A stretch of DNA of 24,000 nt from positions 742 through 24,741 of the forward strand of contig JACRID010000060.1 in NCBI GenBank assembly GCA_016220145.1, given 5' to 3'. A program made the translations under genes and the position numbers. The notes under the pieces were generated by a model. The model worked only from the letters and a program-made list of their open reading frames with translations. It was not told where the DNA came from and ran no database searches. Source of the DNA: Candidatus Peregrinibacteria bacterium. GTDB taxonomy: Bacteria; Patescibacteriota; Gracilibacteria; UBA1369; UM-FILTER-53-11. This document shows positions 1-24,000 of this stretch, piece after piece (within the stretch, counting starts at the first letter, position 1; each line of letters opens with the position of its first letter).

Positions 1-63
1 ACCGGCGATATCAGCGAAACGGAAGGGATCGAATACGCGCTGGTTCTTGAAGAGGTTCGTGAA

Positions 64-1314
64 TTGTTCATAAAATTGCGCGATTTAACGGCCGTCATGG
101 CGGCCGCCGTTAAGCCAAAACTGATGCATTATATGGGAGATCTTGTGAAAATCCGCCGCAATGGTGAAATTAAGATCAACACCAATGGTTTGCATAAATT
201 CTTGAACGGGACATCCAGTTTCTCAATCGCCATTGACAATAGCCGCTCTCAACGAGTCGTAATTTTTGACGTTGGCTATGCATATTTTTTAATCGAACTT
301 GAACGCGCCCTTTGTCGTGAGACCTACGATGTGCTTTTGGAGAAATATCCCGACCCCATCGTGAGAGAAGCCATTGTCTGTCGGTTGTTCGCGGAGCAAG
401 CACCTGACCCCATTTTGGAAAGCGGCCAGTCCAGTTACGCCGTGTACCTTCTTGCCTTGCATCGCTACCGCACTTCTTTTAAAGATCATGCCTGCCATTT
501 TGCGCAACTTTTTACGTTGCCGCCCCAACAGCCCGGTGAGACCGGTGACGCCGATATTCTGCGTGAAATTCGAGAATTATCCATGTTTCGCACGATAGAT
601 TTTTCCGCTCACGTCGATGGGTGCACCATAAAATTTGCACCGATGGTTAAATATGATGAGGAGGATTCTCATTTTCAACGCCCATTTTCAATATGCATTG
701 CGATGATCGAGGCCGATTCGGCGGAAAAAGATAAACCCGGAGCCCGTTTGGCCGGCATGATAAATCGGCTTACCGGAGACTTTGACATTGGAAGCGGCGA
801 AGATTTGGCCAATCTTACCAATAAAGACACAGCCCTTCACGTCAAGAGGGTGCTTTACCGGCTTATTTTGGACCACCTAAGAAATATGCCTGAAGACATT
901 GCTCGCTCGGCACCCACGCTTAAGCCGCAAAAAATTGCGGAGGAGACGCGTGATGCCGCCGAACAGGTTGTGGCTGATGATACGGAGATAGCGGCGGAAA
1001 CGGAAACTGAGACGGTGATCGTGGCGGAAGAAGTGGAGATACCGACTCCGGAAAGCCCACGGTGCGCGGTTGCAAAGCCGACCGCAACAATCGCCAATCT
1101 TCGCGGAGTACCCGGCAGCCGCATCAAAGGCGCTCTCGACATTTTACTTGGTCCGCCCCTTCGCGTCAGCGGCAGCCATCACGTATACAGAACGCGCCAA
1201 GGTGGAACGTACCCGATCCCCCTCCATGGAACTGACGAGGTTGGCACCGGCATACTCAATAAATGTCTGCGTGAATTCGGAATAACTCCCGCGGAATTGC
1301 GCGGGTGTCTTTAA
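64..1314 (+). CDS. Hypothetical protein with C-terminal HicA-like (YcfA family) domain; N-terminal region of unknown function
   Basis: Long frame-1 ORF. Possible starts are TTG at 64 (AGAGG 8 nt upstream) or ATG at 97. The frame stays open back to nt 1, so the true start may lie outside the window. The last ~65 aa (nt ~1105-1311: RVSGSHHVYRTRQGGTYPIPLHGTDEVGTGILNKCLREFGITPAEL) fit the HicA pattern GSHH...P-x-H-G...G-T-x-x-x-x-L-x-x-x-G-I. An acidic E/T/A-rich linker spans nt ~940-1060. I recognise no motif in the first ~280 aa. Confidence 0.6.
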   Translation: MFIKLRDLTAVMAAAVKPKLMHYMGDLVKIRRNGEIKINTNGLHKFLNGTSSFSIAIDNSRSQRVVIFDVGYAYFLIELERALCRETYDVLLEKYPDPIVREAIVCRLFAEQAPDPILESGQSSYAVYLLALHRYRTSFKDHACHFAQLFTLPPQQPGETGDADILREIRELSMFRTIDFSAHVDGCTIKFAPMVKYDEEDSHFQRPFSICIAMIEADSAEKDKPGARLAGMINRLTGDFDIGSGEDLANLTNKDTALHVKRVLYRLILDHLRNMPEDIARSAPTLKPQKIAEETRDAAEQVVADDTEIAAETETETVIVAEEVEIPTPESPRCAVAKPTATIANLRGVPGSRIKGALDILLGPPLRVSGSHHVYRTRQGGTYPIPLHGTDEVGTGILNKCLREFGITPAELRGCL

Positions 1315-1369
1315 AAATTCTCGATAGCGACAATGTCACCATGCACTCCATTTTTGTTCGATTTAGATT

Positions 1370-2425
1370 ATGAGAAGCGGTTCAGATACAAAACGTGAAC
1401 TTGGAGAATCTTTTAAAAAGATTCTTGATTCCGCCTCTGCGAAAGGGGCTATTCGTCCAATCAAGAAGGTCCATAAACTGCTTTATGATGCCGCGGGCGG
1501 CAGAACGCCATATTCCGACAAGGATTCAACTCAACTGAAGAGCGGACTGGCCGTATCCCCGAGCGGCGCGGCGGCTTGCCTGCTTGATTACGAACGAACA
1601 CGGCAATTTGTGCGCGGTTTAAATATGGCCATCACCGAAGCGCGCAAACACTTTCATGATGAGGTTATTCAGGTTTTATATGCGGGCTGCGGTCCGTTTG
1701 CTCCCCTGGCGATTGCGCAATGTTGGACTTTTTCCCCTGACAAAGTTCAGTTTACGTTGCTGGATATTCATGAAACATCGGTGGATATTGCGCGAGCAAT
1801 TGTCCAATCTTTTGACCTGAAAAGGCACTGCCCGAGAATAATAAAGGCCGACGCCACTAAATATAAATGCCAAGGCGCAAGGCCACACATCGTCGTCACG
1901 GAGACCATGATGTCGACATTGATGTATGAACCGCAAGCGGCAATAACGGCAAATTTGGCTCCCGAAATGCGTCACGGCGGGATTTTTGTGCCGGAAGAAG
2001 TGGCCCTGGACGCTTACATTGAGGAACCTCCCGAGTCGGGCCATCTTGATGGACCAAAACGGCCCTTGGGTCTGGTTTTTCGCCTGACAAAAGATACCCG
2101 TCCGAATGCAAAAATTAAGTCTGAATTTGCTCTTCCTGCAGTAAAATCCAAAAAAGGATTTGAGAACCTGCTGATCTCGACGCGCGTGCGCGTGTTCGGG
2201 AACATCGCCATTGAACCCGATACTGCGGAAATAACAAAATCTCTTTTTGTCACATCATTTGACAGGGAAGACGAAGGTTCGCTTGTTGCCATGGAATATG
2301 TTCCGGGGGATACTTTTTTGAAATATGTGATGCAAGGCGACGGACCATTTAAGGAGACCCGCCTCGCATTCCCCGCCGTCAGGTCGGAATTCACGGAAGG
2401 CCAGCTGTCCTTTCGACCAAAATAA
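1370..2425 (+). CDS. Putative class I SAM-dependent methyltransferase with PRMT-like double-E loop
   Basis: 351-aa ORF with ATG start, 55 nt after the previous stop. Glycine-rich motif-I-like VLYAGCGPFAPLA (nt ~1673-1711) is followed by an acidic post-I residue (FTLLDIHE). TETMMSTLMYE (E at 1901-1903 and 1928-1930) has the E-x8-E spacing and the M/L/Y positions of the PRMT double-E loop SEWMGYCLFYE. A ~135-aa C-terminal domain follows the Rossmann-type core, as in PRMTs. Confidence 0.6.
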   Translation: MRSGSDTKRELGESFKKILDSASAKGAIRPIKKVHKLLYDAAGGRTPYSDKDSTQLKSGLAVSPSGAAACLLDYERTRQFVRGLNMAITEARKHFHDEVIQVLYAGCGPFAPLAIAQCWTFSPDKVQFTLLDIHETSVDIARAIVQSFDLKRHCPRIIKADATKYKCQGARPHIVVTETMMSTLMYEPQAAITANLAPEMRHGGIFVPEEVALDAYIEEPPESGHLDGPKRPLGLVFRLTKDTRPNAKIKSEFALPAVKSKKGFENLLISTRVRVFGNIAIEPDTAEITKSLFVTSFDREDEGSLVAMEYVPGDTFLKYVMQGDGPFKETRLAFPAVRSEFTEGQLSFRPK

Positions 2426-2429
2426 TCTT

Positions 2430-3055
2430 ATGAACACACCTTTTCGACAAGAATTGCGGGAATCCATGCACGGCATTATGGACAGCCGCGATATCCATAG
2501 TGTCCCTTACGCAATGGCGACCCTTAAAATTTGCGGGCAAATGGCGCCGTCCAAGCCGAAACCCGAATGGATACATTCCACCGTGACGCCGGCGGGTCGT
2601 GCGATATCTCCCGCGGACGCGGCTCAGTGTTTACGAGATTGCGAGCGCACATATCATTTTGCGCACGGATTAAAAGACGCCATCAAGGAGGCGCAAAACC
2701 GTTTTCGAGGAGAAGTCATCCGTGTGTTTTATGCCGGTTGCGGGCCGTTTGCTCCGCTGGCATTAACTCAAACCGCCGTATTTTCGCCGGACGAAATCAA
2801 ATTTACGGCTCTGGATATCCATCATTATTCAGTTGAGCTTGCTCGTTCCATCGCCGAAGCACGAATGCAGTTATTGAATCCGACGCGGCATATATAACCG
2901 CGCCGCTTATGGTCACGTCGTTTATTGCGGAACATGCTGCGGGTTGCCGAATAAGGTTAATGTATAAACCCGGAGACGCCTGTTTAAAATACGCAACGAG
3001 AGGAAGCAACGGGCCTTGGGGGAAGACATGTGAGGTATGCCCTCGTGAAACCTAA
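2430..3055 (+). pseudogene. Decayed tandem paralog of the upstream methyltransferase-like gene (frameshift plus internal deletion)
   Basis: The frame-3 ORF 2430-2897 aligns to residues ~55-145 of the 1370-2425 product: AISPADAAQCLRDCERTYHFAHGLKDAIKEAQNRFRGEVIRVFYAGCGPFAPLALTQTAVFSPDEIKFTALDIHHYSVELARSIAEA versus AVSPSGAAACLLDYERTRQFVRGLNMAITEARKHFHDEVIQVLYAGCGPFAPLAIAQCWTFSPDKVQFTLLDIHETSVDIARAIVQS. Homology then continues in frame 2: NAVIESDAAYI ~ PRIIKADATKY. It jumps directly to LMVTSFIAEHAAGCRIRLMYKPGDACLKYATRGSNGPWGKT ~ LFVTSFDREDEGSLVAMEYVPGDTFLKYVMQGDGPFKET, ending at TAA 3053-3055. About 120 codons are missing, including the double-E loop. Confidence 0.75.
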
Positions 3056-3056
3056 C

Positions 3057-6000
3057 TTACTTTTGCGCTTCCAGCTTGCTTTTATCCACTTTTTCGCCGA
3101 GCAGAAGGATGCACTCGCGCAGTTCGTCAAACCAGTTCAGGCCCAAATATTCAATGGCGATTCTCATTTTGCTTCCGCTGATTTGCCAGCGCGGATTGTG
3201 CTGCAGCATGTAAACGATACTTTCCGGTTTCACCTTTTTGCCCATAAACAAAACAATATGTTTGCCGGTTTGCATGTGGATGTTTTCCGCCTTAACGACA
3301 GTTAATCCCGCCTTTTTGGCAAGAATTTTGAGCTCGATCACGCGGAATAAATTGGAAACTTCGCGCGGCAATTTTCCAAAATCTTCAACGACGTCGTCTT
3401 TAAGTTCATCCAAATATTGCGAACTGTCGGCCGCCGCCATTCTCTGATAAATATTAATTTTCTCCTTGGAATTAACAATATAGTCGTCCGGAATGTATGC
3501 CGTGAGCGGTAATTCAATTGCCACCTCCGGTTCCTCTGCGGCTTCTTCGGTAAATCTGCCTGCCTGCAAATCTTCAACCGCCTTATTCAACATGCGAATA
3601 AAATGACTTACGCCGACCACGTTGATGACCCCGTGTTGGTTGACGCCCAAAATGTCACCGGCTCCGCGAATTTCCAAATCCTTCATAGCAATTTGGAATC
3701 CGGAACCAAGCTCGGAGGCCTCCACAATCGCACGCAAACGCTTTTTGGCATCAAGGCGCAATCGCTGAGAGTGGTGCAAAAAGTATGCATACGCCTGAGT
3801 TTTTGAACGCCCAACGCGACCGCGCAATTGATAAAGCTGAGCCAGTCCGAATTTTTCCGCGTTATTCACAATCAAAGTATTTGCGTTTGCCAAGTCGATT
3901 CCATTTTCAATAATTGTCGAGCTCACCAGTACGTCGAATTTGTGATCCTTGAAGTCCAAAATGCGCTCCTCCAAATCCTTGCTGAGCAGCTTGCCGTGCG
4001 CCACGCAAAATCGCGCTTCCGGAATCAAGGCCTTTAATCTTTCCGCGATCGCATCGATCGTCTGCACGCGGTTGTGTAGAAAATAAACCTGTCCGCCGCG
4101 CCTTATCTCGCGCAAAATCGCCTCGCGAATAAGTTCGTGAGAATATTTTCTAACCTCCGTGATCACCGGCAAACGTCCCGGCGGCGGAGTTGTAATCGTG
4201 GAAATATCGCGCAATTTATTAAGGCAAATATTCAGCGTTCGCGGAATCGGCGTCGCCGTCAGCGTCAAAATATCCACCTCCGTGCGCAGCTTTTTAAACC
4301 GCTCTTTTTGCTTCACGCCAAACCTTTGCTCCTCGTCAATAACCACGAGCCCAAGGTCTTTAAACTTAATGTCTTTCTGCAAAAGCCTGTGAGTTCCGAC
4401 CACAATGTCGATTTCGCCCTTCCCAAGTTTATCCAAAATCACGCGCTGCTCGCGCTGCGAGCGGAAGCGCGACAGCATCTCCACGCGCACATTGAACGGC
4501 TCCATTCTTTTCACAAAAGAGCGATAATGCTGATCGGCCAAAATCGTGATCGGCGAAATGAGCGCGACCTGTTTTTTGCTTGCCACGGCCTTAAACGCCG
4601 CACGCATGGCGACTTCCGTTTTGCCAAAACCCACGTCGCCGCAAATCAACCTGTCCATCGGTTCCGCCTTTTCCATGTCCTGTTTCACGTCGGCAATCGC
4701 CTTTATTTGCCCCGGCGTTTCCTGATACGGGAAAGTTTTTTCAAATTTAACCTGTTCCAGGTCATCCTGATCAAAACCGAGTCCGTGCGCCTGTTTTCTC
4801 TTGGCGTATAATTCCAAGAGTTCGCGCGCGATCTGTTCCGTTTCCTTGCGGACGCGTTTCGTCATCGTGGCCCATTCCGCGGAACCGAGCCTCGTCAGCT
4901 TCGGCGCTTCTTCTTCCGCACCGACAAACTTATTCACCTTATCCGCCTGGTCGATCGGCACGAAAAGTTTGTCGTTTTCGGCATATCCCAGCTTCATGTA
5001 TTCGCGGGTAATGCCGTCCACCATGCGTTTTTCGAGCCCCTCAAACCTCGCGATTCCATGATTTATGTGCACAACCAAATCGTCCTGTTTCAATGTCGTC
5101 AAAAATTCCCAAAACACGCGTTCGGCGACTTTTTTATGTTTTTCCTCGTATAAATTCGCAATTTCCTTATCGGCGATGACCAAAATTTTCCCGTCGCTGC
5201 ACTGAAAAGAATGCGGCGCCACCTCCTCTTTTTCAAGATCAACGATGCGCACTGTGGATTTCTGAAAATCCACGCCGTCCTCAAAGATCGCATCTCCATC
5301 CCCAAAATTCATCTTTCTGTCTTTTAAAAGTTCCCGAATCGCCGGCCCGTGTTTTGTGAAATAAATCGCCCGCCAATTTTGCAGCGATTTCTCCTTCAGT
5401 TCGTTGGCCAAATCCATCAAGTCCTGATATTTCAAAACCGAAAGATAGCGCAAATTCCGGTGAAACGGCTCGTCCTCGGGAAAAGACGTAAACGTAATGA
5501 GCCGCGTTTCCTTTGAACGCTTTGCAAAAACGTCGTCCCACGCCTCGTAAAATTCGTCCGTCACATCCAGTTCGTCGTCCACAATCAAACCGCCATCCGG
5601 CATGAATTGGAAGAAATTCTGCCCTTTAAACTCCACGTTGATCGGGTATACGAAGGTGCTTTTTACGTGTTGAATCACGTCTCCGCTGTCCTGGCTGTAT
5701 TCAAAAATATCCGACACGCGGTCAAATTCAAACTCTATGCGCACCGGCGAATCGGCATTTACGGGGAACACGTTCAAAACACCTCCTTTGCCCAAATACG
5801 TGCCCCTTTCCAGGTATTCATCTTTTGAAACTTCGTATCCCGCGGCAATCAGTTTTTCAAAAATTTCCACATTGGAAATGGCTTCGTTAAGCTGAATTTT
5901 TATGGTCCTGCGTTTTAAATCTTCAACATCGGGAACTTCTTTCATCAGGGCCGAATATGGAGCCACTATAATTTGCCGATTTTCTTCCACCAAAAATTTC

Positions 6001-6350
6001 AGGCAGCGCAGCGTCTCCAGCTTTGCTCCCCTTTGGGATTCCGCCGCTTCTTCTTGCGTCGCGGTTTGGTCATCCGCTATATCAAATTTAAACACCGGAA
6101 CGGCTGGAGAAAGCCATTCTTCACACGCACGCGCAACGTTTTCTTGTTCAACCTTATCGTTAACAATCCACACCGTCGGCTTGCCGCAAACTTTCGCATC
6201 GGCCCTGAAAATATCGGCCAAAATAAAAGCTTTGGAGGAAAAATTCCCGGCACCCGATATGGTTACGGTGGGGAACTTTTGTATTGCTTGAAGTACGGAA
6301 GTATTCTGAAGCTCGGGGAAAAAATTGATGAGCTCCTTTGTTTTAGACAC
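3057..6350 (-). CDS. mfd: Transcription-repair coupling factor Mfd
   Basis: 1097 aa with GTG start. Superfamily-2 helicase motifs are GDVGFGKTEVAMRAAF (Walker A), VIDEEQRFG (DExx box), LTLTATPIPRTL and QLRGRVGR. The length and the CarD/TRCF-like middle region (DDLVVHINHGIARFEGL) are typical of Mfd. Confidence 0.95.
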   Translation of the reverse strand: MSKTKELINFFPELQNTSVLQAIQKFPTVTISGAGNFSSKAFILADIFRADAKVCGKPTVWIVNDKVEQENVARACEEWLSPAVPVFKFDIADDQTATQEEAAESQRGAKLETLRCLKFLVEENRQIIVAPYSALMKEVPDVEDLKRRTIKIQLNEAISNVEIFEKLIAAGYEVSKDEYLERGTYLGKGGVLNVFPVNADSPVRIEFEFDRVSDIFEYSQDSGDVIQHVKSTFVYPINVEFKGQNFFQFMPDGGLIVDDELDVTDEFYEAWDDVFAKRSKETRLITFTSFPEDEPFHRNLRYLSVLKYQDLMDLANELKEKSLQNWRAIYFTKHGPAIRELLKDRKMNFGDGDAIFEDGVDFQKSTVRIVDLEKEEVAPHSFQCSDGKILVIADKEIANLYEEKHKKVAERVFWEFLTTLKQDDLVVHINHGIARFEGLEKRMVDGITREYMKLGYAENDKLFVPIDQADKVNKFVGAEEEAPKLTRLGSAEWATMTKRVRKETEQIARELLELYAKRKQAHGLGFDQDDLEQVKFEKTFPYQETPGQIKAIADVKQDMEKAEPMDRLICGDVGFGKTEVAMRAAFKAVASKKQVALISPITILADQHYRSFVKRMEPFNVRVEMLSRFRSQREQRVILDKLGKGEIDIVVGTHRLLQKDIKFKDLGLVVIDEEQRFGVKQKERFKKLRTEVDILTLTATPIPRTLNICLNKLRDISTITTPPPGRLPVITEVRKYSHELIREAILREIRRGGQVYFLHNRVQTIDAIAERLKALIPEARFCVAHGKLLSKDLEERILDFKDHKFDVLVSSTIIENGIDLANANTLIVNNAEKFGLAQLYQLRGRVGRSKTQAYAYFLHHSQRLRLDAKKRLRAIVEASELGSGFQIAMKDLEIRGAGDILGVNQHGVINVVGVSHFIRMLNKAVEDLQAGRFTEEAAEEPEVAIELPLTAYIPDDYIVNSKEKINIYQRMAAADSSQYLDELKDDVVEDFGKLPREVSNLFRVIELKILAKKAGLTVVKAENIHMQTGKHIVLFMGKKVKPESIVYMLQHNPRWQISGSKMRIAIEYLGLNWFDELRECILLLGEKVDKSKLEAQK

Positions 6351-6378
6351 TGTGCCTTAAATTAAATTTTCCAAACCT

Positions 6379-7485
6379 TTAAACTTTCAGCGGCATGATT
6401 ATGTAGAGATAATCCTCTTTTTTTGCCGGCTTGATAACTACGGGGGTCAGTCTTTCATCCATCTCGATGGCCACGTTTTCTTTCATCCTGGAGAGAACGT
6501 CCAGCAAATACTGGGCGTTCAGCGCAACCTTATTGTTTTCACCGCTCATTTTAATGTCCACCTCCGCTTTTTCTTCGCCGACACTGGTTTCGTCCGTGGC
6601 TACTTGAAGTCTTCCGTCGTTGGTTGCAGTAAGCTTTATACTATTATTATTCTCTTTTGCAAACAGACTTACGCGTTTTGTCGCCATCGCCAGATGGTCC
6701 GCCCCCGTTTCGAGCTTGGTTCTGGTGGCCTTTGGAATGATTTTTTCATAGTCGGGGAACTTGCCTTCAATCAATCTGGAAATCAATTCAACCCCGTCCA
6801 GCGTAAATAAAACTTGGTTTTGCGAAACATGAATCGTCACCGGTTCTTTTTCGAATTTTGTGCCGAGAATGCGTCCCAGCTCAAGAAGAGTCCTGACCGG
6901 AACAATACATTCTATCGTCTTTTCGACCTTCTTTAGAAGTTTTGTCCTTTTTTCCGCCAGTCGAAAACTGTCCGTCGCAACCATCTTCAAAACGTCTTTA
7001 TCCGCGTGCATATAAACTCCCGCCAAAATCGGTCTTGCGGAGGTTGTTGCTGCGGAAAAAACCGTGGAATCTATGGCTGTGGCCAAATCGCTTGCCGTTA
7101 TTTCTATGGAAGATTCTTTTTCAATTTTAGGGATTATCGGAAATTCATCCGGCGAGATTCCCTTAATTTTTGTCTGTGAAGATTTTGACTTTAAGTGCAA
7201 CGCCATACCGTCCTCAACCCTCATTTCAACACTTGAGTCCTCCAACAAAGAAACGTAGCTGGATATAAGTTTTGCGGGGATTGTAATGGCCCCCTCGTTT
7301 TTAACATCGGCCGGAATTGAATAACTGATTGCAATCTCCAGGTTCGTTGCGGAAAAATAAAGCTTCTTGTTTGTTGCCTTTATTAAAATATTATTTAAGA
7401 CGGGCAGGGTTGTGGACGCGCTAACCGCACAGCCAACAATGTCGAGAGCGAAGTGCAGATCTTTTTGTGAACAAGTTAATTTCAT
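6379..7485 (-). CDS. dnaN: DNA polymerase III beta sliding clamp
   Basis: 368 aa. The N-terminus MKLTCSQKDLHFALDIVGCAVSASTTLPVLNNILIKATNKKLYFSATNLEIAI matches the canonical DnaN start. Length is consistent with a three-domain clamp, and the C-terminus reads IIMPLKV. It sits 28 nt upstream of mfd on the same strand. Confidence 0.95.
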   Translation of the reverse strand: MKLTCSQKDLHFALDIVGCAVSASTTLPVLNNILIKATNKKLYFSATNLEIAISYSIPADVKNEGAITIPAKLISSYVSLLEDSSVEMRVEDGMALHLKSKSSQTKIKGISPDEFPIIPKIEKESSIEITASDLATAIDSTVFSAATTSARPILAGVYMHADKDVLKMVATDSFRLAEKRTKLLKKVEKTIECIVPVRTLLELGRILGTKFEKEPVTIHVSQNQVLFTLDGVELISRLIEGKFPDYEKIIPKATRTKLETGADHLAMATKRVSLFAKENNNSIKLTATNDGRLQVATDETSVGEEKAEVDIKMSGENNKVALNAQYLLDVLSRMKENVAIEMDERLTPVVIKPAKKEDYLYIIMPLKV

Positions 7486-7499
7486 AAGAAATCGTGTTT

Positions 7500-7527
7500 A
7501 TTATACGCAAACCATGAGCCTTAACAA
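7500..7527 (-). promoter_or_regulatory. Candidate sigma70-type promoter for dnaN (TTGTTA-16 nt-TATAAT)
   Basis: The minus strand reads TTGTTAaggctcatggtttgcgTATAATaaacacgatttcttATG. The -35 is the complement of 7522-7527 and the -10 is the complement of 7500-7505. Only 14 nt separate the -10 from the dnaN ATG, which implies a very short leader without an SD. Confidence 0.4.
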
Positions 7528-7970
7528 TAAGAAAGAACAGTTACTTTCTTTAATTAGTAGTGATGATAGTACTTGCGACTTGAGTGACTTTGTTGTCTTT
7601 TATATATATATAAATCAATACGCCGCCAAAGCTTAATTTAAGAGCAAAACCCAATGTGGAATCCCAAATTTGTGTTCATTGAAAGCTCTATAAAAAGCCC
7701 AAAACTAATATTTACACCAGCGCGCCCGTGAGCAAGCCGCCAAAATAAAAAAAACACTACGTCAACAAGACATACGCAGTCTTTTGTAAAAACAAAAATC
7801 AATGAATAAAAAAATGGATTCCACGCAGGGGTAAATATGTTCAAAACCTGTGCAGTGGGCGTTGATAAAACCTTCAAAGCTTGGGCATGAAGGCACTCGA
7901 CAGGTTAGAAAGTCCTCCAAAAACACCGGTGTTAACGGCGAGAAGGAGGCCCCGTGTTCAAAAGTTTTAA

Positions 7971-9848
7971 TTAGATTTCAACAATTATTGGAAGAATCAG
8001 GGGGTGTCGTTCAATCTTTCGGTGCGAAAACCTATCTAGACATCCTCGAATATAGGCTTTTAATTCTCCCCGTTTTGCATTTTGCATGCGATCGATAGCT
8101 TCTTCGTATGATCTCTTGGACAGCGCAATGGTTTCATTCACTATTTCCTGAGACTCTTTCATATATATGAAACCGCGGGAAACCACCTCCGGATCACGCA
8201 GTAACTTCTTTGTTTTGGCGTCGGCCGTAAACAACACAATCAGCACGCCGTTTTCGGCCATAACTTGGCGGTCCATAATAATTTGAGCACCGACATCCCC
8301 CACCCCCTTGCCGTCAATCATCACATAATTTGCCGTTACGCGTTCGGCGCTTTTTCGAAGTTCCCCGTTGGTAATTTCCAAAACATCGCCATTTTCCACA
8401 ATAACCACGTTTTTGTCCGCCATACCCAAGGTTCGGCCGATTTCCGCATGCGCTTGTCGCATAAAAAGCTCACCGTGCTGCGGCACAAGATATTTCGGCT
8501 TCACCAAACTGATCATTAATTTCAGCTCTTCGGTTTGGCCGTGGCCCGAGGTGTGAACATCCATTACCTGGTTGAAAATCACGTGCGCGCCAAGCCTTAC
8601 CAGGTTATTTATAACGGTGAAAATCGAGCGCTCGTTGCCCGGAATCGGCGAAGACGAAAGAACAACCGTGTCGCCTTTTTTGATGGACAAATGAGCGTGG
8701 TCGCCAAGCGCCACGCGGGCCAGCGCGGAAACCGCCTCGCCCTGCGAACCGGTGCTTAAAATCAAAACATGTTCGTCCTTTATTTTGCCAAGCTTATTAA
8801 TGGGATGAAGAATGCCCGGCGGCACTTTTAAAAACTGCAACTGCTGCGCGACGGCGATGTTGTCCGCCATGCTGCGACCCGAAATGAAAACCTTGCGTCC
8901 GTATTTTGCGGCGGAATTTATAACCTGCTGAATGCGCCCGATAAGAGAAGAAAACGAAGCGATAATAATACGACCCGACGCAGCCTTAATAATGTCATCC
9001 AGAGTTTCACCGATCTTTTTTTCGGAAATTGTGTGACCGGGTTTTAATGCGTTCGTACTGTCCGAAAACAGCGCGATGACGTTTTGTGAGCCAAGAGATG
9101 CGATTTTTGCAAAGTCTGTCGGGGCCTGGAAAACAGGGGTGTAATCAAATTTAAAGTCGCCGGTGTGAACCACCGTGCCGGCCGGCGTGCGCAAAATGAG
9201 CCCCATGCTGTCGGGAATGCTGTGATTCACGCGGAACCAATCAACGATGAAATTGCCCAGTCGCAGCTGTTTTGTCGGGTCGACCACATTCAGTTTCGCC
9301 TTTTGCTTGAGCCCAAATTCCTCAAGGCGCTTTTGCATGAGGCCAACCGTCAGTTTGCCGCTGAAAACCGGCGGAAAATTCAACTTCGGCAACAGATAAG
9401 GCAACGCGCCAATGTGGTCCAAATGCCCGTGGGTAATCAGGACACCGCGAATGCGATCCAGTTTATTCATTAAATAAGACACGTCGGGGATGACGTAGTC
9501 GATGCCGAGCATGTCTTCCTCGGGAAACTGCAGGCCCATATCCACAATCACAATGTCGCGATCATACTCAAAAACCATCATATTTTTGCCGACTTCGTCC
9601 AAACCGCCGAGCGGAATCACGCGAAGCAGACCGCGTTTCACCTGTTGATTTTGAAGCGGTTTTCTCACGGGCATAGGAGGTTTGTTTGCGCCCATTTTTC
9701 TCATCAAAGCTGGAGTTTTTATCGGTTGTGCGCTTGGTACGGGCTTTGCTGCCGGTTTTGGTTGCGCCGGCGTGTCAAATACAATTTTTTCTCCATCGGC
9801 ACCGCCGACGGTCTTGGAAATCCAATCCGTTAATTTTTCTTCTTGCAT
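7971..9848 (-). CDS. rnj: Ribonuclease J (metallo-beta-lactamase / beta-CASP family)
   Basis: 625 aa. It carries the HxHxDH motif (VLITHGHLDHIGALPYL), further beta-CASP-type segments (HTGDFKFD, HTSGHG) and an RNase J-like C-terminal domain. A ~73-aa Pro/Lys-rich N-terminal extension precedes the core (LRVIPLGGLDEVGKN). Confidence 0.9.
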   Translation of the reverse strand: MQEEKLTDWISKTVGGADGEKIVFDTPAQPKPAAKPVPSAQPIKTPALMRKMGANKPPMPVRKPLQNQQVKRGLLRVIPLGGLDEVGKNMMVFEYDRDIVIVDMGLQFPEEDMLGIDYVIPDVSYLMNKLDRIRGVLITHGHLDHIGALPYLLPKLNFPPVFSGKLTVGLMQKRLEEFGLKQKAKLNVVDPTKQLRLGNFIVDWFRVNHSIPDSMGLILRTPAGTVVHTGDFKFDYTPVFQAPTDFAKIASLGSQNVIALFSDSTNALKPGHTISEKKIGETLDDIIKAASGRIIIASFSSLIGRIQQVINSAAKYGRKVFISGRSMADNIAVAQQLQFLKVPPGILHPINKLGKIKDEHVLILSTGSQGEAVSALARVALGDHAHLSIKKGDTVVLSSSPIPGNERSIFTVINNLVRLGAHVIFNQVMDVHTSGHGQTEELKLMISLVKPKYLVPQHGELFMRQAHAEIGRTLGMADKNVVIVENGDVLEITNGELRKSAERVTANYVMIDGKGVGDVGAQIIMDRQVMAENGVLIVLFTADAKTKKLLRDPEVVSRGFIYMKESQEIVNETIALSKRSYEEAIDRMQNAKRGELKAYIRGCLDRFSHRKIERHPLILPIIVEI

Positions 9849-9853
9849 AGGTT

Positions 9854-9958
9854 GTCATCCTGAATTTATTTCAGGATCTAAATAAAATTATATTGATTAT
9901 GCCACGCGGGATTCTGAAACCCCGAAACGAGTTCAGGGCAGGCAAGTTCAGAATGACA
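9854..9958. repeat. Palindromic element with terminal inverted repeats (MITE/REP-like), copy 1
   Basis: The left end GTCATCCTGAATTTATTTCAGGATC (9854-9878) is itself a hairpin: ATCCTGAA 9857-9864 pairs with TTCAGGAT 9870-9877. The right end GCAAGTTCAGAATGAC (to ~9958) is the inverted copy of the left terminus. There is an internal CTGAA...TTCAG hairpin (9914-9936). A second copy lies at 17884-17977. Confidence 0.65.
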
Positions 9959-10008
9959 CAATGGTGGGAAATCTTCCTACAGAGTAGCATATTTCAAAGA
10001 AGCTGCGC

Positions 10009-11376
10009 ATGTTGTATTCTTATGGCCGTATGAAAATTGCAATCATTGGTTTCGGAACGGAGGGGCGGGCGCTTTTGCATTATTTTTGCGGGAAGGGGCA
10101 TGAACTGACGGTTTTTGATCTTAAGCGCAAGGAAATTCAGGCTGAATTTAAGGGAAAGGCGAAGTTTCATTTTGGGCCGGATTATTTGGATAATTTGCAA
10201 GGTTTTGATTTGGTTTTTAGAAGTCCGGGAGTGCCATATTTAACCAAGCAGTTTGATCCGGTCAGGCAAAAATTAACCGGTTTGACGAGGTATTTTTTGG
10301 AGAAATGCCCGTGCGAAATTATTGGTGTGACCGGCACAAAAGGCAAGGGCACGACTGCAACTTTGATCTGTGAAATTTTGAAGAAAGACAAGGGAAGACG
10401 CGTTTTTATTGGCGGAAATATCGGACAGCCGCCGATTGCGTTTCTGGATCAGCTTAAGAAGGACGATTTGGTGGTTTTGGAGCTATCCAGTTTTCAGCTT
10501 CAGGACGCGACGGTGAGTCCGCACATTGCGGTGGTTTTGGGCATTTCGCCGGATCATATGGATCACCACGCGAACATGGCGGAATACGTTGAGGCAAAGA
10601 AAAATTTGGTGAAATTTCAAAAGAAATCGGATTTTGCGGTGATAGATGTTGATAATGAATACGGCGAGGATTTTGCAGCGGCGACGGCGGCGAAGGTTAA
10701 TAGGGTTTTAATTAAAAAGGCCGTGAACGAAGGCGGATTTATTAGGGTTGGAAGGTTGGTTGTGAAGCGTGGAAAAACCGGCACGATCGTCGGGACGAAG
10801 GGCGAAACGGGGCTTATCGGAGAGCATAATTTGAAAAACATGCTTGCGGCGGCCGTGGCGGCGAATTTGGCTGGGGCGGACGTTTTGGCAATTACGGATG
10901 TAATAAAAGAGTTTAGGGGGCTGCCTCACCGTTTGGAATTTGTGAAGGAGTTTGCCGGGGCAAAATTTTATAATGATTCGGCGTCGACCAATCCGCAGAC
11001 GACAATTGCGGCGGTGCGCGCGTTTGACGGCCCGATTATTTTGATTGTCGGCGGGGCCGATAAAAACACGGATTTTTCGCCGCTCGGGCACGAATTAGCT
11101 CACAATTTGAATGTGCGCACAGTGGTGGTTATGGGCCAGACTAAGCCAAAAATTGAAAAGGCCGTCGAGGAGGCGATAATCAAAAACGGCGGGCGGAATC
11201 CGGCGCTGGAGTTAATTACCGCCGAAAGTTATCAAGAAGCTTTTATGGTCGCGCGCATGCTGGCTCGGGAGGGCGATACCGTTTTGCTATCCCCTGCTTG
11301 CGCAAGTTTCGACATGTTTTCAAATTACCAGGAGCGCGGGGATATTTTTAGGGATTTTGTGATGGATTTGGCGTAG
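10009..11376 (+). CDS. murD: UDP-N-acetylmuramoyl-L-alanine--D-glutamate ligase
   Basis: It has an N-terminal Rossmann-like KIAIIGFGTEGRALLHYF, the Mur-ligase P-loop GVTGTKGKGTT, and the C-terminal LSPACASFDMFSNYQERGDIF typical of MurD. The start could instead be the ATG at 10030 (MKIAIIGFG). Confidence 0.9.
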   Translation: MLYSYGRMKIAIIGFGTEGRALLHYFCGKGHELTVFDLKRKEIQAEFKGKAKFHFGPDYLDNLQGFDLVFRSPGVPYLTKQFDPVRQKLTGLTRYFLEKCPCEIIGVTGTKGKGTTATLICEILKKDKGRRVFIGGNIGQPPIAFLDQLKKDDLVVLELSSFQLQDATVSPHIAVVLGISPDHMDHHANMAEYVEAKKNLVKFQKKSDFAVIDVDNEYGEDFAAATAAKVNRVLIKKAVNEGGFIRVGRLVVKRGKTGTIVGTKGETGLIGEHNLKNMLAAAVAANLAGADVLAITDVIKEFRGLPHRLEFVKEFAGAKFYNDSASTNPQTTIAAVRAFDGPIILIVGGADKNTDFSPLGHELAHNLNVRTVVVMGQTKPKIEKAVEEAIIKNGGRNPALELITAESYQEAFMVARMLAREGDTVLLSPACASFDMFSNYQERGDIFRDFVMDLA

Positions 11377-11384
11377 AAGTATAA

Positions 11385-11537
11385 GAAAAGATTTTTTCGG
11401 CATGTGCCTGCGGTGCGACCAAAAGGGCGAAAATCAGCTAAAAGCTCGCAGCGGCTACGCTAGCTGCTTGCTTTTTGACGCCGATTTTCGCCTCTTTTGG
11501 TTCCCGCATCCTCGGCATTGCCTTTAAAAATCTTTTC
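11385..11537. repeat. ~150-bp nested imperfect palindrome filling the murD/flippase convergent gap
   Basis: Outer arms GAAAAGATTTTT (11385-11396) and AAAAATCTTTTC (11526-11537) are perfectly complementary. Middle arms are GACCAAAAGGGCGAAAATC (11417-11435) and GATTTTCGCCTCTTTTGGTTC (11483-11503). The segments between the arms are partially complementary. Confidence 0.8.
11440..11476. terminator. Candidate bidirectional rho-independent terminator (core of the nested palindrome)
   Basis: AAAAGCTCGCAGC ggctacgcta GCTGCTTGCTTTTT is a GC-rich stem with an A-tract on the left and a T-tract on the right. It lies between the convergent murD (stop 11376) and flippase (stop 11538). Confidence 0.5.
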
Positions 11538-13070
11538 TCACACTTCCTCCCTTACTTCACTAGGCTCCGTCTTTCTTAAGAGGCTCCACATATCCTTCGA
11601 AACAGCTTTTGTTAGCAACATGCACGCCACGAAAACGATTCCGCCGATCGGCATTAAGATAAACAGGCTCTTCGTGAAAAGCAGTTTGTTGAAGTAGTCG
11701 GTGATGGAATTCAAAACAATTCCCATCACAAGCGCCGAAAACGCAGTCTTCGCCAAGAACGGCAAGTCCCAAATCCCACGGATTCTTTTCTTCGTGCGTA
11801 TAAAAAGGCACGCGAGCATCGTTAATTCCGAGGCCGCCGCAGAAATCGATGCGCCAATAAATCCATACCGTGGTGCCAAAAATAAATTTAATCCGACATT
11901 AACGATTACCGTAATCCCATTAATCCACAAAAGCTCCACCTGTCGCCCCATTGCAACCAACGTGTAGCTTAGCGCAACGTGAATATAAGTGAACGTCATT
12001 GCCACCAGCAAAATTTTAAGCGCCAAATCGGAACCCCAAATAAAGCCGGTTGCTGTGCGTTCCGTCAAAAAGTCTGGGCTGCTCACCGCGGCCGTTATTG
12101 GCCACGCCAAAACGTAACCGCCAACCATGATAGGTATAGCCATTGCCGCCAATGCGTCAATTGAATAGCGAACAATGCGGCCGGTCTTTTCATTAATACT
12201 GTCGAGGCTTATCGTCAAAAGCGGCAAAACCGAATTCATAAAATAATGCGGAAGAATTTGCAGAATTTCCAAAAAGCGCATTGGTACGCCATAATATCCA
12301 ATCTGCTCTTTCATCTCAAATAAGGACAACATGACAGTGCCCATGCGGAAATAAATGGTGCCGAGAACCAGTGCGGTTCCATACGGCAGTGCCTTCACTA
12401 AAACTTCTTTCCAAAATTTGAAATCAAATTGAAAAGAAATTGGTATTAATTTTGTAGACGCCGCGTACGTCGTGACGACATTGATCAACCCGCCGCCGAT
12501 CCAGCCCAAAAGCAAATGAGGAAAGCCAGCGACCGGGTCGTTCGGATACAGATACAATATGGTTGCCAAAATGTAGCCGACAGTAAATATTTTACTGATT
12601 AAAATTGAGATTGATGCCCATTTCATGCGCAAATGGAACTGCAAAACCGACGACATTGTGCCGGCAATTAAGGTAAAAACCGTGGCGATGGAAACCAACA
12701 AAATGCCAAATGGAATATGGCTGCCGCGGTATGCGGGCATCACGGCCGCAATGAGTGCGCCAATCCCCAAAGCAAATATCGCCAGTCCGGTGCGCATGGA
12801 CAAAACATTCCCGACGATTTTTTGGATGGCGGATTTTTCATTCGAATGCGCCATCTCGCGCACGGCGATTGTAAACAAGCCAAAATCCGCGATTATCGCG
12901 AACATGGCGGTGTAGTCATAAATGGTCGTATATTCGCCATAAGTGCTTTTGGTCAGGTAGTTGGTGATGAATTTTACGCTGACTATTCCAAGGACCGCGG
13001 TTACAACCTTTCCTATAACTTGCCACGCGGTATTCGAAAGAATTTTTCTGGCTTGCGACATCTTCCCCAT
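11538..13070 (-). CDS. MOP-superfamily lipid-linked oligosaccharide flippase (Wzx/MurJ-like polysaccharide biosynthesis protein)
   Basis: 510 aa and strongly hydrophobic throughout, with roughly 12-14 predicted TM segments. The N-terminus ILSNTAWQVIGKVVTAVLGIVSVKFITNYL...YGEYTTIY resembles Wzx/Polysacc_synt proteins. Its position beside murD is compatible with lipid II export. Confidence 0.7.
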   Translation of the reverse strand: MGKMSQARKILSNTAWQVIGKVVTAVLGIVSVKFITNYLTKSTYGEYTTIYDYTAMFAIIADFGLFTIAVREMAHSNEKSAIQKIVGNVLSMRTGLAIFALGIGALIAAVMPAYRGSHIPFGILLVSIATVFTLIAGTMSSVLQFHLRMKWASISILISKIFTVGYILATILYLYPNDPVAGFPHLLLGWIGGGLINVVTTYAASTKLIPISFQFDFKFWKEVLVKALPYGTALVLGTIYFRMGTVMLSLFEMKEQIGYYGVPMRFLEILQILPHYFMNSVLPLLTISLDSINEKTGRIVRYSIDALAAMAIPIMVGGYVLAWPITAAVSSPDFLTERTATGFIWGSDLALKILLVAMTFTYIHVALSYTLVAMGRQVELLWINGITVIVNVGLNLFLAPRYGFIGASISAAASELTMLACLFIRTKKRIRGIWDLPFLAKTAFSALVMGIVLNSITDYFNKLLFTKSLFILMPIGGIVFVACMLLTKAVSKDMWSLLRKTEPSEVREEV

Positions 13071-13184
13071 TTTAGCGCATTTCCTGTATCCTACACACGA
13101 GCAAAGCGAGTGTGCTTCGTTCTTTCGTCCCCGTTAGGGCGTTCGGGAGGGGGACGGAGAGTGGCTGCGCTCCATAAAATCACC

Positions 13185-14288
13185 ATGCAAGAACTGAAGC
13201 CTAAACTTGAAGAACTTAATCGCCTGATTCTGCGCGGGCTGGATTGTCTTGATGTTCCCAGGCTGAAAAAACGCATTGGGGAACTGGAAGAAATCACCAG
13301 CGCGCCGGAATTTTGGAGCAATCAAAGGCATGCAAAAGAAATTGGTCAGGAGTTGAAGCATCTGCAGGTTTTGGTGAAAGATTGGGAGGATTCAAAACGC
13401 GATGTTGATGAGCTTTCGGCCATGTTGCCGACGATTCACCCTGAAGATGATCCAAAGGCGGCGGAGGAATTTCGCGGAATGGTGGCGGAGTTGGGACATC
13501 GTTTTGAGAGGTTAAATCGCGAATCTTTCTTCTCTAGCAAATATGACAAAAATAACGTGATTATTTTGATTCACGCGGGAACGGGAGGAAAAGACGCCCA
13601 GGATTGGGCCCAGATGCTGATGCGAATGTATGTAAGATATGCGGAAAGGCGCGGCTACGGTGTGGAAATTTTGGACGAGTCATATGGCGAAGAAGTCGGC
13701 ATGAAAAGCGCCACAATTTTGATCTCGGGAATATATGCATATGGCTATTTGAAGGGAGAAAAGGGCGTTCACAGATTGGTGCGCCTCTCACCATTTAATG
13801 CGAAAAATTCGCGCGAAACCTCGTTTTCGTTGGTGGAAGTGATGCCGGAAGTGCCGGAAGCGATCGATATAACGATAAAATCGGAAGAGTTACAGCTGGA
13901 TGCCTTTAGAGCCGGCGGAAAGGGAGGACAAAATGTGAATAAGGTAAGTTCGGCGGTTCGGCTTACTCATCTCCCGACGGGAATTGTTGTGACTTGCCAG
14001 AGCGAAAGGTCGCAGATCCAAAACCGCGAACAGGCGATGACGATTTTGCAATCGAAACTTGCTCAACTGCAGGACGAAAAGAAACTTGAGGAAATGAAGG
14101 AGTTGAAGGGCAAACGCGTGGAAATGTCATGGGGAAATCAAATTCGCTCGTATGTTTTGCATCCGTATACGATGGTAAAAGATCACCGGACGGATTATGA
14201 AACTTCCCAGACGGCAAAGGTATTAGATGGCGACCTGGACGGTTTTATAGAAGCCGAAATTGAGTGGGCGGCGCGTTCTAAACAATAG
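13185..14288 (+). CDS. prfB: Peptide chain release factor 2 (no programmed frameshift)
   Basis: It carries the RF2-specific SPF motif (RLVRLSPFNAKNSRETSF) and the GGQ motif (AGGKGGQNVNKVSSAVRLTHLPTGIVV). The N-terminus MQELKPKLEELNRLILRGLDCLD aligns with the RF2 start. The tracked ORF begins at 12717, but ATG 13185 gives a normal 367-aa RF2. The usual CTT TGA C shift site is replaced by in-frame CTT GAT G (13248-13254). Confidence 0.93.
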   Translation: MQELKPKLEELNRLILRGLDCLDVPRLKKRIGELEEITSAPEFWSNQRHAKEIGQELKHLQVLVKDWEDSKRDVDELSAMLPTIHPEDDPKAAEEFRGMVAELGHRFERLNRESFFSSKYDKNNVIILIHAGTGGKDAQDWAQMLMRMYVRYAERRGYGVEILDESYGEEVGMKSATILISGIYAYGYLKGEKGVHRLVRLSPFNAKNSRETSFSLVEVMPEVPEAIDITIKSEELQLDAFRAGGKGGQNVNKVSSAVRLTHLPTGIVVTCQSERSQIQNREQAMTILQSKLAQLQDEKKLEEMKELKGKRVEMSWGNQIRSYVLHPYTMVKDHRTDYETSQTAKVLDGDLDGFIEAEIEWAARSKQ

Positions 14289-14431
14289 CAATCCGCATTG
14301 ACACAGTTACACTTCGGCGTAAAGCATAAGCGTTAATTATGCGAAGTTTGTTGAAGAATTTATTTTGCAATTTGGCTGATTTTTGTTATGCTTAAGCCTT
14401 ATTTTAAATCTTACATTTTAACTTTTTATTT

Positions 14432-15742
14432 ATGGCTGAATCATTACGGGCTTTTTTGGATAGAGACCCCCCCTTTGACGAGGTGGCCGGTATGCGTGAC
14501 AGAAATTCCATTCCAGCATGGGATAAACCTCATCCTCATGGTTTACAGGTTACTTCCGGAGATGGTGCCGTCCTCATGGGAAAAATGAAGAATGCGGACG
14601 GTCAGGTGGTTGATGTCAAACTGGATGATTGCCACGGGATGATCGTTTCAAACGGGCTTGGATATAACAATCCCGAAATCGAAGACGCAAGGGCTATGGT
14701 TAGGCAAAAGCGCGGACTGGATATAGTTTCTTCAAATTTCACTTCACCTGTTATCGAGTGGGCGCGCGAGCAAATTTTACAAACACTCGGACCCGATTAT
14801 GTTTTATGGTTTGTCGGAGTGGGAGGCGAAGCCAATGACGTTGGCCAGCGTGTCGCTTATGCCAAGGGGCACGGGCATGCGGAACTTATTTGTCTTAGGA
14901 ACGGTTATTCCGGCAGCACGGTCGCTTCCAACGCAGTGTGCGGACAAAAAGCGTGGGTGGGAAACTCCACTCCAAGTTTACCCGGCGTGCATTTGATAGA
15001 TCCGACGGTTGAGGACCTTGAAAAATTACTTAGCGTTTTGCCAAATGACAGATTTATATCATTGCGCACGGAAGCCGGCAGGACAGGGGTTGGCGGCTTT
15101 ACTGAAATTCCCGATGCATTTTTGAGAAAAGGAGCCGAACTTGTTAGAGCAAGGGGTTTGGGAATGAATCACTTGGACGAAGTTCAAACGGGCATGGGCA
15201 GAACGGGCAGAGCTTTTTGGGCATCGCAGGATATATTTAAAGGGATGCAGGGTCCGGACGTGATTACGATGGCAAAATCACTTGGAGCCGGTCATCGCGC
15301 CGCCGCAATCGCCATTCGCAGGGATCACCTGGACGCGCTAAAAGGATCCTTGAGCTATCACACTTTCGGCGGGATGGAAGAGGATGCCGCGGCGATGGGC
15401 ACGGCGGTAAATATCGTCCGAAGAGATAATCTGGTGGAGAACGCGAAGGCGAGAGGAGAACAATTTCAAAAAGAATTCAGTGCGGCAAAAGGGACAATAC
15501 CTTTTCCGGTGGAAGTGGATGGAGTTGGTCTTATGCAGGCGCTGGCGCTTCCAACGGCCAATAAAGTTGCGGCGGTGTTGAAAGTTGCGCCGCAAAAATA
15601 CGGCTGGATTCCAGGCAAAGGCGGATTTAAAGGAGAACGTCTCAGACTGGCGCCGCCGCTCAATGTGGATGCGGCGTTTATAAGCAGGGTGGTGCAAAAA
15701 GCGGTTGAAACTTTGCGCGATCCGGAGGTTGAAGCTGCCTAA
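14432..15742 (+). CDS. Class-III (omega-type) PLP-dependent aminotransferase
   Basis: It has the signature LDEVQTGMGRTGRAFWASQ (DEVQTG-x-GRTG) and the likely PLP lysine in ITMAKSLGAG. The 436-aa length is typical of the acetylornithine/GABA aminotransferase family. Confidence 0.85.
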   Translation: MAESLRAFLDRDPPFDEVAGMRDRNSIPAWDKPHPHGLQVTSGDGAVLMGKMKNADGQVVDVKLDDCHGMIVSNGLGYNNPEIEDARAMVRQKRGLDIVSSNFTSPVIEWAREQILQTLGPDYVLWFVGVGGEANDVGQRVAYAKGHGHAELICLRNGYSGSTVASNAVCGQKAWVGNSTPSLPGVHLIDPTVEDLEKLLSVLPNDRFISLRTEAGRTGVGGFTEIPDAFLRKGAELVRARGLGMNHLDEVQTGMGRTGRAFWASQDIFKGMQGPDVITMAKSLGAGHRAAAIAIRRDHLDALKGSLSYHTFGGMEEDAAAMGTAVNIVRRDNLVENAKARGEQFQKEFSAAKGTIPFPVEVDGVGLMQALALPTANKVAAVLKVAPQKYGWIPGKGGFKGERLRLAPPLNVDAAFISRVVQKAVETLRDPEVEAA

Positions 15743-15790
15743 TGCGCGGTTTCTGCAAAAATATCTTTCTTATTCTTAACTTCCATAATT

Positions 15791-17335
15791 ATGTCGGAAT
15801 CTGCACGAACTTTTGGCCATTATATTGACGGGAATGAGGTTTTTGAAGGCGATACCGTTGAACGTCGTAATCCGGCCGATAATGATCAAGTGGTTGCGCG
15901 GTTTCACAACGGTACGCCCGAAATAACGGATAGAGCGGTTGATTCTGCGAATCGTGCCTTTAAAAAATGGTCCAAAACCACGCCGTCTTTGCGCGGACAG
16001 GTTCTTTTTAATGCGGCCGTGTTGTTGAATACACCCGAGTGGCGCAAAAAATTTGTTGACGCGATGGTTGCCGAAATCGGTAAAACCGCAGGAGGAGCCG
16101 CCGGAGAAGTTGCAAAAACCCATAATATTTTAAAATACATGTTCGGATTGCCGGCACATACCAGAGGAGATGTGATTAACGCGGACCAGCCGGGCGTCCA
16201 TATGTATACCACAAGCGAACCGGTTGGAGTTGCCGGACTTGTTACTCCTTTTAATTTTCCACTAGCGGTTACGGTTTGGAAGCTTGCTGCGGCGCTTGCG
16301 GCGGGCTGCACGGCCGTAATAAAACCATCTCCGTCGGCGCCCATGACCTCCGCTCTCATTATGGAGCTTTTTAAAGAAGCCATGGGGGGAGTAGATGCTT
16401 TACAAAAAGCGAATATCGGCCCGGGAGTTATAAATATGGTACATGGAGGACCCGACGTTGTGTCCGCACTTATACGCAATCAATTGACGCAGGCGCTTTC
16501 ATTCACGGGCTCAACACCGGTTGGTAAAGAACTTTTGCGCCAAGCAATGACGCGGGAAGGTCAGCCCATTGATCCGCGCAATTTTGTTGCCGAAATGGGC
16601 GGAGATAACGCGATTTTAGTTCTTGCCGATGCCGATTTGGATATGGCGGTTTCCGCGGCGGTTACCGGCGTGGCGATTGGCGAAGGCCAGCGCTGCACGG
16701 CCACGAAGCGAATTCTTGTGGATGAACCTGTAGCGGAAGAATTTATACGCCGCTTTTTGGGCAAAATCGGTGAACTTAAGGTTGGGCCGGGCACCAATCC
16801 AACGAGCGATATAGGTCCGCTTGTTACTCCGCAATCTTTGGATGCCGTAATGGCTGCAGTTCAGCAATCTCAAATCAACGGAATGAATCTTCTTCAAGGT
16901 GGCACACGACTAACCGATGGAGATTTTGCGCGCGGCAATTTTATGCAGCCGACCATTCTTCAGGGTGACTGGCGAGATCCGGATCACCTTGCGCTAAGAC
17001 AAGAAATTTTCGGTCCCGTTGCCGGAATAAGTGTAGTAAAAGGTTTAGACAACGGCATAAAGGCCGTTAACGACAATACTCACAGTCACGTAGCTGCTGT
17101 TTTTACGCGAGATTTGGGTAAGGCGGCGCAATTTGTGAGACTCGCCAAAGCCGGCATGATTCATGTAAATAATTCAACGCTCGGCGGCGATGCTCAGGCG
17201 CCTTTTGGCGGTCTCGGCGGCGATACGAGTTTTGGGATACAGGAAATGGGTCCGCATGCCATGGACCCGTTCCTTAGGAATAAAACCGTCGGGATAAACG
17301 GCAGCAACGCGGTGCTTGGAGGCAGAGCGCGATAA
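15791..17335 (+). CDS. NAD(P)+-dependent aldehyde dehydrogenase family protein
   Basis: It has the cofactor motif FTGSTPVGKEL, the catalytic Glu in AEMGGDNAILV, the catalytic Cys in GEGQRCTATKRILV, and EIFGPV. Confidence 0.9.
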   Translation: MSESARTFGHYIDGNEVFEGDTVERRNPADNDQVVARFHNGTPEITDRAVDSANRAFKKWSKTTPSLRGQVLFNAAVLLNTPEWRKKFVDAMVAEIGKTAGGAAGEVAKTHNILKYMFGLPAHTRGDVINADQPGVHMYTTSEPVGVAGLVTPFNFPLAVTVWKLAAALAAGCTAVIKPSPSAPMTSALIMELFKEAMGGVDALQKANIGPGVINMVHGGPDVVSALIRNQLTQALSFTGSTPVGKELLRQAMTREGQPIDPRNFVAEMGGDNAILVLADADLDMAVSAAVTGVAIGEGQRCTATKRILVDEPVAEEFIRRFLGKIGELKVGPGTNPTSDIGPLVTPQSLDAVMAAVQQSQINGMNLLQGGTRLTDGDFARGNFMQPTILQGDWRDPDHLALRQEIFGPVAGISVVKGLDNGIKAVNDNTHSHVAAVFTRDLGKAAQFVRLAKAGMIHVNNSTLGGDAQAPFGGLGGDTSFGIQEMGPHAMDPFLRNKTVGINGSNAVLGGRAR

Positions 17336-17373
17336 TTTACCGTTTTTCATGCGGCGGTATTTTTTGGTATTCT

Positions 17374-17874
17374 ATGGGCATGGCGGTATTAAAAATAGAA
17401 ACAGGCGTCGACAACAAAATTCTGCGGACAAAATCCGCCACCATTAAGCGTATTGATAAGAAAATAAAAAAGCTCATCGCGGATATGAAAGAAACCACGC
17501 TGGCCGTTGACGGGCTTGGGCTTGCTGCGCCGCAGATAGGCCAAGACATCCGACTATTTATTGCGCGGCTAAATTACGGCACGCCCAACGAACTGATGGT
17601 TCCGATGATTAACGCCGAGATTCTGGCATTTTCGGAAGATATGCAGGAGGAAGAAGAGGGCTGCTTGAGTTTGCCGAAAAGATTCGGAATCGTTAACAGA
17701 CATGCGGCGTTGACGGTGAGTTACACGGACGAACGCAATACGCTGCGGACGCTGAAGCTGGAGGGGCTAAATGCGCGCATTATTCAGCACGAAATAGACC
17801 ATCTGAATGGGATTTTGATTGCCGACAAGATGAAAGAAGTTGATGCGACGGGGCGCAAAGGGCGAGGAATTTGA
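17374..17874 (+). CDS. def: Peptide deformylase
   Basis: All three deformylase motifs are present: GLGLAAPQIG, EGCLSLP and QHEIDHLNG. Length is 166 aa. Confidence 0.95.
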   Translation: MGMAVLKIETGVDNKILRTKSATIKRIDKKIKKLIADMKETTLAVDGLGLAAPQIGQDIRLFIARLNYGTPNELMVPMINAEILAFSEDMQEEEEGCLSLPKRFGIVNRHAALTVSYTDERNTLRTLKLEGLNARIIQHEIDHLNGILIADKMKEVDATGRKGRGI

Positions 17875-17883
17875 AATCCGCTG

Positions 17884-17977
17884 GTCATGCTGAATTTATT
17901 GCAGCATCTGCCCGCCTGCCGGTAGGCGGGGATACCAAAACCACCGCAGGGCGGGGCGCAGCAAGTTCAGGATGACA
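17884..17977. repeat. Palindromic element with terminal inverted repeats (MITE/REP-like), copy 2
   Basis: The left end GTCATGCTGAATTTATTGCAGCATC (17884-17908) matches 22 of 25 nt of copy 1. The right end GCAAGTTCAGGATGACA (17961-17977) matches the copy 1 right end. There is an internal GC hairpin, CCCGCCT gccggt AGGCGGG (17911-17930). Confidence 0.65.
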
Positions 17978-17999
17978 TAAGAAATCACGGCTTTTTAAG

Positions 18000-18028
18000 C
18001 TGATTTCTCGAGTAAAATATGGTATAAT
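18000..18028 (+). promoter_or_regulatory. Candidate extended -10 promoter for the 18040/18304 gene pair
   Basis: TGgTATAAT lies at 18020-18028, with a weak -35 (CTGATT, 18000-18005) 17 nt upstream. Only 11 nt separate the -10 from ATG 18040, which implies a near-leaderless transcript. Confidence 0.4.
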
Positions 18029-18039
18029 AACAGTGAAAT

Positions 18040-18300
18040 ATGAAGATAAAAAAACGGCATTTTTCACTCCTTAAAAAGTACCTGTGGTGGTATCGCGGGG
18101 ACGCCAAGGATGTTTTCGACAAGGTTAAAACAAATAAAATCATTACGTATGTTTTGAACTTTGGAGATTACGGAGATCTCAATAAGCTACTCCCCATTTT
18201 CTCAAAAAACGATATAAAAAAAACGCTCGAAACTCCGCTTCACGGCGTGTGGGACAAGAAATCGCTGAATTTTTGGACGCTTTATTTCGGCAAAGATTGA
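18040..18300 (+). CDS. Small hypothetical protein, putative partner/antitoxin of the downstream nucleotidyltransferase
   Basis: 86-aa ORF with ATG start. Its stop is 3 nt before the next start, a translationally coupled layout. I recognise no domain with confidence; the role is assigned by position only. Confidence 0.45.
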   Translation: MKIKKRHFSLLKKYLWWYRGDAKDVFDKVKTNKIITYVLNFGDYGDLNKLLPIFSKNDIKKTLETPLHGVWDKKSLNFWTLYFGKD

Positions 18301-18303
18301 CTT

Positions 18304-18948
18304 ATGCATATTGATGTTTTGCCATCTCAACAACGGAATCTGGCCAAGCTCATTGGAAACTGGCCGCCAGCAAAAGATTTTTATCTTGCCGGAGGAACAG
18401 CTTTGACTTTGCAGATAGGTCACCGCCGGTCCGCGGATTTTGATTTTTTTTCCAAGAAAGCCTTTTCCGCAGAGAAATTATTGGAAAATATTGAGGATTA
18501 TTTCAAGATGCCGGTTCGGGTTTTACAGATAGATAATCATACTTTGACGATTTTACTGAAAGACGTACGCGTAAGTTTTTTTGGCGCTTATGGGTTTCCC
18601 CTGATCGGTAAGCTTTTGCGCGACTTTTATTTCCCGGTCGCATCTGCGGAAGATATTTTCGCCATGAAACTGCTTGCAATTCAACACCGTACCGAAATGA
18701 AAGATTACGTCGATATTTTGGCTCTAATTGAGCAATCCGGGATAAATTTGCAAAAAGGGATTAGTTTGGCCCAAAAGAAATTTAGCGCATCTTTTAACTC
18801 CATGATTTCCCTTAAAGCATTGGTTTATTTTGACGATTTGGATTCGCGCGAACTATTCGCAATCGCCTTTGTAGGGAAAAAATCGCCTATCAATTTTAAA
18901 TTGCTGAAACAAAAGCTCATCTCAGAGGTTAGGTCTGTTCAAATATAA
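18304..18948 (+). CDS. AbiEii/AbiGii-family nucleotidyltransferase (type IV toxin-antitoxin toxin-like)
   Basis: The N-terminal motif FYLAGGTALTLQIGHRRSADFDFF matches the GGTAL...HR-x-S-x-D-x-D-F signature of the AbiEii (DUF1814) family. The later KDYVDILAL matches its KD-x-x-D segment. Confidence 0.65.
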   Translation: MHIDVLPSQQRNLAKLIGNWPPAKDFYLAGGTALTLQIGHRRSADFDFFSKKAFSAEKLLENIEDYFKMPVRVLQIDNHTLTILLKDVRVSFFGAYGFPLIGKLLRDFYFPVASAEDIFAMKLLAIQHRTEMKDYVDILALIEQSGINLQKGISLAQKKFSASFNSMISLKALVYFDDLDSRELFAIAFVGKKSPINFKLLKQKLISEVRSVQI

Positions 18949-18960
18949 GTGAGACTTCTT

Positions 18961-20049
18961 TTACCTTCTTGGTAACCGCAAAAGGCCATACAGCGTTTTT
19001 TTATATACGATATCGAACGCCGGCGGATATTTTATTTCTTTCCCGCCGAATTTTTTCTTAAATTCAGTGACGCCCTTCCACGGATGGTTTGAGTCGTCGG
19101 CCGGTGCGATCCCCAAAAAATCATAAAACTTCAAATCGCGTTTTTTGGCTTCCAAAATAGCTTCCCATTGCAGTAAATATGGCGCCATAAGGTTGCGGTC
19201 GGCGCCGGAGGAGGCTCCATAGTAGTAAATTGCAGTATCTTTATAAAAAGTGGCAATAAGTCCGGCCGTTACTTTTTTGGTTTCGGGTTCGTATGCCAAA
19301 AACAGCGCAGACATATTTTCTTGCCCCAGCGTTTTTAAGAAATTTTCATAGAATGAGCATGGATGAATTCCGAATTCATCTCGGGCGGCTGTCGTTTTTA
19401 GAATTTCATAAAATTCATCAAAGTCTTTTTGAGGAACATCTTCGAATTTTTTAAACATGCGCACATGCACGCCTTTACGCACAGCGACGCCAATATTGTA
19501 ACGGCCTTTTGGCTTCATTTGAGCCAAAATCTCCTCCTCCGACCCCTCGATATTTAATACCAAGGTGTGCTCCGGCGTAAATCGGTGCGGCGCATTACAA
19601 ATCTTAAAATTCTTCTTTAATTCAGAGGTCCAACTTTGATTCCAAGATGCCGGCGGCTCAATTCTGGCAAAAATCGCCTTTTCCTCCGCCGCCAGTCTTT
19701 TTAAATCCTCAAAAATCTCTTCCTTAAAACCCAGCGGTCCAAACGGCACCCAAAGCCAAGAAAACCCAAGCGGTAGCTTAATTTTAATAACCAAACAGCT
19801 CGCCTCGCCCAGGCCGAGCCGCGGCGTGGGCAGGCTAAGGCCTGATGCCGTCCCCAAGCTGGGGCGGCCTACTGCATTACTGCGCCCAAAGGGCGCATCC
19901 TTTTCCTTTGTCTCAAGCACCCAAAACTTGCTACGATACGGAATCGTTTTTTGAAATTCCCCAAACGCCAAAGACTGGAACAGGGTTCCGGCCGGATGGC
20001 GCTTTACAGTTTTTTCGTAATTTAATTCTTCGAAGTGTGACACGTTCAC
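18961..20049 (-). CDS. FemAB-family peptidoglycan interpeptide-bridge aminoacyltransferase (FemX/MurM-like)
   Basis: 362 aa with GTG start, 3 nt downstream of the ftsZ stop. Family-typical segments are LFQSLAFGEFQK, MKPKGRYNIGVAVRKGV, TAIYYYGASS...RNLMAPYLLQWEAILEAKKRDLKFYDFLGI and WKGVTEFKKKFGG. It contains a ~34-codon repeat-derived insertion (see the repeat at 19796-19900). Confidence 0.85.
   Translation of the reverse strand: MNVSHFEELNYEKTVKRHPAGTLFQSLAFGEFQKTIPYRSKFWVLETKEKDAPFGRSNAVGRPSLGTASGLSLPTPRLGLGEASCLVIKIKLPLGFSWLWVPFGPLGFKEEIFEDLKRLAAEEKAIFARIEPPASWNQSWTSELKKNFKICNAPHRFTPEHTLVLNIEGSEEEILAQMKPKGRYNIGVAVRKGVHVRMFKKFEDVPQKDFDEFYEILKTTAARDEFGIHPCSFYENFLKTLGQENMSALFLAYEPETKKVTAGLIATFYKDTAIYYYGASSGADRNLMAPYLLQWEAILEAKKRDLKFYDFLGIAPADDSNHPWKGVTEFKKKFGGKEIKYPPAFDIVYKKTLYGLLRLPRR
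19796..19900. repeat. GC-rich multi-hairpin repeat, long copy, inserted in-frame in the femAB-family CDS
   Basis: It shares AGGCCGAGCCGCGGC and GGC(C)TACTGCATTA(C/T)TGCGCCC(A/G)AAGGGCGCATCC with 23066-23131. Hairpins are TGCGCCC aaa GGGCGCA (19881-19897) and CCCCA agc TGGGG (19852-19864). It is translated on the minus strand as DAPFGRSNAVGRPSLGTASGLSLPTPRLGLGEAS. Confidence 0.7.
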
Positions 20050-20052
20050 ATT

Positions 20053-21216
20053 TTACCCTACTTTCTTCCTAATGAAGGCGGGAATATCGAGTTCGCTTTC
20101 CGTTGGGCGGGAAGATGACGTTCCCCCCGGAGTTGTCTGCAAACCGGCATGTTCTCTCTGGAAGAAGGAAGGTTTTTCGCGTTTTGCTTCGTCGAAGCCG
20201 GTTGCGATAACCGTAACCTTGATTTCGCCGGTGTAAGAATCATTAACAACGGCACCAAAGATAACGGTTGCATCCGGATCGGCAGCCTCGGTAATAATTC
20301 TGGCAGCCTCATCAACCTCAAACATCGAAAGGTCGTTGCCGCCGGTAACGTTGAACAGAATGCCTTTTGCGCCGGCAATATCCATCTCAAGAAGTGGGCT
20401 TTCCACCGCGGCTTTTGCGGCTTCAACGGCGCGATTTTCGCCGGAACCGTAACCAATACCCATAAGAGCGGAGCCGGAATTCTGCATAACGGTGCGAACA
20501 TCGGCGAAGTCGACATTGATCATACCGTGGACGGTGATGATGTCGGCAATGCCCTGAACGCCCTGGCGAAGTACGTCATCCACAACGGCGAACGCATCCA
20601 TCAAAGGTGTCTTTTTGTCGATAATGGAAAGTATTCTGTCGTTTGGAATTGTAATCAGTGTATCAACTTTTCCGCGTAGATTTTCAAGTCCATCTTCGGC
20701 TTGTTGTTTCCTCTTCAGTCCTTCGAACGAGAAAGGTTTTGTAACAACTGCAACAGTCAAAATTCCCATTTCTTTTGCAATTTCAGCAACAATTGGAGCG
20801 CCGCCGGTACCGGTTCCTCCTCCAAGTCCGCATGTAATGAAAACCATGTCTGCGCCTTCAAGAGCCGTCTTGATCTCTTCTGAACTTTCTTCCGCAGCCT
20901 GACGACCCGTGTCCGGATTCGCGCCGGCTCCAAGTCCGCGAGTCGTGGCCTTGCCCACGTTAATTTTGGAGGGCGCCTCGCAATGATAAAGAGCCTGCGC
21001 GTCAGTATTCATCGCAATAAATTCAATACCCTTTACGCTCGTCTTCATCATGCGGGAGACTGCGTTACTGCCGCCGCCGCCGACGCCGATGACTTTCAAG
21101 CTGGCAACCGGGCTGATCTCCGGCGTCACCATTTCAACGGTCGCCGGTCTCTTTTTGAAAGTGGACGATTTTCCTGCAAAGAGATTTCGGAGAGAATCTT
21201 TTTGTTGCGGATCCAT
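20053..21216 (-). CDS. ftsZ: Cell division GTPase FtsZ
   Basis: It has the tubulin signature [10 protein letters not shown] and [10 protein letters not shown], plus the C-terminal conserved peptide DIPAFIRKK. Confidence 0.97.
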
Positions 21217-21254
21217 AGAATAAAAGTTAGGTAATAGATATGGTTAAAATCGAC

Positions 21255-22493
21255 TCAAGGCAAAAGCTGTTTTGCCCAAGTCTTAAAGCCGGAGAATGCT
21301 TTTTTGATGCCAAGGCCTTTGAAACTGCTGCCAAAAGACCGTGATTCAAATCGTGTTCCAAGAATCAAAAGTCCGATTGCCGTTGCGTATGCCGGATCCT
21401 CGATTTTGTCGACAACGCCTTCGAAATTTTGAGGGAAACCGATTTGAACAGGAAGATTTAAAGCCTCGCGGGCCAAATCGATAATTCCCGGGATTTTCAC
21501 CGCGGCGCCGGTGAGAACAACGCCTGCCGGCAACATGCCGTCGCGGTGGATTTTCGCCAGCTCTTCTTTTACAAGCATAAAGATTTCACTATATCTCGCC
21601 TCGATAATTTCAACCAACTGCCTCTTGGAAATTTTTTGCATGTCGATTTTGCTCAAGCTGCTCAGATCTATCACTTCACGGTCATTGACTTCGGTTGGGA
21701 CGCATGAGCCATATTCAATTTTGATTTTATCGGCGGTGTCGATGGAAGTTTTGAGTCCGATGGCAATGTCGTTTGTTACATTTTCACCGCCGACCGGAAT
21801 CACAGCCGTGTGAAGAACTGTTCCTTCTTCGAAGACGGAAACGGATGTTCCGCCCGAACCAATATCTACGACAACAACGCCGAGTTCTTTTTGTCTTTTT
21901 GACAATACCGCTTCGGATGAAGCCAATACGGCTGGAATTACATCATCAATATCCACGCCGGCCTGCAAAACGCATTTTTCAATATTGCGGACAGTCGGGG
22001 CCATGCCGGTAACAATATGGGCATCAACCTCAAGACGAATGCCGGTCATGCCGACCGGATATTTAATCCCCTTTTGTTCGTCCACCGTGAATGACTTTGG
22101 AATAATGCGCAGAATTCTGCGGTTGTTTGGAATTGCGACGGCCTGTGCGGCTTCGACGACGCGATCCAAGTCTTCTTCGGTGATTTCATTGCCCGGATGG
22201 GAAATGGCAATCACGCCTTTGCTGTTAAAAGCTTCGATGTGATTTCCGGAAACGCCGAGAAATACATGATGAACCGGCTCCCCCGCCATGCGTTCCGCAT
22301 CCTCAAGAGAAGTTGTGATGTTGTTGATTGTCTCTTCGACATCAATCACTTGCCCTTTACGAATACCGGTGGAAGGCGCAATGCCAACCCCGATGACATT
22401 TGGAGTCTGGGTTTTCTCATCAATCGTTCCGACCACCGTTCGGATTTTGGATGAACCGACATCTAAACCGGCTAAGAAACGTACTTTGGACAT
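21255..22493 (-). CDS. ftsA: Cell division protein FtsA
   Basis: It has the actin-like ATPase phosphate-1 motif GLDVGSSKIRTVVG and VVDIGSGGTSVSVF. It lies immediately upstream of ftsZ on the same strand. Length is 412 aa. Confidence 0.95.
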   Translation of the reverse strand: MSKVRFLAGLDVGSSKIRTVVGTIDEKTQTPNVIGVGIAPSTGIRKGQVIDVEETINNITTSLEDAERMAGEPVHHVFLGVSGNHIEAFNSKGVIAISHPGNEITEEDLDRVVEAAQAVAIPNNRRILRIIPKSFTVDEQKGIKYPVGMTGIRLEVDAHIVTGMAPTVRNIEKCVLQAGVDIDDVIPAVLASSEAVLSKRQKELGVVVVDIGSGGTSVSVFEEGTVLHTAVIPVGGENVTNDIAIGLKTSIDTADKIKIEYGSCVPTEVNDREVIDLSSLSKIDMQKISKRQLVEIIEARYSEIFMLVKEELAKIHRDGMLPAGVVLTGAAVKIPGIIDLAREALNLPVQIGFPQNFEGVVDKIEDPAYATAIGLLILGTRFESRSFGSSFKGLGIKKAFSGFKTWAKQLLP

Positions 22494-22931
22494 AAGTGTT
22501 TAGGTTGTTTTGCTGACGCAAAACGTTATTTATAACCGAGTTGTGACTCGGTCTGTTGGAATAAAAAGCGTTCCAAAAATAGTACACTTAATCACCTAAC
22601 GCAAATTTTTCCGGTCATTTCTTGGCTTTTACAAGCCCCGTGTTCCAATTTTGTACTCATTTTTTTTGTTTACATACCGCCAAAAACGGAGGCTTTGACG
22701 CGCCGTTTTTTTTGTATTCTCGCGGTCGATTTTTTGGCTTCCAAATGCGGAAATATTAGTTAAATGATGATCAAAAATATTACTCATGTTTACCTGCGAC
22801 GTAATTTTTTATACAGAGTTTGTTTTTCGTGTTTGTATAGACGCAAAAGCGACTAGTCAAATTTTTGGCGTTTTTGTGTTTTTTTCTCGGGAGCTTCGTA
22901 AAAATGGTAAAAATTTGGTTTTTGCGCGGAG

Positions 22932-22969
22932 CGGGCGGTTTTTGGCTGCGCGCAGCCAAAAACCGCCCG
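22932..22969. repeat. 38-bp perfect palindrome
   Basis: CGGGCGGTTTTTGGCTGCG|CGCAGCCAAAAACCGCCCG has 19-nt arms, no spacer and no mismatch. It lies in the 550-bp gap between the exonuclease stop (23044) and the ftsA start (22493). Confidence 0.9.
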
Positions 22970-23043
22970 TCGGTTACGCGGTAAATACCCATCGTATATC
23001 TTTGCAATAATTCGGGCCTATAGCGCAAGTTGATTTCGTCGTT

Positions 23044-24000
23044 TTAGGCGAATAGAGAGCTTTGCGCAGGCTCATCTCCTAGGCCGAGCCGCGGCTCGGC
23101 TACTGCATTATTGCGCCCGAAGGGCGCATCCTTATACATTTCGTCAACTCTTCGGATCAAACTTTTGAATCCAAATCCGGCAAGGGTTTGCTTAACCGAC
23201 TTGGCATCAAAGTGTTTTGCGCGGCATGCCGGCAGGTCAAAATCCAATGGTACATTTACTTCCAAAGTCGCCAATTTTTTGCTCATAAACGCATTTTCTC
23301 GCGAAGCCTCAAGTTTCTTCCTCACACCCTCCGAAATTGCCCCAAGATGTTCATAGATATTTTCCAAATTTCCGAAATCTTGCAAAAGTTTTGTCGCACC
23401 CTTGTCTCCAATTCCCATCACCCCTGGAATATTATCCGAATTATCTCCGGCTAGCCCTTTGTAGTCCGGAATTTGCGCCGGGGTAATCCCATATTCCTTT
23501 TTAATTTCATCCGCGCTGAAAATCTCCGCCTCCTTAAAACCTTTCGTCGGATACAAAATAGAAACTTTGTCGGATGCAATTTGAAACATGTCAAAATCGC
23601 CACTCGCAATCAAGGTGTGCACGTCGGTCTTTGGCCCAAGCAAAGCCACAATTGCCGCCAAAATGTCGTCCGCTTCAAATCCCTCAACTTCAAATCCCGG
23701 AATTCCAAAAGCCGCAACCACCTCTTTTACCAGCGGAATTTGATCGTAAAGTTCTTGAGGGGCCTTAACTCGCGTCGCTTTGTATTCCTTATATGCCTTA
23801 TGGCGAAAAGTCGGCCCTTTTCTGTCGAATGCCACGGCCAAATAATCCGGTTTATGATTCGCCAAAATTGTCAAAAGTATGCTGGTAAAGCCAAAAACCG
23901 CGTTTGTTGGAGCGCCCGTCGGGCTCTTAAAAAACGGCGGAATTGCATAAAACCCCCTATATATAAGTCCGGAACCATCTATTAGTATTAGTTTTTCCAT
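23044..24000 (-). CDS. Stand-alone 5'-3' exonuclease / flap endonuclease (DNA polymerase I N-terminal domain homolog)
   Basis: The N-terminus MEKLILIDGSGLIYRGFYAIP...GAPTNAVFGFTSIL is the canonical PolI 5' nuclease start. The H3TH region reads DNIPGVMGIGDKGATKLL. At 318 aa there is no polymerase domain. The ATG is the last codon of the window (23998-24000). The last ~28 aa derive from the GC-rich repeat. Confidence 0.9.
   Translation of the reverse strand: MEKLILIDGSGLIYRGFYAIPPFFKSPTGAPTNAVFGFTSILLTILANHKPDYLAVAFDRKGPTFRHKAYKEYKATRVKAPQELYDQIPLVKEVVAAFGIPGFEVEGFEADDILAAIVALLGPKTDVHTLIASGDFDMFQIASDKVSILYPTKGFKEAEIFSADEIKKEYGITPAQIPDYKGLAGDNSDNIPGVMGIGDKGATKLLQDFGNLENIYEHLGAISEGVRKKLEASRENAFMSKKLATLEVNVPLDFDLPACRAKHFDAKSVKQTLAGFGFKSLIRRVDEMYKDAPFGRNNAVAEPRLGLGDEPAQSSLFA
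23066..23131. repeat. GC-rich multi-hairpin repeat, short copy, forming the 3' end of the exonuclease CDS
   Basis: It contains an 18-bp perfect palindrome GCCGAGCCGCGGCTCGGC (23083-23100) and the hairpin TGCGCCC gaa GGGCGCA (23112-23128). The sequence matches the 19796-19900 element apart from a ~40-bp internal segment that this copy lacks. It is translated as DAPFGRNNAVAEPRLGLGDEPAQSSLFA-stop. Confidence 0.7.

Follow-up and report, generated by a model that had tools for sequence, protein, structure and literature searches.

The HicA toxin is usually studied as a protein of 60 residues which is restrained by its partner HicB. When a HicA domain occurs as part of a larger protein, it must be asked how it is controlled if no antitoxin gene accompanies it. 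This question has been raised explicitly for the fused classes of HicA (PMC10865869), which have been catalogued as classes 11-14 (Gerdes 2024, PMC10865869) and for whose monocistronic members an analogy with CapRel has been discussed (PMC10865869). The same question is posed by the locus considered here, which lies at the beginning of a stretch of 24,000 nucleotides of Candidatus Peregrinibacteria DNA, referred to below as the window. The original prediction, made from the letters of the window, held that the locus encodes a HicA-like domain fused behind an uncharacterised region, with no HicB partner. The reading favoured by the present analysis, to which a probability of roughly 0.5 is assigned, is that the protein is a single-chain HicA ribonuclease without HicB, which would be controlled in cis by its N-terminal domain and an acidic linker, and which could be released by a trigger or by a cut in the linker.

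The reading frame, which had been described as open to the first nucleotide, runs without interruption in frame 1 from nt 1 to the stop codon at nt 1312-1314; it encodes 437 residues in the window, and both of the peptides quoted in the prediction are present in it. The window carries the 3' 86% of the gene (nt 1-1314, + strand; codons 73-509 plus the stop). The suspicion that part of the protein lies upstream proves correct, since codons 1-72 are found there on an independently assembled contig of the same locus (L003), which is identical to the window with 0 mismatches across 9,881 nt. On that contig, where window nt 1 corresponds to nt 1771, the full gene occupies L003:1555-3084 and starts 216 nt upstream of window nt 1; the full-length protein has 509 aa if it is read from the ATG and 523 aa if it is read from an upstream GTG. 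It shows neither a signal peptide nor a transmembrane segment, the highest 19-aa Kyte-Doolittle value being 1.27. The GC content at the gene is 0.49-0.51, which is similar to that of the remaining window; there is no Rfam match across the window or L003, and no tRNA genes were found. A weak hairpin resembling a terminator, CCCGCG-GAATTG-CGCGGG with TGTCTTTAAA after it, lies at nt 1288-1305 of the + strand (L003 3058-3075), where it overlaps the last codons, and the gene may be transcribed on its own. This hairpin is only suggestive, because the consensus scan by which it was found gave fewer such sites than shuffled sequence.

Profile, fold and catalytic motif all identify the C-terminus of the protein as a domain of the HicA family. 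The module is dsRBD-like and complete (nt 1084-1311, + strand; window residues 362-437, 76 aa, pI 9.7). The Pfam family HicA_toxin (PF07927) matches residues 388-428 of the 437 in the window protein with 27.3 bits (E = 3.8e-6), which is borderline for a single sequence, as the gathering cut-off is 27; across the family of relatives described below, the match is found in 42-44 of 51 members (E <= 0.01), the best E being 1.4e-9. A profile built from 32 family tails retrieves 1whz, a HicA-family structure from T. thermophilus, with E = 2.4e-5. The AF2 model of the tail has the secondary structure alpha-beta-beta-beta-alpha plus a short extra helix, with pLDDT >90 over the tail and the elements H448-459, E464-466, E469-473, E479-483 and H492-502, and when it is compared with known structures using Foldseek it matches both 1whz (prob 1.00, TM 0.76, rmsd 2.1 A) and B. 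pseudomallei HicA (6g26_E, prob 0.96, TM 0.76; 6g26_F, prob 0.91). The profile and fold matches by which the HicA-like C-terminus was to stand or fall are thus significant.

The histidines of the predicted GSHH motif are retained, in a turn between beta1 and beta2 formed by G391-S392-H393-H394 (nt 1171-1182, + strand), which corresponds to Gly22-Ser23-His24 of B. pseudomallei HicA. The G, S and H of this turn do not vary in alignment A5 and hardly vary in the full-family alignment A3, and the exact GSH occurs in 47 of 53 family tails. Gly22 and His24 are needed for the toxicity of B. pseudomallei HicA, and a histidine at position 40, which is present in many HicAs, is spatially near His24 (PMC3969222). 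The present module has a second conserved histidine, H409 in PIPLHG (nt 1225-1227, + strand), in the loop between beta3 and alpha2, at a position whose conservation in A5 is 90% or more. Of 49 family members, 48 have a basic module (median pI 9.8). With the Gly-Ser-His turn kept, it is predicted to be catalytically intact.

At about 430 aa, the part of the protein that precedes the module is longer than the ~350 aa that had been estimated. It consists of an N-terminal domain, of which the window holds residues 1-314 (nt 1-942, + strand), and a linker (nt 943-1083, + strand; window residues 315-361) which is acidic and of low complexity, as had been described, and also disordered, with a net charge of -10. 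The linkers of the family are 22-88 aa long and have a median net charge of -6, their sequence being unconserved; in the relative P0001 the equivalent stretch (residues 400-434) is modelled with pLDDT <50. The N-terminal domain is itself acidic (family median pI 5.4). An AF2 model based on 51 sequences (pLDDT 84), which replaced an earlier poor one based on 3 sequences (pLDDT 59), depicts the domain as largely helical, with one beta subdomain of five strands; a conserved helix, YRLILDHLRNMPEDI, is located by the conservation map at nt 856-900. The original prediction recognised no motif in this region, and the searches agree with it: the domain matches no Pfam or NCBIfam family and nothing in PADLOC, and its fold has no Foldseek match in the PDB or in the viral structures of BFVD. 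PADLOC-DB 2.0 gives no match for the window protein as a whole, or for the relatives P0001 and P0002; the matches in PHROGs arise solely via the HicA tail, and when the whole protein is compared by sequence with PDB chains, only noise results. The modelled fold of the N-terminal domain thus appears to be previously undescribed.

The distribution of the fusion can be determined from the N-terminal region alone, a profile of which retrieves 62 relatives (clusters) among 1.84 billion representatives. Family proteins with 450 residues or more have 462-594 aa, with additional forms of 698 and 936 aa, and in 53 of 55 of them the HicA module is terminal, usually lying 0-7 residues from the C-terminus. 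It had been allowed that homologs of the N-terminal region might never carry the tail and might have a well-known housekeeping function; 53 of the 55 carry it, and a housekeeping identity was not found. On this sequence evidence the fusion appears to be obligate across the family. The members are only about 20% identical. A word-indexed search with the window protein finds two relatives only, and pattern scans of 185,579 GTDB species genomes, of IMG/VR viral contigs and of JGI metagenome contigs find no family member. Taxon labels were recovered for two members only, one being Candidatus Peregrinibacteria and the other a metagenome-assembled genome labelled, putatively, Oceanicoccus sp. The family is small, fast-evolving and not previously described, fusions of this general kind being already known.

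The two parts of the protein evolve in different ways. Clusters of three paralogs occur at two loci, L008 and L012, and comparison of neighbouring paralogs gives, for the HicA tail, dN 0.006 and dS 0.29 at L008 and dN 0.074 and dS 0.93 at L012, while dN for the N-terminal domain is 0.53 and 0.66, respectively. These values indicate strong purifying selection on the HicA tail and rapid divergence of the N-terminal domain. Two close relatives, P0110 and P0112, keep all of the conserved residues of the N-terminal domain and end in an unrelated module of ~105 aa. The possibility that this module is a diverged HicA was considered and rejected (hhalign probability 0.1), and it is without a match in PDB or Pfam. 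The conservation of the N-terminal domain in these two proteins, which lack a HicA tail, indicates that the domain has its own role and is more than an inhibitor dedicated to HicA.

The absence of an adjacent hicB, which had been predicted, holds both in the window and upstream in L003, and extends to the family: when the neighbourhoods of the homologs of the N-terminal region are compared, as the prediction had proposed, none of the flanking genes in 12 distinct contexts (15 loci, including the window and L003) has a HicB-type Pfam match, and no neighbouring gene is conserved across these contexts. The window contains neither a second copy of the family nor a stand-alone HicA. A 103-aa open reading frame upstream in L003 was considered as a HicB candidate and is without a Pfam match. 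Peregrinibacteria do possess canonical hicBA pairs (Table S1 of PMC10865869), and it is possible that a HicB is encoded elsewhere in the genome. The next gene (nt 1370-2425) had been called methyltransferase-like, a description which stands in that some homologs have PF13649 or PF13847, and which must be weakened in that the gene product itself matches Methyltransf_25 only at E = 0.1; it also has a weak PADLOC match to mad2 (E = 6.5e-5). This gene can be rejected as a partner because its homologs are unlinked to the family elsewhere: an asparaginase gene takes its place at L001, and L015, a locus with a homolog, has no family member. The genes found downstream across the loci are methyltransferase-like, asparaginase, convergent Mdh, convergent TrmB and convergent HU. 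Family genes at L008 adjoin Bro-N, Phd/PIN and AAA_14 genes, and at L013 a type I restriction-modification system.

The favoured reading assembles these features as follows. An acidic N-terminal domain is tethered through an acidic, disordered linker to a basic C-terminal HicA module. The N-terminal domain would hold the RNase inactive in cis, possibly with the help of the linker, which could engage the RNA-binding face as an electrostatic decoy. The RNase would be released once a trigger reaches the variable central region of the N-terminal domain (residues about 120-250 in P0001), or once the exposed linker is severed, and the cell would then be arrested by mRNA cleavage, cleavage independent of the ribosome and growth arrest on expression being characteristic of HicA toxins. 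The original prediction had suggested a cis-acting inhibitor, a sensor or a targeting domain, and the fast-evolving N-terminal domain, the constrained tail, the paralog clusters and the exchanged C-terminal module are all compatible with this idea. The contrast in charge between the basic HicA and the acidic N-terminal domain and linker resembles the pattern seen between toxin and antitoxin, and may be counted in its favour, as may the absence of a partner gene, and the paralog clusters of L008 and L012 and the neighbours of L008 and L013, which are features suggestive of conflict systems. The N-terminal domains of P0110 and P0112, which have no HicA tail, count against an inhibitor specific to HicA, and the housekeeping surroundings at several loci including the window, the ordinary GC content and the lack of a PADLOC match count against a defence role. 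In Peregrinibacteria and their uncultured relatives, the protein probably serves in genetic conflict or in defence. A more specific proposal can be put forward only tentatively, namely that the N-terminal domain is a new modular sensor or regulator of interchangeable effectors (HicA in most cases, the ~105-aa module in P0110 and P0112), and that the protein is an abortive-infection-type immune sensor in a single chain, confined to Peregrinibacteria and uncultured bacteria related to them, whose clustered paralogs would differ in what they recognise but have one conserved effector in common.

Several other explanations must be weighed against control in cis. The protein could be a lineage-specific housekeeping factor for RNA binding or processing, in which the HicA module is an RNA-binding or mildly nucleolytic domain and not a regulated toxin. 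Genes for Mfd, DnaN and RNase J lie near the gene in the window, rnpA, yidC and jag lie upstream in L004/L005, and NusA is found in L011, and such company is what a housekeeping factor might keep; the unexceptional GC content, the strong purifying selection on the tail, and the evidence from P0110 and P0112 that the N-terminal domain has a conserved function of its own point in the same direction. A housekeeping factor would not, however, be expected to show identities of only ~20% between members, up to three divergent paralogs per locus and unconserved neighbours, or to form so small a family, with 62 clusters among the 1.84 billion representatives and no match in the scans of species genomes. 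The glycine and histidine which determine toxicity are kept as well, which is more than a mere RNA-binding surface would require. This explanation is consequently judged unlikely.

Less likely still is a polymorphic-toxin-like effector, in which the N-terminal domain would deliver an exported HicA against competitors, or against the host cell of an episymbiont, with immunity encoded elsewhere. The position of the HicA module at the extreme C-terminus after a disordered linker, the different C-terminal module carried on the same N-terminal domain by two close relatives, and the clustering of paralogs are all reminiscent of such toxins, but the protein lacks a signal peptide, a transmembrane segment and any recognisable secretion or trafficking domain, a small immunity-type gene follows HicA in none of the loci, and the variability is reversed, since here it is the toxin which is conserved and the N-terminal domain which varies. 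It might finally be supposed that the fusion is an artefact of assembly or annotation, or a decaying pseudogene that arose by an accidental in-frame fusion to hicA, as the window belongs to a metagenome-assembled genome and its edge interrupts the frame. The same architecture is nevertheless found in 53 independent proteins, drawn from many samples and sources, purifying selection acts on the tail, and the second assembly of the locus is identical to the window; this supposition is effectively refuted because of the family-wide conservation.

The closest of the known systems is class 13 of the fused HicBA proteins, whose members have 340-440 aa and consist of a mostly alpha-helical N-terminal region followed by a C-terminal canonical HicA, the exemplar being WP_067334119.1 (PMC10865869). 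Like the present family, they are monocistronic without a separate hicB, their N-terminal region is mainly helical and without a recognised DNA-binding domain, and they raise the same question of regulation in cis and the same analogy with CapRel. By their published description they are shorter than the 509 aa found here and the 462-594 aa of the family; the profile search with the N-terminal region gave no HicA-tailed protein of class-13 size, and the description mentions neither a beta subdomain nor an acidic linker, clusters of paralogs or an alternative C-terminal module (PMC10865869). With the class 14 SMC-HicA fusions (Gerdes 2024) the family shares a HicA placed C-terminal to a large unrelated domain, but its N-terminal domain is not SMC-like, lacks a long coiled coil and matches neither an ATPase nor any other Pfam family.

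The resemblance to canonical type II HicAB systems (E. coli, B. pseudomallei, Y. pestis) lies in the toxin, with its dsRBD-like HicA fold, Gly-Ser-His turn, second histidine and basic surface. The differences lie in its control, since there is here no adjacent hicB gene, HicA is not a free protein of ~60 aa, and the N-terminal domain has neither the partial RNase H fold of HicB, as judged by Foldseek, nor a DNA-binding domain for autoregulation. In phage sensors of the CapRelSJ46 type, and in EzeT, a single polypeptide likewise combines an enzymatic toxin domain with a large non-catalytic part that could serve as antitoxin and sensor at once, and the putative sensor part of CapRelSJ46 is likewise fast-evolving. 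CapRelSJ46 is an unrelated protein, however, a tRNA pyrophosphokinase of the RelA/SpoT type with its toxin at the N-terminus, and the autoinhibition and triggering that are demonstrated there can only be inferred here.

The family provides a clean case in which to study the control of a fused HicA, because an apparently intact and constrained HicA, an acidic disordered linker and one large unmatched N-terminal domain are combined in a single chain, because natural pairs of paralogs differ almost only in the N-terminal domain, and because natural variants with an exchanged effector exist. If the N-terminal domain is both inhibitor and sensor in cis, the defence repertoire of fused toxin-antitoxin proteins would gain a new sensor fold, and the family would be among the few defence-type systems characterised from bacteria of the candidate phyla radiation. 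If the protein is instead constitutive, the family would be a case in which HicA is used as an ordinary RNA-processing domain.

The window comes from a metagenome-assembled Candidatus Peregrinibacteria genome. On the forward strand of the window, frame 1 runs uninterrupted from nt 1 as far as the stop codon at 1312-1314, and translation places both peptides quoted in the original prediction in this frame. An independent assembly of the locus (contig L003), which has 0 mismatches to the window across 9,881 nt, puts the gene start 216 nt 5' of window nt 1, so part of the protein lies upstream of the window, as had been anticipated. The full protein has 509 aa from an ATG that lines up with the start of the closest relative, or 523 aa from a more upstream GTG. 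The earlier figure of at least 416 aa was thus correct but short, and the part that precedes the HicA module, which had been put at about 350 aa, is actually about 430 aa long. A hairpin that weakly resembles a terminator overlaps the final codons of the gene.

The C-terminal domain is a HicA domain by profile, by fold and by its catalytic turn, in agreement with what had been read from the sequence. In the window protein, residues 388-428 give a match to the Pfam HicA_toxin profile with E = 3.8e-6 and 27.3 bits, barely above the curated cut-off of 27 bits; the assignment is nevertheless independent of the window sequence, because 42-44 of 51 family members match as well (best E = 1.4e-9). When the tails of 32 family members are combined into a profile, it retrieves 1whz, a HicA-family structure from T. 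thermophilus (E = 2.4e-5). In an AlphaFold2 model computed from a 51-sequence alignment (mean pLDDT 84, pTM 0.74), the tail has pLDDT above 90 throughout and forms the full alpha-beta-beta-beta-alpha arrangement with a short terminal helix. Foldseek against the PDB confidently matches nothing but HicA structures, namely 1whz (prob 1.00, TM 0.76, rmsd 2.1 A) and, from B. pseudomallei, two HicA chains of 6g26 (prob 0.96 and 0.91). The Gly-Ser-His turn (nt 1171-1179, + strand), the best-conserved feature family-wide, has Gly22-Ser23-His24 as its counterpart in B. pseudomallei HicA, in which G22C and H24A abolish toxicity (PMC3969222). A second histidine conserved in the family, in PIPLHG (nt 1225-1227, + strand), occupies a position at which histidine is frequent in HicA and which is spatially near His24 (PMC3969222). 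The module is basic (median pI 9.8; above 8.5 in 48 of 49 members), and it is catalytically intact and constrained.

The fusion is a family trait and not an accident. A word-indexed search with the window protein returns no more than two relatives (513 and 530 aa). When 1.84 billion representative proteins were searched exhaustively with HMMER, the profile covering just the N-terminal region with the HicA part removed, 62 proteins were retrieved, 19 of them at E <= 1e-10. Homologs of the N-terminal region that never carry the tail and have a well-known housekeeping function would have spoken against the prediction; among the 55 family members with a length of 450 aa or more, 53 end in a HicA module, mostly 0-7 residues from the C-terminus, with the exact GSH in 47 of the 53; matches shorter than 450 aa look like fragments off short contigs. 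Typical pairwise identity among members is about 20%. Labelled members come from Candidatus Peregrinibacteria (the window protein and KKU79282.1) and from one genome with the unconfirmed label Oceanicoccus sp., a gammaproteobacterium, whose member (P0128, MFT7184001.1, locus L011) bears the annotation [quoted passage not shown]; either the bin is mislabelled or the family reaches beyond Peregrinibacteria. One further locus, L013, has a GC content of 0.60, strongly unlike the other loci (0.34-0.49). A double-length member of 936 aa (P0144; L009:1645-4455, L010:1365-4175) carries 390 extra N-terminal residues that weakly match segments of the family profile as well as the end of the HicA one, and looks like a degenerate upstream paralog joined in frame to an intact copy.

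The N-terminal domain has no family match in Pfam, NCBIfam, PADLOC or PHROG and no weak match that recurs among members, which bears out the statement that it lacks a recognisable motif; neither a transmembrane segment nor a signal peptide was found in the protein. In the AlphaFold2 model the domain consists of a helical region (residues 24-263 of the relative P0001), a five-stranded beta subdomain (271-334) and a long conserved helix (346-366) with the motif Y..LL.YL..KP.DI; residues 21-100, 260-270 and 320-380 are conserved and 120-250 are variable. The domain is acidic (median pI 5.4). The acidic linker that had been proposed is present and is disordered (pLDDT below 50), with a net charge of -10 in the window protein; across the family its length ranges from 22 to 88 aa, and most members have an acidic one (median net charge -6).

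Two relatives whose N-domain scores place them close to the window protein, P0110 and P0112 (L014:203-1810; E = 6e-60 and 4e-46, respectively), retain all conserved N-domain residues and end in a different module of about 105 aa, conserved between them, with the motif ...GRIHW(L/M)T(M/I)EQV...VPL(I/L)VPHSLNTHL(A/S)EGWKR.... This module has no similarity to the HicA profile, Pfam or the PDB, and may be an uncharacterised effector domain. These proteins show that the conserved N-domain core is independent of HicA, and is an autonomous module rather than merely a HicA-specific lid.

Three family members occur at each of two metagenomic loci, L008 (60-5990), where three same-strand paralogs, with a Bro-N gene lying between one of them and the remaining pair, are followed by a Phd/PIN pair and an AAA_14 gene, and L012 (143-5277), where two are in tandem and one is opposed. 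Neighbouring paralogs have near-identical HicA tails (76/77 residues at L008, 71/80 at L012) and N-domains that are 15-55% identical. Nei-Gojobori estimates for the pair L012 a/b are dN 0.074 and dS 0.93 in the tail and dN 0.66 and dS about 2.3 in the N-domain, and for L008 b/c dN 0.006 and dS 0.29 in the tail and dN 0.53 and dS 1.02 in the N-domain; strong purifying selection thus acts on the tail. The lower tail dS suggests some gene conversion between neighbouring paralogs, as does, for L008b and L008c, 98% nucleotide identity in the first 40 codons of their tails. In L008a the GSH turn is replaced by GKH.

The absence of a HicB partner held at all 15 loci surveyed (12 distinct genomic contexts), which share no conserved neighbour gene either. 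At the window locus the upstream flank holds an ACT-domain gene on the opposite strand, and a methyltransferase-like gene and then Mfd lie downstream. Elsewhere the downstream gene is asparaginase (L001), a convergent malate/lactate dehydrogenase (L002, L004-L006) or a convergent TrmB (L007); L011 has a divergent TrmB upstream, HU and topoisomerase I are near L014, and L013 adjoins a type I restriction-modification system. A local HMM search found one family copy in the 24-kb window, with neither a second copy nor a stand-alone HicA.

The methyltransferase-like gene (1370-2425, +), whose 351-aa product is 100% identical to NCBI HZA42_04105 (Candidatus Peregrinibacteria), has 106 homologs, most of which lack annotation, while PF13649, PF13847 or a GNAT-domain fusion is present in a few. 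It was rejected as a partner of the family, being unlinked to it at other loci. Directly after it lies a degraded paralog (2430-3055, +), which over its first 155 codons (2430-2897) shares 44% identity with the intact gene before the frame breaks; the C-terminal remnant, in another frame (2909-3055), reads ...YKPGDACLKYATRG..., as against YVPGDTFLKYVMQG in the intact gene. Further along, a release-factor ORF (PCRF and RF-1 domains; 12717-14288, +) has ~180 open codons before its first domain and overlaps an opposite-strand polysaccharide-synthesis gene (11538-13070, -); its real start must be far later than the ORF opening. At 18304-18948 (+) lies a gene for a nucleotidyltransferase toxin of the AbiEii type (Pfam E = 3e-18), preceded by an 86-aa ORF (18040-18300, +) that stops shortly before the toxin gene begins and may encode the antitoxin; the toxin gene sits in the sole clearly low-GC stretch of the window (0.39 versus about 0.47-0.51 elsewhere). 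A second AbiEii gene lies shortly upstream of the window (L003:2-664).

The original prediction of a HicB-less HicA fusion was correct: the two-domain protein is real and conserved, and no antitoxin gene lies alongside. The locus is not a canonical HicAB module, in which the toxin is a small free protein, since HicA is fused here and neither hicB nor a HicB fold was detected. Fused HicA without HicB is already known as a kind, and the nearest published category is class 13 of Gerdes, in which a monocistronic gene encodes a largely helical N-region followed by HicA at the C-terminus (PMC10865869). Compared by description, class 13 has the same architecture and another size (340-440 aa, against 462-594 aa in the family), and no HicA-tailed protein of class-13 size occurs among the N-region profile matches in the 1.84 billion representatives, which suggests that the two are different families. 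The N-domain, acidic linker, paralog behaviour and alternative effector of the present family appear not to have been described so far.

An assembly artefact or pseudogene is excluded by conservation across the family. A housekeeping RNA-binding or processing factor would suit the housekeeping neighbourhoods and the unremarkable GC content, but is unlikely for a family that is rare, weakly conserved and found in paralog clusters. With its toxin at the C-terminus and another C-terminal module in two relatives, the family recalls an exported effector of the polymorphic-toxin kind; this is very improbable, however, given that neither a secretion signal nor a downstream immunity gene was found and that the pattern of variability is opposite to that of the class.

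Free HicA is normally toxic, and because of this the module is presumably restrained inside its own polypeptide, where the acidic N-domain would be the obvious candidate restraint and the acidic linker might contribute, offering the basic RNA-binding face an electrostatic decoy. The relatives that keep the N-domain core without HicA place a caveat on such cis restraint, because they show the domain to be autonomous. With fused toxin-antitoxin sensors of the CapRelSJ46 type, an analogy that Gerdes proposed earlier for fused HicA proteins (PMC10865869), the family shares a constant effector and a fast-diverging large domain, local paralog expansion, effector swapping, and occasional siting beside restriction-modification or toxin-antitoxin genes. 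On the presumed cis restraint and this CapRelSJ46-like pattern, the reading that we therefore favour, at a probability of roughly 0.5, is that the protein is a HicB-less HicA RNase that is regulated in cis and serves in genetic conflict or defence.

Follow-up and report, generated by a model that had tools for sequence, protein, structure and literature searches.

Genes and features of the block next to mfd

The window analyzed here, a 24,000-nucleotide stretch of DNA from a genome of Candidatus Peregrinibacteria (CPR), begins with a variable stretch just beyond the 3' end of mfd. This block contains the 3' part of a gene for a long protein with a C-terminal HicA-type domain (ORF1), an intact gene for a predicted PRMT-fold methyltransferase (ORF2), and the remnant of a second PRMT-like gene, followed by the conserved anchor mfd. 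The features are as follows (positions are those of the window unless L001, the source contig, is named):

1-1314, + strand: 3' part of ORF1, 437 codons; frame 1 is open from base 1, with the stop at 1312-1314
L001:1513-3084, + strand: full ORF1 gene, 523 aa, recovered on the source contig
930-1075, + strand: acidic low-complexity linker of ORF1 (EETRDAAEQVVADDTEIAAETETETVIVAEEVEIPTPES), from the translation
1090-1311, + strand: C-terminal HicA-type (dsRBD-like) domain of ORF1, from the Pfam HicA_toxin match, G477-S478-H479, and the fold match to 1whz
1288-1305, + strand: terminator-like hairpin CCCGCGGAATTGCGCGGG, a consensus scan match at L001 3058-3075
1370-2425, + strand: ORF2, intact, predicted PRMT-fold SAM-dependent methyltransferase, 351 aa, from the AF2 model, fold, and profile
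~1673-1699, + strand: motif I of ORF2, VLYAGCGPF, from the family alignment and the PRMT7 profile
~1898-1936, + strand: double-E loop of ORF2, TETMMSTLMYEPQ, from the family alignment and the PRMT7 profile
2430-2897, + strand: N-terminal part of the PRMT-like paralog remnant, 155 codons open, matching ORF2 residues 8-147
2867-3055, + strand: C-terminal part of the remnant, in another frame, matching ORF2 residues 278-330
3057-6350, - strand: mfd, outside the block, from Pfam domains on the contig; its homologs are named Candidatus Peregrinibacteria

The stop codons of the remnant (+) and mfd (-) are 1 nt apart, and the genes converge. ORF1 is cut by the window edge; extension to the left along the source contig, as recommended in an earlier sequence-only reading of this DNA, placed its start 258 nt left of the edge and revealed an AbiEii toxin fragment farther out, 850 nt to the left (PADLOC E 4e-71). 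The neighbors of ORF1 are an ACT-like gene on one side and, across a gap of 55 nt and on the same strand, ORF2 on the other. The terminator-like hairpin, overlapping the ORF1 3' end, weakly argues against a single ORF1-ORF2 operon; it is weak evidence because such hits are no more frequent in this region than in shuffled sequence.

The observations of the sequence-only reading, namely, a HicA-type domain in the first ORF (Pfam match, invariant G-S-H, and fold match to 1whz), a PRMT-like enzyme (PRMT7 profile match, fold matches, and double-E loop), a duplicated, decaying copy of that enzyme (2430-3055, frameshifted, with ~130 codons lost), and the orientation of all block genes on one strand converging on mfd (+ versus -), were all borne out. 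Its impression that the first 3 kb differs in character from the rest was not, at least in composition: the GC content of the block is 0.47-0.52, and neither GC3 nor codon-usage distance departs from the range of housekeeping genes. Around the block, no meaningful flanking repeats (direct or inverted), tRNA genes, or Rfam matches were detected, and no integrase or transposase is visible within the readable part of the stretch. Viral contigs contained no relatives of either the ORF1 or the ORF2 family, and a phage-borne origin of the block was dropped on this ground. With its native composition and without repeats, tRNA genes, or viral relatives, the block is probably resident and not freshly imported.

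ORF1 is a long HicA protein

The C-terminus of ORF1 matches HicA_toxin (PF07927) in Pfam with E-values of 3.5e-6 to 4.7e-6 and scores of 27.1-27.4 bits, right at the gathering cut-off of this family (27 bits). An exhaustive HMMER search retrieved 95 related cluster representatives, mostly with the same architecture; when an alignment of four family members was used as a locus-search query, only one metagenome locus was found. HicA_toxin is matched in 27 of 38 family members, G477, S478, and H479 are invariant in all 19 aligned sequences, and R485 is nearly invariant in the family alignment. The translated HicA domain of ORF1 also contains an R-x-R motif (YRTRQGG).

The structure of the family was read from the AF2 model of a homolog, P0107 (pLDDT 83), not from a model of ORF1. 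The HicA part of this model adopts the dsRBD-like alpha-beta-beta-beta-alpha fold and matches 1whz, a HicA-family structure (Foldseek probability 1.00, TM 0.75, rmsd 2.1 over 65 columns). P0107 residues 406-447, the equivalent of the ORF1 linker, have pLDDT below 50 and are poorly aligned across the family. Going by the P0107 model, the N-terminal ~400 aa of ORF1 would form an alpha-helical region with a small beta-sheet region; this part of the model had no match among PDB and BFVD folds, and the sequence profile of the family retrieved only low-complexity hits from the PDB. No HicB-type gene and no HicB Pfam match was found on either side of ORF1, and ORF1 matched none of the defense-system models in PADLOC-DB 2.0. 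Read in this way, ORF1 is a single-chain long-HicA protein whose orphan N-terminus is followed by an acidic linker, predicted to be disordered, and by a HicA RNase-type domain at the C-terminus.

Class 13 of the fused HicBA systems consists of monocistronic HicA proteins of 340-440 aa with a large alpha-helical N-terminal region, and cis-regulation has been proposed for the fused HicA classes (Gerdes 2024, mBio; PMC10865869). ORF1 resembles class 13 in being a single gene whose product combines a mostly alpha-helical N-terminus with a C-terminal canonical HicA dsRBD-type domain, in lacking a separate HicB gene, and in the solitary contexts of its family. In contrast to class 13, the proteins of the ORF1 family are mostly ~450-580 aa long, and the P0107 model has, in addition, a small beta-sheet subdomain and a long acidic linker that is disordered. 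Compared by its published description, class 13 fused HicA (exemplar WP_067334119.1) matches the predicted architecture of ORF1. The fusion, called unusual in the sequence-only reading, recurs in ~95 protein clusters and has a described architectural match. With canonical type II HicAB, the ORF1 family shares the HicA fold and the G-S-H motif, but the HicA domain of ORF1 forms the C-terminal end of 523 aa and is not a stand-alone toxin of 60-85 aa, there is no adjacent HicB-type gene, and several relatives reside in a housekeeping context, not in a defense island.

ORF2 represents a bacterial family of PRMT-fold proteins

ORF2 matched no family in Pfam or NCBIfam. Its AF2 model (pLDDT 89.8, pTM 0.90) consists of a Rossmann SAM-binding domain followed by a beta-barrel, and the best 50 PDB fold matches of the model are all PRMTs, with E-values down to 3.6e-12, ~320-380 columns aligned, and TM up to 0.60 (PRMT6). 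The profile of the ORF2 family matches PRMT7 (3wst, E 2.1e-5) with both glutamates aligned. In PRMTs, the D..R of the N-terminal helix and the glycine-rich motif I contact SAM, and the double-E loop holds the guanidinium group with two glutamates nine residues apart. E178 and E187 of ORF2, also nine residues apart, are invariant in 39 sequences of the family and align with the two glutamates of PRMT7 in AEVFDTELIGEG. Equally invariant in these 39 sequences are R76, within the conserved LDxxRT, and the AGxGP of motif I (A105, G106, G108, and P109), with C107 replaced by T in a few members; LDxxRT and motif I align in the profile with ILDFDRN and LDIGTGTG of PRMT7. The Pfam family PF05185 was matched, weakly, by only 2 of the 39 members. 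In PADLOC-DB 2.0, the sole match of ORF2 was a partial one to mad2 (E 6.5e-5, 19.9 bits); identity with mad2 was rejected, the similarity being generic to the methyltransferase core.

Compared with the eukaryotic PRMT1, PRMT5, PRMT6, PRMT7, and CARM1, ORF2 has the same succession of Rossmann domain and C-terminal beta-barrel, along with the D..R of the N-terminal helix (aligned to PRMT7), the glycine-rich motif I, and the double-E loop. Unlike these enzymes, however, the ORF2 family is bacterial, the identity is only 9-16%, and motif I reads AGCGPF in place of GxGxG. Having no helix after residue 199, the model apparently lacks a helical dimerization arm inside the barrel; the profile and fold comparisons did not locate a THW loop in ORF2. 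The conserved SAM-binding residues and the double-E loop suggest that the putative substrate is a protein or a peptide bearing a guanidino (arginine) group.

Members of the family are present in at least 585 species genomes from many phyla. Among 82 other loci that we sampled, the genes are mostly solitary or lie beside genes unrelated to HicA, and in about one-quarter of the loci, two or three tandem tail-collar-like genes are found alongside. The gene next to one distant member (P0003, in L002) was considered as an ORF2 paralog and rejected. Aravind and colleagues have noted that PRMT-fold enzymes radiated in bacteria, with peptides as their presumed substrates; these enzymes are described from secondary-metabolite operons that also encode dioxygenases, NRPS, and amine oxidases (summarized in PMC3417536, the only account that our literature search on bacterial PRMTs found). 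ORF2 is likewise a bacterial PRMT-fold protein, but its family is mostly solitary, and the copy in the window has neither a secondary-metabolite nor a tail-collar-like context. ORF2 represents a large bacterial PRMT-fold family with an invariant double-E loop that is covered by no Pfam or NCBIfam model.

The broken paralog and variability of the locus

The N-terminal part of the remnant (155 aa) is 44% identical to ORF2 residues 8-147 (E 6e-36), no closer to ORF2 than to the distant family members P0003 and P0011; it retains motif I and stops short of the double-E loop. The frameshifted C-terminal part is 45-47% identical to ORF2 residues 278-330, and ~130 codons, including the double-E loop, are missing between the two parts. 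Judging by their overall identity of only 44-51%, ORF2 and the remnant are an old pair of paralogs and not the product of a recent duplication.

In the closest relative (L091, mfd 93% identical), an intact PRMT-like gene, here called gene X, adjoins mfd, and the contig ends inside this gene. At the DNA level, this relative is 84% identical to the window in an alignment that starts at 2867. Gene X is a mosaic: its first part (~264 residues) is 59-61% identical to ORF2, whereas its end is remnant-like, with 75-76% identity between its C-terminus and the C-terminal part of the remnant. Along the comparison with ORF2, no sharp switch point was detected before about residue 265. We rejected an assembly chimera because, with a protein identity of only ~45-50%, the paralogs would have no long k-mers in common. 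The mosaic gene at the position of the remnant suggests that recombination or deletion between tandem paralogs reshaped the locus after the strains split, an order of events that we infer.

RF1, Polysacc_synt, MurD-like, RNase J, dnaN, and mfd are retained in four relatives (L091-L094), and the genes after mfd differ in each of them, with a synteny break at the mfd 3' end; only L091 has a PRMT-like gene in this position. The presence/absence comparison around the mfd-dnaN anchor, proposed beforehand, thus confirmed a variable stretch next to a stable one. Between ORF2 and the orthologous part of gene X, dS is 0.98, dN 0.27, and omega 0.27, and the same comparison gives dS 1.01 and omega 0.036 for mfd and dS 1.10 and omega 0.024 for dnaN. 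Hence, at the same dS, ORF2 exceeds mfd and dnaN ~7-10 times in evolutionary rate, while purifying selection continues to act on it. The notion of a fast-evolving accessory locus is therefore upheld with respect to variability after mfd and the omega of 0.27, but not with respect to composition, which is native, or marks of mobile elements or viruses, which were not found.

Independent neighbors or a single system

In the 82 other ORF2-family loci, neither an ORF1-family gene nor any HicA-like ORF (E<=1) was found within ~8 kb. From the ORF1 side, six independent contexts were sampled, two of these on contigs under 3 kb, and they contained no ORF2-family gene and no conserved partner gene; the absence of co-occurrence is accordingly far better supported by the ORF2-family loci than by the ORF1-family contexts. 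The sequence-only reading had proposed a two-gene module and had named co-occurrence beforehand as the test that could refute it; in the other loci sampled, the two families never occur together, and the module thus finds no support. ORF1-family genes adjoin rnpA-yidC-jag and ldh in L084-L088, the ldh neighbor being shared by two members with only 42% identity, and yidD-rnpA in L089; in L090, the gene lies among housekeeping genes, and in L096, near a type I R-M system.

We consider it probable that the block is a strain-variable stretch past the mfd 3' end that holds independent genes and does not constitute one system. ORF1 would then be a monocistronic, cis-regulated HicA, in which the N-terminal region may restrain the RNA-cleaving or RNA-binding domain until some signal frees HicA. 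ORF2 would be a functional SAM-dependent methyltransferase, predicted to act on a putative arginine of a protein or peptide, and 2430-3055 would be the wreck of the second old paralog with its catalytic middle gone. Recombination or deletion involving the tandem paralogs could have remodeled the locus since the split from the closest relative.

Possible, albeit rather doubtful, is a different role for ORF1: no toxin, but a resident RNA-binding factor whose HicA-type domain only binds RNA, with ORF2 as an unrelated neighbor. The family members located amid genes of core RNA and protein biogenesis (rnpA, yidC, yidD, and jag), the conserved ldh neighbor, the native composition, and the lack of a HicB partner and of a PADLOC match are all consistent with such a role. 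However, the catalytic-type G-S-H is invariant across the family, as expected of an active HicA RNase, one member lies beside the R-M system and the window copy near AbiEii, and fused HicA proteins are treated as cis-regulated toxins in published work (PMC10865869).

It is unlikely that ORF1 and ORF2 form a lineage-specific module in which the PRMT-like enzyme serves as an antitoxin, immunity, or licensing factor by modifying either the long HicA, for instance at arginines in its HicA domain, or the target of that protein. The absence of a nearby HicA domain in 82 of 82 ORF2-family loci and of an ORF2-family gene in all six ORF1-family contexts speaks against such a module, as do the hairpin between the genes and the lack of PADLOC defense matches other than the partial, generic one to mad2, notwithstanding the adjacency of the two genes on one strand, the fast evolution of both, the proximity of AbiEii, and the R-x-R motif and nearly invariant R485 in the HicA domain. 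Methyltransferases do occur near other ORF1 relatives, and these cases could hint at a looser link with the ORF1 family: a canonical PRMT is encoded 2.9 kb from the ORF1-family gene in L086/L087, and a small gene with a weak Methyltransf_25 match lies 214 nt upstream in L096. These genes differ, however, in family, distance, and strand, and one is beside a transposase.

A recently acquired mobile defense island inserted by mfd and comprising AbiEii, the ACT-like gene, ORF1, ORF2, and the remnant seems similarly improbable: although the region varies among relatives, carries the AbiEii fragment at its left end, and includes a pseudogene, its GC, GC3, and codon usage are native, dS between ORF2 and its ortholog equals that of the flanking core genes, no integrase, transposase, tRNA gene, or flanking repeat is present in the readable stretch, and viral contigs contain no relatives. 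Least plausible, to the point of being very unlikely, is the specific case in which ORF2 methylates arginines of ORF1 (such as those of the R-x-R in YRTRQGG) and thereby restrains or licenses the RNase; if true, an arginine-methylation-controlled toxin would be a new toxin-antitoxin logic and would give a PRMT-like enzyme its first role in CPR bacteria.

Implications

Two genes that adjoin each other in a single genome do not make a system, and the main effect of the present analysis is to correct the reading of the block as a module. Taken as independent neighbors, each of the two genes has implications for its own family. The N-terminal ~400 aa of the long-HicA proteins, which have no structural relative, are a candidate for a domain that regulates a HicA RNase of CPR bacteria in cis or acts as its sensor. 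If the enzymes of the ORF2 family really methylate arginine, bacterial protein arginine methylation would be broader than assumed, and the recurring triplets of tail-collar-like genes would suggest a testable substrate.

Gene layout between the left edge of the window and mfd

The sequence-only reading took positions 1-3056 as a candidate undescribed two-gene accessory module adjoining mfd, with all frames on one strand converging on that gene. This orientation was confirmed, the block lying on the plus strand and mfd on the minus strand. The exact product of ORF2 is present on one public contig, the window's own (L001; Logan SRR12113407, 11,651 bp), which overlaps the window and adds 1,770 nt on the left; the left boundary of the locus, already said to be out of sight, remains so after this extension. 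The features are as follows (window coordinates unless prefixed):

L001:2-664, plus strand, AbiEii toxin gene fragment, 850 nt left of ORF1 and truncated at the contig end (Pfam E 4e-19, PADLOC E 4e-71)
1-1314, plus strand, ORF1, translated in frame 1, open from base 1, stop at 1312-1314
1370-2425, plus strand, ORF2, 351 aa
2430-2897, plus strand, ORF of 155 codons, N-terminal part of a methyltransferase remnant
2867-3055, plus strand, C-terminal stretch of the remnant in another frame, ending 1 nt from the mfd stop
3057-6350, minus strand, mfd, on which the frames of 1-3056 converge

Full-length ORF1 comprises 523 aa (L001:1513-3084), and an ACT-like gene (161 aa, minus strand) lies to its left. 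The first 3 kb had been described as different in character from the rest of the window; this is true of gene content but not of composition, given that ORF1 and ORF2 fall within the range of the window's housekeeping genes in GC content, GC3 and codon usage. Searches for tRNA genes, Rfam families and flanking repeats found none that mark the block, a terminator-like hairpin overlaps the end of ORF1, and neither family was found in the viral contigs searched.

ORF1 is a long protein with a C-terminal HicA domain

The C-terminus of ORF1 scores 27.1-27.4 bits with Pfam HicA_toxin, barely over the curated cut-off of 27, and this profile was matched by 27 of 38 family members. When 1.84 billion representatives were scanned exhaustively with HMMER, 95 relatives emerged, mostly of 450-580 aa and matching across the whole length, among them another member from Candidatus Peregrinibacteria and one annotated at source as [quoted passage not shown]. 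Across 19 aligned members, G477-S478-H479 do not vary, nor do two more positions in the C-terminal domain. AF2 modeling of the best full-length homologue from the HMMER search (P0107, 38% identical; pLDDT 83) revealed three parts, namely a large helical region bearing a small beta-sheet subdomain, then a disordered linker and lastly a C-terminal alpha-beta-beta-beta-alpha domain. Only the latter was matched by Foldseek, to 1whz (probability 1.00, TM 0.75, rmsd 2.1); the N-terminal part had no fold match in PDB or BFVD.

The toxin-type domain in an unusual fusion is thus real as a HicA fusion, but it is a recurrent one: besides the 95 relatives, monocistronic HicA with a large alpha-helical N-terminal part is already listed as class 13 (Gerdes, mBio 2024, PMC10865869), which ORF1 resembles in its published architecture. 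Cis-regulation of class 13 has been proposed by analogy with CapRel and EzeT (PMC10865869). ORF1 is a new member of the fused-HicA kind and would most likely work as a HicA RNase, or as an RNA-binding protein, under cis-regulation.

ORF2 belongs to an uncurated bacterial PRMT-fold family

ORF2 falls in none of the Pfam or NCBIfam families, and its 105 relatives (25-45% identity) are nearly all unnamed. Among 39 aligned sequences, R76 in LDxxRT, A105, G106, G108 and P109 of the AGxGP motif, and E178 and E187 in TETMxxxLxxEPQ are invariant or nearly so; the motif I consensus is YAGCGPF, with C107 replaced by T in a few members. The family profile matches Caenorhabditis elegans PRMT7 (3wst, E 2.1e-5), and both glutamates line up with the PRMT7 double-E loop. 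The best 50 PDB matches of the ORF2 AF2 model (pLDDT 89.8, pTM 0.90) are all PRMTs (PRMT7, PRMT5, CARM1, PRMT6, PRMT2, PRMT8 and type I PRMT), span the Rossmann and beta-barrel domains, and reach E 3.6e-12. No helical dimerization arm was seen in the model and the THW loop was not located; the earlier designation as a PRMT-like enzyme therefore holds for the fold and the active-site motifs.

A gene of this family was detected in at least 585 genomes (one genome per species scanned) from Acidobacteriota, Bacteroidota, Verrucomicrobiota, Planctomycetota, Gemmatimonadota, Chloroflexota, Gammaproteobacteria, Bacillota, Spirochaetes and CPR groups. ORF2 is a member of this uncurated bacterial PRMT-fold family; bacterial PRMT-related peptide methylases were on record earlier (summarized in PMC3417536). 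The double-E loop points to arginine as the putative substrate, and ORF2, by its fold and motifs, is most likely a separate SAM-dependent guanidino-methyltransferase, presumably acting on a protein or peptide.

An old paralogue and a variable locus

The 155-aa remnant ORF retains motif I and is 44% identical to ORF2 residues 8-147, and the out-of-frame stretch matches residues 278-330. This copy is dead, having lost about 130 codons, the double-E loop among them. Its N-terminal part is at least as close to distant family members as to ORF2, which makes the two copies old paralogues: the second copy is broken, as had been read from the sequence, but not through decay of a recent duplicate. Tandem second copies were also observed in four other loci (L006, L047, L051 and L062), none beside a HicA gene.

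Homologues of mfd assign the organism to Candidatus Peregrinibacteria. The anchor of RF1, Polysacc_synt, MurD-like, RNase J, dnaN and mfd is kept in four relatives, and the genes right after mfd differ. In L092 and L093 (mfd identity 77%), unknown genes of 695, 1240 and 356 aa follow; in L094 (77%), small unknown genes, VIT1 and DHH; and in the closest relative, L091 (93%), a PRMT-like gene, X, intact for 330 codons up to the contig end. The first ~264 residues of gene X are 59-61% identical to ORF2, whereas its C-terminus shares 75-76% identity with the C-terminal remnant in the window and 47% with the C-terminus of ORF2; identity to the N-terminal part of the remnant is only 44%. By these identities, gene X is mosaic. 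An ancestor with two tandem paralogues, fused by recombination in L091 and with the middle of the second deleted in the window lineage, fits this pattern, as does a single ancestral gene interrupted in the window lineage by a paralogous segment.

Between the window and L091, dS for ORF2 and gene X (0.98) equals that of mfd (1.01) and dnaN (1.10), so that the ORF2-like part of gene X is orthologous. The respective dN values are 0.27, 0.037 and 0.027, and omega values 0.27, 0.036 and 0.024. The ORF2 protein evolves ~7-10 times faster than Mfd and DnaN, with purifying selection persisting. The view of the block as accessory and fast evolving is partly borne out, by the variable gene content after mfd and by this rate.

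The two families were found together only here

In 82 ORF2-family loci besides the window's own contig, with flanks of up to 8 kb on each side, no ORF matched ORF1 or the ORF1-family HMM, and no ORF of at least 45 aa matched the HicA-domain HMM at E≤1. Conversely, none of six other ORF1-family contexts, a small sample, contained an ORF2-family gene. These contexts include rnpA-yidC-jag-SLH protein-(long-HicA gene)-ldh (L085-L088), the same ldh neighbor (L084), yidD-rnpA (L089), housekeeping genes (L090), and Arr with a type I R-M system (L096). Co-occurrence in 0 of 82 loci and 0 of 6 contexts, the outcome that the sequence-only reading had itself named as refuting the idea, leaves the two-gene module unsupported.

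Two ORF1-side contexts have other methyltransferases nearby. A canonical 309-aa PRMT (PF22528 PRMT_C, E 3e-11) is encoded 2.9 kb downstream of the long-HicA gene, beside a Y1 transposase (L086:10844-11773 and L087:9353-10282, both minus strand), and in another genome, L096, a small, weak Methyltransf_25 gene (6188-6787, plus strand) precedes the long-HicA gene by 214 nt. With contexts this few, these may reflect chance or a loose HicA-methyltransferase link.

Other features of the window

A complete AbiEii toxin gene (18304-18948, plus strand; Pfam E 3.3e-18) is located in a stretch of low GC (18001-19500, GC 0.39-0.42), with peptide deformylase on one side and a FemAB-family gene on the other, at most ~20 kb from the AbiEii fragment on L001. 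Between dnaN and RNase J, 485 nt (7486-7970) are gene-free and low in GC (0.37 for 7501-8000); no dnaA is adjacent, and a DnaA-box scan (TTATCCACA, ≤1 mismatch) found no cluster there, with 12 such sites in the whole window against 4.3 in shuffled sequence. The longest ORF of the RF-1/PCRF release factor (12717-14288, plus strand, 523 aa) overlaps the convergent polysaccharide-synthesis gene (11538-13070, minus strand) by ~350 nt. Its PCRF domain begins at residue 183 and relatives' products have ~336-368 aa; translation probably begins at an internal ATG.

Neighborhoods of the PRMT-fold family

The closest database homologue of ORF2 (P0002, 45% identical) is transcribed divergently from a gene (L095:3-2009, minus strand) whose product, of at least 669 aa and unrelated to ORF1, bears a split signature of class I methyltransferases (Methyltransf_11/25, E 4e-6). 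In one Gracilibacteria and one Peribacteria genome, the PRMT-fold gene occupies the same position (L048:7728-9062, L050:7839-8930), with neighbors that we take, from their N-terminal sequences, to be tsaD-like, CCA-adding-enzyme-like and RumA/TrmA-type methyltransferase-like genes; this points to the gene having been stably and vertically inherited in some CPR lineages.

Two to three tandem genes of ~175-200 aa directly adjoin the PRMT-fold gene in about 21 of 83 loci belonging to several phyla (for example, around position 8000 in each of L033, L046, L047, L051, L052, L053, L057, L072, L075, L081 and L082). Genes often present with them are a formyltransferase-like one, a GNAT gene and two that are small and conserved. 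The tandem genes presumably resemble phage tail collar proteins (motif TTFGGNG..F.LPDLRGR), and this conserved neighborhood could hint at the substrate of the PRMT-fold family.

Follow-up and report, generated by a model that had tools for sequence, protein, structure and literature searches.

The literature regards protein arginine methyltransferases (PRMTs) as enzymes of eukaryotes (e.g., PMC13639276). Their catalytic core is laid out in a set order. It opens with an LDxxRT helix pair and the glycine-rich motif I, continues with an acidic post-I residue, places the double-E loop immediately behind beta-4, and passes through a GG(I/L)xxP(D/E) turn into a C-terminal beta domain. In PRMT7 and PRMT9, two modules form a pseudo-dimer held together by dimerization arms. 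The bacterial L11 lysine methyltransferase PrmA (PF06325) is a protein N-methyltransferase with a Rossmann core related to that of the PRMTs, and PF06325 also matched eukaryotic PRMT1 in our Pfam scan. PrmA carries an N-terminal substrate-recognition domain and methylates both lysine and the N-terminal amine, and it has neither a C-terminal beta domain nor a double-E loop. Bacteria also possess SznE/StzE (UniProt A0A411EW25), a SAM-dependent N-methyltransferase that acts on the guanidino group of free L-arginine in streptozotocin biosynthesis (PMC11705231). Within the literature searched, we found no description of a bacterial PRMT-like family of the kind reported here, nor of its tail-collar gene cluster.

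We analyzed a 24,000-nt stretch of DNA (the window) from a Candidatus Peregrinibacteria bacterium (GTDB lineage Patescibacteriota; Gracilibacteria; UBA1369; UM-FILTER-53-11), which corresponds to positions 742 to 24,741 of the forward strand of contig JACRID010000060.1 in assembly GCA_016220145.1. A preliminary description of this DNA had proposed a PRMT-like methyltransferase gene with a glycine-rich motif I and a double-E loop; the ORF at 1370-2425 (+) and both motifs are present as described, and all SAM motifs of the encoded protein, P0001, are intact. The features considered here are as follows, in window coordinates.

1..1314, + strand: 3' part of the gene for an orphan protein of 523 aa, HicA domain at the C terminus (context only)
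1288..1305, + strand: GC-rich hairpin with a 6-bp stem, then TGTCTTTAAA; a weak terminator-like site at the end of the upstream gene
1370..2425, + strand: P0001 gene, predicted PRMT-fold SAM-dependent methyltransferase (ATG start, 351 aa; ORF list)
1379..1492, + strand: N-terminal helical hairpin of P0001, residues 4-41, family specific (DSSP on model, family alignment)
1577..1609, + strand: CLLDYERTRQF, residues 70-80, equivalent of the PRMT helix MLxDxxRTxxY (aligned to PRMT7)
1673..1711, + strand: motif I VLYAGCGPFAPLA, residues 102-114, predicted glycine-rich SAM-binding loop (PRMT alignment)
1763..1765, + strand: D132, post-I acidic residue closing beta-2 (family alignment, model strand)
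1898..1930, + strand: double-E loop TETMMSTLMYE, residues 177-187 (conservation, PRMT alignment)
1982..2374, + strand: all-beta C-terminal domain of nine strands, residues about 205-335 (AF2 models)
2430..3028, + strand: degraded tandem paralog of P0001 (tblastn E = 9e-35 and E = 1e-9, frames +1 and +3)

P0001 represents a large and widespread family. A homolog search returned 106 homologs, and the family as a whole comprises 2138 matches at 50% clustering, with 1322 clusters at E ≤ 1e-30. Members occur in at least 585 GTDB species belonging to more than 10 phyla, among them cultured Pedobacter and Aquimarina; WP_097129740.1 of Pedobacter xixiisoli is one such ortholog from a cultured carrier. 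The expectation that PRMT-like enzymes are uncommon in bacteria thus does not hold for this family. Database entries describe its members in no more detail than as a generic SAM methyltransferase or a hypothetical protein.

P0001 possesses the class I Rossmann SAM-binding features that mark the PRMT superfamily: its motif I is rich in glycine, and its post-I residue is acidic. In an alignment of 59 family sequences, G106, G108, and P109 of motif I are invariant, and the segment VLYAGCGPF aligns to PRMT VLDIGCGTG. D132 lies within the TLLDIH strand of the family alignment (strand E126-132 in the model) and, by analogy with class I methyltransferases, would bind the SAM ribose hydroxyls. Within CLLDYERTRQF, C70 and R76 are invariant and D73, T77, and F80 nearly so, and both single-sequence and profile searches against PDB sequences align this segment with ILDFDRNDKF of PRMT7. 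R76 may bind the SAM carboxylate, a role transferred from R54 of PRMT1. The helix is a further PRMT-like motif that the preliminary description had missed.

The double-E loop lies directly after beta-4 of the Rossmann fold in the AF2 model, and TETMMSTLMYE aligns residue for residue with PRMT SEWMGYFLLYES both in the profile search against PDB and in hhalign. Neither E178 nor E187 varies across the 59 aligned sequences, and all 238 family proteins with a recognizable motif I carry E-x8-E at the expected distance from it. The spacing is identical to that of PRMTs, as are the Met and Leu positions, which are conserved in 195 (M180) and 209 (L184) of these 238 proteins. The tyrosine likewise claimed as PRMT-like did not stand, since Y186 is not conserved and Lys is usual at this position. 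The bare E-x8-E pattern occurs four times in P0001 and is not significant (81% of shuffles), whereas the fuller pattern E-x-M-x3-L-x2-E arises in 0.3% of shuffles; the weight of the double-E evidence lies in position and conservation, not in the bare pattern. By their register with the PRMT pair, E178 and E187 are predicted to clamp a guanidinium group.

Profile and structure comparisons, the check proposed in the preliminary description, both placed PRMTs first, and no non-PRMT small-molecule methyltransferase emerged as the best match. A profile of the 59 family sequences searched against PDB sequences gave 11 matches at E up to 10. PRMT chains make up seven of these and occupy the first three ranks. 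The top match was Caenorhabditis elegans PRMT7 (E = 2.5e-7), PRMT1-type chains followed at 0.04 to 0.05, and the PRMT alignments run from the LDxxRT helix through motif I and the double-E loop to the GG-x-x-P-E/D turn (also written GGxxxP(E/D)). P0001 alone, searched against the same sequences, matched PRMT7 and nothing else. The AF2 model of P0001 is of high confidence (pLDDT 90.6, pTM 0.90), and the top 50 Foldseek matches of the full model in PDB are exclusively PRMT7, PRMT5, CARM1, and PRMT6 (E = 9.5e-13 to 3.6e-10, TMq 0.48 to 0.58), with alignments of 311 to 385 columns, most of them 334 to 375. In sequence and in structure alike, the family matches PRMTs best and nothing else significantly, the closest match being the N-terminal module of PRMT7 from C. 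elegans (PDB 3WST). It is very probable that P0001 has a PRMT-type catalytic core, and the placement of its glutamates in the PRMT double-E position is borne out by both the PDB profile search and Foldseek.

At the level of sequence, the likeness of P0001 to PRMTs is remote. Aligning the family to a PRMT1/8 alignment with hhalign gave E = 5.5e-4 at a probability of 30%, with motif I and both glutamates in register, and alignment to a single PRMT1 sequence was weak (probability of 11%); the PRMT profile is too shallow for a decisive profile-profile test, as the PRMT1 homolog search yielded only relatives of at least 70% identity. Pfam and NCBIfam scans of P0001 produced nothing above threshold, and a Pfam scan of all 59 members touched only generic methyltransferase models below threshold, apart from PRMT5, which was touched by 2 of the 59 (best E = 5e-5). 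True PRMT1s carry both PF22528, the PRMT barrel, and PF06325, while none of the 59 members matches PF22528 and none matches the PrmA profile PF06325 at E ≤ 1.

The C-terminal region had been described as resembling that of PRMTs, which stands in so far as a beta domain of similar size (about 125 to 135 aa) occupies the right position behind the GG turn. Modeled separately (pLDDT 89.7), the domain retrieved neither a PRMT barrel nor any other significant match from PDB with Foldseek, its best match being an Hsp70 substrate-binding domain at E = 0.039, and no Pfam PRMT C-terminal model recognizes it. The whole-chain TM-score of about 0.55 is thus carried mostly by the N-terminal two-thirds. The domain is conserved within the family, with P208 and T271 invariant and T289 and Y310 near-invariant in the 59-sequence alignment. 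The helical dimerization arm of PRMTs is absent: strands 210-218 and 230-239 are joined by an 11-residue linker with no helices, and in the family alignment members differ at this site by no more than short, variable inserts. Judged from the order of secondary structure, the loop equivalent to the PRMT THW loop retains only Thr (T289, at least 90% conserved), with a family consensus of ESGxTxP (T-x-P in most members) and ITKS in P0001.

Further differences from PRMTs lie in the N-terminal region. Ahead of the LDxxRT helix, the family consensus lacks the YFxxY motif of helix alpha-X; consensus and model instead show a beta hairpin there, LPxGxAISP, with an invariant G59. The family also adds the helical hairpin at residues 4-41, whose helices (H4-20 and H24-41) are modeled at pLDDT 87 to 98 and which is conserved within the family alignment but covered by none of the PRMT alignments. 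Where PRMTs have VGxGxG, motif I of the family has AGCGPF, and an invariant Cys replaces Met48 of PRMT1. P0001, a bacterial protein, is not a canonical PRMT.

On balance, we favor the reading that P0001 is an active SAM-dependent N-methyltransferase built on a PRMT scaffold (an LDxxRT helix pair, a Rossmann domain, a double-E loop after beta-4, a GG-I-x-x-P-E turn, and a C-terminal beta domain), and we lean, with similar caution, toward a predicted guanidino N-methyltransferase activity. Motif I (G106, G108) would contact SAM, with D132 at the ribose, D161/A162 at the adenine edge, and R76 at the carboxylate. E178 and E187 would hold and polarize a guanidinium, one nitrogen of which would attack the SAM methyl group. 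Given this role of the glutamates, the most likely substrate would be the side chain of a protein- or peptide-bound arginine, followed by a free guanidino compound, although the assignment to protein arginine specifically is tentative and has less than an even chance of being correct. The reduction of THW to Thr, the absence of YFxxY, and the Cys in place of PRMT1 Met48 mean that the substrate chemistry could differ. Lacking a dimerization arm, P0001 is expected to act as a single chain (monomer) or to form pairs by some other means. Such pairing is hinted at by a 719-aa family member with two tandem modules, both of which keep E-x8-E (P0107), by two adjacent family copies at several loci, and by the decayed second copy in the window, arrangements that recall the two-module pseudo-dimers of PRMT7 and PRMT9, here without the arms. 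The second copy at 2430-3028 is nonfunctional. Its first piece is a 155-aa ORF (2430-2897) similar to P0001 residues 8-147, its second (2864-3028) lies in another frame and resembles residues 278-330, and the double-E loop is lost in the deletion along with most of the beta domain. A gene downstream of the relative P0003 was also checked as a possible paralog and is not one.

Family-wide, the strongest conserved neighbors are phage-tail-collar gene triplets, which adjoin about 28% of members together with GNAT, PhyH, and formyltransferase genes. Several members are fused to a GNAT acetyltransferase (P0102, P0169, P0211, P0214, and P0216) and one to a PhyH dioxygenase (P0206), and PhyH, formyltransferase, GNAT, and AMP-binding enzymes and a second methyltransferase are encoded next to members in other genomes. 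Such fusions and neighbors are equally typical of small-molecule tailoring. The window itself contains no Collar, PhyH, GNAT, formyltransferase, or DUF6916 homologs; P0001 is instead surrounded by Mfd, DnaN, RNase J, and MurD, with no biosynthetic cluster. Its closest and CPR-clade relatives are likewise located among housekeeping genes (CCA-adding enzyme, rRNA methyltransferase, and ATP synthase gamma). PADLOC and PHROGs returned no meaningful match for P0001, the PADLOC result being a weak match to the MADS mad2 methyltransferase (E = 6.5e-5).

The gene upstream of P0001 suggested a different reading, in which P0001 is the partner of the HicA fusion in a toxin-antitoxin or defense system and methylates the HicA protein or its RNA target. 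The upstream gene starts 257 nt to the left of the window, and Pfam places a HicA_toxin domain (E = 3.5e-6) at the C terminus of its product. The two genes are indeed 55 nt apart on the same strand, the upstream ORF ending at 1314 and the P0001 ATG lying at 1370, with no promoter match in the gap, and AbiEii toxin genes are found near P0001. However, the terminator-like hairpin closes the upstream gene, although a promoter and terminator scan of 1000-3200 gave site counts near or not above shuffled expectation. A search of 5.8 billion proteins detected no homolog of the HicA fusion, though the self-hit was also missing and the sensitivity of this search is in doubt. By tblastn with the 523-aa protein, the fusion is absent from all 89 other loci carrying a family member, the closest relatives included, and the neighbors of these relatives (P0002 to P0005) are unrelated. 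Defense-system models matched no better than the weak generic methyltransferase hit from PADLOC. Co-occurrence in other genomes, a check named in the preliminary description, was thus not found among these loci, and the functional link suggested there is not supported; the P0001 gene appears to be independent of the upstream HicA-fusion gene, and a partnership between the two is highly improbable.

Two further readings concern the substrate. P0001 could be a generic class I methyltransferase acting on RNA, DNA, a lipid, or another protein residue, its PRMT likeness reflecting fold ancestry. The subthreshold generic Pfam matches, the weak mad2 match, and the tRNA and rRNA enzymes next to the CPR relatives fit this reading, as do a C-terminal domain not recognizable as a PRMT barrel and the missing YFxxY and THW His and Trp. 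We nevertheless regard it as improbable, since the family keeps both glutamates invariant in the exact PRMT register, with Met and Leu conserved alongside them, it also conserves the LDxxRT helix, and the structural top 50 consists of PRMTs, with no RNA or DNA methyltransferase among them. A stronger contender is a small-molecule guanidino or amine N-methyltransferase with a PRMT-like core, acting on free L-arginine, agmatine, or another metabolite in a tailoring pathway and not on proteins. It draws on the GNAT and PhyH fusions, on the tailoring-type enzymes encoded beside members in other genomes, and on the loss of parts that PRMTs use for protein substrates, as the missing arm and divergent C-terminal domain can be read. 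SznE/StzE provides its functional model and shows that a bacterial free-arginine guanidino methyltransferase exists. Unlike SznE/StzE, which sits in a dedicated biosynthetic cluster, P0001 has none in its window, and the housekeeping surroundings of its closest and CPR-clade relatives also argue against this reading. The strongest family-wide neighbors, moreover, encode proteins, the tail-collar triplets, which are themselves possible substrates. We consider a metabolite substrate somewhat unlikely overall.

The preferred reading, a predicted guanidino N-methyltransferase on a PRMT scaffold, makes P0001 a candidate writer of the poorly understood arginine methylation of bacteria. In its most far-reaching form, which we offer as speculation and think rather unlikely, the family would be the long-missing dedicated bacterial protein arginine methyltransferase, an armless and probably monomeric sister lineage or precursor of the eukaryotic PRMTs that would modify co-encoded tail-collar proteins in about a quarter of its carriers and a housekeeping protein in reduced genomes like the present one. 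Our analysis defines a large bacterial family with a PRMT catalytic signature, comprising at least 1322 clusters at 50% identity from at least 585 species in more than 10 phyla. The family offers a specific candidate, amenable to cloning, for arginine or guanidino methylation in bacteria, a natural armless PRMT core for mechanistic work, and an outgroup against which to trace how eukaryotic PRMTs arose, and its conserved tail-collar triplet neighborhood points to a testable substrate.

P0001, the 351-residue methyltransferase of the window, carries motif I and a PRMT-style double-E loop exactly as the preliminary description reported, together with a third PRMT-type element that was overlooked there:

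1370-2425, + strand: P0001 open reading frame, 351 aa
P0001 residues 70-80: third PRMT-type element, CLLDYERTRQF
P0001 residues 102-114: motif I, VLYAGCGPFAPLA
P0001 residues 177-187: double-E loop, TETMMSTLMYE

A bare E-x8-E means little on its own, being present four times in P0001 and in 81% of shuffled sequences. The fuller E-x-M-x3-L-x2-E pattern occurs in only 0.3% of shuffles, and the position and conservation of the loop make a stronger argument than this rarity. P0001 has 106 homologs, every one annotated as hypothetical and almost none with a Pfam domain. In alignment A1, which covers 59 of these homologs, G59, A67, C70, R76, G106, G108, P109, A162, E178, L184, E187, P208, and T271 are invariant, and D73, T77, F80, D161, Y165, M180, P188, Q189, T289, and Y310 are nearly so. 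Among 252 family proteins examined, all 238 with a recognizable motif I have E-x8-E at the expected distance from it, with Met two positions after the first Glu in 195 and Leu at +6 in 209. The PRMT-like positions earlier proposed for TETMMSTLMYE thus hold for the two Glu, the Met, and the Leu, but not for the Tyr, which is unconserved.

Pfam and NCBIfam scans assign P0001 to no family (best, Methyltransf_25, E=0.1), and its single sequence matches only Caenorhabditis elegans PRMT7 among PDB sequences (E=0.19). The A1 profile retrieves PRMT7 (3WST) from the PDB at E=2.5e-7 and the PRMT1-type chains 6CU3 and 8DUR at about 0.04. The PRMT7 alignment starts by pairing “ilDiaRtrkF” with “ILDFDRNDKF,” proceeds into motif I, and matches “ivvtEtmqraLekEpq” to “IIISEWMGYFLLYESM” at the double-E loop and “GGiliPee” to “GGYLFPDK” at a turn. 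An AF2 model of P0001 built from A1 is confident (pLDDT 90.6, pTM 0.90) and contains the following elements:

Residues 4-41: two N-terminal helices
After the N-terminal helices: beta hairpin
Residues 64-94: two helices
Residues 100-207: Rossmann domain
Residues 210-331: all-beta domain
Tail: disordered

The best 50 Foldseek matches of this model in the PDB are exclusively PRMTs (PRMT7, PRMT5, CARM1, and PRMT6; E 9.5e-13 to 3.6e-10, TMq 0.48-0.58), aligned over 311 to 385 columns, mostly 334 to 375. Because the profile finds PRMT7, the closest structures are all PRMTs, and the E-x8-E is universal where motif I is recognizable, we consider it very likely that the catalytic core is of the PRMT type. 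The PRMT-style core first proposed is therefore borne out, and no non-PRMT family emerged as the best match.

Beyond the core, the family differs from PRMTs. The Pfam models PF06325 and PF22528, the latter for the PRMT C-terminal domain, match genuine PRMT1 and PRMT8, whereas at E<=1 not one of the 59 family members matches either model, and PF05185 (PRMT5) is touched by just 2 of them. Instead of the helical dimerization arm of PRMTs, 11 residues join strands 210-218 and 230-239 in P0001. YFxxY is absent from the bacterial family, T289 alone stands for the THW loop, and the invariant Cys70 occupies the position of PRMT1 Met48. Alignment of the family to a shallow PRMT1/8 alignment with hhalign places motif I and both Glu in register (probability 30%, E=5.5e-4) and ends at the first strand of the C-terminal domain. 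This domain had been described as similar to that of PRMTs, and an all-beta domain is indeed there; its homology to the PRMT barrel is unproven, since residues 205-335 modeled alone (pLDDT 89.7, nine strands) retrieve no PRMT and nothing significant from the PDB (best E=0.039, an Hsp70 substrate-binding domain) and so give no independent confirmation. In position, size, and order of strands, the domain would presumably fit a PRMT1 barrel minus the arm.

PRMT-like enzymes were initially thought uncommon in bacteria, which is wrong for this family. Searching 1.84 billion cluster representatives with a profile yielded 2138 proteins at E<=1e-3 (1322 at E<=1e-30), and scanning GTDB at one genome per species yielded at least 585 loci. 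The listed matches include Acidobacteriota, Bacteroidota, Verrucomicrobiota, Planctomycetota, Gemmatimonadota, Chloroflexota, Gammaproteobacteria, Bacillota, Spirochaetota, and Myxococcota, as well as the CPR lineages Peregrinibacteria, Gracilibacteria, and Peribacteria. In RefSeq and UniRef, members from cultured organisms are entered under “class I SAM-dependent methyltransferase” or “hypothetical protein.” Given this breadth and these generic names, PRMT-like proteins of the P0001 type are common in bacteria yet unrecognized, and no account of such a family turned up in the literature searched.

We clustered open reading frames from the family loci. Phage Tail Collar genes (PF07484, E=2.8e-28) lie within 5 kb of the methyltransferase in 22 of 78 loci from several phyla, usually as triplets; no description of this cluster was found in the literature searched.

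Loci with tail-collar genes, methyltransferase at about 8001-9000, include L037, L049, L050, L051, L055, L057, L061, L076, L079, L085, and L086

Other recurrent companions, often present together with the collar genes, are formyltransferase (7 loci), PhyH dioxygenase (6 loci), GNAT acetyltransferase (5 loci), DUF6916, and an AMP-binding enzyme. Some members carry a C-terminal fusion to GNAT (P0102, P0103, P0169, P0211, P0214, and P0216) or PhyH (P0206), the same activities that adjoin other members as separate genes, and P0110 has an N-terminal DUF1801. In four Pyrinomonadaceae loci (Acidobacteriota; L011, L018, L022, and L048), DUF72 and Methyltransf_11 genes precede the methyltransferase, and RsbR-like, STAS, RsbW-like kinase, and PP2C phosphatase genes, a set of the stressosome or partner-switching type, follow it; this arrangement may be lineage-specific synteny. 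The window itself contains no homologs of the tail-collar, formyltransferase, PhyH, GNAT, or DUF6916 partners. The partner genes fit protein modification, with collar proteins as candidate substrates, and small-molecule tailoring alike.

The immediate neighborhood of P0001 comprises the following:

1-1314, + strand: HicA-fusion gene, 523 aa, starting left of the window (complete at 1513-3084 of L006, a longer contig that includes this locus)
2430-3028, + strand: tandem paralog remnant matching P0001

A functional link to the upstream gene had been suggested from its 55-nt distance, which is as described (end at 1314, start at 1370). Its product ends in a HicA_toxin domain (Pfam E=3.5e-6). Typical HicA toxins have about 60 residues; residues 1 to ~470 of the fusion fall in no Pfam family and lack detectable homologs, and no HicB-like antitoxin gene is evident adjoining it. 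A protein-collection search detected no homolog of the fusion, with uncertain sensitivity as the self-match was missing too, and tblastn found none at the 89 other loci with a family member. A rough neighbor-joining tree places P0001 with P0002 and P0003, and the CPR members adjoin this group. Beside its closest relatives lie unrelated genes: a 669-residue opposite-strand gene (P0002), shikimate dehydrogenase (P0003), and ATP synthase gamma (P0005). A CCA-adding enzyme and an RlmD-like rRNA methyltransferase flank two of three CPR members (Gracilibacteria L052 and Peribacteria L054), and a NiFe-hydrogenase gene precedes the third (Peregrinibacteria L046). A conserved functional link is thus not supported. 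The upstream gene ends in a weak terminator-like hairpin (1288-1305), and the 55-nt gap has no promoter-like site, neither beyond shuffled expectation; on sequence, the two genes may or may not be co-transcribed.

The window is otherwise housekeeping bacterial DNA (Mfd, DnaN, RNase J, MurD, release factor, deformylase, and FemAB). Two genes encode nucleotidyltransferase toxins of the AbiEii type (abortive infection or type IV toxin-antitoxin), and two further open reading frames overlap:

L006:53-664, left of the window: AbiEii-type toxin
18304-18948, + strand: AbiEii-type toxin
12717-14288, + strand: release-factor open reading frame, 523 aa
11538-13070, - strand: polysaccharide-biosynthesis open reading frame

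The last two overlap by ~350 nt, and the PCRF domain begins only at residue 183, the true release-factor start probably lying further downstream.

Four nucleotides past the P0001 stop, an open reading frame of 155 aa (2430-2897) matches P0001 residues 8-147 (44% identity, E=9e-35), and the match resumes in another frame at 2864-3028 with residues 278-330. Having lost ~130 codons, among them those of the double-E loop and of most of the beta domain, this second copy reads as a decayed tandem paralog; with its frameshift, it is probably a pseudogene. Two intact adjacent copies occur in L010, L051, L055, and L066, sometimes with a PhyH gene in between, and the 719-residue P0107 consists of two fused modules, each with its E-x8-E retained, a layout recalling the pseudo-dimers PRMT7 and PRMT9.

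Established for P0001 are its modeled fold, the homology of its core, invariant residues for SAM binding and in the double-E loop, and an architecture that has no arm. By analogy with the PRMT mechanism, R76 would bind the SAM carboxylate, D132 the ribose, and D161/A162 the adenine edge, and E178 and E187 would clamp a guanidinium, one nitrogen of which would attack the methyl group. We slightly favor a guanidino nitrogen as the acceptor, and that it belongs to an arginine in a protein, not to a metabolite, is a more tentative proposal; bacteria do methylate free arginine, as with SznE/StzE (PMC11705231). Judging from sequence and model, P0001 fits best as a bacterial form of PRMT that has diverged and has no arm. 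It belongs to a large unannotated family and gives a direct way into arginine or guanidino methylation in bacteria and into the origins of PRMTs.

Follow-up and report, generated by a model that had tools for sequence, protein, structure and literature searches.

A GC-rich double-hairpin repeat found in frame within unrelated genes of groundwater Patescibacteria

Rickettsia palindromic elements (RPEs) are inserted in frame in unrelated housekeeping genes and translated as a conserved peptide at sites that the protein fold tolerates (Ogata et al. 2000, as summarized in PMC10969869). They measure ~100–150 bp, occur between genes as well, inhabit a small host genome and have no transposase of their own; they end in CGTC (PMC3733652). 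GTAG REPs are GC-rich imperfect palindromes with stems of 5–13 bp, flanked by a GTAG tag that can be degenerate; they leave no target-site duplication and, like REPINs, are mobilised by RAYT (IS200/IS605-type Y1) transposases (PMC3733652). Their tag stands at the unit end, the units often form inverted pairs (REPIN/BIME) and number tens to hundreds of copies per genome, and the RAYT gene (PF01797) is itself flanked by repeats (PMC3733652). REP ends can give flanking ORFs their stop codons, in-frame intragenic REPs occur notably in replication and repair genes, and the CPR is not among the phyla with GTAG REPs in that survey (PMC3733652). Bacterial MITEs (Correia/NEMIS, ERIC, BOX), defined by terminal inverted repeats and target-site duplications, are small and non-autonomous and are sometimes fused in frame with ORFs (PMC10969869). 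Finally, PMC4478555 (citing Paquin et al. 2000) describes fungal mitochondrial GC clusters and double-hairpin elements as mobile, with an unidentified enzyme, and gives the yeast GC42 family an AG target duplication or footprint. In-frame insertion of palindromic repeats has been reported before in Rickettsia and for REP elements; for the bacterial group studied here we found no such report.

Here, we describe a short GC-rich repeat in a 24,000-nucleotide stretch of DNA (the window), determine its boundaries in two unrelated genes that look essential, and compare it with related copies and with the systems above. With a probability of roughly 0.8, we read it as a selfish, non-autonomous, REP/RPE-like palindromic (double-hairpin) dispersed repeat that persists only at sites tolerating an in-frame, stop-free insertion; the same estimate covers a host that is a groundwater Peregrinibacteria-like bacterium (Patescibacteria) and a repeat family present in one such lineage. 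The features of the window are as follows.

18961–20049, minus strand: host gene 1, a FemAB/FemX-family aminoacyl-tRNA-dependent peptidoglycan branch transferase (Pfam PF02388, E = 2e-39)
19810–19902, minus strand: long-form element of 93 nt (31 codons, peptide KDAPFGRSNAVGRPSLGTASGLSLPTPRLGL), in frame in the femAB-family gene; site empty in orthologs
19810–19829, minus strand: 3' module of the fem copy, CCACGCCGCGGCTCGGCCTG, common to the short form (shared-block matches and alignment of copies)
19830–19868, minus strand: 39-nt (13-codon) internal extra segment, fem copy only, with its own hairpin GCCGCCCC-AGCT-TGGGGACGGC (alignment of copies)
19881–19897, minus strand: hairpin 1 of the fem copy, TGCGCCC-TTT-GGGCGCA, with a predicted 7-bp stem
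22498–22560, plus strand: AT-rich double hairpin directly 5' of the ftsA start codon, antisense to ftsA (8.6 bits with covariance model R1)
23044–24000, minus strand: host gene 2, a stand-alone 5'-3' exonuclease (FEN-like) with a conserved C-terminal QxSLF tail (Pfam PF02739 and PF01367; C-termini of 120 homologs)
23080–23133, minus strand: short-form element of 54 nt (18 codons, peptide KDAPFGRNNAVAEPRLGL), in frame, with the stop 11 codons on; site empty in L006 and L007
23083–23100, minus strand: hairpin 2 of the exonuclease copy, a perfect 18-nt palindrome GCCGAGCCGCGGCTCGGC with GTAG just before it (sequence and fold)

The two genes share the blocks that an earlier note on this DNA had pointed out: a 32-nt block, CTACTGCATTAYTGCGCCCRAAGGGCGCATCC, at 19869–19900 and 23100–23131 (chance expectation 0.00 in 100 shuffles), and AGGCCGAGCCGCGGC at 19811–19825 and 23081–23095. 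The basic unit of ~54 nt reads 5'-AAGGAT, hairpin 1 (TGCGCCC-NNN-GGGCGCA), an AT-rich spacer (ATAATGCA) that ends in a GTAG internal to the unit, hairpin 2 (CCGAGCC..GGCTCGG), and CCTR-3'. The fem copy is this unit with 39 extra nucleotides inside, which form a further hairpin module and have no second copy among the window and the related sequences compared. Hairpins 1 and 2 differ in sequence and make no inverted pair, and the unit ends are complementary only as AGG...CCT.

Several measures indicate that the hairpins are real. Folding energies of the element beat those of shuffles (z = −2 to −5.7), and 96.6% of the R1 model pairs form, against 24–42% when the pairing register is slid. The hairpin 1 stem is invariant across full copies, hence covariation among the GC-rich copies is weak. 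The fem and exonuclease copies score 71 and 83 bits with R1; as single-stranded DNA the exonuclease copy folds into two 7-bp hairpins (z = −3.2), and on the plus strand a T-rich run comes after hairpin 1 of the fem copy, which gives that hairpin the look of a terminator.

The fem segment lies in frame inside the ORF at 18961–20049 on the minus strand, as first described, and its GC-rich hairpin nature holds up in the predicted folds and in a local GC content of 69–71% (71% for the segment) compared with ~43% in its surroundings. The two closest orthologs (L001 and L002, 77–79% identical) have an empty site, and relative to them the insert comprises residues K50–L80, a net 93 nt. The 34 added codons of the earlier count therefore reduce to 31, since the orthologs read ...GEASCLVI and GEAS is native. 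Alignment placed the residues as an insertion, as had been proposed, with close and distant FemX-like orthologs alike lacking them. Ancestral protein sequence, the alternative to an insertion, is contradicted by 12 orthologs from several Peregrinibacteria/Gracilibacteria lineages: aligned residue by residue, all of them lack homologous residues there. Across all 120 listed Fem homologues, the window's own protein is the only one in which a motif scan detected the element peptide. Contig L005, which comes independently from Logan (SRR12113407), agrees with the window at 100% identity and includes the left junction of the insert, which rules out an assembly chimera as its source.

The AlphaFold2 model of the fem protein is confident (pLDDT 91.9) and matches the FemX entries 6snr and 1ne9 in Foldseek with probability 1.0; residues 53–72 fall below 50 and lie between strands 39–46 and 84–91. 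The insert is modelled as a disordered loop at a beta-hairpin turn, in agreement with the tolerated surface loop that the earlier note had envisaged. That note's other option, an impaired gene, fits poorly with an intact ORF, retention of all family-invariant residues and an omega of ~0.11: as far as the sequence tells, the gene is unimpaired and under purifying selection. The loop varies in length among homologs. In one of them (P0036) the same loop holds a GC-rich insertion, but its sequence is unrelated to the element.

In the exonuclease gene, the element had been taken to form the 3' end of the coding sequence. This was a misreading of a clean internal 54-nt insertion 11 codons before the stop, placed between ...DEMY and GDEPAQSSLFA-stop, with the native C-terminus kept. 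The site is empty in P0121/L006 (protein 95% identical) and P0122/L007 (90% identical), and comparison of the empty site, GAAATGTAT/GGAGA, with the filled one, GAAATGTAT-(54 nt)-GGAGA, reveals no duplicated base. By its alignment the insert sits in a variable-length linker ahead of the conserved QxSLF tail, the length of which differs among the 120 homologous C-termini, and omega values of 0.035–0.06 indicate that the gene is under purifying selection. Another homolog (P0133) has an 18-aa insertion at the same position that might be a decayed copy; it has no significant nucleotide similarity to the element.

Further copies of the nucleotide motif, which the earlier reading as a repeat called for, are present outside the fem gene and outside this genome (L003, L009, L008 and L017). 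About 143 kb of related DNA contains only five full copies, two partial ones and one degenerate orthologous pair, with 2–3 copies in the 24-kb window and 2 in 20 kb of L009, and in other groundwater Patescibacteria contigs the related copies lie both within and between genes. The third full genic copy (L003, JBBTWV010000041.1, from a different MAG) is in a 209-aa ORF for a hypothetical protein, whose hydrophobic N-terminal segment we read as a signal sequence, and the adjacent paralog lacks exactly that segment. One full intergenic copy in L009 stands directly 5' of the rpsP start codon; the other (L009b) lies between ftsA and ftsZ and provides the ftsA stop codon. A truncated 36-nt in-frame copy, EDAPQGANRASG, occupies the exonuclease linker of P0124/L008, two codons away from the window's insertion site, and a solo hairpin-1 copy in L017 separates khpA from a pilin gene. 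The intergenic copies take either orientation relative to the neighbouring genes. The AT-rich hairpins upstream of ftsA in the window have an ortholog in L007 (4127–4190, R1 19.9 bits); with fold z-scores of −5.7 and −5.0 for the two orthologs and two compensatory pair changes in hairpin 2, they are probably an old or divergent relative of the same architecture. That contig L005 ends abruptly in the element hints at further copies in the same genome.

When GTDB genomes, JGI metagenomes and IMG/VR were scanned with exact patterns, one true match emerged in total, the L003 copy. A match in a metagenome contig (L004, inside a PEP-CTERM-like gene) was due to chance, as was a GC-rich one in a viral contig (L015), the viral scans being otherwise empty; the covariance-model match at L014 492–586, which comes from a GC-rich genome and falls within a conserved glycosyltransferase motif, was likewise chance, and that at L009 5242–5353 was judged so. 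A concatenated 79-aa peptide query against a 5.8-billion-protein database returned 74 candidates, none of which scored, not even the window's own protein, and this search therefore says nothing either way. A profile of the two aligned window peptides gave 11 matches and no other carrier among 1.84 billion representative proteins, a scan that is not evidence of absence because representatives at 50% identity hide lineage-specific insertions; the five matches inspected are translations of tandem repeats or CRISPR repeats, while the remaining six likewise match in several stretches or in none. Rfam 15 gave no match at the gathering score and chance-level matches only (E 0.7–0.8) at the E-value threshold, plasmid and phage BLAST returned nothing relevant to the element, and the window and related loci (~143 kb) contain no transposase of any kind, RAYT/Y1 (PF01797) included. 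We also discarded an intein, intron or translational bypass (too short a segment, and one that keeps the frame and has no stops, so that plain translation suffices), a solo CRISPR repeat (no array and no CRISPR-repeat resemblance) and an integron attC site (no R/L box pattern).

Of the roughly 51 positions common to both window copies, 2 differ, while dS between the host genes and their element-free orthologs is 0.7–1.3, so that the copies are younger than the species splits or have been homogenised. All four coding copies (fem, exonuclease, L003 and L008) are in sense orientation and in one frame, and encode the peptide (K/E)DAPxGRxN..PRLGL. Read in sense, the unit leaves a single frame open, as GTAG supplies a TAG stop in the second and GTAATG a TAA stop in the third, which explains why every coding copy yields the same peptide. 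One to three antisense frames are stop-free in these copies too, and the shared orientation and frame (n = 4) are no more than a weak hint of biased orientation or of a constraint on the peptide. The genic copies seen are all multiples of three, stop-free and at structurally permissive places; sequences and models suggest that they are translated as disordered loops of 18 or 31 residues and that the host genes stay functional.

Selection on the peptide itself would offer a different account, in which the motif (K/E)DAPxGRxN(A/T)V..PRLGL was grafted into unrelated proteins as a binding, localisation or protease site and the hairpins are incidental. The uniform orientation, frame and recognisable peptide of 4/4 coding copies, despite their stop-free antisense frames, speak for it, but the single open sense frame accounts for the shared frame once orientation is fixed, and the intergenic copies face either way. 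The differences between copies, read directly from their sequences, are mostly amino-acid-changing (F/L/Q, S/N, A/T, G/A, E/S, G/D), which argues against selection on the peptide, and the segment is predicted to be disordered (pLDDT <50). Moreover, the host proteins have no function in common (one is a cytoplasmic transferase, one a nuclease and one the hypothetical protein of L003), and the 1.84 billion representative proteins, clustered at a 50% identity that may hide lineage-specific insertions, include no other carrier. We regard this account as highly improbable.

A purely local event would involve no mobile family: ectopic gene conversion, or template switching at hairpins, would have carried the fem segment over from the exonuclease gene, at a distance of 3.2 kb, or in the opposite direction. 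It would suit window copies that are close, on the same strand and nearly identical in their shared modules, as well as the very few copies elsewhere. Copies at unrelated loci in other genomes (L003, rpsP and ftsA/ftsZ in L009, another codon of the exonuclease in L008, and L017) leave it little probability. Nor do we give much credence to a functional RNA or DNA motif used by the cell for mRNA stability, transcription pausing or termination, or protein binding, the coding copies regulating their host mRNAs. Such regulatory roles have been proposed for REP elements, and the stable hairpins, the compensatory changes upstream of ftsA, the intergenic copies adjoining start or stop codons and the terminator-like antisense strand of the fem copy would all fit. 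However, Rfam has no match at either threshold, position bears no consistent relation to gene ends, and close orthologs of the same genes lack the coding copies, indicating that the element is not needed for their expression.

Compared with described systems, the dispersed repeat resembles RPEs in its in-frame presence with a shared peptide in unrelated genes, its fold-tolerated sites, its additional intergenic copies, its small host genome and the lack of a transposase of its own. It differs in unit size (about 54 nt, or 93 nt in the long form, versus ~100–150 bp), in its host (Patescibacteria/CPR versus Alphaproteobacteria) and in its tag, as 5/5 full copies lack CGTC and have GTAG instead or, in L009, TTAG. 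Element size and host phylum make homology to RPE families very unlikely; the RPE-like insertion behaviour that the earlier note had recognized is confirmed as an analogy, that is, as shared behaviour and not family membership. Like GTAG REPs, the element has a GC-rich imperfect palindrome (6–9-bp stem) with GTAG directly before it, as seen 5' of hairpin 2 in the fem, exonuclease and L003 copies, and a degenerate tag, TTAG, in both L009 copies; it leaves no target-site duplication, and L009b supplies a stop codon. Unlike in GTAG REPs, GTAG is internal, between two different hairpins that are not an inverted REP doublet, and no RAYT/Y1 gene accompanies the copies in the window or the ~143 kb of related loci. 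The fungal mitochondrial elements are likewise short, GC-rich, two-hairpinned and compositionally distinct in an AT-richer compact genome, but they are organellar, not bacterial, and share no sequence similarity, and the duplication of the yeast GC42 family has no counterpart here. The element shares with MITEs its small non-autonomous form and its in-frame association with ORFs, whereas its ends share only AGG/CCT and the exonuclease site is clean.

These features suggest how the repeat might spread. It would move as DNA via its hairpins, the agent most likely being a single-strand-specific tyrosine (HUH/Y1) transposase of the IS200/IS605-RAYT type acting in trans, which we propose because GTAG stands beside a GC-rich palindrome and insertion is precise, without target-site duplication. 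A benefit to the host would be unnecessary to account for the data. An unlikely variant is that ultra-small CPR genomes harbour an active system of mobile DNA, in which the units are moved either by an enzyme that recognises hairpins without being a recognisable RAYT or by the host's own replication or repair; a strand-specific insertion coupled to replication would then underlie the strict sense orientation within genes, and the element would be a systematic generator of new surface loops, possibly with a shared peptide tag that has its own function.

CPR/Patescibacteria genomes, at ~1 Mb, are usually described as streamlined and repeat-poor. If the repeat is selfish and dispersed, as we favour, then a palindromic element is remodelling loops in a replication nuclease and in proteins of cell division and the cell wall in these bacteria, and selfish DNA would still be shaping their proteins. 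Some of the lineage-specific insertions that puzzle annotators of CPR proteins would be concretely explained by such an element. Short-read assemblies may be broken by it, as in contig L005, which stops within one copy, and elements of this kind risk being taken for sequencing artefacts or novel domains. Identification of a mobilising enzyme would bring a new superphylum into the REP/RAYT paradigm.

A GC-rich double-hairpin repeat is inserted in frame in two genes of the window, one of the femAB family (fem) and one for a 5'-3' exonuclease. The contig (~47% GC) belongs to a Peregrinibacteria-like bacterium of the Patescibacteria (CPR); its proteins have their nearest named relatives in Candidatus Peregrinibacteria and Gracilibacteria MAGs, and syntenic relatives originate from Hainich groundwater assemblies and the Logan SRR2238xxxx series. 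The 24,000-nt window holds no transposase gene and, besides genes for Mfd, DnaN, RNase J, MurD, RF, def, an aminotransferase, an aldehyde dehydrogenase and toxin-antitoxin proteins, contains:

window 18961-20049, minus strand, femAB-family gene (fem)
window 20053-21216, minus strand, ftsZ
window 21255-22493, minus strand, ftsA
window 23044-24000, minus strand, 5'-3' exonuclease gene

Directly downstream of fem lie an AbiEii-family nucleotidyltransferase toxin gene and a small upstream ORF (window 18040-18948; related contig L002, 1354-2262). The AbiEii-family gene is missing 3' of fem in contigs L001, L009 and L014, so the locus is a variable toxin-antitoxin islet. Elsewhere, the release-factor ORF (12717-14288), 523 aa as mechanically called, overlaps a convergent polysaccharide-synthase ORF; since its orthologs are 304-368 aa, it probably starts near 13180.

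Two sequence blocks that the earlier note had reported as shared by fem and the exonuclease gene were recovered: the 32-nt block matches twice, once in each gene, against 0.00 matches expected, and the 15-nt block occurs in both without a mismatch. GC content in the fem segment rises to 71% versus ~43% around it, and the segment matched no Rfam family. Alignment with orthologs, one of the checks that the note had proposed, bore out an insertion, as the segment is missing from the closest Fem orthologs (P0002 on L002 and P0003 on L001; 77-79% identical) and from ten more distant ones. The element-free site in L001 and L002 reads ACAAAAAAC|GGCGAGGCG and the filled site in the window ...GGAA[AAGGATGCG...CTCGGCCTG]GGCGAGGCG; by this nucleotide comparison the window has gained a net 93 nt (31 codons), located at 19810-19902. 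The insertion is thus in frame as claimed, and the claimed 34 codons shrink to 31, the adjacent residues GEAS being native in orthologs. An independent contig from another run (L005, SRR12113407) matches the window without a difference across 3 kb and spans the left fem junction, which rules out an assembly chimera at the insert. L005 ends 30 nt inside the element, a break suggestive of de Bruijn assembly behavior at a repeat or GC hairpin.

The element had also been thought to form the 3' end of the exonuclease gene; instead, it is an internal insertion followed by the native tail GDEPAQSSLFA. Empty sites in homologs P0121 (contig L006, 95% identical) and P0122 (L007, 90%) read GAAATGTAT|GGAGA, and the window carries exactly 54 nt (AAGGATGCGCCCTTCGGGCGCAATAATGCAGTAGCCGAGCCGCGGCTCGGCCTA) between those same bases, with no duplicated base at the target. 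All 120 homologs listed (120/120) share the C-terminal ending Q-x-(S/T/A)-(L/M)-F (window 23044-23079), and the linker before it varies widely in length. We take this tail of stand-alone 5'-3' exonucleases to resemble a sliding-clamp-binding motif. The homolog P0133 (L012, 1160-1215) has an 18-residue insertion (about TKEVETKNVAVPVDLEAA) matching the window element in linker position and length; it is AT-rich, shows no significant nucleotide similarity to the element, and is possibly a decayed copy. A perfect 38-nt palindrome (22932-22969, CGGGCGGTTTTTGGCTGCG|CGCAGCCAAAAACCGCCCG) lies downstream of the exonuclease gene; L005 starts within it, and it could act as a bidirectional terminator or represent another repeat.

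Aligning the copies in the sense of their host genes revealed a unit that opens with the leader AAGGAT and continues with hairpin 1 (TGCGCCC-NNN-GGGCGCA), a spacer that is AT-rich and ends in GTAG, hairpin 2 and a tail CCTR. In the exonuclease gene, hairpin 2 forms a perfect palindrome, GCCGAGCCGCGGCTCGGC. The fem copy carries 39 extra nt (13 codons) directly 3' of GTAG with a hairpin of their own, and no second copy of this segment occurs in the window or the related sequences compared. Folded as single-stranded DNA, the copies form two hairpins and outperform shuffled sequences (z = -1.9 to -3.2), and in a five-copy alignment 96.6% of model pairs formed versus 24-42% with a slid register. 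Covariation support is weak among the GC-rich copies because their hairpin 1 never varies.

Scanning one genome per GTDB species for exact pattern matches yielded one additional copy (L003, JBBTWV010000041.1, MAG H32-bin004), within a 209-aa ORF and in the orientation and frame of the window genes (EDAPLGRSNTVASPRLGL); a neighboring paralog lacks exactly the element stretch. Profile searching with nhmmer and a covariance model (R1) brought up further copies. Two full intergenic ones lie in a Hainich MAG (L009), one abutting the rpsP start codon and the other antisense between ftsA and ftsZ, where it provides the ftsA TGA stop. The exonuclease linker of P0124 (L008) holds a truncated 36-nt in-frame copy, GAGGATGCGCCTCAGGGCGCAA... 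(EDAPQGANRASG), which lies two codons off the window insertion site and is therefore an independent event, and a solo hairpin 1 lies between khpA and a pilin gene in L017. An AT-rich double hairpin of element-like layout sits just 5' of ftsA in the window (22498-22560) and in L007, its hairpin 2 differing between them by two compensatory pairs (CCGAGT/ACTCGG versus CCGAAC/GTTCGG). Weak model hits in GC-rich sequence were discarded on inspection, and scans of JGI metagenomes and IMG/VR gave chance matches only. The ~143 kb of non-redundant related DNA contains five full copies, two partial ones and one degenerate orthologous pair. These comparisons indicate a repeat family with copies in and between genes, and further copies exist in other genomes (L003, L009, L008, L017).

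All four coding copies (4/4, a small sample) are sense and in frame 1. Stops within the element, TAG in GTAG and TAA in GTAATG, close sense frames 2 and 3, so frame 1 is the only one open once orientation is sense; antisense, the number of open frames ranges from one to three among the copies. With n = 4, the fixed orientation could reflect a strand-specific insertion mechanism. It is also possible that antisense copies are selected against; in that orientation, hairpin 1, then TCCTT and a T-rich flank, resembles an intrinsic terminator (the top-listed such site in 19600-23300). Differences between copies are mostly amino-acid-changing, which is evidence against selection on the peptide.

An AlphaFold2 model of Fem built from a 60-sequence alignment was confident (pLDDT 91.9, pTM 0.88) and matched FemX and FemA structures with probability 1.0. 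The insert is modeled as coil between strands 39-46 and 84-91 with pLDDT <50 at residues 53-72, and is therefore predicted to be a loop at a beta-hairpin turn, in keeping with the suggested tolerance as a surface loop. This turn differs in length among orthologs. P0036 (L014 10130-10240, Peregrinibacteria GCA_002788775.1) carries a different GC-rich insertion of ~37 residues (ECGPRTCGPHRGVATGGVRAKGEPAAEGELGSEGLQG) there, unrelated to the element, and the FemX-like turn appears to be a recurrent insertion site. Also in L014, ribosomal protein S16 (3929-4471) is annotated at 180 aa versus 104-125 aa in relatives L009, L016 and L017, the extra length perhaps reflecting a C-terminal extension or another insertion. 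Impairment of fem, the other outcome envisaged, is argued against by its intact family-invariant positions (32/32) and an omega of 0.11; with 0.035-0.06 for the exonuclease (Nei-Gojobori against element-free orthologs, dS 0.7-1.3), the substitution patterns indicate that neither gene is decaying. The window copies differ at ~2/51 shared positions, so at such host dS they are much younger than those species splits, or are being homogenized.

In behavior the closest analogs are Rickettsia palindromic elements, which are likewise in-frame, translated and tolerated in a reduced genome (PMC10969869). The note's comparison holds as a likeness of behavior, given four coding copies in frame, and not as family membership, since size, tag (RPEs end in CGTC) and phylum all differ. 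GTAG-tagged REPs are closest in structure, but here the tag is not at the unit end and there is no inverted doublet; fungal mitochondrial GC clusters and double-hairpin elements offer a further analogy (PMC4478555). The element is not a MITE because it lacks terminal inverted repeats and target-site duplication. A second, unrelated intergenic family of ~100 nt (9854-9958 and 17884-17977) looks MITE-like: both copies begin GTCATSCTGAATTTATTKCAGSATCT and finish GCAAGTTCAGRATGACA, with terminal inverted repeats of ~11 nt (GTCATNCTGAA / TTCAGNATGAC), one in the gap separating the starts of RNase J and murD, the other downstream of def.

The element would most likely be mobilized in trans by a Y1/HUH transposase of the IS200/IS605-RAYT type that recognizes single-stranded hairpins. 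In favor of this, REP elements are characterized by a GC-rich palindrome with GTAG at its head, the E. coli RAYT cuts at such a motif, and REPs occur within genes and donate stop codons from their ends (PMC3733652); this transposase family also inserts without target duplication. Against this proposal, no such transposase gene was seen in the window or the related loci compared, the tag is internal to the unit, and it reads TTAG in the L009 copies.

The feature is real and, apart from its fem boundary and the exonuclease 3' end, was correctly interpreted in the earlier note. Full-text literature searches turned up no account of such elements in Patescibacteria/CPR, which is not among the phyla given for GTAG and CGTC repeats in PMC3733652. 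The kind of element is already known, and it is new for a lineage in which no description was found. It is a dispersed, hairpin-forming repeat that inserts precisely and leaves no duplication, and its intragenic copies persist only where they sit in permissive loops, have a length divisible by three and contain no stop codon.
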